Shown here one piece after another: positions 1-64,000 of a stretch of DNA of 64,000 bases; positions within the stretch are counted from its first letter, which is position 1; the number at the start of each line of letters is the position of its first letter. The notes under the pieces were generated by a model that worked only from the letters and a program-made list of their open reading frames with translations, ran no database searches and had not been told where the DNA came from. The DNA comes from Octopus sinensis (taxonomy: Eukaryota): contig NC_043001.1 of the NCBI RefSeq assembly GCF_006345805.1, positions 122,636,001-122,700,000 on the forward strand. The letters run 5' to 3'. Position numbers and translations under genes: made by a program.

Positions 1-349
1 ATCACGGCATTCCATAACCTGACCCCTAGTAAATATAGAATATCATCGTTTCGCTGGCTTTAACGTTCTGAGATCAAATCCTGCCGAAGTCGACTTTGCC
101 GTTCATCCTTTCGTGGTTGAGGAAAAATGTGCCAGTCGACCCCGGAGGTCGGTGTTATCGACTTACCTCTCGCTCCCTGCCACCAAACCCCAGGCCTTGA
201 AGAAATGATTATTCATAGTTTTTTTTCTCGGTAAGACGTTAACCTTTTGAATGTGAATAAATAAATAAAATAGGCTGTGCGACACCACATGGTTTCGGTT
301 TCAGTCTCACTGCGCGGCAGATGTCTTCTACAATAACCTTGGGTCGACC

Positions 350-441
350 AATGCTGCCTGAGTGAATTTGATACATGTGTGGGACTCGTCGTGTAAATAC
401 ATATATGTATGTGTGTATGTATACATACATACCCCCCCCCC

Positions 442-488
<47 letters not shown>

Positions 489-646
489 ATACATACACAC
501 ATATGTATTTACACGATGAGTCCCACACATGTATCAAATTCACTCAGGCAGCATTATATATATATATATGTGTGTGTGTATACATACACACATATGTATT
601 TACACGATGAGTCCCACACATGTATCAAATTCACTCAGGCAGCATT
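350..646. repeat. Local fold-back of a SINE-D segment around a (TA)n tract (arm 350-430 inverted at 480-556, repeated at 570-646)
   Basis: AATGCTGCCTGAGTGAATTTGATACATGTGTGGGACTC occurs as its reverse complement at ~519-556 and ~609-646. Confidence 0.85.
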
Positions 647-3288
647 ATATATATATATGTGTGTGTATATATATAAATTGTGTTTCCTTCTGGAGCCATG
701 CCAGACTCATAAGGGCCGGTTTCCTGGTTTCAGTGGCGTATAAATTCTCCCATCTGGACGACACCACGGTCTACCCGCAGGATTGCTCATTTTTGCCATG
801 TGAGTGGACTGGAGCAATGTGAAATGAAGTGTTTTGCTCAAGAACACAACGCATCACCCGGTCCAGGAATCGAAACCACACTCTTACGATCAGGAGTCCA
901 ACACCCTAACCACTAAGCGCCGCGCATCCACACACACACACACGTATGTATATATATATATATATACGTATATGTGTGTGTCTGAGTTTAACCCTTTCAC
1001 CACCGATTGACGACTGGTGTTGGTTTGTTTACATCTCCATAACTTAGTGGTACGTTAAAAAGGCCAACAGAATAAGTACATAAGTATCAGACCTACAAAA
1101 GTAGTTACTGGGCCGATCTGTTTGACTAAGCCCTCCAAGGCGGTGCCCCAGCATGACCCATAGCCCGTGACTGAGATAAGCAAAAGATAAAAGATCATTT
1201 GTACAAAACTCTGAGGATTAAGGACGGGGTTTTTTTTTTTATAAATATCCACATTATGTATGTCGGTATGTAGATACGTATGTATTCTCCATGTGGCATT
1301 TTCACTAATTGACCGCATTTTTCAGTCTTTCTCAAAATCCTATCCTTTAGACTTGCTTCATCCATAGCCAAATATGTCGGTTGTTTTGCTAAACGCAGAT
1401 TTTAGTGGTTGAGCGTCACAACACTTAACACAATAGACAGCAAAACCGCTAACCTTACTAAGTCAACATAGAGCAGCGGCAGTGGATGAATATTTCCGGT
1501 TTCAGTACATTTTCCTTCACTCCAGGCAAACTTGATGACATTGTTGTTTTTATTCAGATAATCTTTCGTCGTATTTAGTTTATTTCAATGAAGCATCACT
1601 ATGTATCTTAGATCATAATATCAATGACCTCTTGCCATCTATAAAAGGCTGCCTTCATGAAGGTTGCATATGTTTGGTTTACAGTATTTATTTATTTATT
1701 CACATAATGATTACTTGGGAGGTATGAAGTATTTATATCCACTTTTTCATGTTCTTGTAGATAAACGAATATTTTATTTTTTCTCTTAATTTACCGCCCT
1801 GTCACACAAACTCCATAGTATTACATTTGGCATTTACAAAAATTATTCCCGTTTCTTTTGGCTAAGTGTGTGATAGGATTCAAGAATTCGGTGTCATACG
1901 ATTGGAAGATTAGTTCTGACGTGTGTGTGTGTGTATACATACACACATATGTATTTACACGATGAGTCCCACACATGTATCAAATTCACTCAGGCAGCAT
2001 TATATATATATATATGTGTGTATATATATAAATTGTGTTCCTTCTGGAGCCATGCCAGACTCATAAGGGCCGGTTTCCTGGTTTCAGTGGCGTATAAATT
2101 CTCCCATCTGGACGACACCACGGTCTACCCGCAGGATTGCTCATTTTTGCCATGTGAGTGGACTGGAGCAATGTGAAATGAAGTGTTTTGCTCAAGAACA
2201 CAACGCATCACCCGGTCCAGGAATCGAAACCACACTCTTACGATCGGGAGTCCAACACCCTAACCACTAAGCGCCGCGCATCCACACACACACACACGTA
2301 TGTATATATATATATATATACGTATATGTGTGTGTCTGAGTTTAACCCTTTCACCACCGATGACGACTGGTGTTGGTTTGTTTACATCTCCATAACTTAG
2401 TGGTACGTTAAAAAGGCCAACAGAATAAGTACATAAGTATCAGACCTACAAAAGTAGTTACTGGGCCGATCTGTTTGACTAAGCCCTCCAAGGCGGTGCC
2501 CCAGCATGACCCATAGCCCGTGACTGAGATAAGCAAAAGATAAAAGATCATTTGTACAAAACTCTGAGGATTAAGGACGGGGTTTTTTTTTTTATAAATA
2601 TCCACATTATGTATGTCGGTATGTAGATACGTATGTATTCTCCATGTGGCATTTTCACTAATTGACCGCATTTTTCAGTCTTTCTCAAAATCCTATCCTT
2701 TAGACTTGCTTCATTCCATAGCCAAATATGTCGGTTGTTTTGCTAAACGCAGATTTTAGTGGTTGAGCGTCACAACACTTAACACAATAGACAGCAAAAC
2801 CGCTAACCTTACTAAGTCAACATAGAGCAGCGGCAGTGGATGAATATTTCCGGTTTCAGTACATTTTCCTTCACTCCAGGCAAACTTGATGACATTGTTG
2901 TTTTTATTCAGATAATCTTTCGTCGTATTTAGTTTATTTCAATGAAGCATCACTATGTATCTTAGATCATAATATCAATGACCTCTTGCCATCTATAAAA
3001 GGCTGCCTTCATGAAGGTTGCATATGTTTGGTTTACAGTATTTATTTATTTATTCACATAATGATTACTTGGGAGGTATGAAGTATTTATATCCACTTTT
3101 TCATGTTCTTGTAGATAAACGAATATTTTATTTTTTCTCTTAATTTACCGCCCTGTCACACAAACTCCATAGTATTACATTTGGCATTTACAAAAATTAT
3201 TCCCGTTTCTTTTGGCTAAGTGTGTGATAGGATTCAAGAATTCGGTGTCATACGATTGGAAGATTAGTTCTGACGTGTGTGTGTGTGT
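570..3288. repeat. Near-identical tandem duplication, period ~1353 bp (copy 1 ~570-1925, copy 2 ~1921-3288)
   Basis: Identical ORFs at 1055-1318 and 2408-2671 (offset 1353). Sequence matches line by line apart from a few 1-bp indels and substitutions. Breakpoints lie in (GT)n tracts. Confidence 0.95.
685..930 (-). mobile_element. tRNA-derived SINE family C (also 2038-2285, 31990-32238, 32243-32490, 62990-63167)
   Basis: Minus strand has an A-box-like GCTTAGTGG and B-box GGTTTCGATTCC, then a conserved body TTGAGCAAAACACTTCATTTCAC..CTCCAGTCCACTCA. Recurs in several copies. Confidence 0.85.
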
Positions 3289-3949
3289 ATCCCCGGAATA
3301 TTAATATTTCTAATAAGCTGTTCTTGACAAGAGTGCTGCAATTAATTCGTTCTTGAGATTTTTAGTCAGAACTAGGAGAATGTCATTGATTACGAATTAA
3401 ATTTATTGATTTCGCTACCACCTTTTTGTCTGTCTATCTATCTATCTATCTATCTATCTATATATCACTCACACACATTCACTCACTCACTGACACATAC
3501 ATATTCACTCACACACACACACACACACACACACTCTCACTCACTCACTCACTCACTCACTCACATTCACTCACTCTGTTTGCTGAAGTTGTAAAGAAGA
3601 CCATCGGCTGTTGCTAGATTCATCGTTCCGGATGAGACACAAACATGTCGAAACACCAGTGTTCCAGAATTCAATGCACTAATGAATCTAGTGCGTCATG
3701 ATCACATATTCGCCGTAAAGGAGAAGCTGTTCTGTGACGTGCACAACAGCGATTAGCATATACATGTTTGAATCTGTTGGAGCATATTAATAAATATGCA
3801 AATCGTCATGTATTTACAATATTCATTATGTTCGTCAGTCGGAGCGACGTGGAAAGCATCTAGTCATCTTAGGGTCGAGGTGCGTTTTGTGACTGATCAG
3901 ACCCGGAAGGTTCTCTGGCTGTGCGGACAAGGAATGGTGATAGTAGTTT

Positions 3950-5010
3950 AGGATTTGATAGCGCTCATTTTCCTGGCCTGGCTTCTTTGCTTTGCTGCAG
4001 CAATTCTGTTAGCGTTGCAAACTTGCTTTACTTTGCGGACAACTAATCGTCACTTGCCTCTGCTTTGAGCTATCTGCTTCCATGATGCTGAAAGACCTTA
4101 GTAAAGGTTTTAAGGTATTTTTGAAGCGCTTTTTCTGGACTCCCTGAAAGCGTTTGTTTTGTTAGAGCTTCCATAAAATAGTTTCGCTGGGAGCCGGTAG
4201 TCTGGCATTCGTACTATATGGCCTACCCAGTGAAGCTGTGACTGCATCAGAATGGTGTAGATGCTGGGTGGACAAGCACGATTGACTACCTTAGTGTCTG
4301 GGATTTCTGCCTGGAAGTCTGCTGAGGCAGATAGTGTGGAAGTGCTTCAGTTTCCTTGCCTGACGCTTGTTGACCGTCTATTTTTCGCAGCCATAAAGTA
4401 AAGATGTGAGAACAATGGCTCGATACACCATGGTCTTAATGGCCCAGTGGTTAGGGCAGCGGACTCGCGGTCGTAGGATCGCGGTTTCGATTCCCAGACC
4501 GGGCGTTGTGAGTGTTTATTGAGCGAAAACACCTAAAGCTCCACGAGGCTCCGGCAGGGGATGGTGGTGATCCCTGCTGTACTCTTTCACCACAACTTTC
4601 TCTCACTCCTACTACCTGTTTCTGTTGTACCTGTATTTCAAAGGGCCGGCCTTGTCACTCTCTGTGTCACGCTGAATATCCCCGAGAACTACGTTAAGGG
4701 TACACGTGTCTGTGGAGTGCTCAGCCACATACACGTTAATTTCACGAGTAGGCTGTTCCGTTGATTCGGATCAACCGGAACCCTCGTCGTCGTAACCGAC
4801 GGAGTGCTTCCATGTTTACATCAATCGCTTTAGCGAGTCTAGCATTTAGTTCATCCTCAAAAACATTTGTGGAGAGTGTGCTTCCAAGGTATGTAAATTC
4901 ATTCATTGCATTCTGTTGTTGCCCAATGATGGCAAGTTCAGTGTTAGGCATTACAGGAGTCGATTGATGTATTGCTTCTATCTTCTTTGCACTGATCGCG
5001 AGGCCGAAGT
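3950..5010 (-). mobile_element. Degenerate RTE-clade LINE, C-terminal ORF fragment, interrupted by SINE-B
   Basis: Minus-strand translation gives NEFTYLGSTLS..ELNARLAKA and (after the SINE) IPDT..PSIYTILMQSQLHWVGHIVRMPD-like motifs typical of RTE/BovB 3' regions. Confidence 0.75.
4432..4812 (+). mobile_element. tRNA-derived SINE family B (also 33285-33665, 35500-35832; same head with a different tail at 57539-57850)
   Basis: Head TGGCCCAGTGGTTAGGGCAGCGGACTCGCGGTCGTAGGATCGCGGTTTCGATTCC carries A and B boxes. Body is shared by several copies. Confidence 0.88.
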
Positions 5011-5222
5011 TTTTTTATGAATATTGACTGAGGCTTGCAATATCAATATTGATAATAACGAAATAAAATTACATTAATATAAACCTGTCGCGCCTCTTAA
5101 GAGTTACTAATTCGGTGTCAATTGCATCCTCAGTGACTGACTTATTTTCACTGTCATTAATGACCTAATTAATTTTCATCTTAACAACTAGACAGAGATG
5201 ACAACAGGATTTTGTGTTATAA

Positions 5223-5615
5223 TCTCTCTCTATATAAAGCTGAAGTTATCTGTGTATGACAGGTTTGGTAGCCTTCAACTAATAGTATCTCCTCCGAGAC
5301 CCTGCGGCGCAAGTTGACCAAAATTGAGAGTATGATAGAAGAAGGCTTGTTTTTCATTCCGTAGAAGAGAAAATTCGAATCGGACCATATCAATACCAAA
5401 AATTATTTACATCAAAAAGGTGCTTTTTTTCTATGAAAATCCCAATTTTTTTACGACTTTTTAACTGCTGTATCGCCATTTTTCGGCGTATTTCAACCAG
5501 AAAAAGGTTCACTTAAAGAGAATAACAAGCTACATAATGCAAAATTTTTACTTTTCAAAAATTCCAATTCTAAAGGGTCGAAACAAACCCGAGCAACGCT
5601 GGGCGATATTGCAAG
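5223..5615 (+). mobile_element. Non-autonomous Helitron-like element
   Basis: 5' A|TCTCTCTCTATATAAAG start. 3' hairpin CCCGAGCAACGCTGGG followed ~10 nt later by CAAG|T (CTAG variant). Confidence 0.55.
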
Positions 5616-5914
5616 TAAAGAGTAAAGTTAAAATCAAGGAAAGAATGTTTGGGATATGTTGTTGGTGTTGTCGTTTACCTTCTGTTCCCAGTCGTCTCTG
5701 GTTGAGTAGACATATGACAAAAGATATTTTAGACATGACATGACCAGCCCTTCTTATTTAGTTAGTGTGATCAGAGTGCATTCGGTAAAAGTGTCGCCTG
5801 TGATGGGGATTCTATGAAGTTTAAGGGCACAAACCTTCTAATTGTGACACGCTTGTTCTTTTCTCTCTCCACTTTCTTCTCTCCCAGTTTTTCTAAGCAT
5901 AAACCTAATACACT

Positions 5915-6268
5915 CTTTTACTTATTTCACTCATTTGACTGCGGCCATGCTGAAGCACCGCCTTTACTCGAGCAAATCAACACCAGGACTTGTTCTTTGT
6001 AAGCCTAGTACTTATTCTATCGGTCTCTTTTGCAGAACCGCTAAGTTACGGGGGCGTAAACACAGACCCACAAACACAAACATACACGCGCACGCGCACG
6101 CGCGCACACACACATATACGACGGGCTTTTTTTTCAGTTTCCGTTTACCAAATCCACTCACAAGGCTTTGGTCAGCCTGAGGCTATAATAGAAGACACTT
6201 GCCCAAGGTGCCACGCAGTGGACTGAATCCGGAATCATGTTGCTGGTAAGCAAGCTACTTACCACACA
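5915..6268 (-). mobile_element. SINE family D copy
   Basis: Reverse complement of the family-D head, body, internal microsatellite and tail seen at 19678-20075. Confidence 0.85.
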
Positions 6269-6310
6269 GACTTTCAAAATTCATCTTCGTGTTAGTTATA
6301 ATTTTTACTC

Positions 6311-6392
<82 letters not shown>

Positions 6393-6400
6393 CATACATA

Positions 6401-6632
6401 AAGGCGGCGAGCTGGTAGAAACGTTAGTACACCGGGTGAAATGCGTAGCCGTATTTCGTCTGCCGTTATGTTCTGAGTTCAAATTCCGCCGAGGTCGACT
6501 TCGCCTTTCATCCTTTCGGGGTCGATAAATTAAGTACCAGTTACGCACTGGGGTCGATATAATCGACTTAATCCGTTTGTCTGTCCTTATTTGTCCCCTC
6601 TGTGTTTAACCCCTTGTGGGTAGTAAAGAAAT
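6401..6632 (+). mobile_element. SINE family A monomer (others at 9741-9950, 10253-10455(-), 18312-18507(-), 19230-19452(-), 20520-20753, 32825-33257(-, two), 34249-34481, 55232-55425(-), 58349-58582)
   Basis: Head AGGCGGCGAGCTGGYAGAAACGTTAG, B-box-like GAGTTCAAATTCC and core GCCTTTCATCCTTTCGGGGTCGATAAATTAAGTACCAG. The 34249 copy has TSD GATATGACGAACA. Confidence 0.88.
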
Positions 6633-8245
6633 ATATATATAACCACTCACCATGCGGTTGGAATTAGTTTTTCCTCATTTTAAAGTATGTTCAACCCTTT
6701 GTTACAACACACTGCAAAGATGCTCAGCTGAGTACAGTATAGTAAAATAGTTCCATTTAAGTCGGCTACAGATCATCAGATCAGTGATCAAATGTCGGGT
6801 TGGATGCTTTACAGTATTGCAAGTTCTCTTCTAAAACATTTTGAGCTGAAATTAATAATGAGGGGGTTGAGATAGGGTGAAAGATGAGACTGTCACGTTT
6901 CTGCTGCCTCCTCCCCGGGGTATTATCGAAGTAACTAGAGTGAAATAGCTATATATTTAACGACCAGATTGTTTCTCGTTTCTCGTCTAGTGTTTCTTCA
7001 TAAATATTGTTTCTTGTACATTAGACTTTTCACTCAAAATTATTTCCTTTTTTTATTCAAAAAAAAAATCACCATTTTCATTCCCGCTGTTAATTTTAAA
7101 GTAAATAAATATTGAATTTAATGATAAAACATTTTCATCATTCGCTTAACCCTCATCCTACGGAAATCAGATATAGCCACTCAAAAATTTCATTACCCTT
7201 AACTGCAGAAGCAGCTACCCCTAACTACAGATATCAATCTATCTTTTATTGAGGAAAGTCATGTGTGAAACTAGTCTTTGTTGTAATATATCAAGGTTAC
7301 TGATTTAAAGTAACTTGCAGAAAATACAAATTCTTGTTTTGTTAGATATTTAATATCATTACTGGAATAAGAATGAAATTTAATTTCGCAATTTAATAAT
7401 TGTTAGGGTTTCAGGTCGAAACTAAAATTTTTCATTTTTCATTTTTTTTCTCCTTAAATAAAAATATTTCTTTTAAAACAGCGACGAGCAACCATTGCTT
7501 TCCCGCAAGGAGAGCAAGTTTATCAGAGAGCGCAGACGTCGTAGCTGTAGTCGTCATTTGCTGTTTAGGCGTAGAGTTCATGTTTGGAACTTGCAGTTCG
7601 ACAAACAGATCGATAAAATACGTACCAGGCTTAATAAGTACTGAGGTTGCTATGATCGACTAAAACTTTGAAGACGGTGCTCCAGTATGACCATTGTTTA
7701 ATGATTGAAACCAGTAAAAGAATAAAAAATAGACACAAATAAAACGTTGGTGCAGCGAATTTTATGCAGGTTCAATGGTGTTATGGTGATCAATTTTTAT
7801 AGAAGTTCTTCTTTGAATATAATCATGGCGTGGGTGTATGGTTAAGAAGTTTGCTTCCCAACCATATGGTCTTGAGTTCAGTCCCATTTCGCGTCAGCTT
7901 GGACAAGTGTTTTCGACTATAGCTCTGGGCCGACCAAAGTCATCTGAGTGGATTCGGGAGGTGTAGCTGTAAAAAAGCCCATCGAATGTGACATGTGTGT
8001 GCTTTTGTGTTTGTGTCTGTCCTCCCAACCACTTGATGACCGCTGCTGGTTTGTTTACGTCCACGTTACTTAGCGGCTCGGCAAAAGAAAACGATACGAT
8101 AAGTACGATAATTAAAAAAAAAATGTAAATACTGCGGTCGATTTGTAAGACTAACACATTTCGAGGCGGTGCTGGGCCACAAAAAAATTTTTGTGAGGCC
8201 TTCATCTAGCCGATGTGGATCTCTTTGTGTATCAATGGTCTAAAT

Positions 8246-9487
8246 CAGTGGTTTTCAGCCATTTTTGCCGATGGACCCCTTTCATTCATATTTTCCTCTA
8301 CTGGATCTCCTTTCGATGTATATATGAAAATATCCAACTGCATTTATATAATTAGATATTATTAGGAATTGAATAAAAAAAACTGTAGAAATATAAGCTA
8401 TTTATCTATATAATTATGTTTGTTGTTTGTTTGTTTGTTCCTTCTCGAGCCACTCTTGGCTCATAAGGGCCGGTTTCCCGGTTTCCTTGGCGTATAGGTT
8501 CCCCACCTGGACGGGACACCGGTCCGTCGCAGGTGGGCTGCAAGATGCAGGAGGAAAGAGTGAGAGAAAGTTGTGGCGAATGAGTCAGCAGAAGTTCGCC
8601 ATTACTTTATGCCGGTGCTTAGGTGTTTCGCTCATAAATACACACATCGCCCGGTCTAAGATTCGAACCCGCGATCTCTCGACCGCGAGTCCGCTGCTCT
8701 AACCACTAGGCCATGTGCCTCCACTATATGATTATAAATAAGAGCAAAAGAAAAAAAATTATGTCAATATGCTGAAAAATAGACTTTATATCGTCCAATC
8801 ACAATATTTTTCACAATAAATGCACAACGTATTTATAGTGAAAAATATTGTATAAAGGTCCATTTTTCAGTATATTGGCATAGAAATTTTGTTTTCTTTT
8901 GCCCTTATTTATGATTGTTCATAATTTTCACCTTAAAAGGTCACCGATTAAAATTTTTTTGAAAAAATTTTATCCTTATATAAAAAAGTCTATCTATATA
9001 GTACAAAAACTGTATTGCTTGCTTGCATTCTTGCTTGCGTGCGTGCTTGTCAGTAATTCAATGCAGCCAAACTGGCGCATAATGGGAAAATACTCTGAAA
9101 GTAAGGTACCCCTAAAATGTGATTACAAACGGAATAAAACCGTAGATTCCTGAGATAATCAGGCTTTTTGTTTTGGTTTGTTTCTACAAATTTAAGCAGC
9201 GAAACCTGGAGTTATTGCCCTTTACTGTGAACACCTTTAAAAATAGCCAAACCAGCACATAATGGGAAATACTTTGAAAGTAAGGTACCATTGAAATGTG
9301 AATACAAACGGAATAAAACAAGTTTCGCGTAAATCGGACCATACGTTCCTAAGATACGCGCTTTTTCGGGTACCTTGAACTATTGGTGACCCAACGGGTC
9401 ACAAGTAGTCTAGATGCTCATAAATTCTAACAGTAAAATCTCATATGGAATCCTAAGGGTCACATGGACTCTGGATGAGAACCACTG
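8246..9487. mobile_element. Non-autonomous hAT (Charlie-like) DNA transposon with a nested SINE (8440-8725)
   Basis: Ends CAGTGGTTTTCA / TGAGAACCACTG form imperfect TIRs. Exact 8-bp TSD GTCTAAAT at 8238-8245 and 9488-9495. Confidence 0.85.
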
Positions 9488-11463
9488 GTCTAAATAGTGT
9501 TCTCTTTGAAAGTGAGTTTAATTGGGAGAGAGTTTGAATCTATTATCTCCCCTTTCGTCAGTCTCGCGATCGAGTTATTACTATGTTTTCCACGTTCAGC
9601 GTTATTTTATCAATGGCTGGTCAACTCGATTGGTTAGTAGTTGAAAACCAGGATCTCTTACTCTACCTATTATAACATCATTGAGAAATTGAACTCAGTA
9701 ATGCAAGCTAATAAAACACTTGTCAATTATACAGTGCAGTAAGGCGGCGAGCTGGCAGAATCGTTAGCACGTCGGGCAAAATGCTTAGCGGCATTTCGTC
9801 CTTCTTCATGTTCGAGTTCAAATTCCACCGAGGTTGACTTTGCCTTTAATCCTTTCGGAGTCAATAAAATATGTTCCAGTTGAGCACTGTGGTCGATGTA
9901 AACGACTTATCTTCTCAGCCGAATTAGCTGGCCTTATGCCAAAATTTGAAATCTGTTACACAGTCCGGTAAAAATCAGAGTTTATTGAGAGGATAAATGC
10001 TGAGAGACAATTCTTTTGGTTTTATGTTCTGAGTTCAAATCACGCCGAAGTTAACTTTGCTTTTCGTCTTTCGAGATTGATAAAATAAGTACTTATCTCT
10101 TCCCCTAAACTAACTGGTCCTGTGAAAACTTTCTAAGAATTACACAGTGCTGTTCTGCGGGATCTCTCAAATTACTGAACATAGCTGCCAAATTCCCTCA
10201 AATTACATACAGCCATTTAAGGAAAAAAAAAAGAACGTACAGGGCAATATTAGTTTCAAATTTTAGCACAAGGCCAGTAATATCGAGGAGTAAGTCGATT
10301 ACATAGATCCCAGTGCTCAACTGGTACTTATTTTATCGAACTCGAAAGGATGAAAAGTCGGCCTCGACGGGATTTGAACTCAGAGCATAAAGACGGACGA
10401 AATGCCGCTAAGCATTTTGTCCGGCACGCTAACTGTTCTGTCAGCTCGCCGACTTAGCATATTGAATGATATTAGTCGCTGATAAAGGAAAATACCGAGT
10501 ATAACTTGAATGTCATCAGAGTTTATTGAGAGGATAAACAATAATGGCGTGTTGTTTCTACTCAATGGTGCCTATTTCATCTAGGTGAACTGGACTCTTT
10601 GAGGACTCACTGACACAACTTTTCACCGACACAACTGTGACACGATATTAACTGCTGACATTTAGTCTGGTTACCTAATATCCTATCAACTCAGCTCTCT
10701 GCACTTGTCTTACCACCGTAGTTTCAGAAATAGGCCTATCAGATGTCACACTTGGAAAAAAAAAAAAGAACTGATGGAAAAAATCAAAGCCATTGTAGAC
10801 ACTACGTCTGATTATGTAATATCCCGTCAACCCAGCCGTCTGCACTTGTTTTGCCACTGCAGCTTCAGAAATAGGCCAATGTGATATGTCACATTACGAA
10901 AAAATATCTGTGAATGGAAATATCAAATCCAACAGAGATATTTTGCTTAGTGGTTCCAAAACTAAATATAGTCATTAATTCTTAGATTAGCATTGAAAAA
11001 CTTAAGCGGTGGTGAGAAAGCATGTAAAATCAATGGAGTTAGCTCTGAAGGTGGAAACTATTTATCAGAAATTTCTCTTATCTTTTACTTCAGAAATTTT
11101 TAATTCATGGAGGTTAGATACATAGATAGATAGATTGATAGATGGATAGAAGGTGGGTAGATTGGTAGGTGGATCGACGGTTAGACAGATGGGTAGCTAC
11201 ATAGCCAGAACCTACATGTGGCATGTAATCTGTGGATAGCCTTGTTACTAGTTTAATCACATAAGCACTTGGACAGTGACTATGCTGAGGCTAATGTGAA
11301 GCACTCCTAGGGTTTTAATCGAACAAATCGGCCTCACGACTTACTTTTTCGAAGTCTGGCACCTGTTCTATCAGTCTCTTGGGCCGAAACGCTAAGTCAT
11401 GAGAACGTAAACAAACCAAAGCAGGTTCAAGTGGTGTGGGACAAACAAAAGAAAAAGCACAAG

Positions 11464-11513
<50 letters not shown>

Positions 11514-11601
11514 ACTCGTTTTATAATATATATATATATATATATATATGACTGACTCGTTTTATATATATATATATATTATATATATATATATATATAT
11601 A

Positions 11602-14094
11602 CTAGCAGTAATACCCGTCGTTCATCGGATAATTACTTTAACTTTTCTCTTCTCAGGAGTCACATTCAAAGTATTTTATTATATATAATAGATTTCTCAA
11701 CGGGGATTTCAGGGGAGAGTTTCAAGGAGTCGCTGGCGATGTATCGTGATGATAAAAAATCCGGCCTGCTAAAATTTGGTTAAAGTGATTCAAACTGCAG
11801 ACTCAACGCAAAATGGTCACATCTAATTCAAAGCGTTAAAAATGTTATGAAAACAATTGGTATGTGTTCACAAAGTCCAAACGATTAATACGAAAAAACC
11901 TTCCAGGCTACATCCCGAAAATTCATTTCTTTGCCGAATTTCTACAATGTTTACGGCGATTCGTTTTTATATCTTGATTTTTTATTTTTCATGCAATTTA
12001 CGCATGCTTGCACGCATGGTGAACACAGTTCAAGTCAAACAGCTGACTGAGTAAAGTTCACTATTCAATGCATGGGATAAGGCCTAAACTTTAAGTGACC
12101 CATTTTTGGTGGTTCTACGATTTGTTGGCTAGGAGATGTGCCGGGAAGTTAAACACACAAAAATCTGGATTCGACTGCAGCTTTTGAGGTGTACAAAACT
12201 CAACGAGACCGAGCCGTGAAAATTGAAAAGAAAGAACGCTTCAGTTACGAATACAAAATCGCGGCAAATGCCAGTAGCAATCCAAAAACCTTCTTTGCCC
12301 ATGTCCAGCGGAATTCCCGCTTGAACAACCAGATTGCAACGTTGGTAGACTCAACAGGCGTATCGATTGAGGACCCTTATCAACAGAATCAATTATTTGC
12401 CGAGGCTTTTTCAACTATTTTCAAACAAGATGATGGTCGTGAACCCCCTCCATTTGATAGATCGGTACCTCCAATGCTTCGATTGGTCATCACGCGGGAC
12501 GGAGTCAAACGTGTTATTCAAGGCCTCGATGTCAACAATGGTCACGGCCCTGACGGCATACACCCACGGGTTATCAAAGCGTTGGCTCCGGTCATCTGTG
12601 AGCCCTTAACACGACTATTCAATATGTCATTGGTGACGGTGTTTATACCTGCAGACTGGAGAACAGCGATAATCTGCCCAATTTTCAAGAAAGGGAGCCG
12701 CGAAGACCCGCTTAACTACCGACCGTTTTCCCTTACATCAATTATCAGCAAGATGTTCGAAACCATCCTTAAGAAAAGTATGATGCTCCACCTCCTAACA
12801 CAGCCTCTATCTCTGATTCCAACACGGCTTCGTGCCGAGAGATCATGCTTGACCAACCTACTAGTAATGGAAGAATTGGTGACGCGCATCCTCGATGATA
12901 GTGATGCTGTTGACATCGTTTTACTGGACTTTGCCAAAGCTTTTGACTCGGTAAACCACCGCCTATTGCTTGTCAAGCTTCAAGCATATAGTTTCCATCC
13001 GGATATTGTACGATGGGTTGGTGCCTTCCTCTCAGATCGCTCCTTCCAAGTCCAAGTTAATGGTTCGCGGTACGATGTCTCCAGTGCGAGCAGTGGCGTG
13101 CCTCAAGGTTCAGTGCTTGGGCCCTTGTTGTTCTTAGTCTTCATAAATGACTTGCCCGACGACCTCACGCAACACACCCTTCTATTTGCCGACGATATCA
13201 AACTGGTCGCTCCTCGCGGTAATATAGAGGATCTTCGTCGATGCCTCCACCAAATTGGAAGTGGTCTAACAATTGGGACCTGTGTCTGAACGTGTCAAAG
13301 TGCTGTCTCTGCCTGTCGGCTCTACTCCTGCAACTCAACTTGATTTCGAGCCGGATCGTCTGCTACTGGAGAGGACCGATCAGGTAAAGGACCTAGGTAT
13401 CTTGGTGGATTCCCCTTTTCGCCTTCGGCCCAGTGCGTCCATGCTGCCAACAAAGCACGCGGAATTCTGTTCTTGATTCGACGATCATTCGGAATGCTCA
13501 CAGCAGCCATATTCCTACCTCTCTATGTCACGCTGGTGAGACCCATATTGGAGTATGGGATTCAAGCCTCTTCTCCTTATCTCCTCAAAGACATACAGCA
13601 TCTCGAAAGAGTCCAGAAGCTGGCTACCCGCATGGTTCATGGCCTCAAAAATTTGTCCTACGAAGAAAGGCTGAGGACGCTCGACCTTTATTCTCTTGAA
13701 AAACGCCGCCGCCGTGGTGATCTCATTCTCGCCCACAAATCATAAGCGGAAAGTGTAACCTCTCGAAAGAGCTGTTCTTCACTCCTGCTCCAGAGCGTCG
13801 GCTGCGGGGTCATTCCAAAAAGCTCTACCTGCGACGATTTCATCTCAATCGAAGGAGAGGAGCTTTCTCCGTCCGGGTTGCGGATCCGTGGAACAAGCTG
13901 CCAGACGAGATGGTGAAGATGCCGACGACCGCTTTGTTCAAAGCCTCCCTGGACCTCAAGTGGCCTGAACTCTTTACATGAACACCACCCTGTACTTAAC
14001 TCCATGTCCCCCTACATGGCCTTGCTATTTGCTTTTGAGCCAAATTAACTAACTAACTAACACAGATACACAAATTGAGTTTTATATATATAGA
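11602..14094 (-). mobile_element. Non-autonomous Helitron split by a LINE insertion
   Basis: Minus strand begins A|TCTATATATATAAAAC (14094) and ends with hairpin CCGATGAACGACGGG..TGCTAG|T (CTAG at 11602-11605), in an AT target. Confidence 0.7.
12158..14060 (+). mobile_element. 5'-truncated LINE (CR1/Jockey group) with reverse transcriptase ORF2 remnant
   Basis: ORF 12189-13289 has GPDGI, PIFKKG..NYRPFSLTS, LDFAKAFDSV, GVPQGSVLGPLLFLVFINDL and FADD. It continues through frameshifts (13273-13476, 13473-13745: LVRPILEY..LEKRRRRGDLI). (CTAA)n tail at 14046-14060. Confidence 0.95.
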
Positions 14095-14514
14095 TATATG
14101 ACGGACTTCCCCCAAAATCCGAAAAAACGCGGTTGTAAAACCGGTTTTTCAGCCATATACCCGATTTAGTCTCTGATTCCTAACACTGAAAACTAACGAC
14201 CGCATCTCATTGTTTAGCGATCAAAGGCGTTCAAATTGTGACCATCCCGATTTTTAATATATTTTAGAATATTTGATATTTCTCTTTGTCTTTTTATTAA
14301 GTTAGGCTCACGCATGCTTTGGGTTCAGTCGCACTGTATGTCCCATTGGGTAAGCGTCTTTTATTATAGCCCAAGGCTAAGCAATGCCTTAGCTCGTCCT
14401 ATATATATATATATAAATGACGAGCTTTCATATGGTTTCCATCTACTAAATTCAATCACAAGGCATTATATAATTGATAATATATATATAATTGATAATA
14501 AATATATAATTGAT

Positions 14515-15096
14515 AATAAAACGAGTGGTTTACACCTGGTAGCTTACTAGTAAAGCACGGTCACTTTCAGAGTGATCGTTAGGTATATAACAAATGAATG
14601 ACAGAAGATGGAATATACAAGAATACATTATTAATCACAACAATTGCTTCGACACATCTAGCATCTTGTGGGACACACAAAAACTTGTTCAGGAGTATCC
14701 GGTGGTGCAGACGTATCTCGTTGGGTGATAAATAAAAAAAAAAAATCTCGTTAAAATGACAGTTCCATAATGCAACTTTTTGTTTTGTAGAGAGAAAAAT
14801 AGCCAGACGGAGGAAAATTCTTCATATATATAGAAAATCCAAAAATAACACTTTTATCGCTGGATTAAGTGTTCATTTCTCTTTTCGTTTTCTGCAATTT
14901 TATTTTTGGATCTTCTATATATATAAAGAATTTTCCTCCGTCTGGCTGTTTTTCTCTCTACAAAACGAAAAATTGCATTATGGAATTGTCATTTTAACGA
15001 AAATTTTTATTTATTTATTTATCACCCAACGAGATACGCTTGCACCACCGGATACTTTGTACAAGTTTTTGCGTGTCTCACAAGAGGAGTCGATGC
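14515..15096. mobile_element. Fold-back element (arms ~14664-14847 / ~14900-15085) in (TA)n, with a hammerhead-like fold; Penelope-like derivative
   Basis: ~185-bp inverted arms read directly. HHR topology on the minus strand at 14634-14729. Confidence 0.7.
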
Positions 15097-15108
15097 TATA
15101 TATATGTA

Positions 15109-15162
<54 letters not shown>

Positions 15163-15190
15163 TATATATATATATTATATATATATTATA

Positions 15191-15339
<149 letters not shown>

Positions 15340-16244
15340 CATATACATATATATTATGTATATGTATATATATACATATATATATATATATGTATATGTA
15401 TATATATTATATATATATATATGTGTGTGTGTGGTGTGTGTGTGTGTGTATATATGCTTATGTGTCTACTTGTCGCCCCAGCTTCGCTTGACAACCGATG
15501 CTGGTGTGTTTACGTCCCCGTAATCAAGCGGTTCGGCGAAATAGAGCGATAGAAAAAGTACTAGGCTTACAAAGAATAAATCCTGGGGTCGATTTGCTCG
15601 ACTAAAATGGCGGTGCTCCAGCATGACAGCGGTCAAATAACTGAAACGAATAAAAGAATTTATGTAGCGAATATCTTCCATGATTATGGGCCAGGATTCG
15701 AAAACTAATCTACGTTTTTCTACCTGTTCCTTTCCTTTTGTTTTCAACTTTTGCGCTTAGAAATTTATGAGGGTCAGCTGTCACACTTCGATAGGTTCTA
15801 CTGTTTAAGCTAACATCTTTGGGTTAAAGACAGACCAAAATAGATAGCCTCATTATTTTCCATTTTTCTCTGACCTACATCCAGTTTTCCAATATATATA
15901 AATGCAGTAACCAAATTCAGTTCTTCCTGCCTTCTTTCGGCACCGACAGAGGAAGCACTTTATGCAAGGGACTTCACAGCTTTTACCCACTCTGTGTAGA
16001 TTCTTTTACTCTTTTACTTCCTTTTGTTTCCACTACTCTTCTAGCAGTCAACAAAAGATGAATTTAACTTCCCATAGAATGGATAACAGAACGGCAAAAA
16101 ATTTGTATATTAACAGCTCGAGGAAAGAAGTTATATCTACATTGTAACGATTAAAATAAAGGGGCATTTCAATTAATGATAGTTCTCTTCTTTCCATTTA
16201 TTCGGTGCATATGATCGATATATATATATAACATTATCGAACAC

Positions 16245-16410
16245 CCATACGCAATGTATGTGTTTTGCTTATACTCCGCCGGTCGGCTGCGATTTGACAC
16301 GGAGGATGTGACCCTCTCAAAGTACCGCATGTTAAAACGCCTAAAAACCATAACCATAGACAAGCGAGATAACTCACTCCAAGTCCCATTAAAGAGTGAC
16401 GGATATCCAT
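16245..16410 (-). CDS. Speculative signal-peptide-encoding first exon
   Basis: Non-repetitive island encoding MDIRHSLMGLGVSYLACLWLWFLGVLTCGTLRGSHPPCQIAADRRSISKTHTLRMG, with GT dinucleotides at 16250 and 16244. Confidence 0.2.
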
Positions 16411-17229
16411 GTTTTGCCATTTCTGCGGCTTATTAACATCACGTACCTGAACCGGACCGGTGGCATATTTTATAGCCTGTCCATAGCTACATGTAAGTTG
16501 GTACAAAAACCATCTGATGGTATGCCATAGAACGATGCATACTTAGGAATAAACTGAAATATGAATTAGGAGCAGCACGAATGTTGTAAACAATATCGAA
16601 CACACATACACAATAATATATATTTTGTGTGTGTGTGTGTGTATGTATATATATATGTATATATATATACATGTATATATATATATGTATATATATATAT
16701 ATGTATATATGTATGTATATGTATATATATATATGTAACAAAGTGGAGTTGTAAGGTACCGCACGAGTGGAATTATATATGAAAGAAAGTTTGAAAATGC
16801 AATTTTAAAAGATGTGTATTTACTTGACCGGTTTCACTTTTTTTTAGAAAAAGATTGTCAAAAGTAACATGTAAAAGCTTTGTTGTGTTAGGTACTGGTT
16901 GTCACAAAATATTACAATACATATATACATTCTTTGATAATAATAAGAACATGTTAAAAATAGTTTACAAGGGAAAATCTTGGGAAAATATAAAAAAATT
17001 TGACGAGTTCATTAAAATATTGGGTGCAAAAGATTACAATACATATATACATTCTTTGATAATAATAAGAAAATGTTAAAAACAGTTTACAGAAAGAATT
17101 ATTAAAAAGTTATAAATTATAAGAAAATTATAAGTTCAAAAAGGTCACATTTTGGTGGTATATAAATGAACAATGAGGGAGATATATTTAGTTTGAACTG
17201 ACCTGATTCACCATATTATCGTAATATTA

Positions 17230-18158
17230 CCATATAACTAGAGTTAAACGAAGTTAAAAACCAGAAAAAAGAACAGAAATTATCTGACTGGAAGGAGAAG
17301 GCGTTGAATGGTAGATTCCCAAAGATAGTTGAAGCAAATAATTGTAGTGAGCCATGGTTATGGTTGCAGAACGGAAAGCTGAAAAGGGAGACAGAGAGTT
17401 TGTTAGTAGCAGCACAGAATCAAGCATTTAGGACTAATTGGATAAACGCCAAGATAGATAAAGAAACAAGTAGATTCCAAATGTAGGTTATGTAAGTCAA
17501 AAGAGAAAAGCGTTACTCATCTAGTAAATGAATGTAGCATGCTGGCGCAGAAAGAATACCAGAAAATATATGACAATCTAGGGAGAGTAATCCACTGGGA
17601 GTTATGTAGAAAGCTAAGATTTTAACATACTGATAAATGGTGTGAATATGAACCTAGTAAAGTACTAGAAAGTAAGAAATACAAGATGTTGTAGGACTTT
17701 AACATTCAGACTGACAGAGTGATAGAAGCTAGAAGGCCCGATTTAGTAGTAGTCGATAAAGAGAATAGAAAATACCAGATAATTGACTTTACAGTCCCAA
17801 ATGATGAAAAAAATCAATATGGAGAGGTCGAGAAAAAATAGCAAAATATCAGGACCAAGCTATTGAATTACAGAGATTATGGAAAGTGCGGGTAAAATGT
17901 ATCCCAGTAGTTATAGGTGCATTGGGAACTATCCATAAAGATTTGAACAGATGTCGGCTAGAGGAAATAGGCATAAAACCCAGTTTAATACAGCTCCTGA
18001 AAACAGTGTTATTAGGGACAGCTAGAATACTTATGAGGGTTCTTGGCATCTAAGGTTACTTGTTGTAGCCCCCGATGTTAGGATTTTTTCTTTTCCAACA
18101 GTCTAATCTGTTGAGTGTATATGAAAATAATAACATCAACAAGGACAACAACAACAAC

Positions 18159-18196
<38 letters not shown>

Positions 18197-18279
18197 TAAT
18201 AATAATGATAATAATAATAATAATAATAATAATGATGATGATGATGATGATGATAATGATGATGATGATAATAATAATA

Positions 18280-18312
<33 letters not shown>
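17230..18312 (+). mobile_element. R4/Dong-like (RLE) non-LTR retrotransposon 3' fragment with (AAT)n/(GAT)n tail
   Basis: Translation gives ETESLLVAAQNQAFRT, a CCHC-like knuckle region, IHWELCRK, DFNIQTDRVIEARRPDLVVVDK and IPVVIGALG. Followed by a long (AAT)n tract, the known Dong target. Confidence 0.85.
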
Positions 18313-18313
<1 letters not shown>

Positions 18314-19677
18314 CTTGGCACAAAGCCAGCAAGTTCAGGAGAGGTACTAAGTCGATTACATCGACTCCAGTGTTGAAATAATACTTAATTTAGCGACCCC
18401 GAAAGATCGACCTCGGCAGAATTTGAACCCAGAACGTAGTGAGGGGTGAAATACCGCTATAAGCATATCGTCCTGCGTGCAAACGTTTCTGACATCTTGT
18501 CACCTTAATAATAATAATAATAATAATAATAATGTGTGTATGTATGTTTCATGCCACTTGACGACCGGTTCCGTAACATAGCAGTTTAGGAAAAGAAACC
18601 GATAGTTTGTTCGGCAAAATCTTTCAAGACGATACCCCAGCATGGCTGCAGTCCAGTGAATGGAACAAGTAAAAGCCAGTACTTTTCCAGGACAACATTA
18701 GCCAGTATGTTTTTCGCGTTTGATGATTCGGTTGCTATTTCTAGCAGGTCGATACTCACCCGTTGGCTCGACCGCATCTTGTACCTGAATCAGTTATAAA
18801 AATGATATCTCAGCCAGACATCGTACGCTAGATTGACAAAGAAATAAACACCAATATACATATCTTTCTGCATCACTGGCAAAGTAAAGAAACCGATTCT
18901 AACTTGAAATCAAATCATGTCGTGTCGTCATAGCTTAGTGTTTCAATTCAGTCGTTACAAATGGATATTACATCGCCACACTCGTACAATATCGTCTTTT
19001 ACCTTCTTTTACGTGTGTCAGTCATTGGGCTGCGGCGATGCTGGGGCACCTCTTTGAAGGGTTTTACTCGAACGACCCCAGTACTCATTTTTTAAAGTGT
19101 GGTATTTATTCTATCGCTATCTTAAGCCGAACTGATATGTAAATGTGACGAAAACAAACCAACAGAGGTTGACACACACTCCACCCATACATATATACAC
19201 ACACACACACGCATGCATACACACATATATATTTCTTTACTACCCACAAGGGGCTAAACACAGAGAGAACAAACAAACGGATTAAGTCGATTATATCGAC
19301 CGTAGTGCGTAACTGGTACTTATTTAATCGACCCCGAAAGGATGAAAGGTAAAGTCGACCTCGGCGGAATTTGAACTCACAACGTAGCGGCAGGCAAAAT
19401 ACGGCTACGCATTTCGTCCGGCGTGCTAACGTCTCTGCCAGCTCGCCGCCTTATGCATACACACATATCGTGCTTCTTCAGTTCTCGTCTATCAAATTTA
19501 CTCCCAAGGCATCGGTCAGCCTGGATTATTGTAGAAGGCACTTGCCCATGGTGCCGCGTAGTGGATCTGTGCCCGAAAATACGTACTTGCAAATCGAAAT
19601 AGATCTTATTAACCACCTAACCAGCAAGGGCAAGCAAATTCTTGAGTTCAAACCCAATTCTAACATAATTGTCCAGA

Positions 19678-20075
19678 GCGCAGGAGTGGCTGTGTGGTAA
19701 GTAGCTTGCTAACCAACCATATGGTTCCGGGTTCAGTCCCACTGCGTGGCATCTTGGGCAAGTGTCTTCTTCTACAGCCCCAGGCCGACCAATGCCTTGT
19801 GAGTGGATTTGGTGGGCAGAAACTGTGAGAGGCCTGTCGTATATATGTATATATATATATATGTGTGTATTTGTGTGTCTGTGTTTGTCCCCCTAGCATT
19901 GCTTGACAACCGATGCTGGTCCCCGTCACCTAGCGGTTCGGCAAAAAGGGACCGATAGAATAAGTACTGGGCTTACAAAGAATAAGTCCCGGGGTCGATT
20001 TGCTCGACTAAAGGCGGTGCTCCAGCATGGCCGCAGTCAAATGACCGAAACAAGTAAAAGATAAAAGAAGATAAA
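19678..20075 (+). mobile_element. SINE family D with internal microsatellite (also 7828-8180, 21808-22220, 23256-23670, 39300-39585(-), 39870-40300, 45015-45445(-), and halves elsewhere)
   Basis: Head GGAGTGGCTGTGTGGTAAGTAGCTTGCT..GGTTCAGTCCC, body CTTGGGCAAGTGTCTTCT, central (TA)/(GT) tract and tail GAAACAAGTAAAAGA. Many copies. Confidence 0.9.
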
Positions 20076-20777
20076 GGTAATGATTGATACTCAGCTTGTT
20101 GATCGATGCCGCTTCTCGTGTTGTTGCTTGAACCCTGGTTAAACATGATCGAGCAGATCTATAATCAAAAGCAATCCAACCGTGACTGCACCTTTAAAAA
20201 TATCTATTACTGCATTTTCTAATGTGTCTTTCCATTTTTAAGACGGTGAGGTATATTTTGGAGGAAAATTTGGCAACTGATTCTGGTAGGTCCTGCGACT
20301 GAGAATAGGTGATTTTGTTGGCTAGCAATTTCATTGATGTTTTGGTTTGGTGTAAAAGTCTGAAATGAATTTGACTGCGTAAAGGACACAGAGAGCTTGT
20401 TCGAGTCACTCTCTTAGCAGTCGAGGAGAGATTTTGGGCGAAATACATTTATTTTTATTATGGAGGGGAAGTGCTAAGCAGTGATAAGTAAAGCCTCAAT
20501 GTTATTATCAGTCTGAATAAAGGCGGCGTGCTGGCAGAAACGTTAGCACCCCGGGCGAAATGCTTAGCGGCATTTCGTCTGCCGCTACGTTCTGAGTTCA
20601 AATTCCGCCAAGGTCGACTTTGCCTTTCATCCTTTCGGGGTCGATTAAATAAGTACCAGTTATGCACTGGGGTCGATATAATCTTCTTAATCCGTTTATC
20701 TATCGTTGTTTGTTCCCTCTGTGTGTAGCCCCTTGTGGGCAGTAAAAGAAATAATCCGCAACAGATATATTGTATTA

Positions 20778-21200
20778 TCTATTATATAAAATCCGTTCTG
20801 TGTGTGTGTGTGTGTCTTCTAGTATCTCCGGCATCCTTCATCCGATTGCGCTCAAATTTGATATGTAGATACCGACGGTATCAAGGCGTGTATAAGTCTT
20901 CAAAAAATTACAAAAATTGATTCCAGGTGAGAATGCGATCGATAAAGCCGTGGGAACGTGCATTTGTGCGCGCAAGTACATCAGCGTTGCGATCGATACT
21001 ACACGTACGCGAGAAAAATGCACGTGCAGTTTGCGCAAAAAAAGCCGGCTGGCTTCAAATAATGCCACAAAATGCATTATATTTAAGAGACCAAAAAAGT
21101 AAGATGCAAAAGAGATATTTTCTTCAAACGTGGCATGAAGGAAGGAAAGACTATTTGGTTTCTCAAGAAGTTTTTCTTTGCCTTAACTTCGTTTAACAAA
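20778..21200 (+). mobile_element. Possible Helitron-like 5' portion
   Basis: A|TCTATTATATAAAATCC then (GT)n and ATCCGATTGCGCTCAAATTTG, like small non-autonomous Helitron 5' ends. No 3' CTAG end located. Confidence 0.4.
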
Positions 21201-21986
21201 ACCAAAAATTTCATTGAAATATAGGTATGCTTAATTATTTTTTAACGAAAAGAAAACACTGATTGCTTTTTATTCAGCAGATATGATTCAGCACCGTCAA
21301 TTGGATGGGGGGAGTTTTGCTCGTTTAACCCTATACGTCTCTAAGAGATACTATATTTTAACAAATACTACTATCAATTTGGTTTTCGGTGATATATCTG
21401 CAGTAAGTTCGATACACAGATTGCTATTTTATTCATTTTGAATTGTTTGAATTTACCTGAATCCGCTATAAATTTCAATGCTGCGCTTACGTACAGATGA
21501 TGAAAGTAAAGTTTCAAAGCAACGCTAGCTTGTTTTATGCTAACAAGTATTGCATTTCATGAAGTGCCAAACAGAGAAACAAGCGTGGGACCATGTAAGA
21601 AACTTACACTTGAGACTCGTATGCGTGTACTGTGTGACACTAAATAAGATGATTCAAAATCCATTGCTGTAGCAAATGGTATTAAGAAAACAGCATATAA
21701 TTGGTAACACGGCGATCACGTGTATCGTTGATGTGTCTGTGACAAAGTCAAAACGCGAAAACGTAAACATAACGAGTCATTTGTTGTGTGGTTAAGCAAA
21801 TAACCGCCGCAGGAATGGTTGTGTGGTAAGTAGCTTGCTTACCAACCACATGGCCCCGGGTTCATTCCCACTGCGTGGTACCTTGGGCAAGTGTCTTCTA
21901 CTACAGCCTCGGGCCGACCAAAGCCTTGTGAGTGGATTTGGTAGACGGAAACTGAAAGAAGCCCGTCGTATATATGTATGTATGTA

Positions 21987-22033
<47 letters not shown>

Positions 22034-22331
22034 TTTTGTGTGTCTGTGATTTCCCCCCGATGCTGGCGTGTTTACGTCCCCATAACTTAGCGGTTCGGCA
22101 AAAGCGACCGATAGAATAAGTACTAGGCTTCCAAAGAATAAGTCCTGGGGTCGATTTGCTCGACTAAAAGGCAGTGCTCCAGCATGGCCACAGTCAAATG
22201 ACTGAAACAAGTAAAAGAATTAACATTAAGGAATCTTTGCAAGCGTTCATATTCAATGTAAGGTCTAACTGTATCGCAACAGACTATACAGCAAGTAATC
22301 TTGATGGAGGAATGGTTTCAATGAAGCAGAT

Positions 22332-25300
22332 TTCATTTACAATCAGAATAACGGTCTTTTGATTTCCAAAACAGATTATCCCCACAAACGCATGAAAATT
22401 AAACTAAATAATTAATCGATAGATAAAGGCAGCGGAAATAAGGATTGAGGAAATGATTTCATTTGGAAAATAATTAAATAATTTAATTTCCTACGAGAAT
22501 ATTTTATTTACTTCGATTTTATTTTAATTTATATTTGAAAAAGGTGTAGTAAACTGCACCATTGATATTAATTATAGGTAGATCGAGAGATAGGGAGAGA
22601 GAGAGAGGGAGAGGGAGAGGGAGAGAGAGAGAGATTACACGGCTGGAATACCCTTGGTTATGAATCTTCTCGATCGGGGTTGAGCTGGGGTGAATAAAAT
22701 CTGATGAAACAGATTTGATGATTACTCAAGAGCATCTTTTAAACATTTTTTCTCCACATCTTTTGAATTTGGAAGGGTTGCATCTTTGCACACAAAATGA
22801 TTCCATACAACTGGTCCACGCTAGGGGTAGCTGAATTTATTAAATTTTGTTATAGCATAACTGTTACACTTGAATGTTGCTCTAGAAGACTTCGTCAGAT
22901 ATTTGTGAATATTCTTTATAAATTTTTCCTCAACACATATTGGTGTAGAATTGTGATAAACTTTAAGCACTAGTCTTAAGGGAGCAGCCAAGTTTATTTC
23001 ATAAATATTTAGTATTTCATTATCAAGTATTATCGAGTGGGATCCTTTGGGAGCCTTTGATATAATCTTGACTGCACGTTCTTGTAAAGTATGAGGTTTA
23101 CTTAAATTTGACTTCTTGACACTAGTACTTTGATTCCTCATGTCGTCAATTCCATATCAACAGAGAGACAACCGATGTAAACATCAAGTTGCGATGTCTT
23201 CCTCTCTCAGAAAGTTGATATTACTCTCCTTCAAAAAAATTTCAAGAAGTCTAGACGTAGGAGTGGCTGTGTGGTAAGTAGCTTGCTTGCGAACCACATG
23301 GTTCCGGGTTCAGTCCCACTGCGTGGCACCTTAGGCAAGTGTCTTCTACTATAGCCTCGGGCCGACCAAAGCCTTGTGGGTGGATTCGGTTGTGGGAAAC
23401 TGAAAGAAGCCCGTCGTATATATGTATATATGTGTGTGTGTGTATGTGTGTGTGTGTATATGTTTGTGTGTCTGTGTTTGTCCCCCACCCAACATCACTT
23501 GACAACCGATGCTGGTGTGTTTACGTCCCCGTAACTTAGCGGTTCGGCAAAAGAGACCGATAGAATAAGTGCTAGGCTTACAAAGAATAAGTCCTGGGGT
23601 CGATTTGCTCGACTGAAGGCGGTGCTTCAGCATGACCACAGACTGAAACAAGTAAAGGAGTAAAGGAGTAAGTCTCTGCGCTACTTGTTTATTTCCTTTA
23701 TAATCTCCAACCATGCGTTGTCCATGGTGTGGATGAGATGTGAGTCAGATATATATTTGATATACTATCTCACTTGACATCCATATTGTATGGATTCAAT
23801 GCTGTTGGTGTGAGTTCAGTGGACGAGCTATATGCACATAATTCTATCTCTCCAGGTGATACAAAGGTTTTTTGGAAACACTAGGTGTTAAAGACTCCAG
23901 AACTTTAATGTGCCAATTGTTTGTCGTCGAGGTCTCACATTCATAGACGAAAGTAAAACCATGGACTATCCAATAGAGAATCTTCTCGTGATCACTGTCA
24001 AGGCTGTTTAGAAAGATTATCTGAGCCTGCCAACGAATATAGAAGCCTGTTTAATGTGGCTTAAAATCTTCCCATTGAAGACAGATGGTGAGTACGTCTA
24101 TAGTACCTGACCCCAGCAATAAAAATGGAATTTCTCCGCACCCCAGAACTTTCATAGAGATAGGCGCTTGAGCTTAATGATTGGTTTATTGTTATTCAAA
24201 GACCTGTTCTGTTATGAGCTTGTTAGTGCCTTGCTGTCTTCTGTTATTGAGAGCGGTTCTTGTCCACCATCCAATCGGACACTGATTTCTGCCAGCCTTT
24301 GCTCCTTTCTGCGTAACTAGTCATGCAGATAAGGAAGATATTCAATATTACAGGAGACAACAGGAGCAGCCTTATATACAAGGACATTCTCTCTGTATGG
24401 AAATAACGGAGAAAATTCACGAATTTTGGTGAGCAACCAAACTTATTGAGAACAACTCAGAAATTCGTTGTTTATCGTGTCAAAAGTCTTAGACAGGTTC
24501 ACAAAAGCAAGGAACAGATCCTGGTGTTGTTTCCTGTATTTCTCTTCATGCTTGTGACGAATGTCACATCGACTGCCTCGGCCTCTGCGATAGCTGCACC
24601 ATAAATACTGTAACATTTTCTAAATATTGATTGGACCAGCCTTTTTACCATAGTCTTTATCAGAACATTTCCAGCAATGAGCGGGGTTGCTGCACCCTAA
24701 ATATTGAAGAAAACAGATTCGTCTCTTTTTTATATAGGCAGTGACGATGTTATCAACCTTTCACTGTTGAGGATTATACACCTAGTTCCATAATTCTGTG
24801 TAGGTGTAAACACCCTCTTCTAAAATCTCTACAGAAATTATGTCCATCCCAGGAGATTTTTTGCACACAGTAACATTCATATTTGTAAATGTCTGTGTGG
24901 GTGCCTTTGCACATAGCCGTGTATGTAAAAATAAATTTGAATCTTCTGGTATGTATGAATGGATGGATGAACTTTGATACAATCCTTTCTTTTAGAATGT
25001 TTTGATTTAACGTTTGCTAAGATGATCGAATTTACAAGAGTTAACATGAACTTCTATTTTGTGTGTGTCGATGCGCTTTTATAGAAATATATGACTAAGT
25101 ATGTATGTACAAATTGATAAGTACATCTGTACGTTTGTATTCGTACATCTATTATGTATTATAACATTTAAACATTTGTCTTCAATATATAAACTATCTT
25201 GTTGGCAAAAAATGGGTTGTTTATAAATTTTATCTCAGCACATTTAAATGGAAACGCATTTTAAAAATTCCTTCAGACGTAAAAGATACCTCCATCTTGT

Positions 25301-26800
25301 TCAGAAGCTTATCTGCTGCTTTTCTACATTTCTTTCTTCAAATGTGAATTTGATATTTAGATGTTATCTTCATCAACATTTTAATCATTCTTGAGCTTTT
25401 TCCGTGTCAAGTGTAACAGATAAACTATGATCCGTAGTTGGCATTCTAATCCTTGATAACTAATATTCGAATGATCTACAGATGGCAGAAGAAACCTGCG
25501 TAAAGTCTAAATCTTCTCATGTTTCTAAATCCAGTTTACTGTACTATTTACGGGCATCAAGTTATCAAGTATTTTGTGCTGCTATTTAATCATTTCTGTC
25601 TGTATTTTGCCTTTTTTCTTTTATTCTTTTCTCTAAACTTTGTTTGCCTCATTCAACGATCTTAACAAGCGCCTTTGAAGAAAGCGACTGTCTCTTTGTA
25701 TTTAAAGACGTTTTGTTGTTAAATGTCATATGTAGATATTGTAATTGTCTACTTATACTTAACATTGTTATTATAAGAACATAAAGGGCCTGGATGACTT
25801 AGAGGTTTCGGGGTGAGTACCGAGCGACATTAGAACCAACTATAAGCTAAAGAATGATGAGTCAATGACTCATAAATGTTGTACTTCTCTTGTATGTTTG
25901 GTTAGGTTTGCATCATGAATAAACAAGGACTTCTGGAAGGTCATTCTAATGTTTCTACTTTGATAAAGAACGATTTCAGCTAGATATCTAGGCTGTCCCA
26001 AAAACTAACGCCCGATTTCTAGCTAAATGTGCATTCAATATTATACTCGAATTGTGAGTTACTTTTGGGACGTCCAGTAGTATGTGAATAAAATATTTCT
26101 GCTGCGGTTGCCGTTGCAATAGGTAATGCCAGATTAGATCGTCAGTTTTGATAAGATTTTATTGTTTAGCCTCGGCTCAGCCCCGATCGAGTAGACATAC
26201 TAGTATGTAATTTCTTGCAAGTCAAGAGGCAGATTTCAGTAGACATATGACTTCTTATTGAGAAAAAATTTAAGTTTGCCTAGGCATATTAATCTTCGCC
26301 TTAATTCTCATGACAACAGAAAGAAAGAAATCAAATGTAAATTCAGTCCATCTAGCCGTTGTTTAGCCCCAAGTGACCTCTGAAAAAGTTAGCCTGCATT
26401 CGATTTCTTTTTAGTATTGAATCTAGTACCACATCTAAAGTGTCCTTTCTTCTCTTGAAAGTATGGTATTTGATGGATATTTAGCTGTTATTTCAATCCG
26501 TTCGAAGGACTATAGAGCTTCTTTCGTTGAAACACACACGCTCTCTTTCTCTCAATCGACCTATAATTAATATGAATGGTGCAGTTTGCTACTCCTTTTT
26601 CAAATATAAATTAAAATAAAATCGAAGTAAATAAAAATATTCTCGTTGGAAATTAATTTATTTTCCAAATGAAATCATTTCCTCAATCCATGTTTCCGAT
26701 GCCTTTATCTCACGAATAATAATTTAGTTTAATCTTCATGAGTTTGTGGGGATAATCTACTTTGGAAAACCAAAAGACCGTTATTCTGACTGTAAATGAA
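22332..26800. repeat. Diverged ~260-bp inverted repeat pair (22332-22600 / 26541-26800) ~4 kb apart
   Basis: TTCATTTACAATCAGAATAACGGTCTTTTG... matches the reverse complement of ...CAAAAGACCGTTATTCTGACTGTAAATGAA along the whole arm. Confidence 0.85.
24300..24870 (-). mobile_element. Degenerate RTE-clade LINE RT fragment
   Basis: Minus strand encodes remnants of KSPGMD, GRGS..EKYRKQHQDLFLAFVNLSKTFD (RTE RT motifs) with stops and frameshifts. Confidence 0.65.
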
Positions 26801-27923
26801 CTTGCTATTTTTAGCAACATTAAAACGTTTTAAAATTTGTAAATAAAATTTTTTAAATGACATTGCGTAAGTGCTCCTCTTACAGACCGTGATGAAAACA
26901 GACGATACATTTTTGCAAAAATCCTTCTCAATAATCCTTCTCCAGCCTGAATAGTGCCTTCTCAATAATGAAAAAAAAACTTCATTCCATTCCCATGAAC
27001 TTTTAATTGTCTTCTTTGTGCGTCACACTTTTTTTAATGTAACTTTTTATTATTTTAATTTGATATACAGCCAGTGAAATAAAAAAAAGAAGTAAAAAAA
27101 AAGGTACTCAGGACTAACAGCAGAAAGGAGGTAAGAGGCCTGCGCCTATTGTTGATATCGCTTTCCAGAATATCTGCAGTTATTATCAGATCTTTAAGGA
27201 AATTCAATACGGTATCTATAAAGCTATTTGCACTTTAAAACAAACAAGGATTTTAATAGAAATACCATCTTAAATTATTTATGGATTATACAGGAGATGG
27301 GGCTGAGGACATGAGCTTCGCTGGCCCTCAATGACTGGTGACCTATATGGCTTTAACACTTTGTCAACTACAGGAGTTAGCGGTGACTATTAACGTTGAT
27401 ATTTTTTTATGGATAACAGTGGTTCAAAAAACATTATTCGAATTTTATGAACTGTACAGAACTCAAATATCATGAGGGCGTAAATCACCGTTGTTATCAT
27501 CATTGTAGTTCTGCCTTCCATAGAATATTTTCTGTGGAAATGGAAGCCATTTAAGCTTGTATAATACGAAATACAATCTGTAGAAAAACCATAAATAAAT
27601 AAAAAAGAAATATATAAATGGCGGTATAATAGACATTTGAACACTTTTTAACTTGTATTATCGTGAACTTCCGCAGTATAGAATGAATAATAATATTTGT
27701 TCTATACCGCGGGAGTCACCGATGATACTTATGCTGTAAAACAATGCTTTTTAAAAATGCATAATTTATAATAAAATTAGATGGCTGGTGCAAAAGAAAA
27801 TATGGCACAAAATGGACTGCTGGGTACACAAAATGATAATATTCATCTGTAATTCAATGTCTCTGGAAATTTGTAGGTAGGAGGGGATTGTTTAAGGTTA
27901 ATTTTTTGTGGAGCAAATAATTT

Positions 27924-28526
27924 TCTTTTTTCTTTATAGCCCACAAGGACTAAACATAGAGGGGACAAACAAGGACATACATTGGTATTAAGTCGATTAC
28001 ATCGACCCCAGTGCGTAACTGGTACTTAATTTATCGACCCCGAAAGGATGAAAGGCAAAGTCGACCTCGGCGGAATTTGAACTCAGAACGTAACGGCAGA
28101 CGAAATACCTATTTCTTTACTACCCACAAGGGGCTAAACACAGAAGGGACAAACAAGGACAGACAAACGGATTAAGTCGATTATATCGACCCCAGTGCGT
28201 AACTGGTACTTATTTAATCTACACCGAAAGGATGAAAGGCAAAGTCGACCTCGGCGGAATTTGAACTCAGAACGTAGCGGCAGACGAAATACCTATTTCT
28301 TTATTACCCACAAGGGGCTAAGCATAGAGGGGACAAACAAGGATAGACATAGGTATTAAGTCGATTACATCGACCCCAGTGCGTAACTGGTACTTATTTA
28401 ATCGACCCCGAAAGGTTGAAAGGCAAAGTCGACCTCGGCGGAATTAGAACTCAGAACGTAACGGCAGACGAAATAGCGTTAAGCATTTCGTCCGGCGTGC
28501 TAACGTTTCTGCCAGCACGCCGCCTT
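27924..28526 (-). mobile_element. SINE-A trimer (3 tandem ~185-bp units, one head)
   Basis: Three consecutive units. Flanking direct repeat TTGYGGAGCAAATAATTT at 27906-27923 and 28525-28542. Confidence 0.9.
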
Positions 28527-29227
28527 GCGGAGCAAATAATTTGGAGAACTGGTCAGAGTGGAGCCTAGGGAGTAAACCATTACGAAGTAATGAAAGAAGA
28601 AAAGACTAATGTTTTGTGTTGATTTGGACGTAGGTGGGATGCCAGTAGTTAATTTAGACGGATAAAGGCTGTTAGAGAGAGATACAAGAAACAGAGAGAA
28701 GATAAGACACGTCTGTGGACGACGTAAATCGATATCCTACCTCGCGGTGTATGTCTGATGGGAAAGTGTTGAGAAATCGGTCACCTAGAAATTATTCATA
28801 GGTGTAAACAAGTTCATGATCAATCAAATACAATTTAAGAAAAAAACCAAAACCTTTGTGAAAGCTTCAGAACCCGAATAAACAAAAAGAATATATGTGA
28901 AATACGAAATGAAATACCCAAGTGAGAAAATTTCCTTTTCTTTTCTGTTCTTTTACTTGTTTCAGTCATTGGAGTGGAGCCAATGCTGAAGCATCGCCCT
29001 TCAGGGTTTTTAGTCGAATAAATTGACCAATTATTCTTTACAATTTTTTATATATAAATCTGGTATTTTATTTCAGCTGTCTTTTTTACTGAACCGCTAT
29101 ATCATAAGGACGTGAATAAACCAACACCAGTTGTCAAGCGATCGTAGTTAACAAACACAGACACTAATACATACATACGTATGTATGTATGTATGTATGT
29201 ATGTATGCATACACACACACACACACA

Positions 29228-29294
<67 letters not shown>

Positions 29295-29464
29295 CAAATT
29301 GAGATAGGGGTTGTAAATGCAACCCTCCATGGGATAACATATATCCAATATACTGCTAGTGAAGTACCCAACAAGGTTAATACATAAATGTTAAGGATTG
29401 CGATGCAATCAATTCATTTACTGTATTATATGGGCAAAGGTAAAATGTTTTACCACAAATTCAT

Positions 29465-31525
29465 AATGCAAGATAAGAAAATGGAGAAATACATCTAAAT
29501 CAAATATCAATTACCAGATAATACTCAATCACATACTTTATTAAACCACCACATAAGAAACTATAGGGTTAAACATAAAAAAGTAGAGCAAAACTGTACA
29601 TAAAGGAGTATACATAAAAAAGTGTACATAAAATGTAATGTTATACAATAAGTAGAATATATATAATAGAATATAAATATAAGTAAATATAAATATAAAT
29701 ATAGAATACATCTTACAGCTGTTTCGGCCATGTAGATAAGTATGTTTCATTTTACTCATATTAGCCTTTTATGGTAGGTCAATATGTAGTTATAAATGAG
29801 ACATTTACAAAAATATCATAAGGCCTCTTCGGAGATTATGTGATATAAATCAGTCTATATATATATACCTATATGGGTGCGGGTACATACCCATAATACA
29901 TCATATACATATACATATGAGTGCATATACTCACACTCCTATACATATAAATACATACATATACATAATGATATAAATAATATAAATTAGTAAACATACA
30001 TATGTTCCACATTCAATGTTACAGTTTTTCAACTTAATATTGTGATAATAAACATACACATATTAATACTGTGAGTCAATAGTACATTATATTAATTCCT
30101 ACTAATTTCTAAAGTGTCATTAAAGTTAGCATCATTATCATTGTCAATACCATTAATGCTACCAATATCATCATTCATATTATTATTAATAACGCTAATA
30201 CTAGAAAAACAATTTATAGATTCCATTATTAGCAATATAGTCACAATAGTACTACAATACCATGTAAAGTGTTAAATATCCGCATATACATACGAAGTAT
30301 GAAGTACAAGCATTCTGTTTACACTACGCAAGGATCCATAGTTGCACATATGTACGTCCGAGTTCAAGTTTGTAATGTTCCTTATGACATAAATACCACA
30401 TTGGATTTGAATTTAAATTATCATTGTCTTCCTTACGGTTGGTCTGCCGAGAGTCGCCAAACCTCCACCACACCGCACAAGAAAAACATACACATACACA
30501 TCCAACCCTGAACCCACACATCCATACAAAAACTCACACACTCATGCACACACACATGAATACTCCCCGACACATCCACACATATTACTAAATTACAAAA
30601 TATATGTCTGTCATCGCGTGGCTTATAGATAAATCAGTGCAGGCATGGGAAGCTATAGCAGCGTCCATACATTCACACACACACTCACACGCACATCCGC
30701 ACATACCCATAAACATTAATACACTCTCATATACTGTGTCCGAGAACATTCGCACATACACATATACATACTTAAATATATATCTGCGCACTCACACGTA
30801 TAAGAAAAACCTATACTTATATCCACCCATGAATAAATATTCGCATATACATATACACATATCTAAATACGCACCTGCGTACTCATATGTACAAGAAAAA
30901 CATACACCCGTATATCCACCCATGAACATACATATACATACAAAAACATACATACACATACATACATATATGCACACACCTCGACACCTCCACCCATATT
31001 CACTAAATCACAAAATATATGTCTTCCCATCAAAGATGTATATATACATACGCAGTATATGTATATATTTATATGTAATAGTGTGAGTATATGCACTCAT
31101 ATGTATATGTATATGATGTATTATGGGTATGTACCCGCACCCATGGAGGTATATATATAGACTGATTTATATCACATAATCTCCGAAGAGGCCTTATGAT
31201 ATTTTTGTAAATGTCTCATTTATAACTACATATTGACCTACCATAAAAGGCTAATATGAGTAAAATGAGACATACTTATCTACATGGCCGAAATAGCTGT
31301 AAGATGTAATCTATACTTATATTTATATTCTCTTTTTTATATATATTCTACTTATTATACAACATTACTCTTTTATGTACACTTTTTTATGTACACTGTT
31401 TTGCTCTACTTTTTTATGTTTAACCCTATAGTTTCTTATGTGGTGGTTTAATAAAGTATGTGATTGAGTATTATCTGGTAATTGATATTTGATTTAGATG
31501 TATTTCTCCATTTTCTTATTTTGTA
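29465..31525. mobile_element. Large fold-back element: ~470-bp inverted arms (29465-29938 / 31080-31525) around a ~1.1-kb low-complexity spacer, with HHR-like folds in both arms
   Basis: Arms read directly as reverse complements. Fold ATCT-CCGAAGA-GGCC..GGCC-GAAA-CAGCTG-TA-AGAT. Confidence 0.8.
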
Positions 31526-33679
31526 TATATATATATATATATATATATGAATCTGGTTGATAGTTTCCGTCTACCAAATTCATTCACAAGACTTTTGTAG
31601 TTCCGGGACTAAAGAAGCAACTTGTCCAAGATGCCGCACTTTGAGACTGAACTCCAAACCTCGTGGATGCAAAGCGAGTTTCTTAACCACACAGACATGC
31701 TCGCGCTATGAATAAAAATTTAATGACCCAAAGATAGTAACTAGGTTTCGATTCTGGTGTAAAGCTAAATCATTTCATATATGAATGAGGATATAGAAAT
31801 TATGAATTGGGAAAACTGAACCGAGATTAACTGCCTGGAATGGCATTTTTAACAAGTATTTGGTACTACATTAAGGTAACAAGAAACTAAAATAATTCAT
31901 TAGCTTTAACCTTTTGCCTGTCCTGTGCATCACTTGATACACTGGATATATTTCCTTGGGGTTCATATATCATATATAAATATAAATAAATGCACCCTTT
32001 TAAAGCCTAGCCAGGCTCATGGGCCCGGTTTCCCGGTTTCAACGACGTATGTGTTCCCCAGCTGGACGGGACACCAGTCCATCGCAGCGTTACTGATTTT
32101 TGCCAGCTGTGTGGACGGGAGCAACGTGAAATGAAGTGTTTTGCTCAAAAACACAACGCGTCTCCCGGTCCAGGAATCGAAACCACAATCTTATGATCAT
32201 GATGCTGACAGCCTAACCACTAAGCCACGCGCCTCCACTAAATGTTCTTTCTCGAGCCATGCCATGCCCATAAGGGCCGCTTTCCCGGTTTCAGTGGCGT
32301 AGAAATTCCCAACCTGGACGGGACACCGGTCCGTCGCAGGATTACTCATTTTTGCCAGCTGAGTGGACTGGAGCAACGTGAAATGGAGTGTTTTGCTCAA
32401 GAACACAACTCGTCGCCCGGTCCAGGAATCGAAGCCACAACCTAATGATCATGATGCTGACACCCTAATCACGAAGCCACGTGCCTCCACTATATCATAT
32501 ATACTTACCCTATTTTTATCAAACACCGAAGTAACTTGGGACTTATGAAAGAAAAGCTTTAAATTACTCAGAACATATGAAAGAAGAACTAACTAAAAGC
32601 TGAAAATATGTATGAACGTTTAGGACAAACTTATCAATTTTGGACAGGAAAACAGTTAGAAACTTATGAACATGTTTCAGCGAATCATCTTCAACGACTG
32701 CGAACATTTTAATAGTGATTTGGTGTTATGGAAAGTATTTCAGAGTATATGGGTTAGCCTTAATTATATATCATTGCCAAAAAGCTTTTTACATTGTAAC
32801 CAGATGTGAAATCAACAATATTGGATTCAAATTTTGGCATGAGGCCAGCAATTTCTAGGAATGATCAAATCAATGATATCGACTCCAGTGTTCAATTAGT
32901 ACTTATTTTACTGCACCCGGAAAGGAAAAGACGACCCCAACGGAATTTGAACTCAGAACCTAAAGACAGACAATGCCGCTAGGCATTATTCCGGCGTGTT
33001 AACTATCCTACCAGCTCACCGCCTTAGCAGTGTATATATGATATTGATTTCAAATTTTGGCACAAAGCCAGCAATTTCTGGGGAGGGTATGAGTCAGTTA
33101 CATCGTCCACAGTACTCAGCAAGTTTTTATTTCATCGATAGGAGGAAAAGCAAAAATTGACCCCTGACAGAATGTGAATTCTAATCGTAAAGATTGATGA
33201 AATGTCGTTAGGCATTATTGTCTGGCGTGCTAACGATTCTGCCGGCCTGCCGCCTTAACAATATATGCGATATTAGGACGATGTAGAGGCGCAATGGCCC
33301 AGTGGTTAGGGCAGCGGACTCGCGGTCGTAGGATCGCGGTTTCGATTCCCAGACCGGGCATTGTGAGTGTTTATTGAGCGAAAACACCTAAAGCTTCACG
33401 AGGTTCCTGCAGAGGGTGGTGGTGAACCCTGCTGTACTCTTTCACCACAACTTTCTCTCACTCTTTCTTCCTGTTTCTGTTGTACCTGTATTTCAAAGGG
33501 CCAGCCTTGTCACACTCTGTGTCACGCTGAATCTCCTCGAGAACTACGTTAAGGGTACACGTGTCTGTGGAGTGCTCAGCCACTTACACGTTAATTTTAC
33601 GAGCAGGCTGTTCCGTTGATCGGATCAACCGGAACCCTCATCGTCGTAACCGACAGAGAGTTTCCCATTAGGACGATAT

Positions 33680-34078
33680 AAGGCGGCGAGCTGGCAGAAA
33701 CGTTAGCAAGCTGAGCGAAATGCTTAGCGTTATTTCGTCTGTCTTTACGTTCTGAGTTCAAATTCCGCCGAGGTCGACTTTGTCTTTCATCCTTTCAGGG
33801 TCGATTAAATAAGTACTAGTTACGTACTGGGGTCGATATAATCGACTTAATCCGTTTGTCTGTCCTTGTTTGTCCTCTCTGTGTTTAGCCCCTTGTGGGT
33901 AGTAAATAAATAGATATTTCGTCTACCTTTAGGTTCTGAGTTCAAATTCCACTCAGGTCGACTTTTTCTTTCATCCTTTTGGGGTCGATAAATTAAGTAC
34001 CAGTTGCGTACTGGGTTTGATCTAATCGACTGGCTCCCTCCACAAAAATTTCGGGCCTTGTGCCTAGTGTATAAAAGG
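33680..34078 (+). mobile_element. SINE-A dimer ending in the alternative tail T2
   Basis: Head-core-T1-core-T2 arrangement, flanked by ATTAGGACGA at 33668 and 34081. Confidence 0.85.
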
Positions 34079-35023
34079 CTATTAGGACGAGGTTTATATT
34101 TTTCACATCCCACAGAAATATGATGATATAATCTTTTTTTTTTTAATCTATGAATAAACATTTTAATATTACTTAACTGGGTGTTTTTCTCGGCTACAGC
34201 GAAGGTAACCAAAAGTAGTAAACCACAGAAGCCGATATGACGAACACTAAGGCGGAGAGCTGGCAGAAACGTTAGCACGCCGGGCGAAATGCTTAGCAGT
34301 ATTTCGTCTGCCGCTGCGTTCTGAGTTCAAATTCCGCCGAGGTCGATTTGCTTTTCATCCTTTCGGGGTCGATTAAATGAGTAACAGTTACGCACTGGAG
34401 TCGATAAAATCGACTTAATCCGTTTGTCTGTCCTTGTTTGTCCCCTCTGTGTTTAGCCTCTTGTGGGTAGTAAAGAAATAGATATGACGAACATACCATC
34501 TACAAATTATTAATAAATTATGTTAATTTCGCTTTATATCGGTAAAAATTAAATGCAAGCAGAAATTCTCGTTTCACGCCTTAATTGAATATGCAAATGA
34601 CTTAAGCAGTATTAAAGTACACTCAGTGAATTAATTTTTGTCATGTGTTTTCTAGGGCGGGCGCGCGTGTGCGTGTTTGTGCGTGCGCGTGTACGCGCAC
34701 ATATACAAAACGTAAGTTTATTTACCCACATCTGTACATGCATGTATCTGAGTGAATGTGTGCATGTACTAACACAGGCTTTACGTATAGCATGTTATAC
34801 ATTTATACACACACACATATGTATGTATGAATGTATGTATGTATGTATGTATGTATGTGCATATATAAATATTTGCATGTATGTATATATATGTAAATAT
34901 ATATGTATGTAGGTATATCAGTAATAATAAAAGGTGAAACTAATTAATTAGGGATAATTATCAATTACACCAAGTAGATTTCAGCATGTAAAAGCCCCAT
35001 TCGAGGAAAATTTAAGTAATACT

Positions 35024-35378
35024 AAGTAATTAAGGGTTTAGCAACGAATTGCCTCACCAACACACCGAATTTAGAAATAGCAGTCAAAGAGATATAGCTA
35101 TTCCTTCTACTAAAAGGGGGATCTCAGTAAAAACACAGCATTTGAAAGGCAAACACAGACAGGTAAGAAAGAAAGAATGAAATGAGGGCAATCATCATGC
35201 AATCCATCATGCAATTGCCGTCATTTCATTCTTTCTTTCTACCTGTCTGTGTTTGCCTTTCAAATGCTGTGTTTTTACTGAGATCCCCCTTTTAGTAGAA
35301 GGAATAGCTATATCTCTTTGACTGCTATTTCTAAATTCGGTGTATTGGTGAGGCAATTCGTTGCTAAACCTTAATACT
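35024..35378. repeat. Fold-back, ~165-bp arms (35024-35191 / 35212-35378) between microsatellites
   Basis: Near-perfect reverse complement, e.g. GAATTTAGAAATAGCAGTCAAAGAGATATAGC / GCTATATCTCTTTGACTGCTATTTCTAAATTC. Confidence 0.92.
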
Positions 35379-35388
35379 TGTATGTAGG

Positions 35389-35439
<51 letters not shown>

Positions 35440-35832
35440 TATAAATATATATGTTTGTATGCATGTATTTATATATATAAATATATATATATAGATATGT
35501 GGAGGCGCCTTGGCCCAGTGGTTAGGGCAACGGACTCGCGGTCATAAGATCGCGGATTCAGTTCCCAGACCGAACGCTTTGAGTGTTTATTGAGCGAAAA
35601 TACCTAAAGTTCCACGAGGCTCTGACAGGGGGGGGGGTGAACCCTGATGTACACTTTCTTCCTATTTCTTTTGTACTTGTATTTCAAAGGGCCGGTTGAA
35701 TCTCCCTGAGAACTACGTTAAGGGTACACGTGTCTGTGGAATGCTCAGCCATTTGCACGTTAATTTCACGAGCAGGCTGTTCCGTTGATCGGATCAGCTG
35801 GAATCCTCGTCGTCGTAACCGACGGAGTGCCG

Positions 35833-35870
<38 letters not shown>

Positions 35871-35886
35871 TATGTATTAGTTACTG

Positions 35887-35929
<43 letters not shown>

Positions 35930-36018
35930 ATATATATAATATATATATCATATACACATATGTATTGTATATGTGTATGGGTATATGTATGTATATGTAT
36001 ATAAAGTACATATATGCA

Positions 36019-36059
<41 letters not shown>

Positions 36060-36420
36060 ATGTATTGGTTTGTGAGATAAATTCGTTCGTTTTTTTTTAA
36101 CTTCATTCATTTTAATTCTTTTCGATGTTATTAAAATTAACACGAAAATTATTTTTATCGGTGTGTTTAAAGTTCTTTAATTTTTCTTTTCGTCTTTCTC
36201 TCCAACTTTCTTTTATAGTTTTTCAGATATTAATAAATTTTACCTTTTTCCAGACACATGACGACGAAGTACCAAGTAGAAAAAAGAAAACGAATTTATA
36301 GTGACACACTCCAACTCTCTCCCACCTCTCTCAACCCCTGTCTCTTTCTCTCTCTCTCACTTTCTATCGCTATATATTTATATATGTATACATACATACA
36401 TACATACATACATACATACA

Positions 36421-36456
<36 letters not shown>

Positions 36457-37066
36457 TATGTTCTGAGTTTCTTTTTGCTCCCATTCTTTCTCTCACTTTC
36501 TTCACCCTCCCTCATTGCTTCACTCTATCACTCTCCCTCTTTCTCTAAGATGTAATGCACGCACTTCCGCTCTGGTTCTATTTATATTATGGCAGAACTT
36601 CGGAAATATGACGAACTTACCTGGAAAAAGAGAAAATGTTCTTCCACTATTCTTTGTATTAGGAATAGACAAACTCCTTCGAGAAGCGGACCGAATGAGA
36701 CATGGCTCATCATCAGGGGAGCCACACTACTAAACATTTACAAGGTGATTTTTCGTTACGTGTGCCATGAAGAAAGTTTCGCGCTCGGCAGTTTATCTAT
36801 GACACGACTACAGTGGTGCACGAAACTTAACTTTTGGATAATAACTCTAGGGTTGTTTTAAAATATGTTTTACTTAACTGTAGATATAAATAGAGAACAG
36901 ACAATATATATTTTCCAGAGCTGCGAGGTTAAGAAACTCACTTTACTATCTCGTAGTTTCAGGTTCAGTCCCACTATGCAACACTCTAGGCAAGTGTTTT
37001 CTACCATAGTCCTGAGATGACAAGACTGTGAGTAAATGTGGTTGACAACTAAATAAAATCTAAAAG

Positions 37067-37162
<96 letters not shown>

Positions 37163-37533
37163 ATATATGTGTGTATATTGTGTATATATATAAGATATAT
37201 AAATATATATATATATAATAAATATATGTATATATATAATATATATAATAAATATATGTATAATATATGTATATATATATATGTATATATATATGTATAT
37301 ATATATATGTATATATATGTTATATATATATGTATATATATGTGTATATGTATATGTTATATATATATGTATATATATGTATATATATGTGTATATATAT
37401 GTATATATATATATGTATATATATGTTATATATATGTATATATATGTGTATATATATATATGTGTGTTTGTGTATATACATATATGTATATATATATAAT
37501 ACAAACAGGGAAAACACATCCAAACAGACGATA

Positions 37534-37930
37534 GAAAGAAAACAAGGACGGGTCATTCGGAGTTTTCTTTCCTCAGTCAAGTTCCAGATTATCTTTGCAA
37601 TTTCGGCTGGTTATACTCGAGATTGCTCCAATCTGGTCAGCCCGAAGGAAAATCTATGCTAAGAGCACTAAATTCCTTAGAAGAAAGCCGAGAATGTATA
37701 CGAAAACAAGGACAAAAAAACCGGAGGAATGGTACTTCTCCGTTTGTATCCGTTCTTGTTTCCGTATACATTCGCTGCTTTCTTCTAAGGAATCTAGGGC
37801 TCTTAGCATAGATTTTCCTTCGGGATGGCCAGATTGGAGCAGTCTCGAGTATAACAAGCCGAAACTGCAAAGATAATCTGGAACTCGACTGAGGAAAGAA
37901 AACTCCGAATAACCCGTCCTTGTTTTTTCA
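37534..37930. repeat. Fold-back, ~195-bp arms with a tiny spacer, between (TA)n and (CA)n
   Basis: Mirror ORFs on the two strands (37595-37876+ / 37637-37870-) reflect the palindrome. Confidence 0.92.
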
Positions 37931-38034
37931 TGTCCCTTTCTGTGTCATCCAAGTATCTGGATGTTTTGTTGTCGCCTGTTGCGTTCTTGTCCCATTTTTG
38001 TATTCTTTTTTATATACATATACACACGCACGCA

Positions 38035-38077
<43 letters not shown>

Positions 38078-38081
38078 TATA

Positions 38082-38151
<70 letters not shown>

Positions 38152-38720
38152 TGTACATATGTATATATATATGCAATAGATTTCTTTTACTTTCCGTCTA
38201 CCAAATTTACTCACGAGGCGTTGAGCGGTCTAAGGTTTCTGTAGAAGATACTTGCCCAAGATGCCACGGAGTGGAACTGAACTCAAAACTACACGGCTTT
38301 AAAGTTTGCTCTTTAACCACACAACCAAGCTCGTACCTATATAATCTAGGATTTCTCTATTGCTGTTCGATTTCTCCCTCTCACATAAATTTAGTTCGTC
38401 CGTCAAGCACCACCTGAAAGTATTCTAGCACTGCCAAGTTGTACCTGCTATTTTTTCTGTCTCGGCTTATTAATTTCATTTACCGCGAAAATTGTAGAAC
38501 ACATGCAAAAACAATGTAGAATTCTTAAACAAATATTTCTTCCATGGCAATCTAGCTTAAGGAATGTTATGATATCGTAGGCTATACAATAGCAGGTACA
38601 ATGCTTAAAGGCGTATAAGTATCTGTGAACATATGCATGTGTGTGAGTGAATGTGTATATGTATGTGTGTGTATGTATGTATGTATATGTATATATGTAT
38701 GTATATGTAGAAGTGAATTG

Positions 38721-38783
<63 letters not shown>

Positions 38784-39035
38784 GTATATATATATATATA
38801 TATATACACGTATATACATAAACATCTATCATATGTATGAACTGCGCTATAACTTAGAGTGTGCTTGTTTTTCGGATTTATATTTTACCGACGATATACA
38901 TACATGCATACATACATACATACATACATACATACATACATACATACATACATACATACATACATACATACATGCATACATATATACATAGTACATACTC
39001 GCACACACACACATATATATATGTGTGTGTGTGTA

Positions 39036-39267
39036 CAGGGGCGCCCAAAAGTAGGTTTGCAGTTTTCACGTAAGCACTTTAAATTTCTTTTAAAACATTT
39101 TATTACATTGAACATTATATCATACAAACTGAAAAGGGAGCTTGACAAATTTAACTAAATTAGCATAGAATAATAGTTTCATGTTTTATTATCAAGAACT
39201 AAACTGTTAAAATATGAATGCGAAAGAGAGAGCTGAATAACTGTAAACCTACTTTTGGGCCATCATG
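39036..39267. mobile_element. Tc1/mariner-type MITE (~230 bp)
   Basis: TIRs CAGGGGCGCCCAAAAGTAGGTTTGCAGTT / AACTGTAAACCTACTTTTGGGCCATCATG, flanked by TA on both sides. Confidence 0.8.
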
Positions 39268-39302
<35 letters not shown>

Positions 39303-40332
39303 TCTTTTATTTGTTTCAGTCATTTGACTGCGGCTATGCTGGAGCAGCAACTTTTAGACGAGCAAATCGACCCCAGGACTTATTCTTTGTAAGCCTAGTA
39401 CTTATTGTATCGGGTAGCTTTTACCGAACCGATAAGTTACGGGGACGTAAACACACCAACATTGGTTGTCAAGTGATGGAGGGGGAACAAACGCAGACCC
39501 ACAAACACACACACATTCATACATATACATATACATACGACATGCTTCTTTCAGTTTCCGTCTACCAAATCCATTCACATGGCTAAGCAAGTTACTTCTG
39601 AGCCGAAATACCCCGATCTAGTCTGTAGATGCCAGACCAGCAAGGGGAAGCGGCTGACCTCCCCTGTTCGAAGGTTATAATGGACACATGTTCGTGTGTC
39701 ACATAGCTAGCTAGATGCGATGGCCTCTTGGAGCTAATCAACGGCAGCATTCGTCCTATTTGCTGCCATGTTAGCTTGGCGATAACTATTGATATCCAGT
39801 ACCGCTGCCGCAGTCTCCTTTAGAGAGATTTATATATATATACACATACATACAAACATATATACACGCAGGCATGGATGTGTGCTAAGAAGCTTGCTTC
39901 CGAACAATACGGTTCCAAGTTCAGTCCCATAGTGTGACAATTCGGGCAAGTGTTTCTTCTATCATAACCTTCGGCCGACCAAACCCTTCTATATATGCGC
40001 AGGGGTGGCTGTGTGGTGTGGTAAGTAGTTTGCTTACCAACCACAGATTACCGTGTTCAGTCCCACTGTGTGGCATATATATATATTTGTATGTCTGTGT
40101 TTGACTCCCCACCATCGCTTGACAACCGATGTTGGTGTGTTTACGTTCCCGTAACTCAGTGGTTCGGTGAAAGACACCAATAGAATAAGTACTAGTCTTA
40201 CAAAGAATAACTCCTGGGGTCGATTTGTTCGACTAAAACCCTTCAAAGCGCTGCCCCAACATAGCCGCAATAAAAAAAATGAACGAAGTAAAGGATAAAA
40301 CGGTAAAAGATACACAAGCAGAGAGGAGAGAG

Positions 40333-40366
<34 letters not shown>

Positions 40367-40937
40367 AAGTGGCCGGTAGGGGGCTTTCTTGCTAACTAGA
40401 TGCCTCGTTGTGATGCAAGAAAATATCAAGAAAGCTGGCTGTTCAGGTTTGGTTATTTTCGCCAACCACTCAACGTACACTGTGCTCTTTATTTAGTGCC
40501 AGCTGCCTGTAAACAAACAATAATAACTGTCCGTCTTATCATTGTATTATATATATTCCATTATAGTTTTATTTTATATTTTGATACCTACTTTCTCTCA
40601 TTGCATGTATGTGTGCGCGCGCCTGTGTGTGTATGTGTATTGCTATACATACATAATACATACATACATACATACATACATACATACATACATACATACA
40701 ACATACATACATACATACATACATACATAGGTGTGTGTGGTGTATATATATCTTATATTATGTATGCATGTATATATGTATGTATAATGAATATACATAA
40801 ATAAGTATATTATATATATATATATATTATATATTATATATATATATATGATATATAGAATATATATATATATATATAGAATATATACATATATTGTATA
40901 TGTGTGCACAATGTATATATATATATATATCTAAATA

Positions 40938-41259
40938 ATTGCAGCGTGGAAGGTGTTGTAAGCCATTTAAGAACACACAAAAGCCGTTCGATTCACTTCA
41001 ACATTTAAGTTTAATTGTCAAAATATTTTCGTCGCTAAAATCCGCGACCGTTCACTGACAAAAATCGTGCTGCATCTCAGTGAACAGGTCGCGGATTTTA
41101 GCGACGAAAAATTTTTGACAAATTAAACTTAAATGTTGAAGTGAATCGAACGGCTTTTGTGTGTTTCTTAAATGGCTTACAAACACCTTCACGCTGCAAT
41201 TGTTTTCGTTCCAGCACACGATCTCAGATCAAATCACTTGCTATGCGAGTACATCTCCG

Positions 41260-41260
<1 letters not shown>
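40938..41260 (+). mobile_element. Palindromic element family P, copy 1 (arms 40938-41058 / 41077-41200 plus ~60-nt unique tail)
   Basis: Inverted arms, embedded in (TA)n. A second copy with the same boundaries lies at 50298-50626. Confidence 0.9.
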
Positions 41261-41318
<58 letters not shown>

Positions 41319-41639
41319 ATGTATATGTGTGCACAATGTATATATATATATATATTCGCAATGTTGATTCGCTAGCTTCTGCACGCATTTTTTTCTCTCC
41401 TTGTTTCTCTCCGTGTTTCTTTTCTGTGTATCTTTCTGTTGAAGAACGTAGGCTCGAAACGTAAAAGACTTGTTTTATTTTATATTCCTGAGCGCCATAC
41501 TAATACAATTGTTGTTTGTATTCCACCTGCCTTCGTCTTTTGTTTATTTTCATAAAGCTTCCCGTTATATATATATATATATATATGTATATGTATATAT
41601 AGATATATATACATATATATGTATATGTGTGCACAATGT

Positions 41640-42104
41640 TGTCTGCTCTTTCAGTTGAGATGTCCAGTCTCTCGGTTATCTGACGACATGATATTCAGCG
41701 ATCTTGCATTATCATACCACGAGCAAAGTCAACGTTGTCCTTAGTGGTTGCAGTTGGAGGTCTCCCTGGACTGGGGTATCATCTTCCACACTCTCCCTGC
41801 CACGCTTAAATTCGTTTACCTAACGTTTGACAGTTGCATATAAAGGAGCATTGTCTATTAAGGTTCTCACTATATCTTCATGGATTTCTGATGGAGTCAT
41901 GCCTTTCAAATGAAGGTTATTTATTACAGCACGATACTCAGTTTTCTCCATTTTCCTTGTAACCTCGACACCTGTTTATTCAAAAATCTCAACAAAAAAA
42001 AAAATAAATAAATAAAAATTAAATGTCAGAATCATGAAAATGAGCAAGAATACTCCGAATAGACTGCACTTACTAGAAAAAAAAAAGGTTTCATACACCC
42101 CTCG
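41640..42104 (-). pseudogene. Mariner transposase 5' relic with left TIR
   Basis: TA|CGAGGGGTGTATGAAA end at 42104. ATG at 41951: MEKTEYRAVINNLHLKGMTPSEIHEDIVRTLIDNAPLYATVKR*VNEFKRGRESVEDD, a mariner HTH N-terminus with a stop and a frameshift. Confidence 0.85.
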
Positions 42105-42328
42105 TATAAATGTTGCCAAAGTAACGAAGCTAAAGCCACTTGACCAAGATTGACCTTGAACTCTGCTGTGCGTGTACACTGAATTTTAACGTTCTAGCTC
42201 AGTTCTGCTGTTTACAGCAGTGCTTGGAAGTAACGTGTGTAGTGTGGGTTCGTCGCATTGACCATAACAGTAAGAAGTTAAGCAGAGAATCTGCGTGAGA
42301 TTTTGTCAAAAGCTTGGCGATACCTGCT

Positions 42329-42373
<45 letters not shown>

Positions 42374-42481
42374 TGTGTATAAAGTTAATCCAAACATGAA
42401 AACACAAAGAGAAAACACAGCAACGCGAGGACGTGGAACAAGTATAGTGTGTTTGGACGCTCAGGAAAGGAAAGAAGGAAG

Positions 42482-42516
42482 ATTTAACGTTTCGAGCGGA
42501 GCTCTTCGTCAGAAAC
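42482..42516 (-). ncRNA. Minimal type I hammerhead ribozyme motif (Penelope-like)
   Basis: GTTT-CTGACGA-A-GAGC-TCC-GCTC-GAAA-CG-TT-AAAT, with canonical core boxes, stem II and a short stem I. Confidence 0.6.
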
Positions 42517-42581
42517 ATAGAAAAAGGAAAGATCCAAGGGAGGGAAGACGGAGGAAAGAATCGCCAACGATACACACGCGG

Positions 42582-42643
<62 letters not shown>

Positions 42644-42705
42644 TCACCATGATAGATCGTTAGCCACTACACACATTTTTTTCTCTCCTTGATTTTTCTG
42701 TGTCC

Positions 42706-42741
42706 CTTTCTGTAGAAGAGCGTAGGCTCGAAACGTAAAAG
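42706..42741 (+). ncRNA. Hammerhead-like motif with variant core CTGTAGA (sister copies at 41432-41467 + and 48618-48653 -)
   Basis: CTTT-CTGTAGA-A-GAGC-GTAG-GCTC-GAAA-CG-TA-AAAG, inside a ~190-bp repeat next to microsatellites. Confidence 0.5.
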
Positions 42742-42830
42742 ACTTTTTCTATTCCTGAGCGTTATACAAATACATCTGTTTGTTTTGTACACCACCTGTC
42801 TTCGTCTTTTGTTTTTTTCGTAAACTCTCG

Positions 42831-42871
<41 letters not shown>

Positions 42872-43593
42872 CATACACATATGGCTAGCTCAGTTTTTTT
42901 CTTATTATTCTGCCTGTGTATACTCATTTTCACTTTTTCTTAGTACTGCCAGAATTGGCTGTTCATAAAATTTTAAAACTTATCGCTAAGGCAGCGATTT
43001 TCACTTCTTGGAAACCTCTCCACGCCTTACCTTTTCCCCTCTTATTTTGTTTATCTCTGCAACTATCTTTACAATATTTTTATAGCTTTTTCTCCCACTT
43101 TTATTTTTAAATATTTCTTTCTATTTCTTTCTTTTATTTTTTTATATTGCTTTCTTTCTTCTTTTTTTCTTCTTTCTTTCTCTCTCTTTCTTTCATTTTT
43201 TTTTCCTTTCCTTTCTCCTGTGAATGTTGTTCATTAAAAACGTGTCACTGGATGCTTTCTTATTTCATATTCTGAGAATTATCTATTTCAGAAGTGTAAA
43301 CCAAAGTACTTAGCATACATAGAACTGTTTCGTGTTTTCTATTGTCGAAAAACTGGGTGGTTGGTGGGTGGGTGTAAATGAGACAGTGGTGGTGGTGGTA
43401 GTGATGGTATTAGATGAGAAAGAGGAAGTTGGGGAGGGAGAAGGTTGTTGTTGTTGTTGTTAGTGGTGTGATGGTAGTAGAGGCGGTGAACGAGGAGCAT
43501 TGTTTCCTCGTCACTGTTCGGCTTGGGAAAAAATTATATTTGAGTATGTGTATGTGTGTGTGTACATACATGTATGTATGTATACACACACAG

Positions 43594-43625
<32 letters not shown>

Positions 43626-45226
43626 GTATACACATACAATATGTATATATATATATACATACATATATACATATATGCGTACGTATACACACACATATAC
43701 ATATGCATTATGTATTATGTATATATATATATATATATATAAGACATATATATATACATATATATATATATGTATATATATAAGACATATATATATATAT
43801 ATATATATACACTCATATATATATTTATATATATATGTATATGTATAAATAGTAATATATATAGAAAAATATACTATACATATATATAGAAATATATACT
43901 ATACATATATATATGTGTCTGTGTATGTATATATATTTATATATATACACACACACATATACATACATACCTATATATAAATAGACGATCGCATGCAAAC
44001 CTACAAGTGAATCGATGTTATATTGATACTCCCCCGCCTTATTACGGCAACTGTTCTCATATATCTATTTGAGTTTGTTCGCTATTAATAAACGGACACA
44101 AGATTGTTACCTTCCGGTTCTCTTCTAGAAGAGGGCCGTGAATACACAATGTCGCACCTCACCTCTGGAAGCCTCAAATGTCTTTCATATGTCGCTCTAT
44201 CGTAAATACATTTCCTACAATTCATTCATGTATTTCACTTCAACAAAGAAAACGTTGTCTTAGTATTGATAGAATGGGTTGGTTGCAATGATGGCTGAAC
44301 CGATTTAAATCAGAATCTAACACATACGTGCATTCTTACATACACACACAGATGTATTCACGCACGCACGCAAGCAAACCCCCACACGCGCGCTTATATT
44401 CTTGTGTAAACTCACTACGTCTGAGAAACATTGTGGTTTAGTCCACTTTTTTTAGGATTATATAAAACAACATTATCCAATGTGTAATTTCCTTATTCAT
44501 ATTTATGAAGGGTGTGAGTTCGTGGAGATTTGGCTGTTATGTCTTGCAAATCGAGTGACCTAATATATGCTCCTTCATTGGCTCGTTCTGAGAAAAACTT
44601 AATTTACCTCTGCTGCTGCTGTTGTTGTTGATTTTAAGCAATACAGGTAAGGGTGATTAGGTGATGGTCTAGGGCTTAGGGGTGGGAGACCCCGGACCTT
44701 GGAAAAAAAAAACTTTGGTTGTCTTGTAGTCGAGGGCTCTTCGTTGACACCCGACACCACTGGGAGGTGGCCCTCGAAATCGCTGGAAATGGAGATTTTC
44801 AGGTCCAAATTCTTGAACGGCAGCTGCTGCTGCTGTTGTTATTTAACCCCAGGTTAACCCTGGCAGAACTGATTTGCCATTGTTTAACTCCAGTTCAATG
44901 CTGATCGAACCAACAACTGTCTTGACTACATTTTGCCTCAGAACGAAGAGAATCTTTCATTTGCTTTAGAAATTAGGTCTATATAAAAAGGGACAATACC
45001 AATGGTATTTACAAGTCTCTTTTACTCTTTTACTCTTTTACTTGTTTCTGTCATTTGATTGCGGCCATGCTGGAGCACCTCCTTTAGTCGAGCAAATCGA
45101 CTCCAGGACTTATTCTTTGTAAGCCAAGTACTTATTCTATCGATCTCTTTTGCCGAACCGCTAAGTTACGGGTACGTAAACACTGGGGGGACAAACACAG
45201 ACACACACACACATACACACATACAC

Positions 45227-45257
<31 letters not shown>

Positions 45258-45883
45258 ACATACATACATATATATTTACATACGACAGGCTTCTTTCAGT
45301 TTCAGTCTACCAAATCCACTCACAAGGCTTTGGTCCTCCCGAGGATATAGTAGAAGACACTTGCCCTAGGTGCCACGCAGTGGGACTGAACCCGGAACCA
45401 TTGGTTGGTAAGCAAGCTACTTACCACACAGCCACTCCTGCGCCTATAAGTTACGCAGTCGAAGGGCTGATGCTTCTTTTGAACTTTCTACTATCAGCAT
45501 TTCTGCTGCAATAATGGCCTCTGCTCCTCTGGGCTGATTGTGATCATACCACTTCCATTTAGGATCGTCAGTCACACTCGTCTCCCTCTTTTTCGCATTA
45601 ACTTTGTTGCTTTCTCATGAATCCCTACACCCAATCCTTCCTTCTTACTCAGCATTTCGACCGGCTTCGCTCATTTTCCTGGAAGCGTTTACTTGCAACA
45701 GTGCAAGAGAAACATTAATAACACAAATCTTGCTGATCCTGGGGAATCAGACAAGTCGAAGGGCACTGTCCCTGCCTGCAGCCCAAGCAAGTAGAAAATT
45801 GCATATGCAACACAAGATTTTCACAAGTTCTATGAATAGAACCTATAATATCTTTCATAACAAACAAGTCTCGACAAACAATA

Positions 45884-46446
45884 CTTTTCTACTCTAGGCA
45901 CAAGACCCAAAATTTTGGGGGAGGGGCCACGACCCCAGTACGCAACTGGTACTTAATTTATCGACCCCGAAAGGATGAAATTCAAAGTCGACCTAGGCGA
46001 AATTTCAACTCAGAACGTATAGACAGTCAAAATACCTATTTCTTTACTGCCCACAAGGGGCTACACACAGAGGGGACAAACAAAGACAGACAAACGGATT
46101 AAGTCGACTATATCGATCCCAGTGCGTAACTGGTACTTATTTAATCGACCCCGAAAGGATGAAAGGTAAAGTTGATCTCGGCGGAATTTGAACTCAGAAC
46201 GTAGCGGCAGGCGAAAATACCTATTTCTTTACTACCCACAAGGGGCTAAACACAGAGAGGACAAACAAGGACAGACAAACGGATTAAGTCGATTACATCG
46301 ACCCTAGTGCGTAACTGGTACTTATTTATCGACTCCGAAAGGATGATAGGCAAAGTCGAACTCGGCAGAATTTGAACTCAGAACGTAACGGCAGACGAAA
46401 TACGGCTACGCATTTCGCCCGGTGTGCTAACGTTTCTGCCAGCTCG
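45884..46446 (-). mobile_element. SINE-A trimer with T2 terminal tail
   Basis: Three units. Imperfect flanking direct repeat GTCTCGACAAACAATA / GTCTTAACAAGCAATA. Confidence 0.85.
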
Positions 46447-47300
46447 TCTTAACAAGCAATAACAAATCAGTTTCTCCACTACACCTATCATAAAAACACA
46501 TCTGTGACATTACACCTTTTTTTTTTTTGCGCATGAAAATAGTTCTCATTTAATTATCTCCATGCAAATGACAGGCCTGACAATCTTTGCAGCAGCTGCA
46601 CGCCCAGAAATCCTTGACAGCTTGCAGAAAATGGCAACCTAACTGAAAAGCATAAAATTCGCATATAGACACGCTCCAGGCTCTAGCCAAGGGTATGCTA
46701 TCTTTTCTCGCTACGTTATCTACGATTACTATAATGATCCCTGCCCTTCGGACCTGACTGGGCTCGTGCCATCTCTACTCATATATTCCAGTCCCATTCA
46801 AGCAATGTACCTGTCTTTAACACTTGCAAAAACTACAATCAGTGCACATTCGGCGGAATAAATAACAAAGCAAACAAGAATATGGTATGAAGAGTTTTAA
46901 GTGCCTTAGAACCTGTGACAGTACCAGTTGATAGAATGTGGTCATTAGCCATCCTGTTCCCTTGGCCATCATGACTAGAGCCCCCATGATGAGAGTACCT
47001 ATAAAGCTGTAGTAATGTAAGCAATATAAAAGTAAACCTTTACCCTGCTGTAGTATATCTATCTTCGTTTATCACTGGTCTTTGGTTAAAAAAATCACCA
47101 TGTTAAATGAACCAATGATAACTGAATACTAAAACATATGGAGGAAAATAGGTTTCGTTTTGAGACCCCAAGTTGCTCTGAACATTCTGGATGGTCACTA
47201 AGGCACGCTTTGGCGGTAAAACAGAATCTTTCATTGATCGCCGACCTATGTTATCACAGATCAATTTCTGATAAGTATAACACGATTCACAATTGAGCGT

Positions 47301-47375
47301 ATCGTGTTACATGGATCTGTTATGAGTTGTGTTACATGGATCTGTTATGAATCGTGTTACATGGATCTGTTATGA
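47301..47375. repeat. 25-bp minisatellite x3
   Basis: (ATCGTGTTACATGGATCTGTTATGA) x3, middle unit with 2 substitutions. Confidence 0.95.
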
Positions 47376-48454
47376 ATGAATCATGGAGAGGATAGACGTA
47401 CATGAGCAAAACCTCATATATCAAGATTTTGGTATAATTTTGACAGTTTTTTACTTTTGAATAACAAATCTCAACTTTAGTCTAGGACTTCGATATCTAT
47501 TTGTCGTTCAAACTAGCCAACATTCTTGCTCAGCCAATGAGTCAAATCTCTTTTGGTTGTTCAGCAATGCATATTAATATACATTAGTGATTTTTTGCTT
47601 GTATTATATAGACGAGTTTATGCATTAACTGTTTAATTTATTGGAAACGTGGTTGGCTACACGACACAACAGATCTCTCAGTTCAACGAGCAGTGATCTT
47701 TTCGCTAACGCCAGCTGCTTGTTCTCTAAAGACAACCTACGTATTTCGCGCACTTATGCAAGCAGTCGATATATTTATTGTTAAGTGTGACAGGGTTTAC
47801 GTACGTAAACTCGGGCCGTTCGTCGAGTGAATGTGCTTGTATGTTTGTGAGCTGTGAGCGTGCATGCGTGCGTGTATGTGTATGTGTGTGTATGTGTATG
47901 TGTGTGTGGCCACGGCTGTTGTACATTATATAGACAACGCTGTTATTTGGTGCTTCAATATATCTAGTCCATTGAGTTTTATATAAAACATCTATTGTAC
48001 ATATACTTTTCTTGATCCATTGAAACATACAAATATATATAATCTTTTTTAACCGTCTTTTATTGCTTATTCGGAAGGTTTTACGTTCTTCTCTTCATTA
48101 TTTGTCAAGAATACAAACATTAACATTTGAGTACATACACAGTACTGTCATTGATAACATAGCACTTGAAAAAAAAAGAGAATAAGAAAAGAAAAACAGA
48201 CGCATAATAGATGAGGTTGAAATGAAGTAGTCTAGCATGTCCAGTATGCTAAAGGTTCAACTTACTAAATAGATAAGATTGTAAACAATGGTAGCGAGCA
48301 GTGCAAAAATGAGGTGAGTCTGTTAATATTTTACATGAACGATAAAAGCTCAAGTGAAACCCGTAACGACATATTGCTCATACATCAATTCGTGATCAGT
48401 GTTGAGTGTGCCGTGTTACTTGGAACAATGATCATTGAATCAGTGATAAACGAG

Positions 48455-48531
<77 letters not shown>

Positions 48532-50297
48532 TGTGAGAATTTACAAAAAACAAAAGACGAAGACGGGTGTGTAAACAACAAACAGATATATCAGTTTAAC
48601 GGTCGGGAAGTGAGAGACTTTTACGCTTCGAGCCTACGCTCTTCGACAGAAAGGAACACAGAAATAAACAGGGAGAGAAAATAGAAAAGGTTGACTACTA
48701 CACATCGAAGCAGTTACGCATTCAAAGGTTTTTGATGTATTCCAAAGAAGGTTCTCTTGCTAATTGACAAATATTCTTTTTACCCTAGGCATAAGGCCCG
48801 AAATTTTGGGGGAGGGGGCCAGTCGATTAGATCGACGCCAGTACGCAACTAGTACTTAATTTATCGACCCCGAAAGGATAAAAGGCTCACACATCAATGC
48901 ACTACCAGCTTTAACTATTAGATATACTCGCTTCTACCGATTGATATTCTTTTCTACTCAAGGCACAAGGCCCGAACTTTTGGGGGAGGGGACCAGTCGA
49001 TTAGATCGAACCCAGTACGCAACCTGTACTTAATTTATCGACCCCTAAAGGATGTCATTGTCCTCAGAACGGAACAGTCTGCTCATGAAATTAACATGGA
49101 AGTAGCTGAGCTCACCACAGATACGTTTATCCATAACGTAGTTCTCAGGGAGTCTCGGCGCGACACAGAATGTGCAAGGCTGGCCCTTTGAATAACAGGT
49201 ACAACCAAATTTTGCAAGCTGAGTGGACAGGAGCAACGTAAAATAAACTGTCTGACTGAGGGGCACAACGCACAGCCGGGAATTGAACCCACGCCCTCGC
49301 GATTGTGAGTCGAATTCCTTAACCACTAAGCCACAGTTGAATATCACAATAGTGGTTGATGAATAAGGTACAAGGCTCACAATTTTGAGGGGAAGGGATC
49401 AATCGATATCATTGACACATTGTATTTGACGGATATTTTATTTTATCGATGCTGAAAGCAGTGAAAAGCAAGGTTGCTCTCTGAAGGTTCGAACACAGAA
49501 TATAAAGTGCTAGAAGAAACACTGCGTAATAATCGTACTGATGTTCTAACAATTCTGCCATCTCACTGCCCTCGTGGGGCTAAGTAATCCTTTCTGCTAT
49601 TTTTGAAATGTTGGATTCCATCCATTCAATTATCCATCCATCTATTCATTCATCCACCAATTCATCCATCTGTTCATCCATTCATCTATTCATTCATCCG
49701 TCTGTCTGTTCGTCAGTCCATCCATCCATCCATCCAGCCATCCATCCATCCATCCAGCCATCCATCCATCCAGCCAGCCATCCAGCCAGCCATCCAGCCA
49801 TCCATCCAGCCAGCCAGCCAGCCAGCCGAAATGTATACAACTCAAATGTATACAAATGCTAAATGCATACAACTGAGTCTGCATGGTTGGCGGCAAAAGC
49901 ATAACAAAACTGGAAGGGAACGGTAGCTAGATCGATTCGGGAACAGCAGATGTAATAAAAGACTAAGTGAAATGCTTGCATTTGAACTTCAACCAAGACA
50001 AAATCTGACCCAGATTCTATCTGGCAGAGCAGGCTTGTCGGGATTTTCCAAACACTAAAGAACCGGTAGTTCGTAAGAAGAAACTAAGGTGGTCAGCACA
50101 TCACTGAGTCAATGTAACCAACTAAGTCGTGGTCCGTGGCTGGAACCGGTCCGCTAACCATCAGCTGCCAGTACGTGGCGAGTTTCCAGAAAAGAAAGAA
50201 ACATTATAAAAATCTTATGTAATTATTGTATCTTTTGTTTACAAAATAAACACATGATAAAAAAAAAAATTGAACTTTTATTATATTCACTATATAT

Positions 50298-50626
50298 ATT
50301 GCAGCGTGGAAGGTGTTTATAAGCCATTTAAGAAACACAAAAACCGTTAGATTCACTTAAACATATAAATTTAATTTGTCAAAATATTTTCGTCGCTTTG
50401 AGACCGCGACCTGTTAACTGACAAAATTTCGTGCTGCATCTTGTCAGTGAACAGGTCGCGGTCTCAAAGCGATGAAAATATTTTGACAAATTAAATTTAA
50501 ATGTCGAAGTGAATCTAACGTTTTTTGTGTGTTTCTTAAATGGCTTATAAACACCTTCCACGCTGCAATTGTTTTCATTCCAGCACACGATCTCAGATCA
50601 AGTCACTCGCTATGCAAGTACATCTC
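50298..50626 (+). mobile_element. Palindromic element family P, copy 2 (arms 50298-50424 / 50441-50569 plus tail)
   Basis: Same start ATTGCAGCGTGG, spacer and 3' tail as 40938-41260. Confidence 0.9.
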
Positions 50627-51200
50627 TATAAAATATATTTATTGTTTCCGGTATAAATTAATATTAATAAGAAATATTACCGGTTCCTGGCACACTGGAA
50701 AAAACAGAAATTGCCGGTACGCCACATCGGATAGTTTGAGAAGCACTGCTTTAGATGACGGTGGTCCAGAAGAACGATAATTCAATGACTAAAACACCAA
50801 TAAAGGAATGAAAACATGTTTTAAAATTCCATGATCGTGTCAGCAAATTTGTACTATAAGATTTACTATATATCATATATAAAAGTTTTCAGATTACAAT
50901 ATCAATATTTATGCATATTCTTATCGCTCCAAACACGTATAATATTACAATAATATTATACAAGTATGTATGTATGTATGTATGTATGTATGTATGTATG
51001 TATGTATGTATGTTGTATGTATGTATGAATGCATGTATGTATGTATGTATGTATGTATGTATGTATGTATGTATGTATGTATGTATGTATGGATGGATGG
51101 ATGGATGGATGTGTTTGTATGTATGTATATATGGCTCGTATACAAGAAAACAGGTAAGATGTATGTCTATCTGTCCGTATGTATGTATGTGATGATGATG

Positions 51201-51257
<57 letters not shown>

Positions 51258-51353
51258 TTTACCCCAGTGTCACTTTGATGGCATGCACTGCTCTCTCACT
51301 CAATAATAATAATAACAATAATAATAATAATTTATAATATATACAATATCTAT

Positions 51354-51476
<123 letters not shown>

Positions 51477-51639
51477 GATAATATATATATAGATATATGT
51501 AATATATATATATTATGTATATATAAATATAATATTATATATTATCATACATATGTATATGGCAACATGACCATTTCTAAATACACATATATATATATAT
51601 ATATATATATCTATATATATATGTATTAATATATATATA

Positions 51640-51697
<58 letters not shown>

Positions 51698-51825
51698 TTG
51701 TGTGTTTTGTGTGTGTGTTGTGTGTATGAATACGTGTGTATATATATATTATACAAATATGCACAAAACATAAACACACACATATACACTCGCAAACAAC
51801 ACACACATATATATTATTCCTATAT

Positions 51826-51860
<35 letters not shown>

Positions 51861-52417
51861 GCATGTACGTGCATATGTATATACAAGAAAATATGACACA
51901 ATCAAACAAGCAAGCCGCTATCAGTTATAAGAAACGTAAAAAAACTTCAGCTTAGAAGTACTAAAGCTGAACTTTCGTAAGAAACAAGCGGATGGCGGGA
52001 ATTTGGTAAAACAAGCACTTCTTGAATTCATATGGTGAATTTGATCTGTCAAGCAGAAACTAAGCAAAGCGGTTATAATTACGTTGTTCCGTAGTGTTTA
52101 TACAAACATTAAGCAAGTACTGATGTTGTTCCATAGTGTTTATATAAACATCAGGTAAGCACTACGAATTGATAAACAGTGAAATTCAGAGTTCAGCATA
52201 TCGCTTACGTTATTTTAATGGTATCTTCGTTTGCACCAAGCGCCCTTATTAGCCTTTTCCTACACCGATGATAACAATCCATAAATTGGAATGTCAGACT
52301 ATCTATTTATCTTAGTGCATTAATACCCCAACGAAATACATATTATTTTCATTGCATAGCATATACTTTTGCTTTTTATTTTAACACATTCACTTCACTC
52401 TACATCCCATGCCCACG

Positions 52418-52455
<38 letters not shown>

Positions 52456-52481
52456 ATTATATATATATATATATAATATAC

Positions 52482-52556
<75 letters not shown>

Positions 52557-52752
52557 ATAATACAATATATATACATTATAAACAAATATATGATATGTAT
52601 GTATGTATACGATATGTATATGTATATATATACATATATTTATATATATATAACATGTATATATATATCTATATTATAATAGATATATATATACTATCGT
52701 ATACATACATAACATACATTATACAATATTGTTTTACATGTATATAATATAG

Positions 52753-52791
<39 letters not shown>

Positions 52792-52828
52792 GTTTATATA
52801 TACATATATATGTTTATACATACATACA

Positions 52829-52888
<60 letters not shown>

Positions 52889-54267
52889 ATACATATATAC
52901 TTGTATATATACATAATATATATCCATACGATATGTGTGTGTTTGTACACGTATGTATGTGTATGTATATGTATGATGTATGTATGTATGTATGTATGTA
53001 TGTATGTATGTATTGTTGAGGGTTAGCATATCACAACTTTAGTGCATCCGAAAAACAATCTAGGTAGTGTTGTTTTCGTTAAAGAACAATTCACGTGGCA
53101 AATGTTAATGAAAGTCGTCAGTCGTTAATGTTGAACAAACAATTTACGATGAAATCGGAAATTAGGTAGAAACAGAAGAAAACACTATTAAATCTAACCA
53201 ACCAACCAACCAACCAACCAACCAACCAACCAACCACCAACTAACCAGCCAGCCAGCCAGCCAGCCAGCCAACCAACCAGCCAGCCAGCCAGCAAGCCAG
53301 CAAGCCAGCCAGTCAGCCAGCAACAGACATAAATGTATTAAAAAGAAAGACAATACTTATGTTATTGTTAACATTTAGAGTACAGGGGCTTTAAAAAGCT
53401 AACTAAAATATTTAAGCATAGATGAAAAGACCTTCTACCCCGCCAAAAAATAACGATAATAGTTTATCAATTTCAGCTTTTCAGTAAGTACGGAAGATAA
53501 GTTTTACATGTTTCGATATTATTCTGATCTCATCAGTGAAGTATTGCTTCACTTTCTATCACTATTTCGTCAAGTACGTTGAAAGTTGATTTCATTGATG
53601 AGCTCTGAAAACAATAACGAAACATGTCTAGAATTATGTCCCATACCTGTCCTTCCTCCCTCTCTCCCTAATATTACACATTGACTAGTATAACTTTCTT
53701 CTTCATTTCGTATCTATTTCTAGTAACTTTTTTTGTTAAATGCATTAAATATGTTTGCACTAACTTAACAATTATAGTAATTCTGATTTTCAGCTAAAAT
53801 ATTATAAAACATAATCGGAAGTAGTAAAGGATAATATAAACTCGCATAGCATTTAACACTCAGCTACTTTTCCTAACAAGACTCCAATTAAGTCGTTTAC
53901 AAAATTCTACCGGAAATGTTCTCATTTTGGCACATTAACATGCATGAAGCTTGAAGCTGTTTCATTTGACTGACGCTGATAATTCCCTAGGGGACGGTAC
54001 GACGGTCCATTAATTCTCATCTACAGCACTAAGACACAATCGCTATACATATCAAAGGATCAGTCTTGTATTTCCCTGTCGCTAGTCTTGGATAACATGC
54101 AATTAAACCCCTTAAAGTCGCTACGAATGCTACATCTCACGTTTACTGATGATCTTGCATGCCGATTTCATATTCAATTTACAACATACTTTCCAGCTTT
54201 AAAGAATGAATACTCTGATAAAAATAGACATTTATAATAAAAAAAATAAATATATACAGTAAAGATA

Positions 54268-54845
54268 TTCTTTTCTAGGTACAAGGCCCGAAATTTTAGG
54301 GCTGGGGGCCACTCGATTAGATCCACCCAGTACGCAAATGGTTCTTAATTTATGGACCCCGAAAGGATGAAAAGCAAAGTCGACCTCGGCGGAATTTGAA
54401 CTCAGAACGTAACGGCAGACGAAATACCTATTTCTTTACTACCCACAAGGGGCTAAACACAGAGAGGACAAACAAGGACAAGCAAACGGATTAAGCCGAT
54501 TATATCGACCCCAGTGCGTAACTGGTACTTATTTAATCGACCCCAAAAGGAAGAAAGGCAAAGTCGACCTCGGCGGGATTTGAACTCAGAACGTAGCGGC
54601 AGACGAAATACATATTTCTTTACTACCCACAAGGGGCTAAACACAGAGAGGACAAACAAGGACAGATAGACGGATTAAGTCGATTATATCGACCCCAGTG
54701 CGTAACTGGTACTTAATTTATCGACCCCGAAAGGATGAAAGGCAAAGTCGACCTCGGTGGAATTTGGACTCAGAACGTAACGGCAGACGGAATACAGCTT
54801 AGCATTTCGCCCGGCGTGCTAACGTTTCTGCCAGCTCGCCGCCTT
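54268..54845 (-). mobile_element. SINE-A trimer with T2 terminal tail
   Basis: Three units. Flanking repeat TATACAGTAAAGATAT (54253-54268) / TACACAGTATAGATAT (54846-54861). Confidence 0.88.
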
Positions 54846-55501
54846 TACACAGTATAGATATCAATCTTTTATTGCTTAATACTTACTTCATATGATATTC
54901 CATTGCAGTTAATACGCCAGCAATACTGTTAGGCATACTTACGACCAAACTTTTGAAATAATCCGGAGTTATCTCTTGAGTCAGTGTAAGTGCATCGCCT
55001 AGTGGTTTGGGTGTTATATCCACGAGCTTTCGATCGTGACTTCTATTTCCACACAGAAGCGATGTACTGTATTCTTGAGCAAAGCACGTCACCTCAAATT
55101 TCTCCAGCTTAGTTACGAAGTTAATCCTGCGCCGGATGACGTCCTGTTTAAAAGGAAGTGTTGTAATCTTAGTCACGTATACGCCTTGACAGCTTCATTC
55201 TGATGAGTCATAGAGCTCATGACAGAGTGATTGGTTTCAAATTTTGGCACAAGGCCAGCAATTTTGAGAGAAAAAGTAAGTCGATTGCATCGATCCCAGT
55301 ATTCAACTGGTACTTATTTTATCAACCCCTAAAGAACGAAAGGCACTGTCAACATCGGCGGGATTTCAACTCAGAACGTAAAGACGAACGTATTGCTGCT
55401 AAGATTTCTACTGGGCATGCTAATACTTAGTAATAGTAATATTAACTGCAAACGTCACTTAGACGTTTTAATCTTAGCGAAGGTGGAGGTATATATTATA
55501 T

Positions 55502-55552
<51 letters not shown>

Positions 55553-55640
55553 TTCAGCAAAAATTTAGATTCATATTAATATGGTACTTATTTAGATGCA
55601 CCAGAATTCTGTATGGTGTTATCCATAAAAATCTGAAGTG

Positions 55641-55834
55641 ATTATAATCAAAATAAGCAACAGAATGACTCCGGTAATTTGGTACGATCGTTTCGTACTA
55701 TATCATTTTATTAAATGTTGTAAGTATTACAACAGTTTTAAAATGCTGAGCACTCATCAGTCATTATAGACGTTTTCCATTAATACAAAACGATCGTACC
55801 AATTACCGGAGTCATTCTTGTTGCTTATTTTGAT

Positions 55835-55840
<6 letters not shown>
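55641..55840. repeat. Small fold-back (~50-bp arms) enclosing a hammerhead core, within (TA)n
   Basis: Arms 55641-55693 / 55788-55840. Minus strand reads CTGATGA-GTGCT..AGTAC-GAAA-CGATCG-TA. Confidence 0.75.
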
Positions 55841-55882
<42 letters not shown>

Positions 55883-57411
55883 TTTTCCCGTTTTGGAAAT
55901 CAGCACACGTTTTCAACGGTTTTTTCTCATAAGACTGACAGAAGTAGATGTATTTACCCCTAGGCGTTCAGAGCTGCTGATAAGGATTAAAATGCTCTAC
56001 ATCAAAACCCGAAATCGCGATCCGTCTACGTACAATAGGAAATTACCTCCATTTGTCAGTTATTAAGATAGTGCATTTGTGGCTTTGAATTAGTTTAATT
56101 CTTATCGTTAGCAAAAGCGGTACTAGTCAATACCTTCTGTCACTTTTGTGACCACTACTAATTTTGCCTTTAGTTTCTAATTGCTAATAAGTCACGCTTT
56201 AATTTTTTATATATATATATATATGTATATGTATATACGACGCGTTCCCACAATGTTCCCGTCTTTAAATTCACTGAAAGAGCATTATGATCCGGAGTTA
56301 AGTAGAAAACATTTACCGAAGGAGCCAATGAGAATGAACCCGAAACCACGTAGTTGCAAAGCGAGTTGCTTAACCCTCAGTCATTCCTGCGCCTATTATT
56401 TCCTTTCTCTATAAATTTCTGACCTTGTGCTAAAACTACTCGATATTTTACTAATAATTATTAACTACCATCTTTCAACTCGCAAACAGAAAATTATAGT
56501 AATGGAAATCTCACAAATTTCTTGTTTATTAGTGTTGTTTAGAGCTATGATCATGATCTCTCCATCCTTAACTATTCTTTCTATCACCCAGATAGATTTA
56601 GGATCATACAGGGCCTAATTTAGACCCTGTAGGGTTCCTGGGCCTAAAATTTTTTTGGAGCCTAGACAATTTTTCTACTTATAAGCATTATAAGATAATA
56701 AAGAGGTCCTCGTTAAATCGAGTCTTATCCAAACAGTTTGAAAAAGACCTACAGCTTAAAAGAGCCTCGGTAGATTCAGAGGGATTTAGTTAAATTTAAC
56801 ATATTTTTATATTTAAAAGGACTCAATAAATCAAAGAAGGCTCAGTAATTTTAGAACTAGTTCTTCTGGGTTATAAATATTACAAACAATTTATTTTCTT
56901 GTAAATAGATATTAAAAAAATTTGAACTCCAATCTTTAGGTTTCTCTGAGTTACGGGTACCCACCAATGCTTGTGATTCTCAATGCTTTAGGTCCTGCAT
57001 GCTTTGGGGTCCCACAGCTTTACGGTCCCTGGACATTGACCCATATAGGCCCTTGCACAAAGCCCTCCACGGAACTATGTTATCCCATGTGAATGATCCA
57101 GTGAAGAGCTGGTTCGTATTTATAGCAGATTAAGTGACAACTTAGAGGTTCCGTAGTTTGCTCTTGCAAAACCTATTTCAAACATTATGCATTTCCTCTG
57201 CCACTAGATAATTTTGCACTCAGCTTATCTATTTGTTTAGTTTTTCAGATGCTTACAATATAGATTGAATGAAAGATAGTTTGAGGAACGGCTATGCATG
57301 TTAGTAAATATTCTCCAAATCACGGCCAACAAACATCTACAACACGTAGGTGTTTAAACATAAAATGACCTTTACTATGTAACCTTATATATATTATATA
57401 TATAGATATAT

Positions 57412-57499
<88 letters not shown>

Positions 57500-57503
57500 T
57501 GTA

Positions 57504-57534
<31 letters not shown>

Positions 57535-57850
57535 TGTGTGGAGGCGCAATGGCATGGTGGTTAGGGCAAGCGAACTCGCGGTCGTAAATCGCGGTTTCGA
57601 TTCCCAGACAGGCGTTGTGAGTGTTTATTGAGCGACAACACCTAAAGCTCCACGAGGCTCCGTCAGAGGTGAATTGGGGGTGGCGATCCCTGCTGTACTC
57701 TTTCGCCATAACTTTCTCTCACTCTTTCTTCTGTTGGCCTGCTTGTTTAGCCAGCGGGGTGGCGTCATTTGAAGGTTAAACAATGCGAAGCGCATTGTGA
57801 CCAGCGATGTGTAGCAACATCTGATAGCCTGGTCGGTCACGGTCACGGTC

Positions 57851-57886
<36 letters not shown>

Positions 57887-59062
57887 GTATATACATACAT
57901 GTATGTATGCATACACACATGTCGACACACACACACACATACACCACACGTTACATTGAATCTGAAGATAAATAAAAGTAGGTCTATAAGCTCAGACTAG
58001 TATCATATGATATCTCAACTGTTTTAAGTGCATTCTTGTACAAATTCTATGAAATTTAACCCTTCTAGTGTTATTCCTCAAAATAACTAACTTCACCGAT
58101 TTGACTAAAAAATATGGTTTTGTAGCTGTACTCATATGACATACAAAATAATCTTTGACGAAGTGAAAATTCCAAATTAATATTGTGATGATATTTTAAG
58201 AAGGAAGAAATACTGGTGAATAAGTAGATTAATACGAAATTAATTGCTTAAAGAATTTAAAGAAAATTGGTAGAAGAGAAATTAAAATAGACTTTGCAGT
58301 GTTTTATAATACTAAGAAAACAAGGAATTTGAACGTCGAGTTTGTATTAAGGCGGCGAGCTGGCAGAAACGTTAGCACGCCGGGCGAAATGCGTAGCCGT
58401 ATTTCGTCTGGCATTACGTTCTGAGTTCAAATTCCGCCGAGGTCGACTTTTACCTTTCATCCTTTCGGGGTCGATAAATTAAGTACCAGTTACGCACTGG
58501 GGTCGATGTAATCGACTTAATCCATTTGTCTGTCCTTGTTTGTCCCCTCTGTGTTTTAGCCCTTGTGGGTAGTAAAGAAATAATTATATACACAGTCCTT
58601 CTCTGTCTGTCTCTCTCACCCTCTCTCCTTCTCTCTCTCTCTCTCTCTCCTCTACGTCATTCAAATCACATCTTATGATCTTGAGAAAGGAATACATAAA
58701 TTGGCTGTGATCAGATGTGGGGAAGGATGGGCTTCGCCAAGTTTTAGAAACGCTAAGGACACGTTGAATATCAAGCCGGCGCCTTTGCGATTCCTTGAGG
58801 ACTTGAGAGGTCAAAGGATGATGAATACGTGTATGCATGTATGTATTATGTATATAAGTATGTATATGAATGTGCACACACACACACACACACATCAGAA
58901 AGTCTATGAGAGTTACTTAATAAAGTTTTGAAGTGTAAAGGTGATTTTTTTTAAAAAAAGTATTTTTTAAAGAAATGTTGTGAAATCTTTTATCAGGATG
59001 TTACTAACCTTCTTTGGGAAGAAATTTTTTCTAGTGTGTGAGCGCTTTCGTTTACCTTTTCT

Positions 59063-59093
<31 letters not shown>

Positions 59094-59239
59094 GTGTATA
59101 ATATAAGCAAGATTTAAATTCGAGCTACTATTAGTTTCATTCTGTGGAAACACGATTGTCGTACAAGCCTGAATAGCATGCCGTATATTTTCAAGCAATC
59201 TTTCAGGCTCAAATATACAAGTCAAGCTCATATTTACTT

Positions 59240-59960
59240 AAATGCCAAACCTCTGGAAAGTTTTACAGATGTTTACAATTCCAGTGATCTGTAGTTTTCG
59301 AATCAGCTTCCCACTTTCTGGTTTTGAGAAGCCTCATTTCTCAAGATACCAATTTAGGTAGTCTGTTACATATCCCGGTGCTCCAATAATTACAGGTATA
59401 AAGCTGAACTTGTAATCTGGGTAGAAAAACAACAGATTTATCAATAGTTCAGCATAGGTATTCCCTTTTACACTGACCTTCAGCTTTATGTTAACATCCG
59501 CTGGGCAGCTGATTTCCACAAAGGTACACAGTTTCTCTTCTCTATCCCAAATTACTATTTCAAGTATGTTATGTTTACATTTTACTGAGGTTTTGACTGG
59601 GACATTCCACCAGTACTCCTTTTTTATTATGAGTGGTTATGGCTTGTACCATACGATAAATCACTTTTTTTTTTTATTTTGCCTCGGGGTTATCCTTCCG
59701 ACGGATCTCATTATACAGTGTCCTAGCCACAACATCATGTCCCATAGGTAGATAATACTGTGATAACATTTTTCGACGACTGCTTATGATGTGGGTGATA
59801 TCTTCAGTGTTAACTCCACAAAGTCTGTATCGTTTATCACATTTTACTGCTTTTCCTGCACCTCTGTCCCTTGTGTGCATCAGGTATTTGGTTGATATTT
59901 CCTGTTCCTGGATTGCAAACGTATACCCTTCAAACTGGGAGTTAGTAATCCGGTTGTTGG
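59240..59960 (-). mobile_element. R4/Dong-like (RLE) LINE 3' fragment
   Basis: Translation gives FAIQEQEISTKY, RLCG..EDITHIISS, HDVVAR, VEISCPAD and IPVIIGAPG. Confidence 0.75.
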
Positions 59961-60190
59961 TCTGTGATAGACTCTGGGATTGTAGTGCCTTCAGGTCCTG
60001 TATATGCAGGGCGTAGTGCATTCGTGAGTTGATAGTGCAGTGCTTGATATTTTCCAGCATAAACTGCATGTTGTTTATTTCGGCCCACTTGTGTATCGAA
60101 TTCAGGTTCCATTGTAAGTTTGCGACGTCATCATGATTTTTTGCTACCTGTGATAATTTTGTATCATCGGCATAGCTAGTGACACTGGTT
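59960..60190 (-). mobile_element. Short LINE RT fragment
   Basis: Translation gives SYADDTKL..LQWNLNSIHKWAEINNMQF. Confidence 0.7.
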
Positions 60191-60379
60191 GACGTGTGAA
60201 TGTGGGCATGTCTAAGAGGGATATATATATATATATATATCGAAATAGTGTTAGAGATAGAAGCACCCACAACTTCATCAACTCCGAAAGGTATTAACCC
60301 AACCAAGCCTTAAGATATTAAATATTATACTTACTATATTATATTCATAATCCCAAAATTTTATATGAATGTTATATAT

Positions 60380-60428
<49 letters not shown>

Positions 60429-60779
60429 ATCATATTATATTATATACACACAGACATACACACACACATATATGTATTATATACTATGTATATATATATA
60501 TAATATATATATATTATATATATATATATATAATGATATATTATATTATATTATGTTATATATATATAACTATAATATATTACATCATATTATATTATAT
60601 TATATATAGATATATATGTATGTGTGTGTGCATGTACAATATATATGATATGATATCATATTATATTATGTTATATATATATATATACACATATATAATT
60701 GACCTATGCATGTGTACAAACGCGTGTCGTCTAATATACCAATATACGCCCATCGTATGAATGTGTGTGTATGTGTGCG

Positions 60780-60815
<36 letters not shown>

Positions 60816-61261
60816 TGTTTGTGATCGTAATTATTCATTGACATTTTCTATTTTTTTTCTTTTTAGTGTCTGCTGGGAAGTGGGATCGTTTTCAAAAATT
60901 CTGTAATTGTAGAGAAGAATGTGGTGTCAAGTAAGTGAAATGAATGCATTGAGTTTGTATTTTTTTTTTGAACGTTGGAGTCAAGTGATTGGCGGAGTGA
61001 ACAGTTCCGGGATGGTGCATATTTTGTACCGGAACGAGACACGTACGAAAGATAGTAGCTTGATATGATGGGAAGACTTAGTATTTTCACGAGAAAAAGA
61101 ATGGAGACGGAAAGGTAGAGAGCGAGAGAGAGACAGATAGATAGATAGATAGATAGAGGGAGGTTGAAAGAGGGAGATAGAGAAGAGTGTTAGAGAGACA
61201 AGCAATCAGACAGAGAATGAGAGAGAGGTAGAGAACGATCTCGCATCAATTATTATTATTG

Positions 61262-61369
61262 TTATTATTCAGGTCACTGCCTGGAATCGAACTCGGAATC
61301 TTGGGGTTAGTAGCGGGCTACTAACCCCAAGATTCCGAGTTCGATTCCAGGCAGTCACCTGAATAATAA
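61262..61369. repeat. Near-perfect 53-bp hairpin made of two head-to-head tRNA-like SINE heads
   Basis: Arms 61262-61314 / 61317-61369, 2-nt loop, one mismatch. Contains B box GAGTTCGATTCC. Confidence 0.92.
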
Positions 61370-61483
61370 TAACAGGTAATTGATAAATTATACAATCGGT
61401 TTGTCTGTGACTCTCTTTACCTATCAGCATATTTGTATGTGTGTATTATACACACGCCCCCTCCCTCATGTGTGTGTGTGTGT

Positions 61484-61523
<40 letters not shown>

Positions 61524-61825
61524 ACAGAGGTTGAGAACTGGCAGAATCGTTACCACACTTAGCAACGTTACTTCTAGCTCTTTAAGTTCTGAGTTCAAAT
61601 GCTGTCGAGGACAGTCACGTCTTTCATCCTTTCAGGGCCGATAAATTAAGAATTTGGGATCGAGCTAATCGACTTCCGCCTACTTCTAAAATTGCTGGCC
61701 TTGTGCCAAAATTAAAAGGGCATAAATAGATAGATAGAAAGAAAAGCAGACAGATCGATAAAATGATAGATAGACTGATAGACAGGCAGACAAACAGACA
61801 GACATACAGACAAACAGAGAGACGT

Positions 61826-61904
<79 letters not shown>

Positions 61905-62157
61905 CACATATATAAGTACGCGTAGATGTGAATATATATATATATACGATCCATATATAGATACATGCATACATATCTTTATGTATGTATGTATGTATGT
62001 ATGTATCTATCTATCTATCTATCTCTATCTCTCTCTAGAGATTTATTATTGTTTTATAAATATATATATATATATATATATAAACTGGCTTAGAGAAGAA
62101 GAAGAAAAGAAACGAAACGAATCGAATCGAATCGACGCGAGGGCGCTCAGTCATACA

Positions 62158-62792
62158 ATAGTGTAATAAATAAAATATATGCATACATACATACATACAT
62201 ATATGTACGTACCTACATCTACATGTATATATACATGCATATATAAATATATATACGTGAGTACAGGACACCACAATTAGACGTAGAACTAGACGAGAAA
62301 CGAAAAACGAAAACGAAAAAGTAAAAACAAGCAGGGAACGGACCATTTTTTAAACAACGAAAAAACAGGGTACAAGACAAACTACACAGGAAAAATCCCC
62401 TTCATCAGCTGTTCCTAGTTCAACTCCAGCGTGTTTCGAAGGTAGGACAGGACACGTCTCGTTGAACTAATCCTTCCTGCGAAGGAATTAAATAATAATC
62501 CTTCGCAAAGGGGCAAAAACAAGGAAAAAAAATTTTTTTTTGACAAAAACAGGACGTGAAGGGGATTTTTCCTGTGTAGTTTGTCTTGTACCCCGTTTTT
62601 TTCGATGTTTAAAAAATGGTCCGTTCCCTGCTTGTTTTTACTTTTTCGTTTTCGTTTTTCGTTTAGTTCTACGTCTAATTGTGGTATCCTTTACTCACGT
62701 ATATATATTTATATATGCATGTATATATACATGTAGATGTAGGTACGTACATATATGTATGTATGTATGCATATATTTTATTTATTACACTA
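62158..62792. repeat. Fold-back, ~240-bp arms (62158-62404 / 62557-62792) in (TA)n
   Basis: Arms are reverse complements, including an internal (TACA)n tract. CTGATGAA on the minus strand at the inner edge. Confidence 0.9.
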
Positions 62793-62836
62793 TATATATA
62801 TATATATATATACATACATATACATATATACATACA

Positions 62837-62893
<57 letters not shown>

Positions 62894-63167
62894 ATATACA
62901 TATATACATACATACATACATACATATATACACACACACAACACACATATATATATATATATGTATAGCGTAAAGGATTAGAGATTTGAATCCGGGCGGC
63001 TATCAGTCCATCGAAGCGTAACTCATTTTTGCCAGCTGAGTGGACTGGTGTAACGTGAAATGAAGTGTTTTGCTCAAGAACACAACGCGTCGCCCGGTCC
63101 AGGAATCGAAACCACAATCTTACGATCATGATGCTGATACCCTAACCACTATGCCACGTGCCTCCAT

Positions 63168-63199
<32 letters not shown>

Positions 63200-63804
63200 T
63201 AGCGAATATAAATGTTTATTAGTTAGTTGGGATTTTCGTCAACCACGCCATACATCTTATAGAGAGAAAAGGAGGGGAGAGAGAGTTAACTTACGAAGAG
63301 TAGGATAAGTGGAGAAGTGCACGTATTTGGCTTGATGGCAAGCAATGAGTAAAAGAACCCTGAACACAGTGAGAAAGAAAGAATCAAAAAGTAGTCGGTG
63401 TAGATAACAGACTAGTTATGGGCGGAGTTATATAAATAACAAATTTGTTTCATCTAACTTTATTTTAGAATAATAATTTTCTATTGGGAATTAATATTCA
63501 TTTCATAATTGTGTATAAGCTTCAAGAAATTTGATAAACATGGAATTTTAACCACAGAATAAAATACCGCCCTCCGGGAGGTTTTCAGCTACAATCTGAA
63601 TAATATTTCAGATTTCGTTCTCAGTTTTGTGTAAATTTTTATGTTACGTAACTTCTAATTTTCTCTTTGAAGGCTTCGTATGACTAATAGTATTCGCACT
63701 TTAGTAAATATTTCTTTCATTATTTGATTGCAGTCTTAATTTCTCTGCCGTTTAAACTAACTGAAAGGTACAGTTCTATATTTAAGAGATGAGGAATTAT
63801 GTAG

Positions 63805-64000
63805 ATTATTTACATTATTTACATTATTTACATTTGACGGATATTTGTCCTCATCTTGTTTGTTGTTAACACAACGTTTCGGCTGATATACCCTCCAGCC
63901 TTCATCAGGTGTCTTGGGGAAATTTCAAACCTGGGTTCTCATTACTAAGGTATTTTTCGATGTTATTATTATTATTGTTATTATTCAGGTCACTGCCTGG
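63805..64000 (-). mobile_element. Probable tRNA-headed, hammerhead-containing SINE (5' end beyond the window)
   Basis: Its window-edge end matches the tRNA-like sequence at 61251-61284. Then an (AAT)n linker, the HHR and a (GTAAATAAT)x3 tail. Confidence 0.6.
63868..63913 (-). ncRNA. Minimal type I hammerhead ribozyme
   Basis: GACAC-CTGATGA-A-GGCTG-(10 nt)-CAGCC-GAAA-CG-TT-GTGTT: canonical core, 5-bp stems I and II, palindromic minimal stem III. Confidence 0.75.

What the first reader, a model, noticed from the sequence alone, without database searches (positions are those of the whole stretch)
40938..50626. Palindromic element family P: both arms change together between copies
Seen: two copies (40938-41260, 50298-50626) share start, spacer and 3' tail. 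Copy-specific variants appear in both arms of each copy: tttGtaag vs tttAtaag, cgttCgattc vs cgttAgattc, aaGttt vs aaAttt, gctAAAATccgc vs gctTTGAGAccgc. Inference: the arms are re-templated from one sequence during propagation (like LTR regeneration or Penelope inverted pLTR formation), or homogenised by intra-hairpin conversion, or held by selection on a ~120-bp dsRNA stem. This points to a fixed-structure, non-coding fold-back mobile unit.
Basis: partly seen in the sequence, partly recalled or inferred. Interest (0 to 1): 0.75.

Follow-up and report, generated by a model that had tools for sequence, protein, structure and literature searches.

The report
Hairpin retroelement rebuilt at each insertion
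The two copies belong to a family of thousands of short non-coding retroelements, and their hairpin arms change together because both arms are likely copied from one RNA each time the element inserts, as Penelope-like retrotransposons are thought to do; it is an instructive but not exotic kind of mobile DNA.

Summary
Both window copies are about 139-nt inverted arms plus a 57-nt one-sided tail, and the four listed variants are mirrored in both arms.

These variants are not copy-specific. They mark two subfamilies, A (copy 1 type) and B (copy 2 type), each with at least 40 members.

Across 68 independent insertions:
- Subfamily-diagnostic sites are mirrored in 30-32 copies and single-armed in 0-2.
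- Rarer mirrored variants exceed shuffled controls about 4.5-fold.
- On a tree, arms group by subfamily and often by locus, never by side.

A passively duplicated copy (47 of 80 tail hits) is a natural negative control and shows no mirroring.

The family is a retroelement, not a MITE:
- 10-16 bp target-site duplications (TSDs) flank whole fold-backs.
- It prefers (TA)n targets.
- It includes one-armed "monomers", inversion-plus-deletion forms and variable apex junctions.
- It has two fixed 3' ends 57 nt apart, and fold-backs carry exactly one tail.

This is the published insertion signature of Penelope-like elements (PLEs). PLEs that target (TA)n abound in this genome. I found no sequence-related autonomous partner, so the mobiliser is inferred.

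Re-templating is well supported. Attribution to a Penelope-like machinery is moderately supported.

The parts
40938..41076 (+). Copy 1 (subfamily A), left arm: reverse complement of monomer positions about 1-144, complete to the apex (GTGCTGCATC)
   Evidence: L111 is this copy: L1-148, R20-205
41077..41204 (+). Copy 1, right arm: monomer from about position 20 to CAATTGTT. Its inner 19 nt are missing at the junction.
41205..41261 (+). Copy 1, unpaired 57-nt tail ending CATCTCCGTA, followed by (TA)n
50298..50440 (+). Copy 2 (subfamily B), left arm
   Evidence: L001 is this copy: L1-144, R17-201
50441..50573 (+). Copy 2, right arm: monomer from about position 17 to CAATTGTT
50574..50629 (+). Copy 2, 57-nt tail. 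Its end is mutated to CATCTCTATA.
50291..50301 (.). Upstream copy of the 11-bp target-site duplication of copy 2 (TATATATATTG). It overlaps the element's first ATTG (microhomology).
   Evidence: L001: 11 bp, 1 mismatch
50634..50644 (.). Downstream copy of the target-site duplication of copy 2 (TATATTTATTG)
40895..40914 (+). First of three exact copies of a 20-mer (also at 41320-41339 and 41620-41639). The three copies bracket copy 1 and the neighbouring Penelope-like fragment, like long target duplications.
   Evidence: 3 matches, 0 expected
41357..41567 (+). 5'-truncated 3' end (about 212 nt) of an abundant Penelope-like family ('PLE-2'), ending CTTCCCGTTA(TA)n, inserted in the same microsatellite beside copy 1
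   Evidence: 90.8% to the full-length copy L235

Best explanation
The two copies are members of a family of thousands of short non-coding retroelements whose hairpin is likely rebuilt at every insertion, because both nicked strands of the target would prime reverse transcription of one and the same RNA of about 205 nt, the mode of integration proposed for Penelope-like elements.

Shown directly:
- The basic unit is a 'monomer' M, made of the right arm plus the tail, beginning (G)AGATGCAGCAC.
- Insertions are flanked by 10-16 bp duplications or sit in (TA)n.
- The unit has two alternative 3' ends: CAATTGTT at M148 and CTCCGTA at M205.
- About half of independent insertions carry an inverted copy of M attached head-to-head at M's 5' end.
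- The outer end of that inverted copy lies at M142-150, and such insertions almost always have exactly one tail.
- Sequence variants are shared by the two arms of a copy.

Inferred:
- One strand's cDNA starts at M205 and the other strand's at M148 on the same RNA.
- Both run towards the RNA's 5' end.
- Their ends are joined by microhomology, which gives the variable apex.

The arms are therefore identical at birth and carry whatever variants the source RNA had. Afterwards each arm decays on its own. The enzyme is likely supplied in trans by one of the genome's abundant (TA)n-targeting Penelope-like elements. Which one is not established.
For: (1) Retroelement, inserted as one unit.
- Of 96 independent insertions with a complete 3' end, 54 lie in or beside (TA)n.
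- Of the other 42, 30 have a 10-16 bp TSD flanking the whole structure. These include monomers (L067, L068) and partial forms (L034, L065, L080, L086).
- L264 and L259 also have a TSD around the whole structure.

(2) Re-templating.
- The eight A/B diagnostic sites are mirrored in 30-32 copies and single-armed in 0-2.
- Within-subfamily mirrored variants are 20 vs 4.4 +/- 1.8 in A and 30 vs 6.4 +/- 2.3 in B.
- The left-to-right distance within a copy is 0.021 in A and 0.043 in B. Against other copies' right arms it is 0.029 and 0.052. The rank of a copy's own right arm is 0.31 and 0.32, p about 1e-3.
- On a tree of 136 arms the subfamily label changes once and the side label 44 times, against 37-43 in the five shuffled labellings printed (200 were run). 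Nine of 33 cherries are the two arms of one copy.
- No single-arm variant is shared by more than 6 independent copies. The commonest are at CpG sites or at the apex junction.

(3) Negative control.
- One fold-back was carried passively inside a larger repeat: 47 of 80 tail hits have identical flanks.
- It has fixed unmirrored arm differences and 1 mirrored variant vs 1.3 expected (49 copies). The rank of its own arm is 0.507.

(4) Products that fit two cDNAs from one RNA with a defined 5' end.
- Nine monomers start at position 1-4.
- L080 is rc(M1-86)+M109-205 and L076 is rc(M69-148)+M147-205. Both are inversion plus deletion without a palindrome.
- L126 has both arms complete to position 1 with a 6-nt filler between them.
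- 'Flip' junctions (left arm complete) and 'flop' junctions (right arm complete) both occur within each subfamily.

(5) Two fixed start sites and one tail.
- The outer end of the inverted arm is at M142-150 in 72 of 78.
- Tail-less one-armed copies end CAATTGTT|(AT)n: L262, L269, L274, L276.
- In an arm-ascertained sample, the unambiguous single arms are 5 tailed and 5 tail-less, and L267 (truncated at M92) was counted as a sixth tail-less one. Eight of 9 inverted forms have exactly one tail.
- Only 1 of 77 tail-ascertained fold-backs has two tails. Independence predicts 29% (p = 7e-11).

(6) Published PLE hallmarks match.
- An inverted 5'-truncated copy at the 5' end, a short 'tail' at one end only, (TA)n targets and no hammerhead in Naiads (PMC8557442, passages read).
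- An inverted pLTR, a 31-bp optional tail, 8-10 bp TSDs and palindromes at the inverted junction (PMC3846280, passages read).
- The PLE protein cleaves and extends both strands, initiates at two adjacent internal RNA sites, and the tail is the stretch between them (PMC11167929, main text read).

(7) PLEs are abundant here and use the same targets.
- There are 5029 GIY-YIG candidates.
- ORFs of 780 and 883 aa carry RVT_1 and GIY-YIG.
- Two families end in (TA)n.
- One PLE-2 fragment lies beside copy 1 in the window.
- In L212 a truncated PLE-2 abuts M exactly at M205.
Against: - No autonomous element shares sequence with M. BLAST of M found nothing significant in 30 + 10 + 23 PLE loci. M against the PLE-2 3' end scores no better than shuffles (z -0.3 and 0.8). 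Only short motifs are shared: the terminal CCGT(T)A+(TA)n, and CAATTGTT 63-65 nt from the end.
- The abundant PLE-2 3' fragments do not show the same habit. All 22 of 22 end at one site. Only 1 of 19 short fragments has an inverted piece nearby, against 16 of 33 for M.
- No hammerhead ribozyme and no direct (tandem) pLTR arrangement were seen (alignments).
- The RNA intermediate was not observed. RNA-seq of a related species covers the element in both directions without pile-ups of read starts.
- In the published in-vitro work the two start sites were used alike on both strands. Here each fold-back uses one of each, and the published data do not explain that.
- Most copies analysed were picked by similarity to the two window copies (60 of 68 full fold-backs), so subfamilies other than A and B are barely sampled.
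Confidence: 0.62

Rival explanations
1. Twin priming by a conventional LINE (AP- or REL-endonuclease non-LTR element). M would be an ordinary SINE, and its 5' inversions would arise as in L1 twin priming, when the second target strand primes internally on the same RNA.
For: - TSDs are 10-16 bp and variable, 5' truncation occurs, and there is microhomology at the 5' junctions.
- Inversion-plus-deletion products such as L080 and L076 look like classical twin-priming products. The L1 model is recalled, not read here.
- No sequence link to any PLE was found.
Against: - There is no poly(A) or LINE-like tail.
- The internal priming site is fixed (M142-150 in 72 of 78) rather than scattered.
- Two discrete 3' ends lie 57 nt apart, with exactly one tail per fold-back. 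That is the PLE signature in the papers read.
- No tRNA, 7SL or 5S head was found by Rfam.
- No LINE partner was looked for by reverse-transcriptase family, so this rival is not excluded.
Confidence: 0.15
2. Self-priming (snap-back). A single cDNA folds back at a 5'-terminal palindrome and copies itself. The arms are still re-templated at each insertion, but from the cDNA rather than by a second target-primed start.
For: - Arkhipova et al. 2013 (PMC3846280, discussion passage read) read palindromes at inverted PLE junctions as self-priming.
- M's apex contains the palindrome TGCA/GCAGC.
- A 22-nt 5' extension seen in L102, L174, L212 and L276 resembles a remnant of a short left arm.
- L095 carries only an 18-nt fold-back.
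Against: - Snap-back predicts a complete right arm and a truncated left arm ('flop'). Most junctions are 'flip', with the left arm complete to position 1 in 39 of 68 and the right arm short.
- It does not explain the fixed outer end at M148, nor forms such as L264 and L259, where the inverted part is only the tail.
Confidence: 0.12
3. Fold-back master genes are transcribed as whole hairpins. Their arms are kept alike by intra-palindrome gene conversion, or by selection for a long dsRNA stem (for example as a small-RNA precursor).
For: - The hairpin is very stable (-193.9 kcal/mol, z -31).
- Weak sub-threshold matches to miRNA-precursor models were found (best 43.1 bits against a gathering score of 93).
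- The left arm contains A-box-like and B-box-like motifs, judged by eye only.
Against: - Passively duplicated copies show no conversion (1 mirrored vs 1.3 expected) and keep fixed arm differences.
- A mirrored block substitution with a 1-nt indel at positions 38-43 is hard to get by selection.
- Apex junctions differ among near-identical copies.
- Monomers, tail-less monomers and non-palindromic inversions carry their own TSDs.
- Arm and tail divergence show no consistent difference: 1.2% vs 2.3% in A and 2.0% vs 0.8% in B.
- T4-T5 runs inside the arms would stop Pol III (sequence; the Pol III rule is recalled).
Confidence: 0.05
4. An ordinary long-TIR MITE or Foldback DNA transposon moved by a transposase.
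For: The long inverted repeats take up most of the element. Other palindromic elements in the window may be true MITEs, for example 35035-35370 with TTAA flanks.
Against: - The termini are not inverted repeats of each other, because there is a 57-nt tail on one side.
- TSD length varies from 10 to 16 bp.
- One-armed, 5'-truncated and inversion/deletion copies each have their own TSD.
Confidence: 0.01

Closest known systems
Penelope-like element (PLE) insertions with an inverted pLTR and an optional one-sided 'tail' (Arkhipova et al. 2013 PMC3846280; Craig et al. 2021 PMC8557442; Frangieh et al. 2024 PMC11167929)
   Same: - A head-to-head inverted copy sits at the 5' end, with a palindromic and variable junction.
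- A short extension is present at only one end.
- There are two alternative reverse-transcription start sites.
- TSDs are variable and short (8-10 bp in the passages read; 10-16 bp here).
- Targets are AT-rich or (TA)n.
- 5' truncation occurs.
- There is no hammerhead, as in Naiads.
   Different: - There is no ORF. The whole unit is about 205 nt (about 330 nt as a fold-back).
- The tail is 57 nt rather than 30-40 nt.
- No tandem direct pLTR was seen.
- No sequence similarity was found to any of the PLE copies sampled in this genome.
Animal non-LTR retrozymes, non-autonomous PLE derivatives (bioRxiv 10.64898/2026.07.22.740005, abstract and outline only)
   Same: Short, non-coding, and proposed to be mobilised by PLEs.
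   Different: Retrozymes carry hammerhead ribozymes, are tandemly arranged and are related in sequence to pLTRs. This family has no hammerhead, is dispersed, and has no detected pLTR homology.
L1 twin priming 5' inversions
   Same: A second target strand primes on the same RNA. This gives an inverted 5' segment, junction microhomology, deletions or duplications, and one TSD around the whole insertion.
   Different: The second priming site is fixed, the two cDNAs overlap almost completely (giving a true palindrome), there is no poly(A), and there is a one-sided tail.
SINEs
   Same: Short, non-coding, in thousands of copies, with subfamily structure, TSDs, and dependence on an enzyme supplied in trans.
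   Different: No tRNA, 7SL or 5S-derived head was detected, no LINE-derived tail was identified, and there are two alternative 3' ends and frequent inverted 5' copies.
MITEs and Foldback elements
   Same: Long inverted repeats and strong hairpin potential.
   Different: It transposes through RNA, with variable TSDs, asymmetric termini and one-armed copies.

Membership tests
Penelope-like element type of insertion (non-autonomous member) | [quoted passage not shown] | tested here: met
   16 of 33 independent tail-bearing insertions carry an inverted segment. TSDs flank the whole structure.
Penelope-like element type of insertion (non-autonomous member) | An optional short 'tail' extension present at one end only, reflecting two adjacent reverse-transcription start sites | tested here: met
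   3' ends lie at M148 (CAATTGTT) or M205 (CTCCGTA). 76 of 77 tail-ascertained and 8 of 9 arm-ascertained inverted forms have exactly one tail. The tail is 57 nt, against 30-40 nt in the papers.
Penelope-like element type of insertion (non-autonomous member) | AT-rich or microsatellite target with a variable short TSD | tested here: met
   54 of 96 insertions lie in or beside (TA)n. 30 of the other 42 have a 10-16 bp TSD.
Penelope-like element type of insertion (non-autonomous member) | Sequence relationship to the pLTR or 3' end of an autonomous RT + GIY-YIG element in the same genome | tested here: not met
   There are no significant matches in 63 PLE loci of at least two families. L212 is a juxtaposition, not a parent. 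Only part of the genome's PLE diversity was sampled.
Penelope-like element type of insertion (non-autonomous member) | Tandem direct pLTRs or a hammerhead ribozyme in the pLTR (canonical clades) | tested here: not met
   There is no Rfam hammerhead match at E up to 10 in copy 1. No tandem direct arrangement appears among independent copies. Naiad PLEs also lack hammerheads (PMC8557442).
SINE | A Pol III head derived from tRNA, 7SL or 5S, with A and B boxes | tested here: not met
   The Rfam scan of copy 1 lists no tRNA, 7SL or 5S family and nothing above a gathering score. ARAGORN was not run. Box-like motifs were judged by eye only.
SINE | A 3' tail shared with a partner LINE | not tested
   Only PLE loci were compared. 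LINE families of this genome were not collected.
MITE / Foldback DNA transposon | Terminal inverted repeats at both termini, a TSD of fixed length, and a matching transposase family | tested here: not met
   The tail is on one side only, TSDs run from 10 to 16 bp, and one-armed copies exist.
L1-type twin priming product | An inverted 5' segment plus a direct 3' segment within one TSD, with a poly(A) tail and scattered internal priming sites | tested here: inconclusive
   Inversion/deletion forms are present (L080, L076). There is no poly(A), and the priming site is fixed.
miRNA / hairpin-RNA gene | A match to a curated precursor family at its gathering score | tested here: not met
   The best match is MIR7510 at 43.1 bits against a gathering score of 93.

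The most novel reading that the evidence does not exclude
The family is a natural archive of thousands of miniature Penelope-type integration products. It shows that a single RNA molecule templates the cDNAs primed from both target strands, one from each of two fixed start sites 57 nt apart. The one-tail rule and the flip, flop and filler junctions record how the two cDNAs are joined, a step of the PLE cycle that the published papers call undefined. The element would be a hammerhead-less, ORF-less, SINE-like PLE parasite with no sequence homology to its mobiliser.
Probability: 0.45. Interest if true: 0.6.

Novelty: new member of a known kind. Interest (0 to 1): 0.45.

Why it matters
How Penelope-like elements make their tandem and inverted ends is still described as undefined (PMC8557442). 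So far it has been approached only in vitro, with one lizard element (PMC11167929).

This family offers a short, very abundant, non-coding substrate in which every insertion preserves three things: the two start sites, the junction, and the sequence of its template. Three inferences follow from that:
- Mirrored variants show that both arms come from one template.
- The one-tail rule suggests that the two target strands use the two start sites once each.
- The junction spectrum can be read as a record of how the two cDNAs are resolved.

For genome annotation, the result is a warning. Such elements look like MITEs or hairpin-RNA genes, and one copy can be re-amplified passively inside another repeat.

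It is not a new kind of mobile element.

Tried and rejected
- **M as the pLTR plus ORF start of a PLE.** M has an ATG at position 115, and the frame stays open to its 3' end (30 codons). In L212 it runs in frame into a PLE reverse-transcriptase ORF. Rejected: 23 other copies of that PLE have a different 5' region and no M. L212 proved to be a 5'-truncated M abutting a 5'-truncated PLE-2, next to a separate tail-less monomer.
- **PLE-2 as a sequence-related partner.** The alignment of M with its last 260 nt or 75 nt is no better than shuffles. All 22 of 22 PLE-2 3' ends use one terminus. Only 1 of 19 short PLE-2 fragments has a nearby inverted piece.
- **Rfam.** Nothing reached a gathering score, and there was no hammerhead and no tRNA.
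- **Arm versus tail divergence as a test of selection on the stem.** The two subfamilies gave opposite directions, so the result is inconclusive. The sample was picked by similarity to the queries.
- **Expression.** No RNA holder is listed. Raw RNA-seq of a related species (X21-X23, about 6% of each run read) laid 790-1043 reads on copy 2 in both directions. Depth over the tail and outer right arm was about twice that over the left arm. There were no pile-ups of read starts or ends. C>T and G>A differences were commoner than A>G. This does not identify the RNA intermediate or editing. Differences between genomic copies cannot be told from editing.
- **Earlier notes of this scan.** None exist for this genome.
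- **L250.** It looked like a head-to-head PLE-2 pair but proved to be two small fragments 3.9 kb apart.
- **L174.** The M copy near a PLE ORF is an unrelated monomer in its own microsatellite.
- **Not attempted.** Protein-level tools (structure, complex, atlas) were not used, because the element is non-coding. The organism was not identified.

Full report
**1. What is in the window**

Each has a near-perfect inverted repeat of about 130-140 nt per arm and an unpaired 57-nt tail on the right side.
- Copy 1: 40938-41076 / 41077-41204 / 41205-41261.
- Copy 2: 50298-50440 / 50441-50573 / 50574-50629.

They are 87.9% identical. Copy 2 folds as RNA at -193.9 kcal/mol, z = -31 against 100 shuffles.

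**2. Family size and subfamilies**

The window lies in a 2.7-Gb genome.
- A search with copy 2 gave 4632 first-look candidates. All 40 scored are full-length at 91-95% identity.
- Copy 1 gave 2948 candidates. All 40 scored places are at 92-96%, and one further adjacent copy is at 89%.
- A 27-mer of the tail has 1335 exact matches and a 27-mer of the arm has 1881. The reversed controls have 0.

**3. It is a retroelement inserted as one unit**

Aligned copies show flanking duplications of differing length.
- Of 96 independent insertions with a complete 3' end, 54 lie in or beside (TA)n.
- Of the other 42, 30 have a TSD of 10-16 bp. My crude search found none for the remaining 12.
- The TSD encloses the left arm, right arm and tail together.
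- Several 5' junctions share AATTG-type microhomology with the target.

**4. An unbiased sample shows a spectrum of forms**

I fetched the first 79 loci on contig 1 that hold the tail 27-mer. They contain 80 tail occurrences:
- 47 belong to one class with identical flanks and an identical apex junction;
- 6 are full fold-backs;
- 10 are partial fold-backs or inversions;
- 9 are 'monomers' (right arm plus tail only) that begin at position 1-4 of the right arm, (G)AGATGCAGCAC;
- 8 are plain 5'-truncated copies.

Some partial forms are not palindromes at all. L080 is rc(M1-86)+M109-205 and L076 is rc(M69-148)+M147-205, where M is the 205-nt monomer.

**5. A natural negative control**

The class of 47 shares at least 150 bp of upstream flank and 70 bp of downstream flank. 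It is one old fold-back insertion that sits in the internal microsatellite of a larger repeat and was copied passively with it.
- Its arms carry fixed differences that are not mirrored.
- Across 49 such copies there is 1 mirrored variant against 1.3 +/- 0.7 expected.
- A left arm is no closer to its own right arm than to others (rank 0.507, p = 0.58).

So arms are not homogenised while they sit in the genome.

**6. Arms of independent insertions co-vary**

I analysed 68 independent full fold-backs: 32 of subfamily A and 36 of subfamily B. Sixty of them come from the two similarity searches.
- The eight A/B diagnostic sites (M38-43, 72, 92, 123) are mirrored in 30-32 copies and single-armed in 0-2. 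That run still held 5 stragglers of the control class.
- Within subfamilies, mirrored variants number 20 in A and 30 in B, against 4.4 +/- 1.8 and 6.4 +/- 2.3 when arm partners are shuffled. The maxima of 2000 shuffles were 11 and 15.
- Own-arm distance is 0.021 in A and 0.043 in B, against 0.029 and 0.052 to other copies' arms (p about 1e-3).
- On a FastTree of the 136 arms the subfamily label changes once. The side label changes 44 times, as often as the five shuffled labellings printed (37-43; 200 were run). Nine of 33 cherries are the two arms of one copy.
- Single-arm variants are more numerous (101 in A, 235 in B). They are private, or recur at CpG sites and at the apex junction. None is shared by more than 6 independent copies.

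This is what birth-identical arms followed by independent decay predict.

**7. The apex is a junction, not a loop**

Near-identical copies differ at the centre.
- In most, the left arm is complete to the complement of position 1 (39 of 68) and the right arm lacks 2-20 nt ('flip').
- In at least five the reverse holds ('flop': L013, L019, L022, L027, L132).
- In L126 both arms are complete and are separated by 6 nt.
- Others lack a few nt on both sides.

The same junction recurs in both subfamilies at a TC microhomology. This argues for formation at each insertion rather than inheritance.

**8. Two fixed 3' ends and exactly one tail**

- The outer end of the inverted arm lies at M142-150 in 72 of 78 cases, at M158 once and at M86-95 three times. 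In the remaining two rows it lies at the tail end (M202); both belong to L132, the one locus with tails on both sides.
- A second sample was drawn by the arm 27-mer: 20 loci that lack the exact tail word.
  - Five are one-armed copies with a tail.
  - Five are tail-less one-armed copies; four of them end CAATTGT(T) directly before (AT)n (L262, L269, L274, L276), and L263 ends at GCTGCAA before a non-microsatellite flank.
  - One is truncated at M92 (L267). I counted it as tail-less.
  - Eight are inverted forms with exactly one tail. Among them are L264 and L259, where the inverted part is only the tail and one TSD surrounds the whole.
  - One is an inverted form without a tail (L258).
- If sides chose ends independently (p = 5/11, counting L267 among the tail-less), 29% of tail-bearing fold-backs should have two tails. 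One of 77 does (p = 7e-11).

**9. Comparison with the literature**

- Craig et al. 2021 (PMC8557442, passages) describe PLE insertions with an inverted 5'-truncated copy at the 5' end. They also describe a 30-40 bp tail often at one end only, (TA)n targets for Naiads, and no hammerhead in Naiads.
- Arkhipova et al. 2013 (PMC3846280, passages) describe an inverted pLTR, a 31-bp optional tail on one of the inverted pLTRs, 8-10 bp TSDs and palindromes at the inverted junction. They also show that pLTRs suffice in trans.
- Frangieh et al. 2024 (PMC11167929, main text) show that a purified PLE protein cleaves and extends both target strands. It initiates at two adjacent internal RNA sites, and the tail is the stretch between them.

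The family matches these hallmarks in form.

**10. PLEs in this genome**

- GIY-YIG gives 5029 candidates. The 147 matches listed all pass the Pfam cut-off.
- That family ends ...TTTTTTACAAA(TA)n.
- A second family (PLE-2) has ORFs up to 1009 aa (8652 candidates). Its 3' 22-mer has 5597 exact matches. It ends CTTCCCGTTA, or a near variant, before (TA)n in 21 of 22 sampled ends and (GATA)n in one.
- A 212-nt PLE-2 3' fragment lies at window 41357-41567, beside copy 1. Both insertions are bracketed by three exact copies of one 20-mer.

**11. What does not fit**

- M has no significant similarity to any sampled PLE locus.
- An apparent parent in L212 proved to be a juxtaposition. It is a tail-less reverse monomer, followed by a 5'-truncated M that abuts a 5'-truncated PLE-2 ORF exactly at M205.
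- Short PLE-2 fragments rarely have inverted pieces (1 of 19) and use a single 3' end (22 of 22).
- The RNA intermediate was not seen.

The mobiliser is therefore inferred from the insertion signature and shared target, not from homology.

**12. Verdict**

- Re-templating of both arms at each insertion is strongly supported.
- The mechanism is most likely target-primed reverse transcription from both strands of one RNA, in the Penelope-like manner (confidence about 0.6).
- LINE twin priming and self-priming remain as rivals.
- Conversion, selection on the stem and a MITE reading are disfavoured.

Noticed in passing
window 40895-40914, 41320-41339, 41620-41639: One 20-mer (TGTATATGTGTGCACAATGT) occurs three times, each time followed by (TA)n. 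The three copies bracket fold-back copy 1 and the adjacent PLE-2 fragment. Both insertions seem to have duplicated the same target of at least 20 bp, or to have hit the same microsatellite one after the other.
   Followed up: partly
window 41357-41567: A 5'-truncated 3' end of a very abundant Penelope-like family lies here. The family has ORFs up to 1009 aa elsewhere, and its 3' 22-mer has 5597 exact matches. Many of its copies are fragments of only 86-232 nt, and several start at the same two positions, like a SINE-sized 3' unit.
   Followed up: partly
L032-L107 (contig 1) and L110:2646-8288: One fold-back copy is embedded in the internal (CATA)n/(TA)n microsatellite of a larger repeat. It was re-amplified with that repeat and accounts for 47 of 80 tail hits. 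It occurs in tandem in L057 (369-bp spacing) and three times within 10 kb in L110. The host repeat was not identified.
   Followed up: partly
window 37508-38010: Another fold-back of a different family has 175-nt arms at 93%, non-palindromic ends and (TA)n on both sides. Its right terminus, TTCTTTTTTA(TA)n, resembles the 3' end of the first PLE family. This suggests the same mode of insertion in other families.
   Followed up: no
window 35035-35370 and 14660-15100: Two further palindromic elements. The first has 131-nt arms at 99% and what look like TTAA flanks, as a piggyBac-type MITE would have. Not every hairpin element in this genome is a retroelement.
   Followed up: no
L174:2-412: A palindrome of about 410 bp from an unrelated family (arms of 145 nt at 90% plus 57 nt at 98%) is flanked by (CATA)n-type microsatellite.
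   Followed up: no
L102, L174:479-500, L212 (reverse strand 843-863), L276: Four one-armed copies from different subfamilies share a 22-nt 5' extension (AACTAACTGTTACTTTCTCA) before position 1. It resembles a degenerate inner piece of a left arm. The ancestral unit may therefore have had a small 5' hairpin.
   Followed up: partly
monomer positions 115-205 (window 41171-41261 in copy 1): An ATG in the right arm opens a frame that runs without a stop to the 3' end of the tail (30 codons). This recalls PLE pLTRs, which include the ORF start. No PLE with this N-terminus was found.
   Followed up: yes
L181:847-1242 (= L132): This is the only copy found with tails at both ends. It is a complete symmetric dimer inside (TA)n, and it has private variants mirrored in both arms.
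   Followed up: partly
runs X1-X20: Near-identical words of copy 2 are held by runs under six organism labels. The family is therefore shared by several related species.
   Followed up: no

Follow-up and report, generated by a model that had tools for sequence, protein, structure and literature searches.

The window, i.e., the 64,000 nucleotides of Octopus sinensis DNA that were analysed, ends within a repeat which reads on the minus strand. In transcript order this consists of the 3' end of a tRNA-derived head (63986..64000), in which the B box is kept and the A box is lost, an (AAT)n linker of variable length (63962..63985) belonging to the 5' untranslated region of the full element, a second B-box-like motif, GGTTTGAAAT (63922..63931), a minimal type I hammerhead motif (63868..63913) with a predicted cut after 63873 (GUU), and three copies of GTAAATAAT (63805..63831). 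All of these parts had been listed in an earlier note on this DNA, and all were found on the minus strand. The first 58 codons of the element's ORF run through them on the same strand (63769..63942, AUG at 63942-63940; tblastn 84%, E 2.6e-17), with a premature TGA in the window copy at 63927-63925, i.e., codon 6. The hammerhead lies inside this ORF, and both the second 'B box' and the 9-nt repeat fall within its reading frame. The latter is a tandem duplication near the first of two 3'-end clusters, present in one to three copies among family members, and its interpretation as a SINE tail was rejected because it is in frame with the ORF. Nor does the element end at 63805, as had been supposed, since the sequence continues to 63769 as a 36-nt Penelope 'tail' (63769..63804, minus strand), which is ORF sequence past the pLTR.

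The copy in the window forms one arm of a pair arranged head-to-head. Its head extends ~30 nt past the window end and joins an inverted second arm (G000:C5:122700029-122700408; L001:1720-2099) made up of a head, a long linker and a body. The tRNA head that had been expected beyond 64000 was thus present in part: it continues with its B box, the A box is missing because the head is broken off at about tRNA position +27/+31, and the inverted arm follows. On either side of the pair stands a direct repeat of 10 bp with a single mismatch, whose left copy lies at 63758..63767 on the plus strand (9/10 match to the right flank beyond the window), and the tail is carried by the window arm only. The identity to 61251-61284 that had been noticed is real, the first 36 nt matching 61284-61249 exactly. 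This is not a fuller head, as 61249-61374 is a head-only palindrome, a local duplicate of the inverted pair's centre, to which it is 98% identical over 126 nt. The palindrome-centre junction occurs at two places in the whole genome, the window pair and 61249-61374, and the 61.3-kb copy was rejected as independent support on account of its being a local duplicate of the window pair. It is a 126-nt hairpin core that lies 2.7 kb away from the pair it was copied from and has a further inverted repeat of 8 bp on its outside.

In the hammerhead motif, stems I and II have 5 bp each, the core reads CUGAUGA, a single A is bulged, and GAAACGUU is present without any helix III loop. 'Canonical', the term first applied to it, is therefore wrong, and the motif is of the minimal type. 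This type was defined by Cervera and De la Pena (PMC4209133), and the features given in the available part of that paper are all found here, namely the conserved core, the bulge after A9, G10.1-C11.1, the palindromic 15.2-16.2 and the lack of a helix III loop. Rfam returned no matches in the window at the gathering score, and no hammerhead or tRNA match in one further copy either, and free folding of the sequence did not give the ribozyme fold, both as expected for the minimal type. Exact matches to the 39-nt hammerhead core number 1,081 in the genome (2.72 Gb), versus 0 for the reversed control, which shows that it is not a product of chance. In the earlier view, the hammerhead as a real and Penelope-like one was supported, and the family is a large one. 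Within the family there was no covariation in stems I and II, the copies decaying evenly and only position 7 of the core being polymorphic (T 41 : A 18), while across five other families the stem sequences differ yet still pair, as judged by eye. The hammerhead of Poseidon from the anole overlaps the ORF start, cuts only with protein and is dispensable for insertion, according to the portion of PMC11167929 available. For the octopus hammerhead, cleavage would be expected only in a dimer or with the aid of protein, and the motif is probably dispensable for insertion as well.

Other repeats were observed close by and elsewhere in the genome. A second, unrelated minimal hammerhead (window 42330-42760, core at 42512, minus strand) has an imperfect plus-strand partner near 42700, head-to-head around a (TG)n tract, with similar sequence in L039 and L049; it is probably another Penelope-type pLTR pair, without a tRNA head. 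Just downstream of the hammerhead-pLTR copy, window 63040-63165 holds a different tRNA-headed SINE-like element on the minus strand, and a 184-bp unit with a B-box-like motif forms three short tandem arrays of 2.6-3 copies (window 27929-28475, 45930-46400 and 54313-54796). Other elements frequently break up the (AAT)n linker of the family, among them LINE-like ORFs and two 3' ends that recur (L089, L101, L102, L245, L247 and others), and these interrupting elements presumably resemble the Dong/R4 LINEs that target microsatellites.

The head, the (AAT)n linker, the hammerhead and the 9-nt repeat that had been taken for a tail together are the pLTR of an autonomous Penelope/Poseidon-type retrotransposon. 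This is demonstrated by longer loci with a pLTR-ORF-pLTR layout, in which the same repeat precedes a single RT-GIY-YIG ORF, and by full-length copies (L170, L181, L184) which begin at the head and run into the ORF. An ORF end with GIY-YIG-like residues was seen upstream of the head in L011, L095 and L103, and in a set of 30 loci searched for with that DNA, which includes the query itself and three near-copies of L118, the head stands directly after the GIY-YIG ORF end in 26, and head or body in 29. RNA reads span the ORF-pLTR junction (joint 5116-2432), which argues against such junctions being assembly artefacts. From 52 long copies a majority consensus was built that has a single frame, 835 aa in length. 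Its AUG lies within the pLTR, 34 nt upstream of the hammerhead core, so that the hammerhead is coding, as are the second 'B box' and the 9-nt repeat. A natural copy matched RVT_1 (E 3.2e-10), and the endonuclease was recognised by eye from GIY-YIG-like and CCHH-like residues C-terminal to the RT; the Pfam GIY-YIG model gave no score on L110, and its search of the genome found other Penelope families, with this repeat present at none of 30 loci. The hammerhead-pLTR family is old, with no intact full-length ORF among the copies fetched, the longest natural frame listed being 646 aa. Its size is very roughly 30,000 copies, with a wide margin (1,081 core matches corrected by 3/89, the rate of exact core matches among copies chosen without the 39-nt motif), and its share of the genome is estimated at ~0.3%.

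The linker between RT and endonuclease is free of the Cys cluster found in L063, which represents another family of the same genome. The Penelope-like element at the latter locus (L063:1-6591; G000:C1:207473500-207483000) is complete and young. It has two ORFs, of 479 and 781 aa, repeats of 656 bp with 99% identity, a hammerhead variant and a Cys-rich linker, by which we take it to be Neptune-like. An extra Zn-finger in the linker marks Neptune/Nematis (Craig et al., bioRxiv 2021.04.23.441226), and a putative placement of the hammerhead-pLTR element in Penelope/Poseidon fits this criterion, as worded in the available part of the preprint.

The manner of insertion is also that of Penelope. An inverted partner lies within 1.3 kb in 45 of the 111 loci that have a body; 44 of the 45 are head-to-head, and 43 of these 44 pairs carry the tail on exactly one arm. 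A flanking direct repeat (score at least 8) was detected in 30 of the 44 pairs, one of which sits in a simple repeat, versus 3 of 293 mismatched control pairings. Head-to-head pairs, a one-sided tail and a target duplication are the known Penelope pattern in those parts of the literature that were available, and head-to-tail arrays were absent from the mapped loci, apart from occasional partial tandems (L167). Furthermore, the 3' ends fall into two clusters ~30 nt apart, one at about +2 to +10 and the other at about +31 to +40, counted from the start of the tail. These match the two internal RT start sites of anole Poseidon in vitro, as reported in the accessible portion of PMC11167929.

What sets this pLTR apart is its head, which is colinear with the genome's tRNA genes at 40-51 identities (15 distinct genes from 30 loci), the best match, Arg-TCT, giving a tentative isotype. 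The A- and B-box-like motifs are kept in the family's head with the correct spacing and the cloverleaf is lost, so that at family level the tRNA-derived head with both motifs, as first proposed, is present. ARAGORN made no tRNA call at default settings and gave poor folds only when relaxed, and the boxes are no better conserved (0.94-0.96) than the rest of the head (0.94-0.95).

The head also marks a fixed 5' start. Among 30 head-anchored copies, 23 begin between -7 and +2, the other seven run 41 to 700+ nt upstream, and none ends between. For a 23-nt motif taken at the head start there are 3,478 exact matches, and for a motif 31 nt upstream there are 718; when corrected by the respective match rates (19/71 and 22/60), these give ~13,000 versus ~2,000 copies, a step of about 6-fold. 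Three of the four copies with a complete 5' pLTR (L181, L170, L184) begin at the head start, and the fourth, L167, is a partial tandem. In the consensus a native imperfect hairpin spans -16 to +10. A perfect fold-back at -6 gave 497 strand matches, many loci being counted twice, whereas a fold-back at -16 that keeps the native upstream sequence gave none in the genome, and this difference favours an RNA ending at -6. The fold-back junctions thereby favour an RNA 5' end ~6 nt before tRNA +1.

Given the pile-up of 5' ends at the tRNA-like start, the fold-back at -6 and the absence of TTTT from the unit, we consider it somewhat more probable than otherwise that the RNA of the element is started by Pol III, with the short copies being a reverse-transcription by-product of its 5' end. 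The 2,650-nt unit has 0 TTTT runs, where 4.6 would be expected from a letter shuffle (P 0.006) and 2.9 from a codon shuffle of the ORF (P 0.025); under a first-order Markov model the expectation is 2.6 (P 0.076) and the absence is not significant. Phe content neither explains nor supports avoidance of T runs. Five other Penelope-type ORFs of the genome, all of one related group, have 9-13 T4 runs each, and more distant relatives have 3-19 in 19 of the 20 loci long enough to test and 0 in L252. A relative labelled Octopus sinensis (P0073) has 84% identity, and others have 36-72%, the closest of these being at 55-72%. The relatives compared as DNA were metagenome contigs with 29-52% protein identity, and they carry minimal hammerheads in pLTRs that are without A/B boxes and mostly T-rich. 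The exception (L252:3001-5370) is a distant Penelope relative with a 2-kb ORF without T4 and a T-rich pLTR, again with no A/B boxes. Pol III transcription would be unusual for a protein-coding mobile element, and the translation of an uncapped Pol III RNA would need explaining.

RNA reads are consistent with the copy numbers, as their depth tracks these (about 1,300-1,760 on the body and 5-35 on the RT region). A weak test on ~6% of the reads from three unstranded RNA runs, labelled with the same species, gave no pile-up of starts or ends at the head or at the hammerhead, which is partly deleted in the reference. Inverted-junction RNA reads were common (531, 409 and 384 loose ends at the head start). 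No circle-type joint occurred among the 15 joints listed of 192 in RNA reads from a library type unsuited to them; the joint that 'goes back 2685' was rejected as a circle, being the natural ORF-pLTR junction.

The serious rival is Pol II, because the inferred start has a TATA-like motif, TATAAG, at -28, which is Pol II promoter spacing. Under this explanation, which we regard as rather unlikely, the Penelope pLTR and the origin of the short copies are the same, but the RNA is started by the TATA-like box with which an upstream tandem copy ends, and the tRNA-like segment is a passenger in the 5' UTR, left by an old SINE insertion. Known Penelope pLTRs have TATA/Inr motifs and need partial tandems, as described in the available parts of PMC3846280 and PMC6765202, and a partial tandem does exist here (L167). 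A capped RNA would also account for translation, and the boxes are not specially conserved. On the other hand, it would then be a coincidence that the start falls within 6 nt of tRNA +1; both boxes persist at the correct spacing despite the lost cloverleaf, and the unit is without T4 while related pLTRs are T-rich. Some Pol III genes, too, make use of TATA-like boxes at -31/-24 (PMC10137851, in the part available).

It is improbable, in our view, that the pile-up at -6 is instead a reverse-transcription stop at the native imperfect hairpin, or an RNA processing site. The palindrome is there in the consensus, many 'solo' copies have a few fold-back bases, and the 5' palindromes of Adineta pLTRs have been read as self-priming (PMC3846280, available in part); against a stop, the more stable -16 fold-back is never seen (0 versus 497), though repair of a mismatched stem could hide it, and against processing, the head has by eye no good acceptor stem for RNase P.

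The independent tRNA-headed SINE or retrozyme which the earlier note had proposed, with an acquired hammerhead, a lineage of its own and perhaps circles, is very improbable: short copies do exceed ORF-attached ones by about 6 to 1 and have SINE-like size and head, but every module of the unit belongs to the autonomous element, whose Penelope insertion signatures the copies bear, no diagnostic site separates 39 short from 48 attached copies (smallest p 0.004, one CpG among some 260 sites), the two classes are alike in age (divergence 6.3% versus 6.6%), the pairs are inverted and not head-to-tail, and the sole 'goes back' RNA joint is not a circle. By the definition in PMC3531059, the family has the short tRNA-derived head with A and B boxes of a SINE, which the window copy has not; it does not have the non-autonomy with a partner LINE, as it is the pLTR of an autonomous PLE with no separate lineage. 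Likewise, the head-to-tail units, each with a hammerhead, that define non-LTR retrozymes were not found. The short copies look like a SINE and may work like one.

With a Pol III start as the preferred reading, a mechanism can be proposed from the pLTR-ORF-pLTR layout, the single frame, the 5' pile-up, the two 3'-end clusters, the one-sided tail and the target duplications, all of which were observed. The RNA would begin at -6, pass through the pLTR and the ORF and enter the next pLTR, and the element's RT would start internally at two sites just past a pLTR, as for anole Poseidon in vitro. Starts past the 3' pLTR would yield long or truncated copies, and starts past the 5' pLTR would reach the RNA 5' end after about 240-280 nt and yield a SINE-like short copy. 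The inverted arm may arise when the cDNA end folds back on a 2-4-bp micro-palindrome, or when a second cDNA joins. For copies that have both boxes, renewed transcription and a spread as a Penelope-dependent SINE would be possible; in this scheme such a route is closed to the window copy, because its A box is lost. In its fullest form, an autonomous element would have captured a tRNA-derived promoter, be transcribed by Pol III over 2.7 kb, have purged its T-run terminators, have its uncapped RNA translated, and make with its own RT a Penelope-dependent SINE from the RNA 5' end. We put this forward tentatively, as a combination that is plausible but doubtful as a whole.

If true, it would represent a direct route of SINE birth from a Penelope element. 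If Pol III does drive the element, this would contradict the working rule of Pol II for autonomous retrotransposons, and how an uncapped 2.7-kb RNA gets translated would become a question. Whatever the polymerase, a fixed RNA start provides a ruler for the unresolved insertion mechanism of Penelope, as the two RT start sites and the point of fold-back can be read from thousands of pairs, on sense-strand RNA. There is also a warning for annotation in that some octopus 'tRNA SINEs' are Penelope end repeats. Inverted pairs would moreover give long double-stranded RNA in host transcripts, which might serve as a substrate for cephalopod A-to-I editing.

Among known systems, the short copies (<700 bp) resemble tRNA-derived SINEs, including the octopus families, in their tRNA-like head and would be annotated as such. 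Compared with such SINEs as described, their partner is a PLE and not a LINE and they have no separate lineage. The tRNA-derived SINEs of octopus were reportedly treated by Ohshima and Okada in 1994, and the octopus SINE 'Twin' of Albertin 2015 is said to make up about 4% of the genome, far above the ~0.3% estimated for the hammerhead-pLTR family. Schistosomes have SINE-like hammerhead repeats named SM-alpha. Like the octopus family, these combine a Pol III-type promoter with a type I hammerhead, but in the available part of PMC6765202 they are non-coding head-to-tail tandems with the promoter 3' in the cleaved unit and no RT, whereas the octopus element is autonomous. Animal non-LTR retrozymes (bioRxiv 10.64898/2026.07.22.740005) are likewise short hammerhead repeats derived from PLE pLTRs. 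Their units are tandem, each with a hammerhead, whereas the octopus copies are solo or inverted, and the words 'tRNA', 'pol III' and 'octopus' had 0 matches in the portion of that text available.

A tRNA-headed pLTR was not found in the literature, including cephalopod repeat papers, as far as their text was available, and a repeat database or a supplement may already contain its consensus, named as a SINE or as a Penelope element. A near parallel for a promoter of this kind is TRIMp3 (Cassandra, Helenus, Ajax; PMC10886601, available in part), in which a small-RNA-derived Pol III promoter lies in the terminal repeat, possibly via SINE insertion. These are non-autonomous LTR elements, whose autonomous partners must, according to the author, use Pol II, whereas the octopus terminal repeat is that of a protein-coding element. 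In the remaining respects the element is like Poseidon of Anolis carolinensis (PMC11167929) and Pen2/Pen2a of Adineta vaga (PMC3846280), which in the accessible parts of both papers have one RT-GIY-YIG ORF (~840 aa) that begins within the pLTR, a minimal hammerhead over the ORF start, an inverted 5'-truncated arm, a 30-40-nt tail at one end, an 8-13-bp target duplication and two 3'-end sites. Unlike the Penelope/Poseidon pLTRs described there, with their TATA/Inr motifs, the octopus pLTR opens with a tRNA-derived A/B-box segment and (AAT)n, its 5' start is fixed and T runs are absent. That Penelope elements can carry minimal hammerheads was known before; what is new is the piling of 5' ends at a tRNA-like start, the fold-back at -6 and a unit without TTTT.
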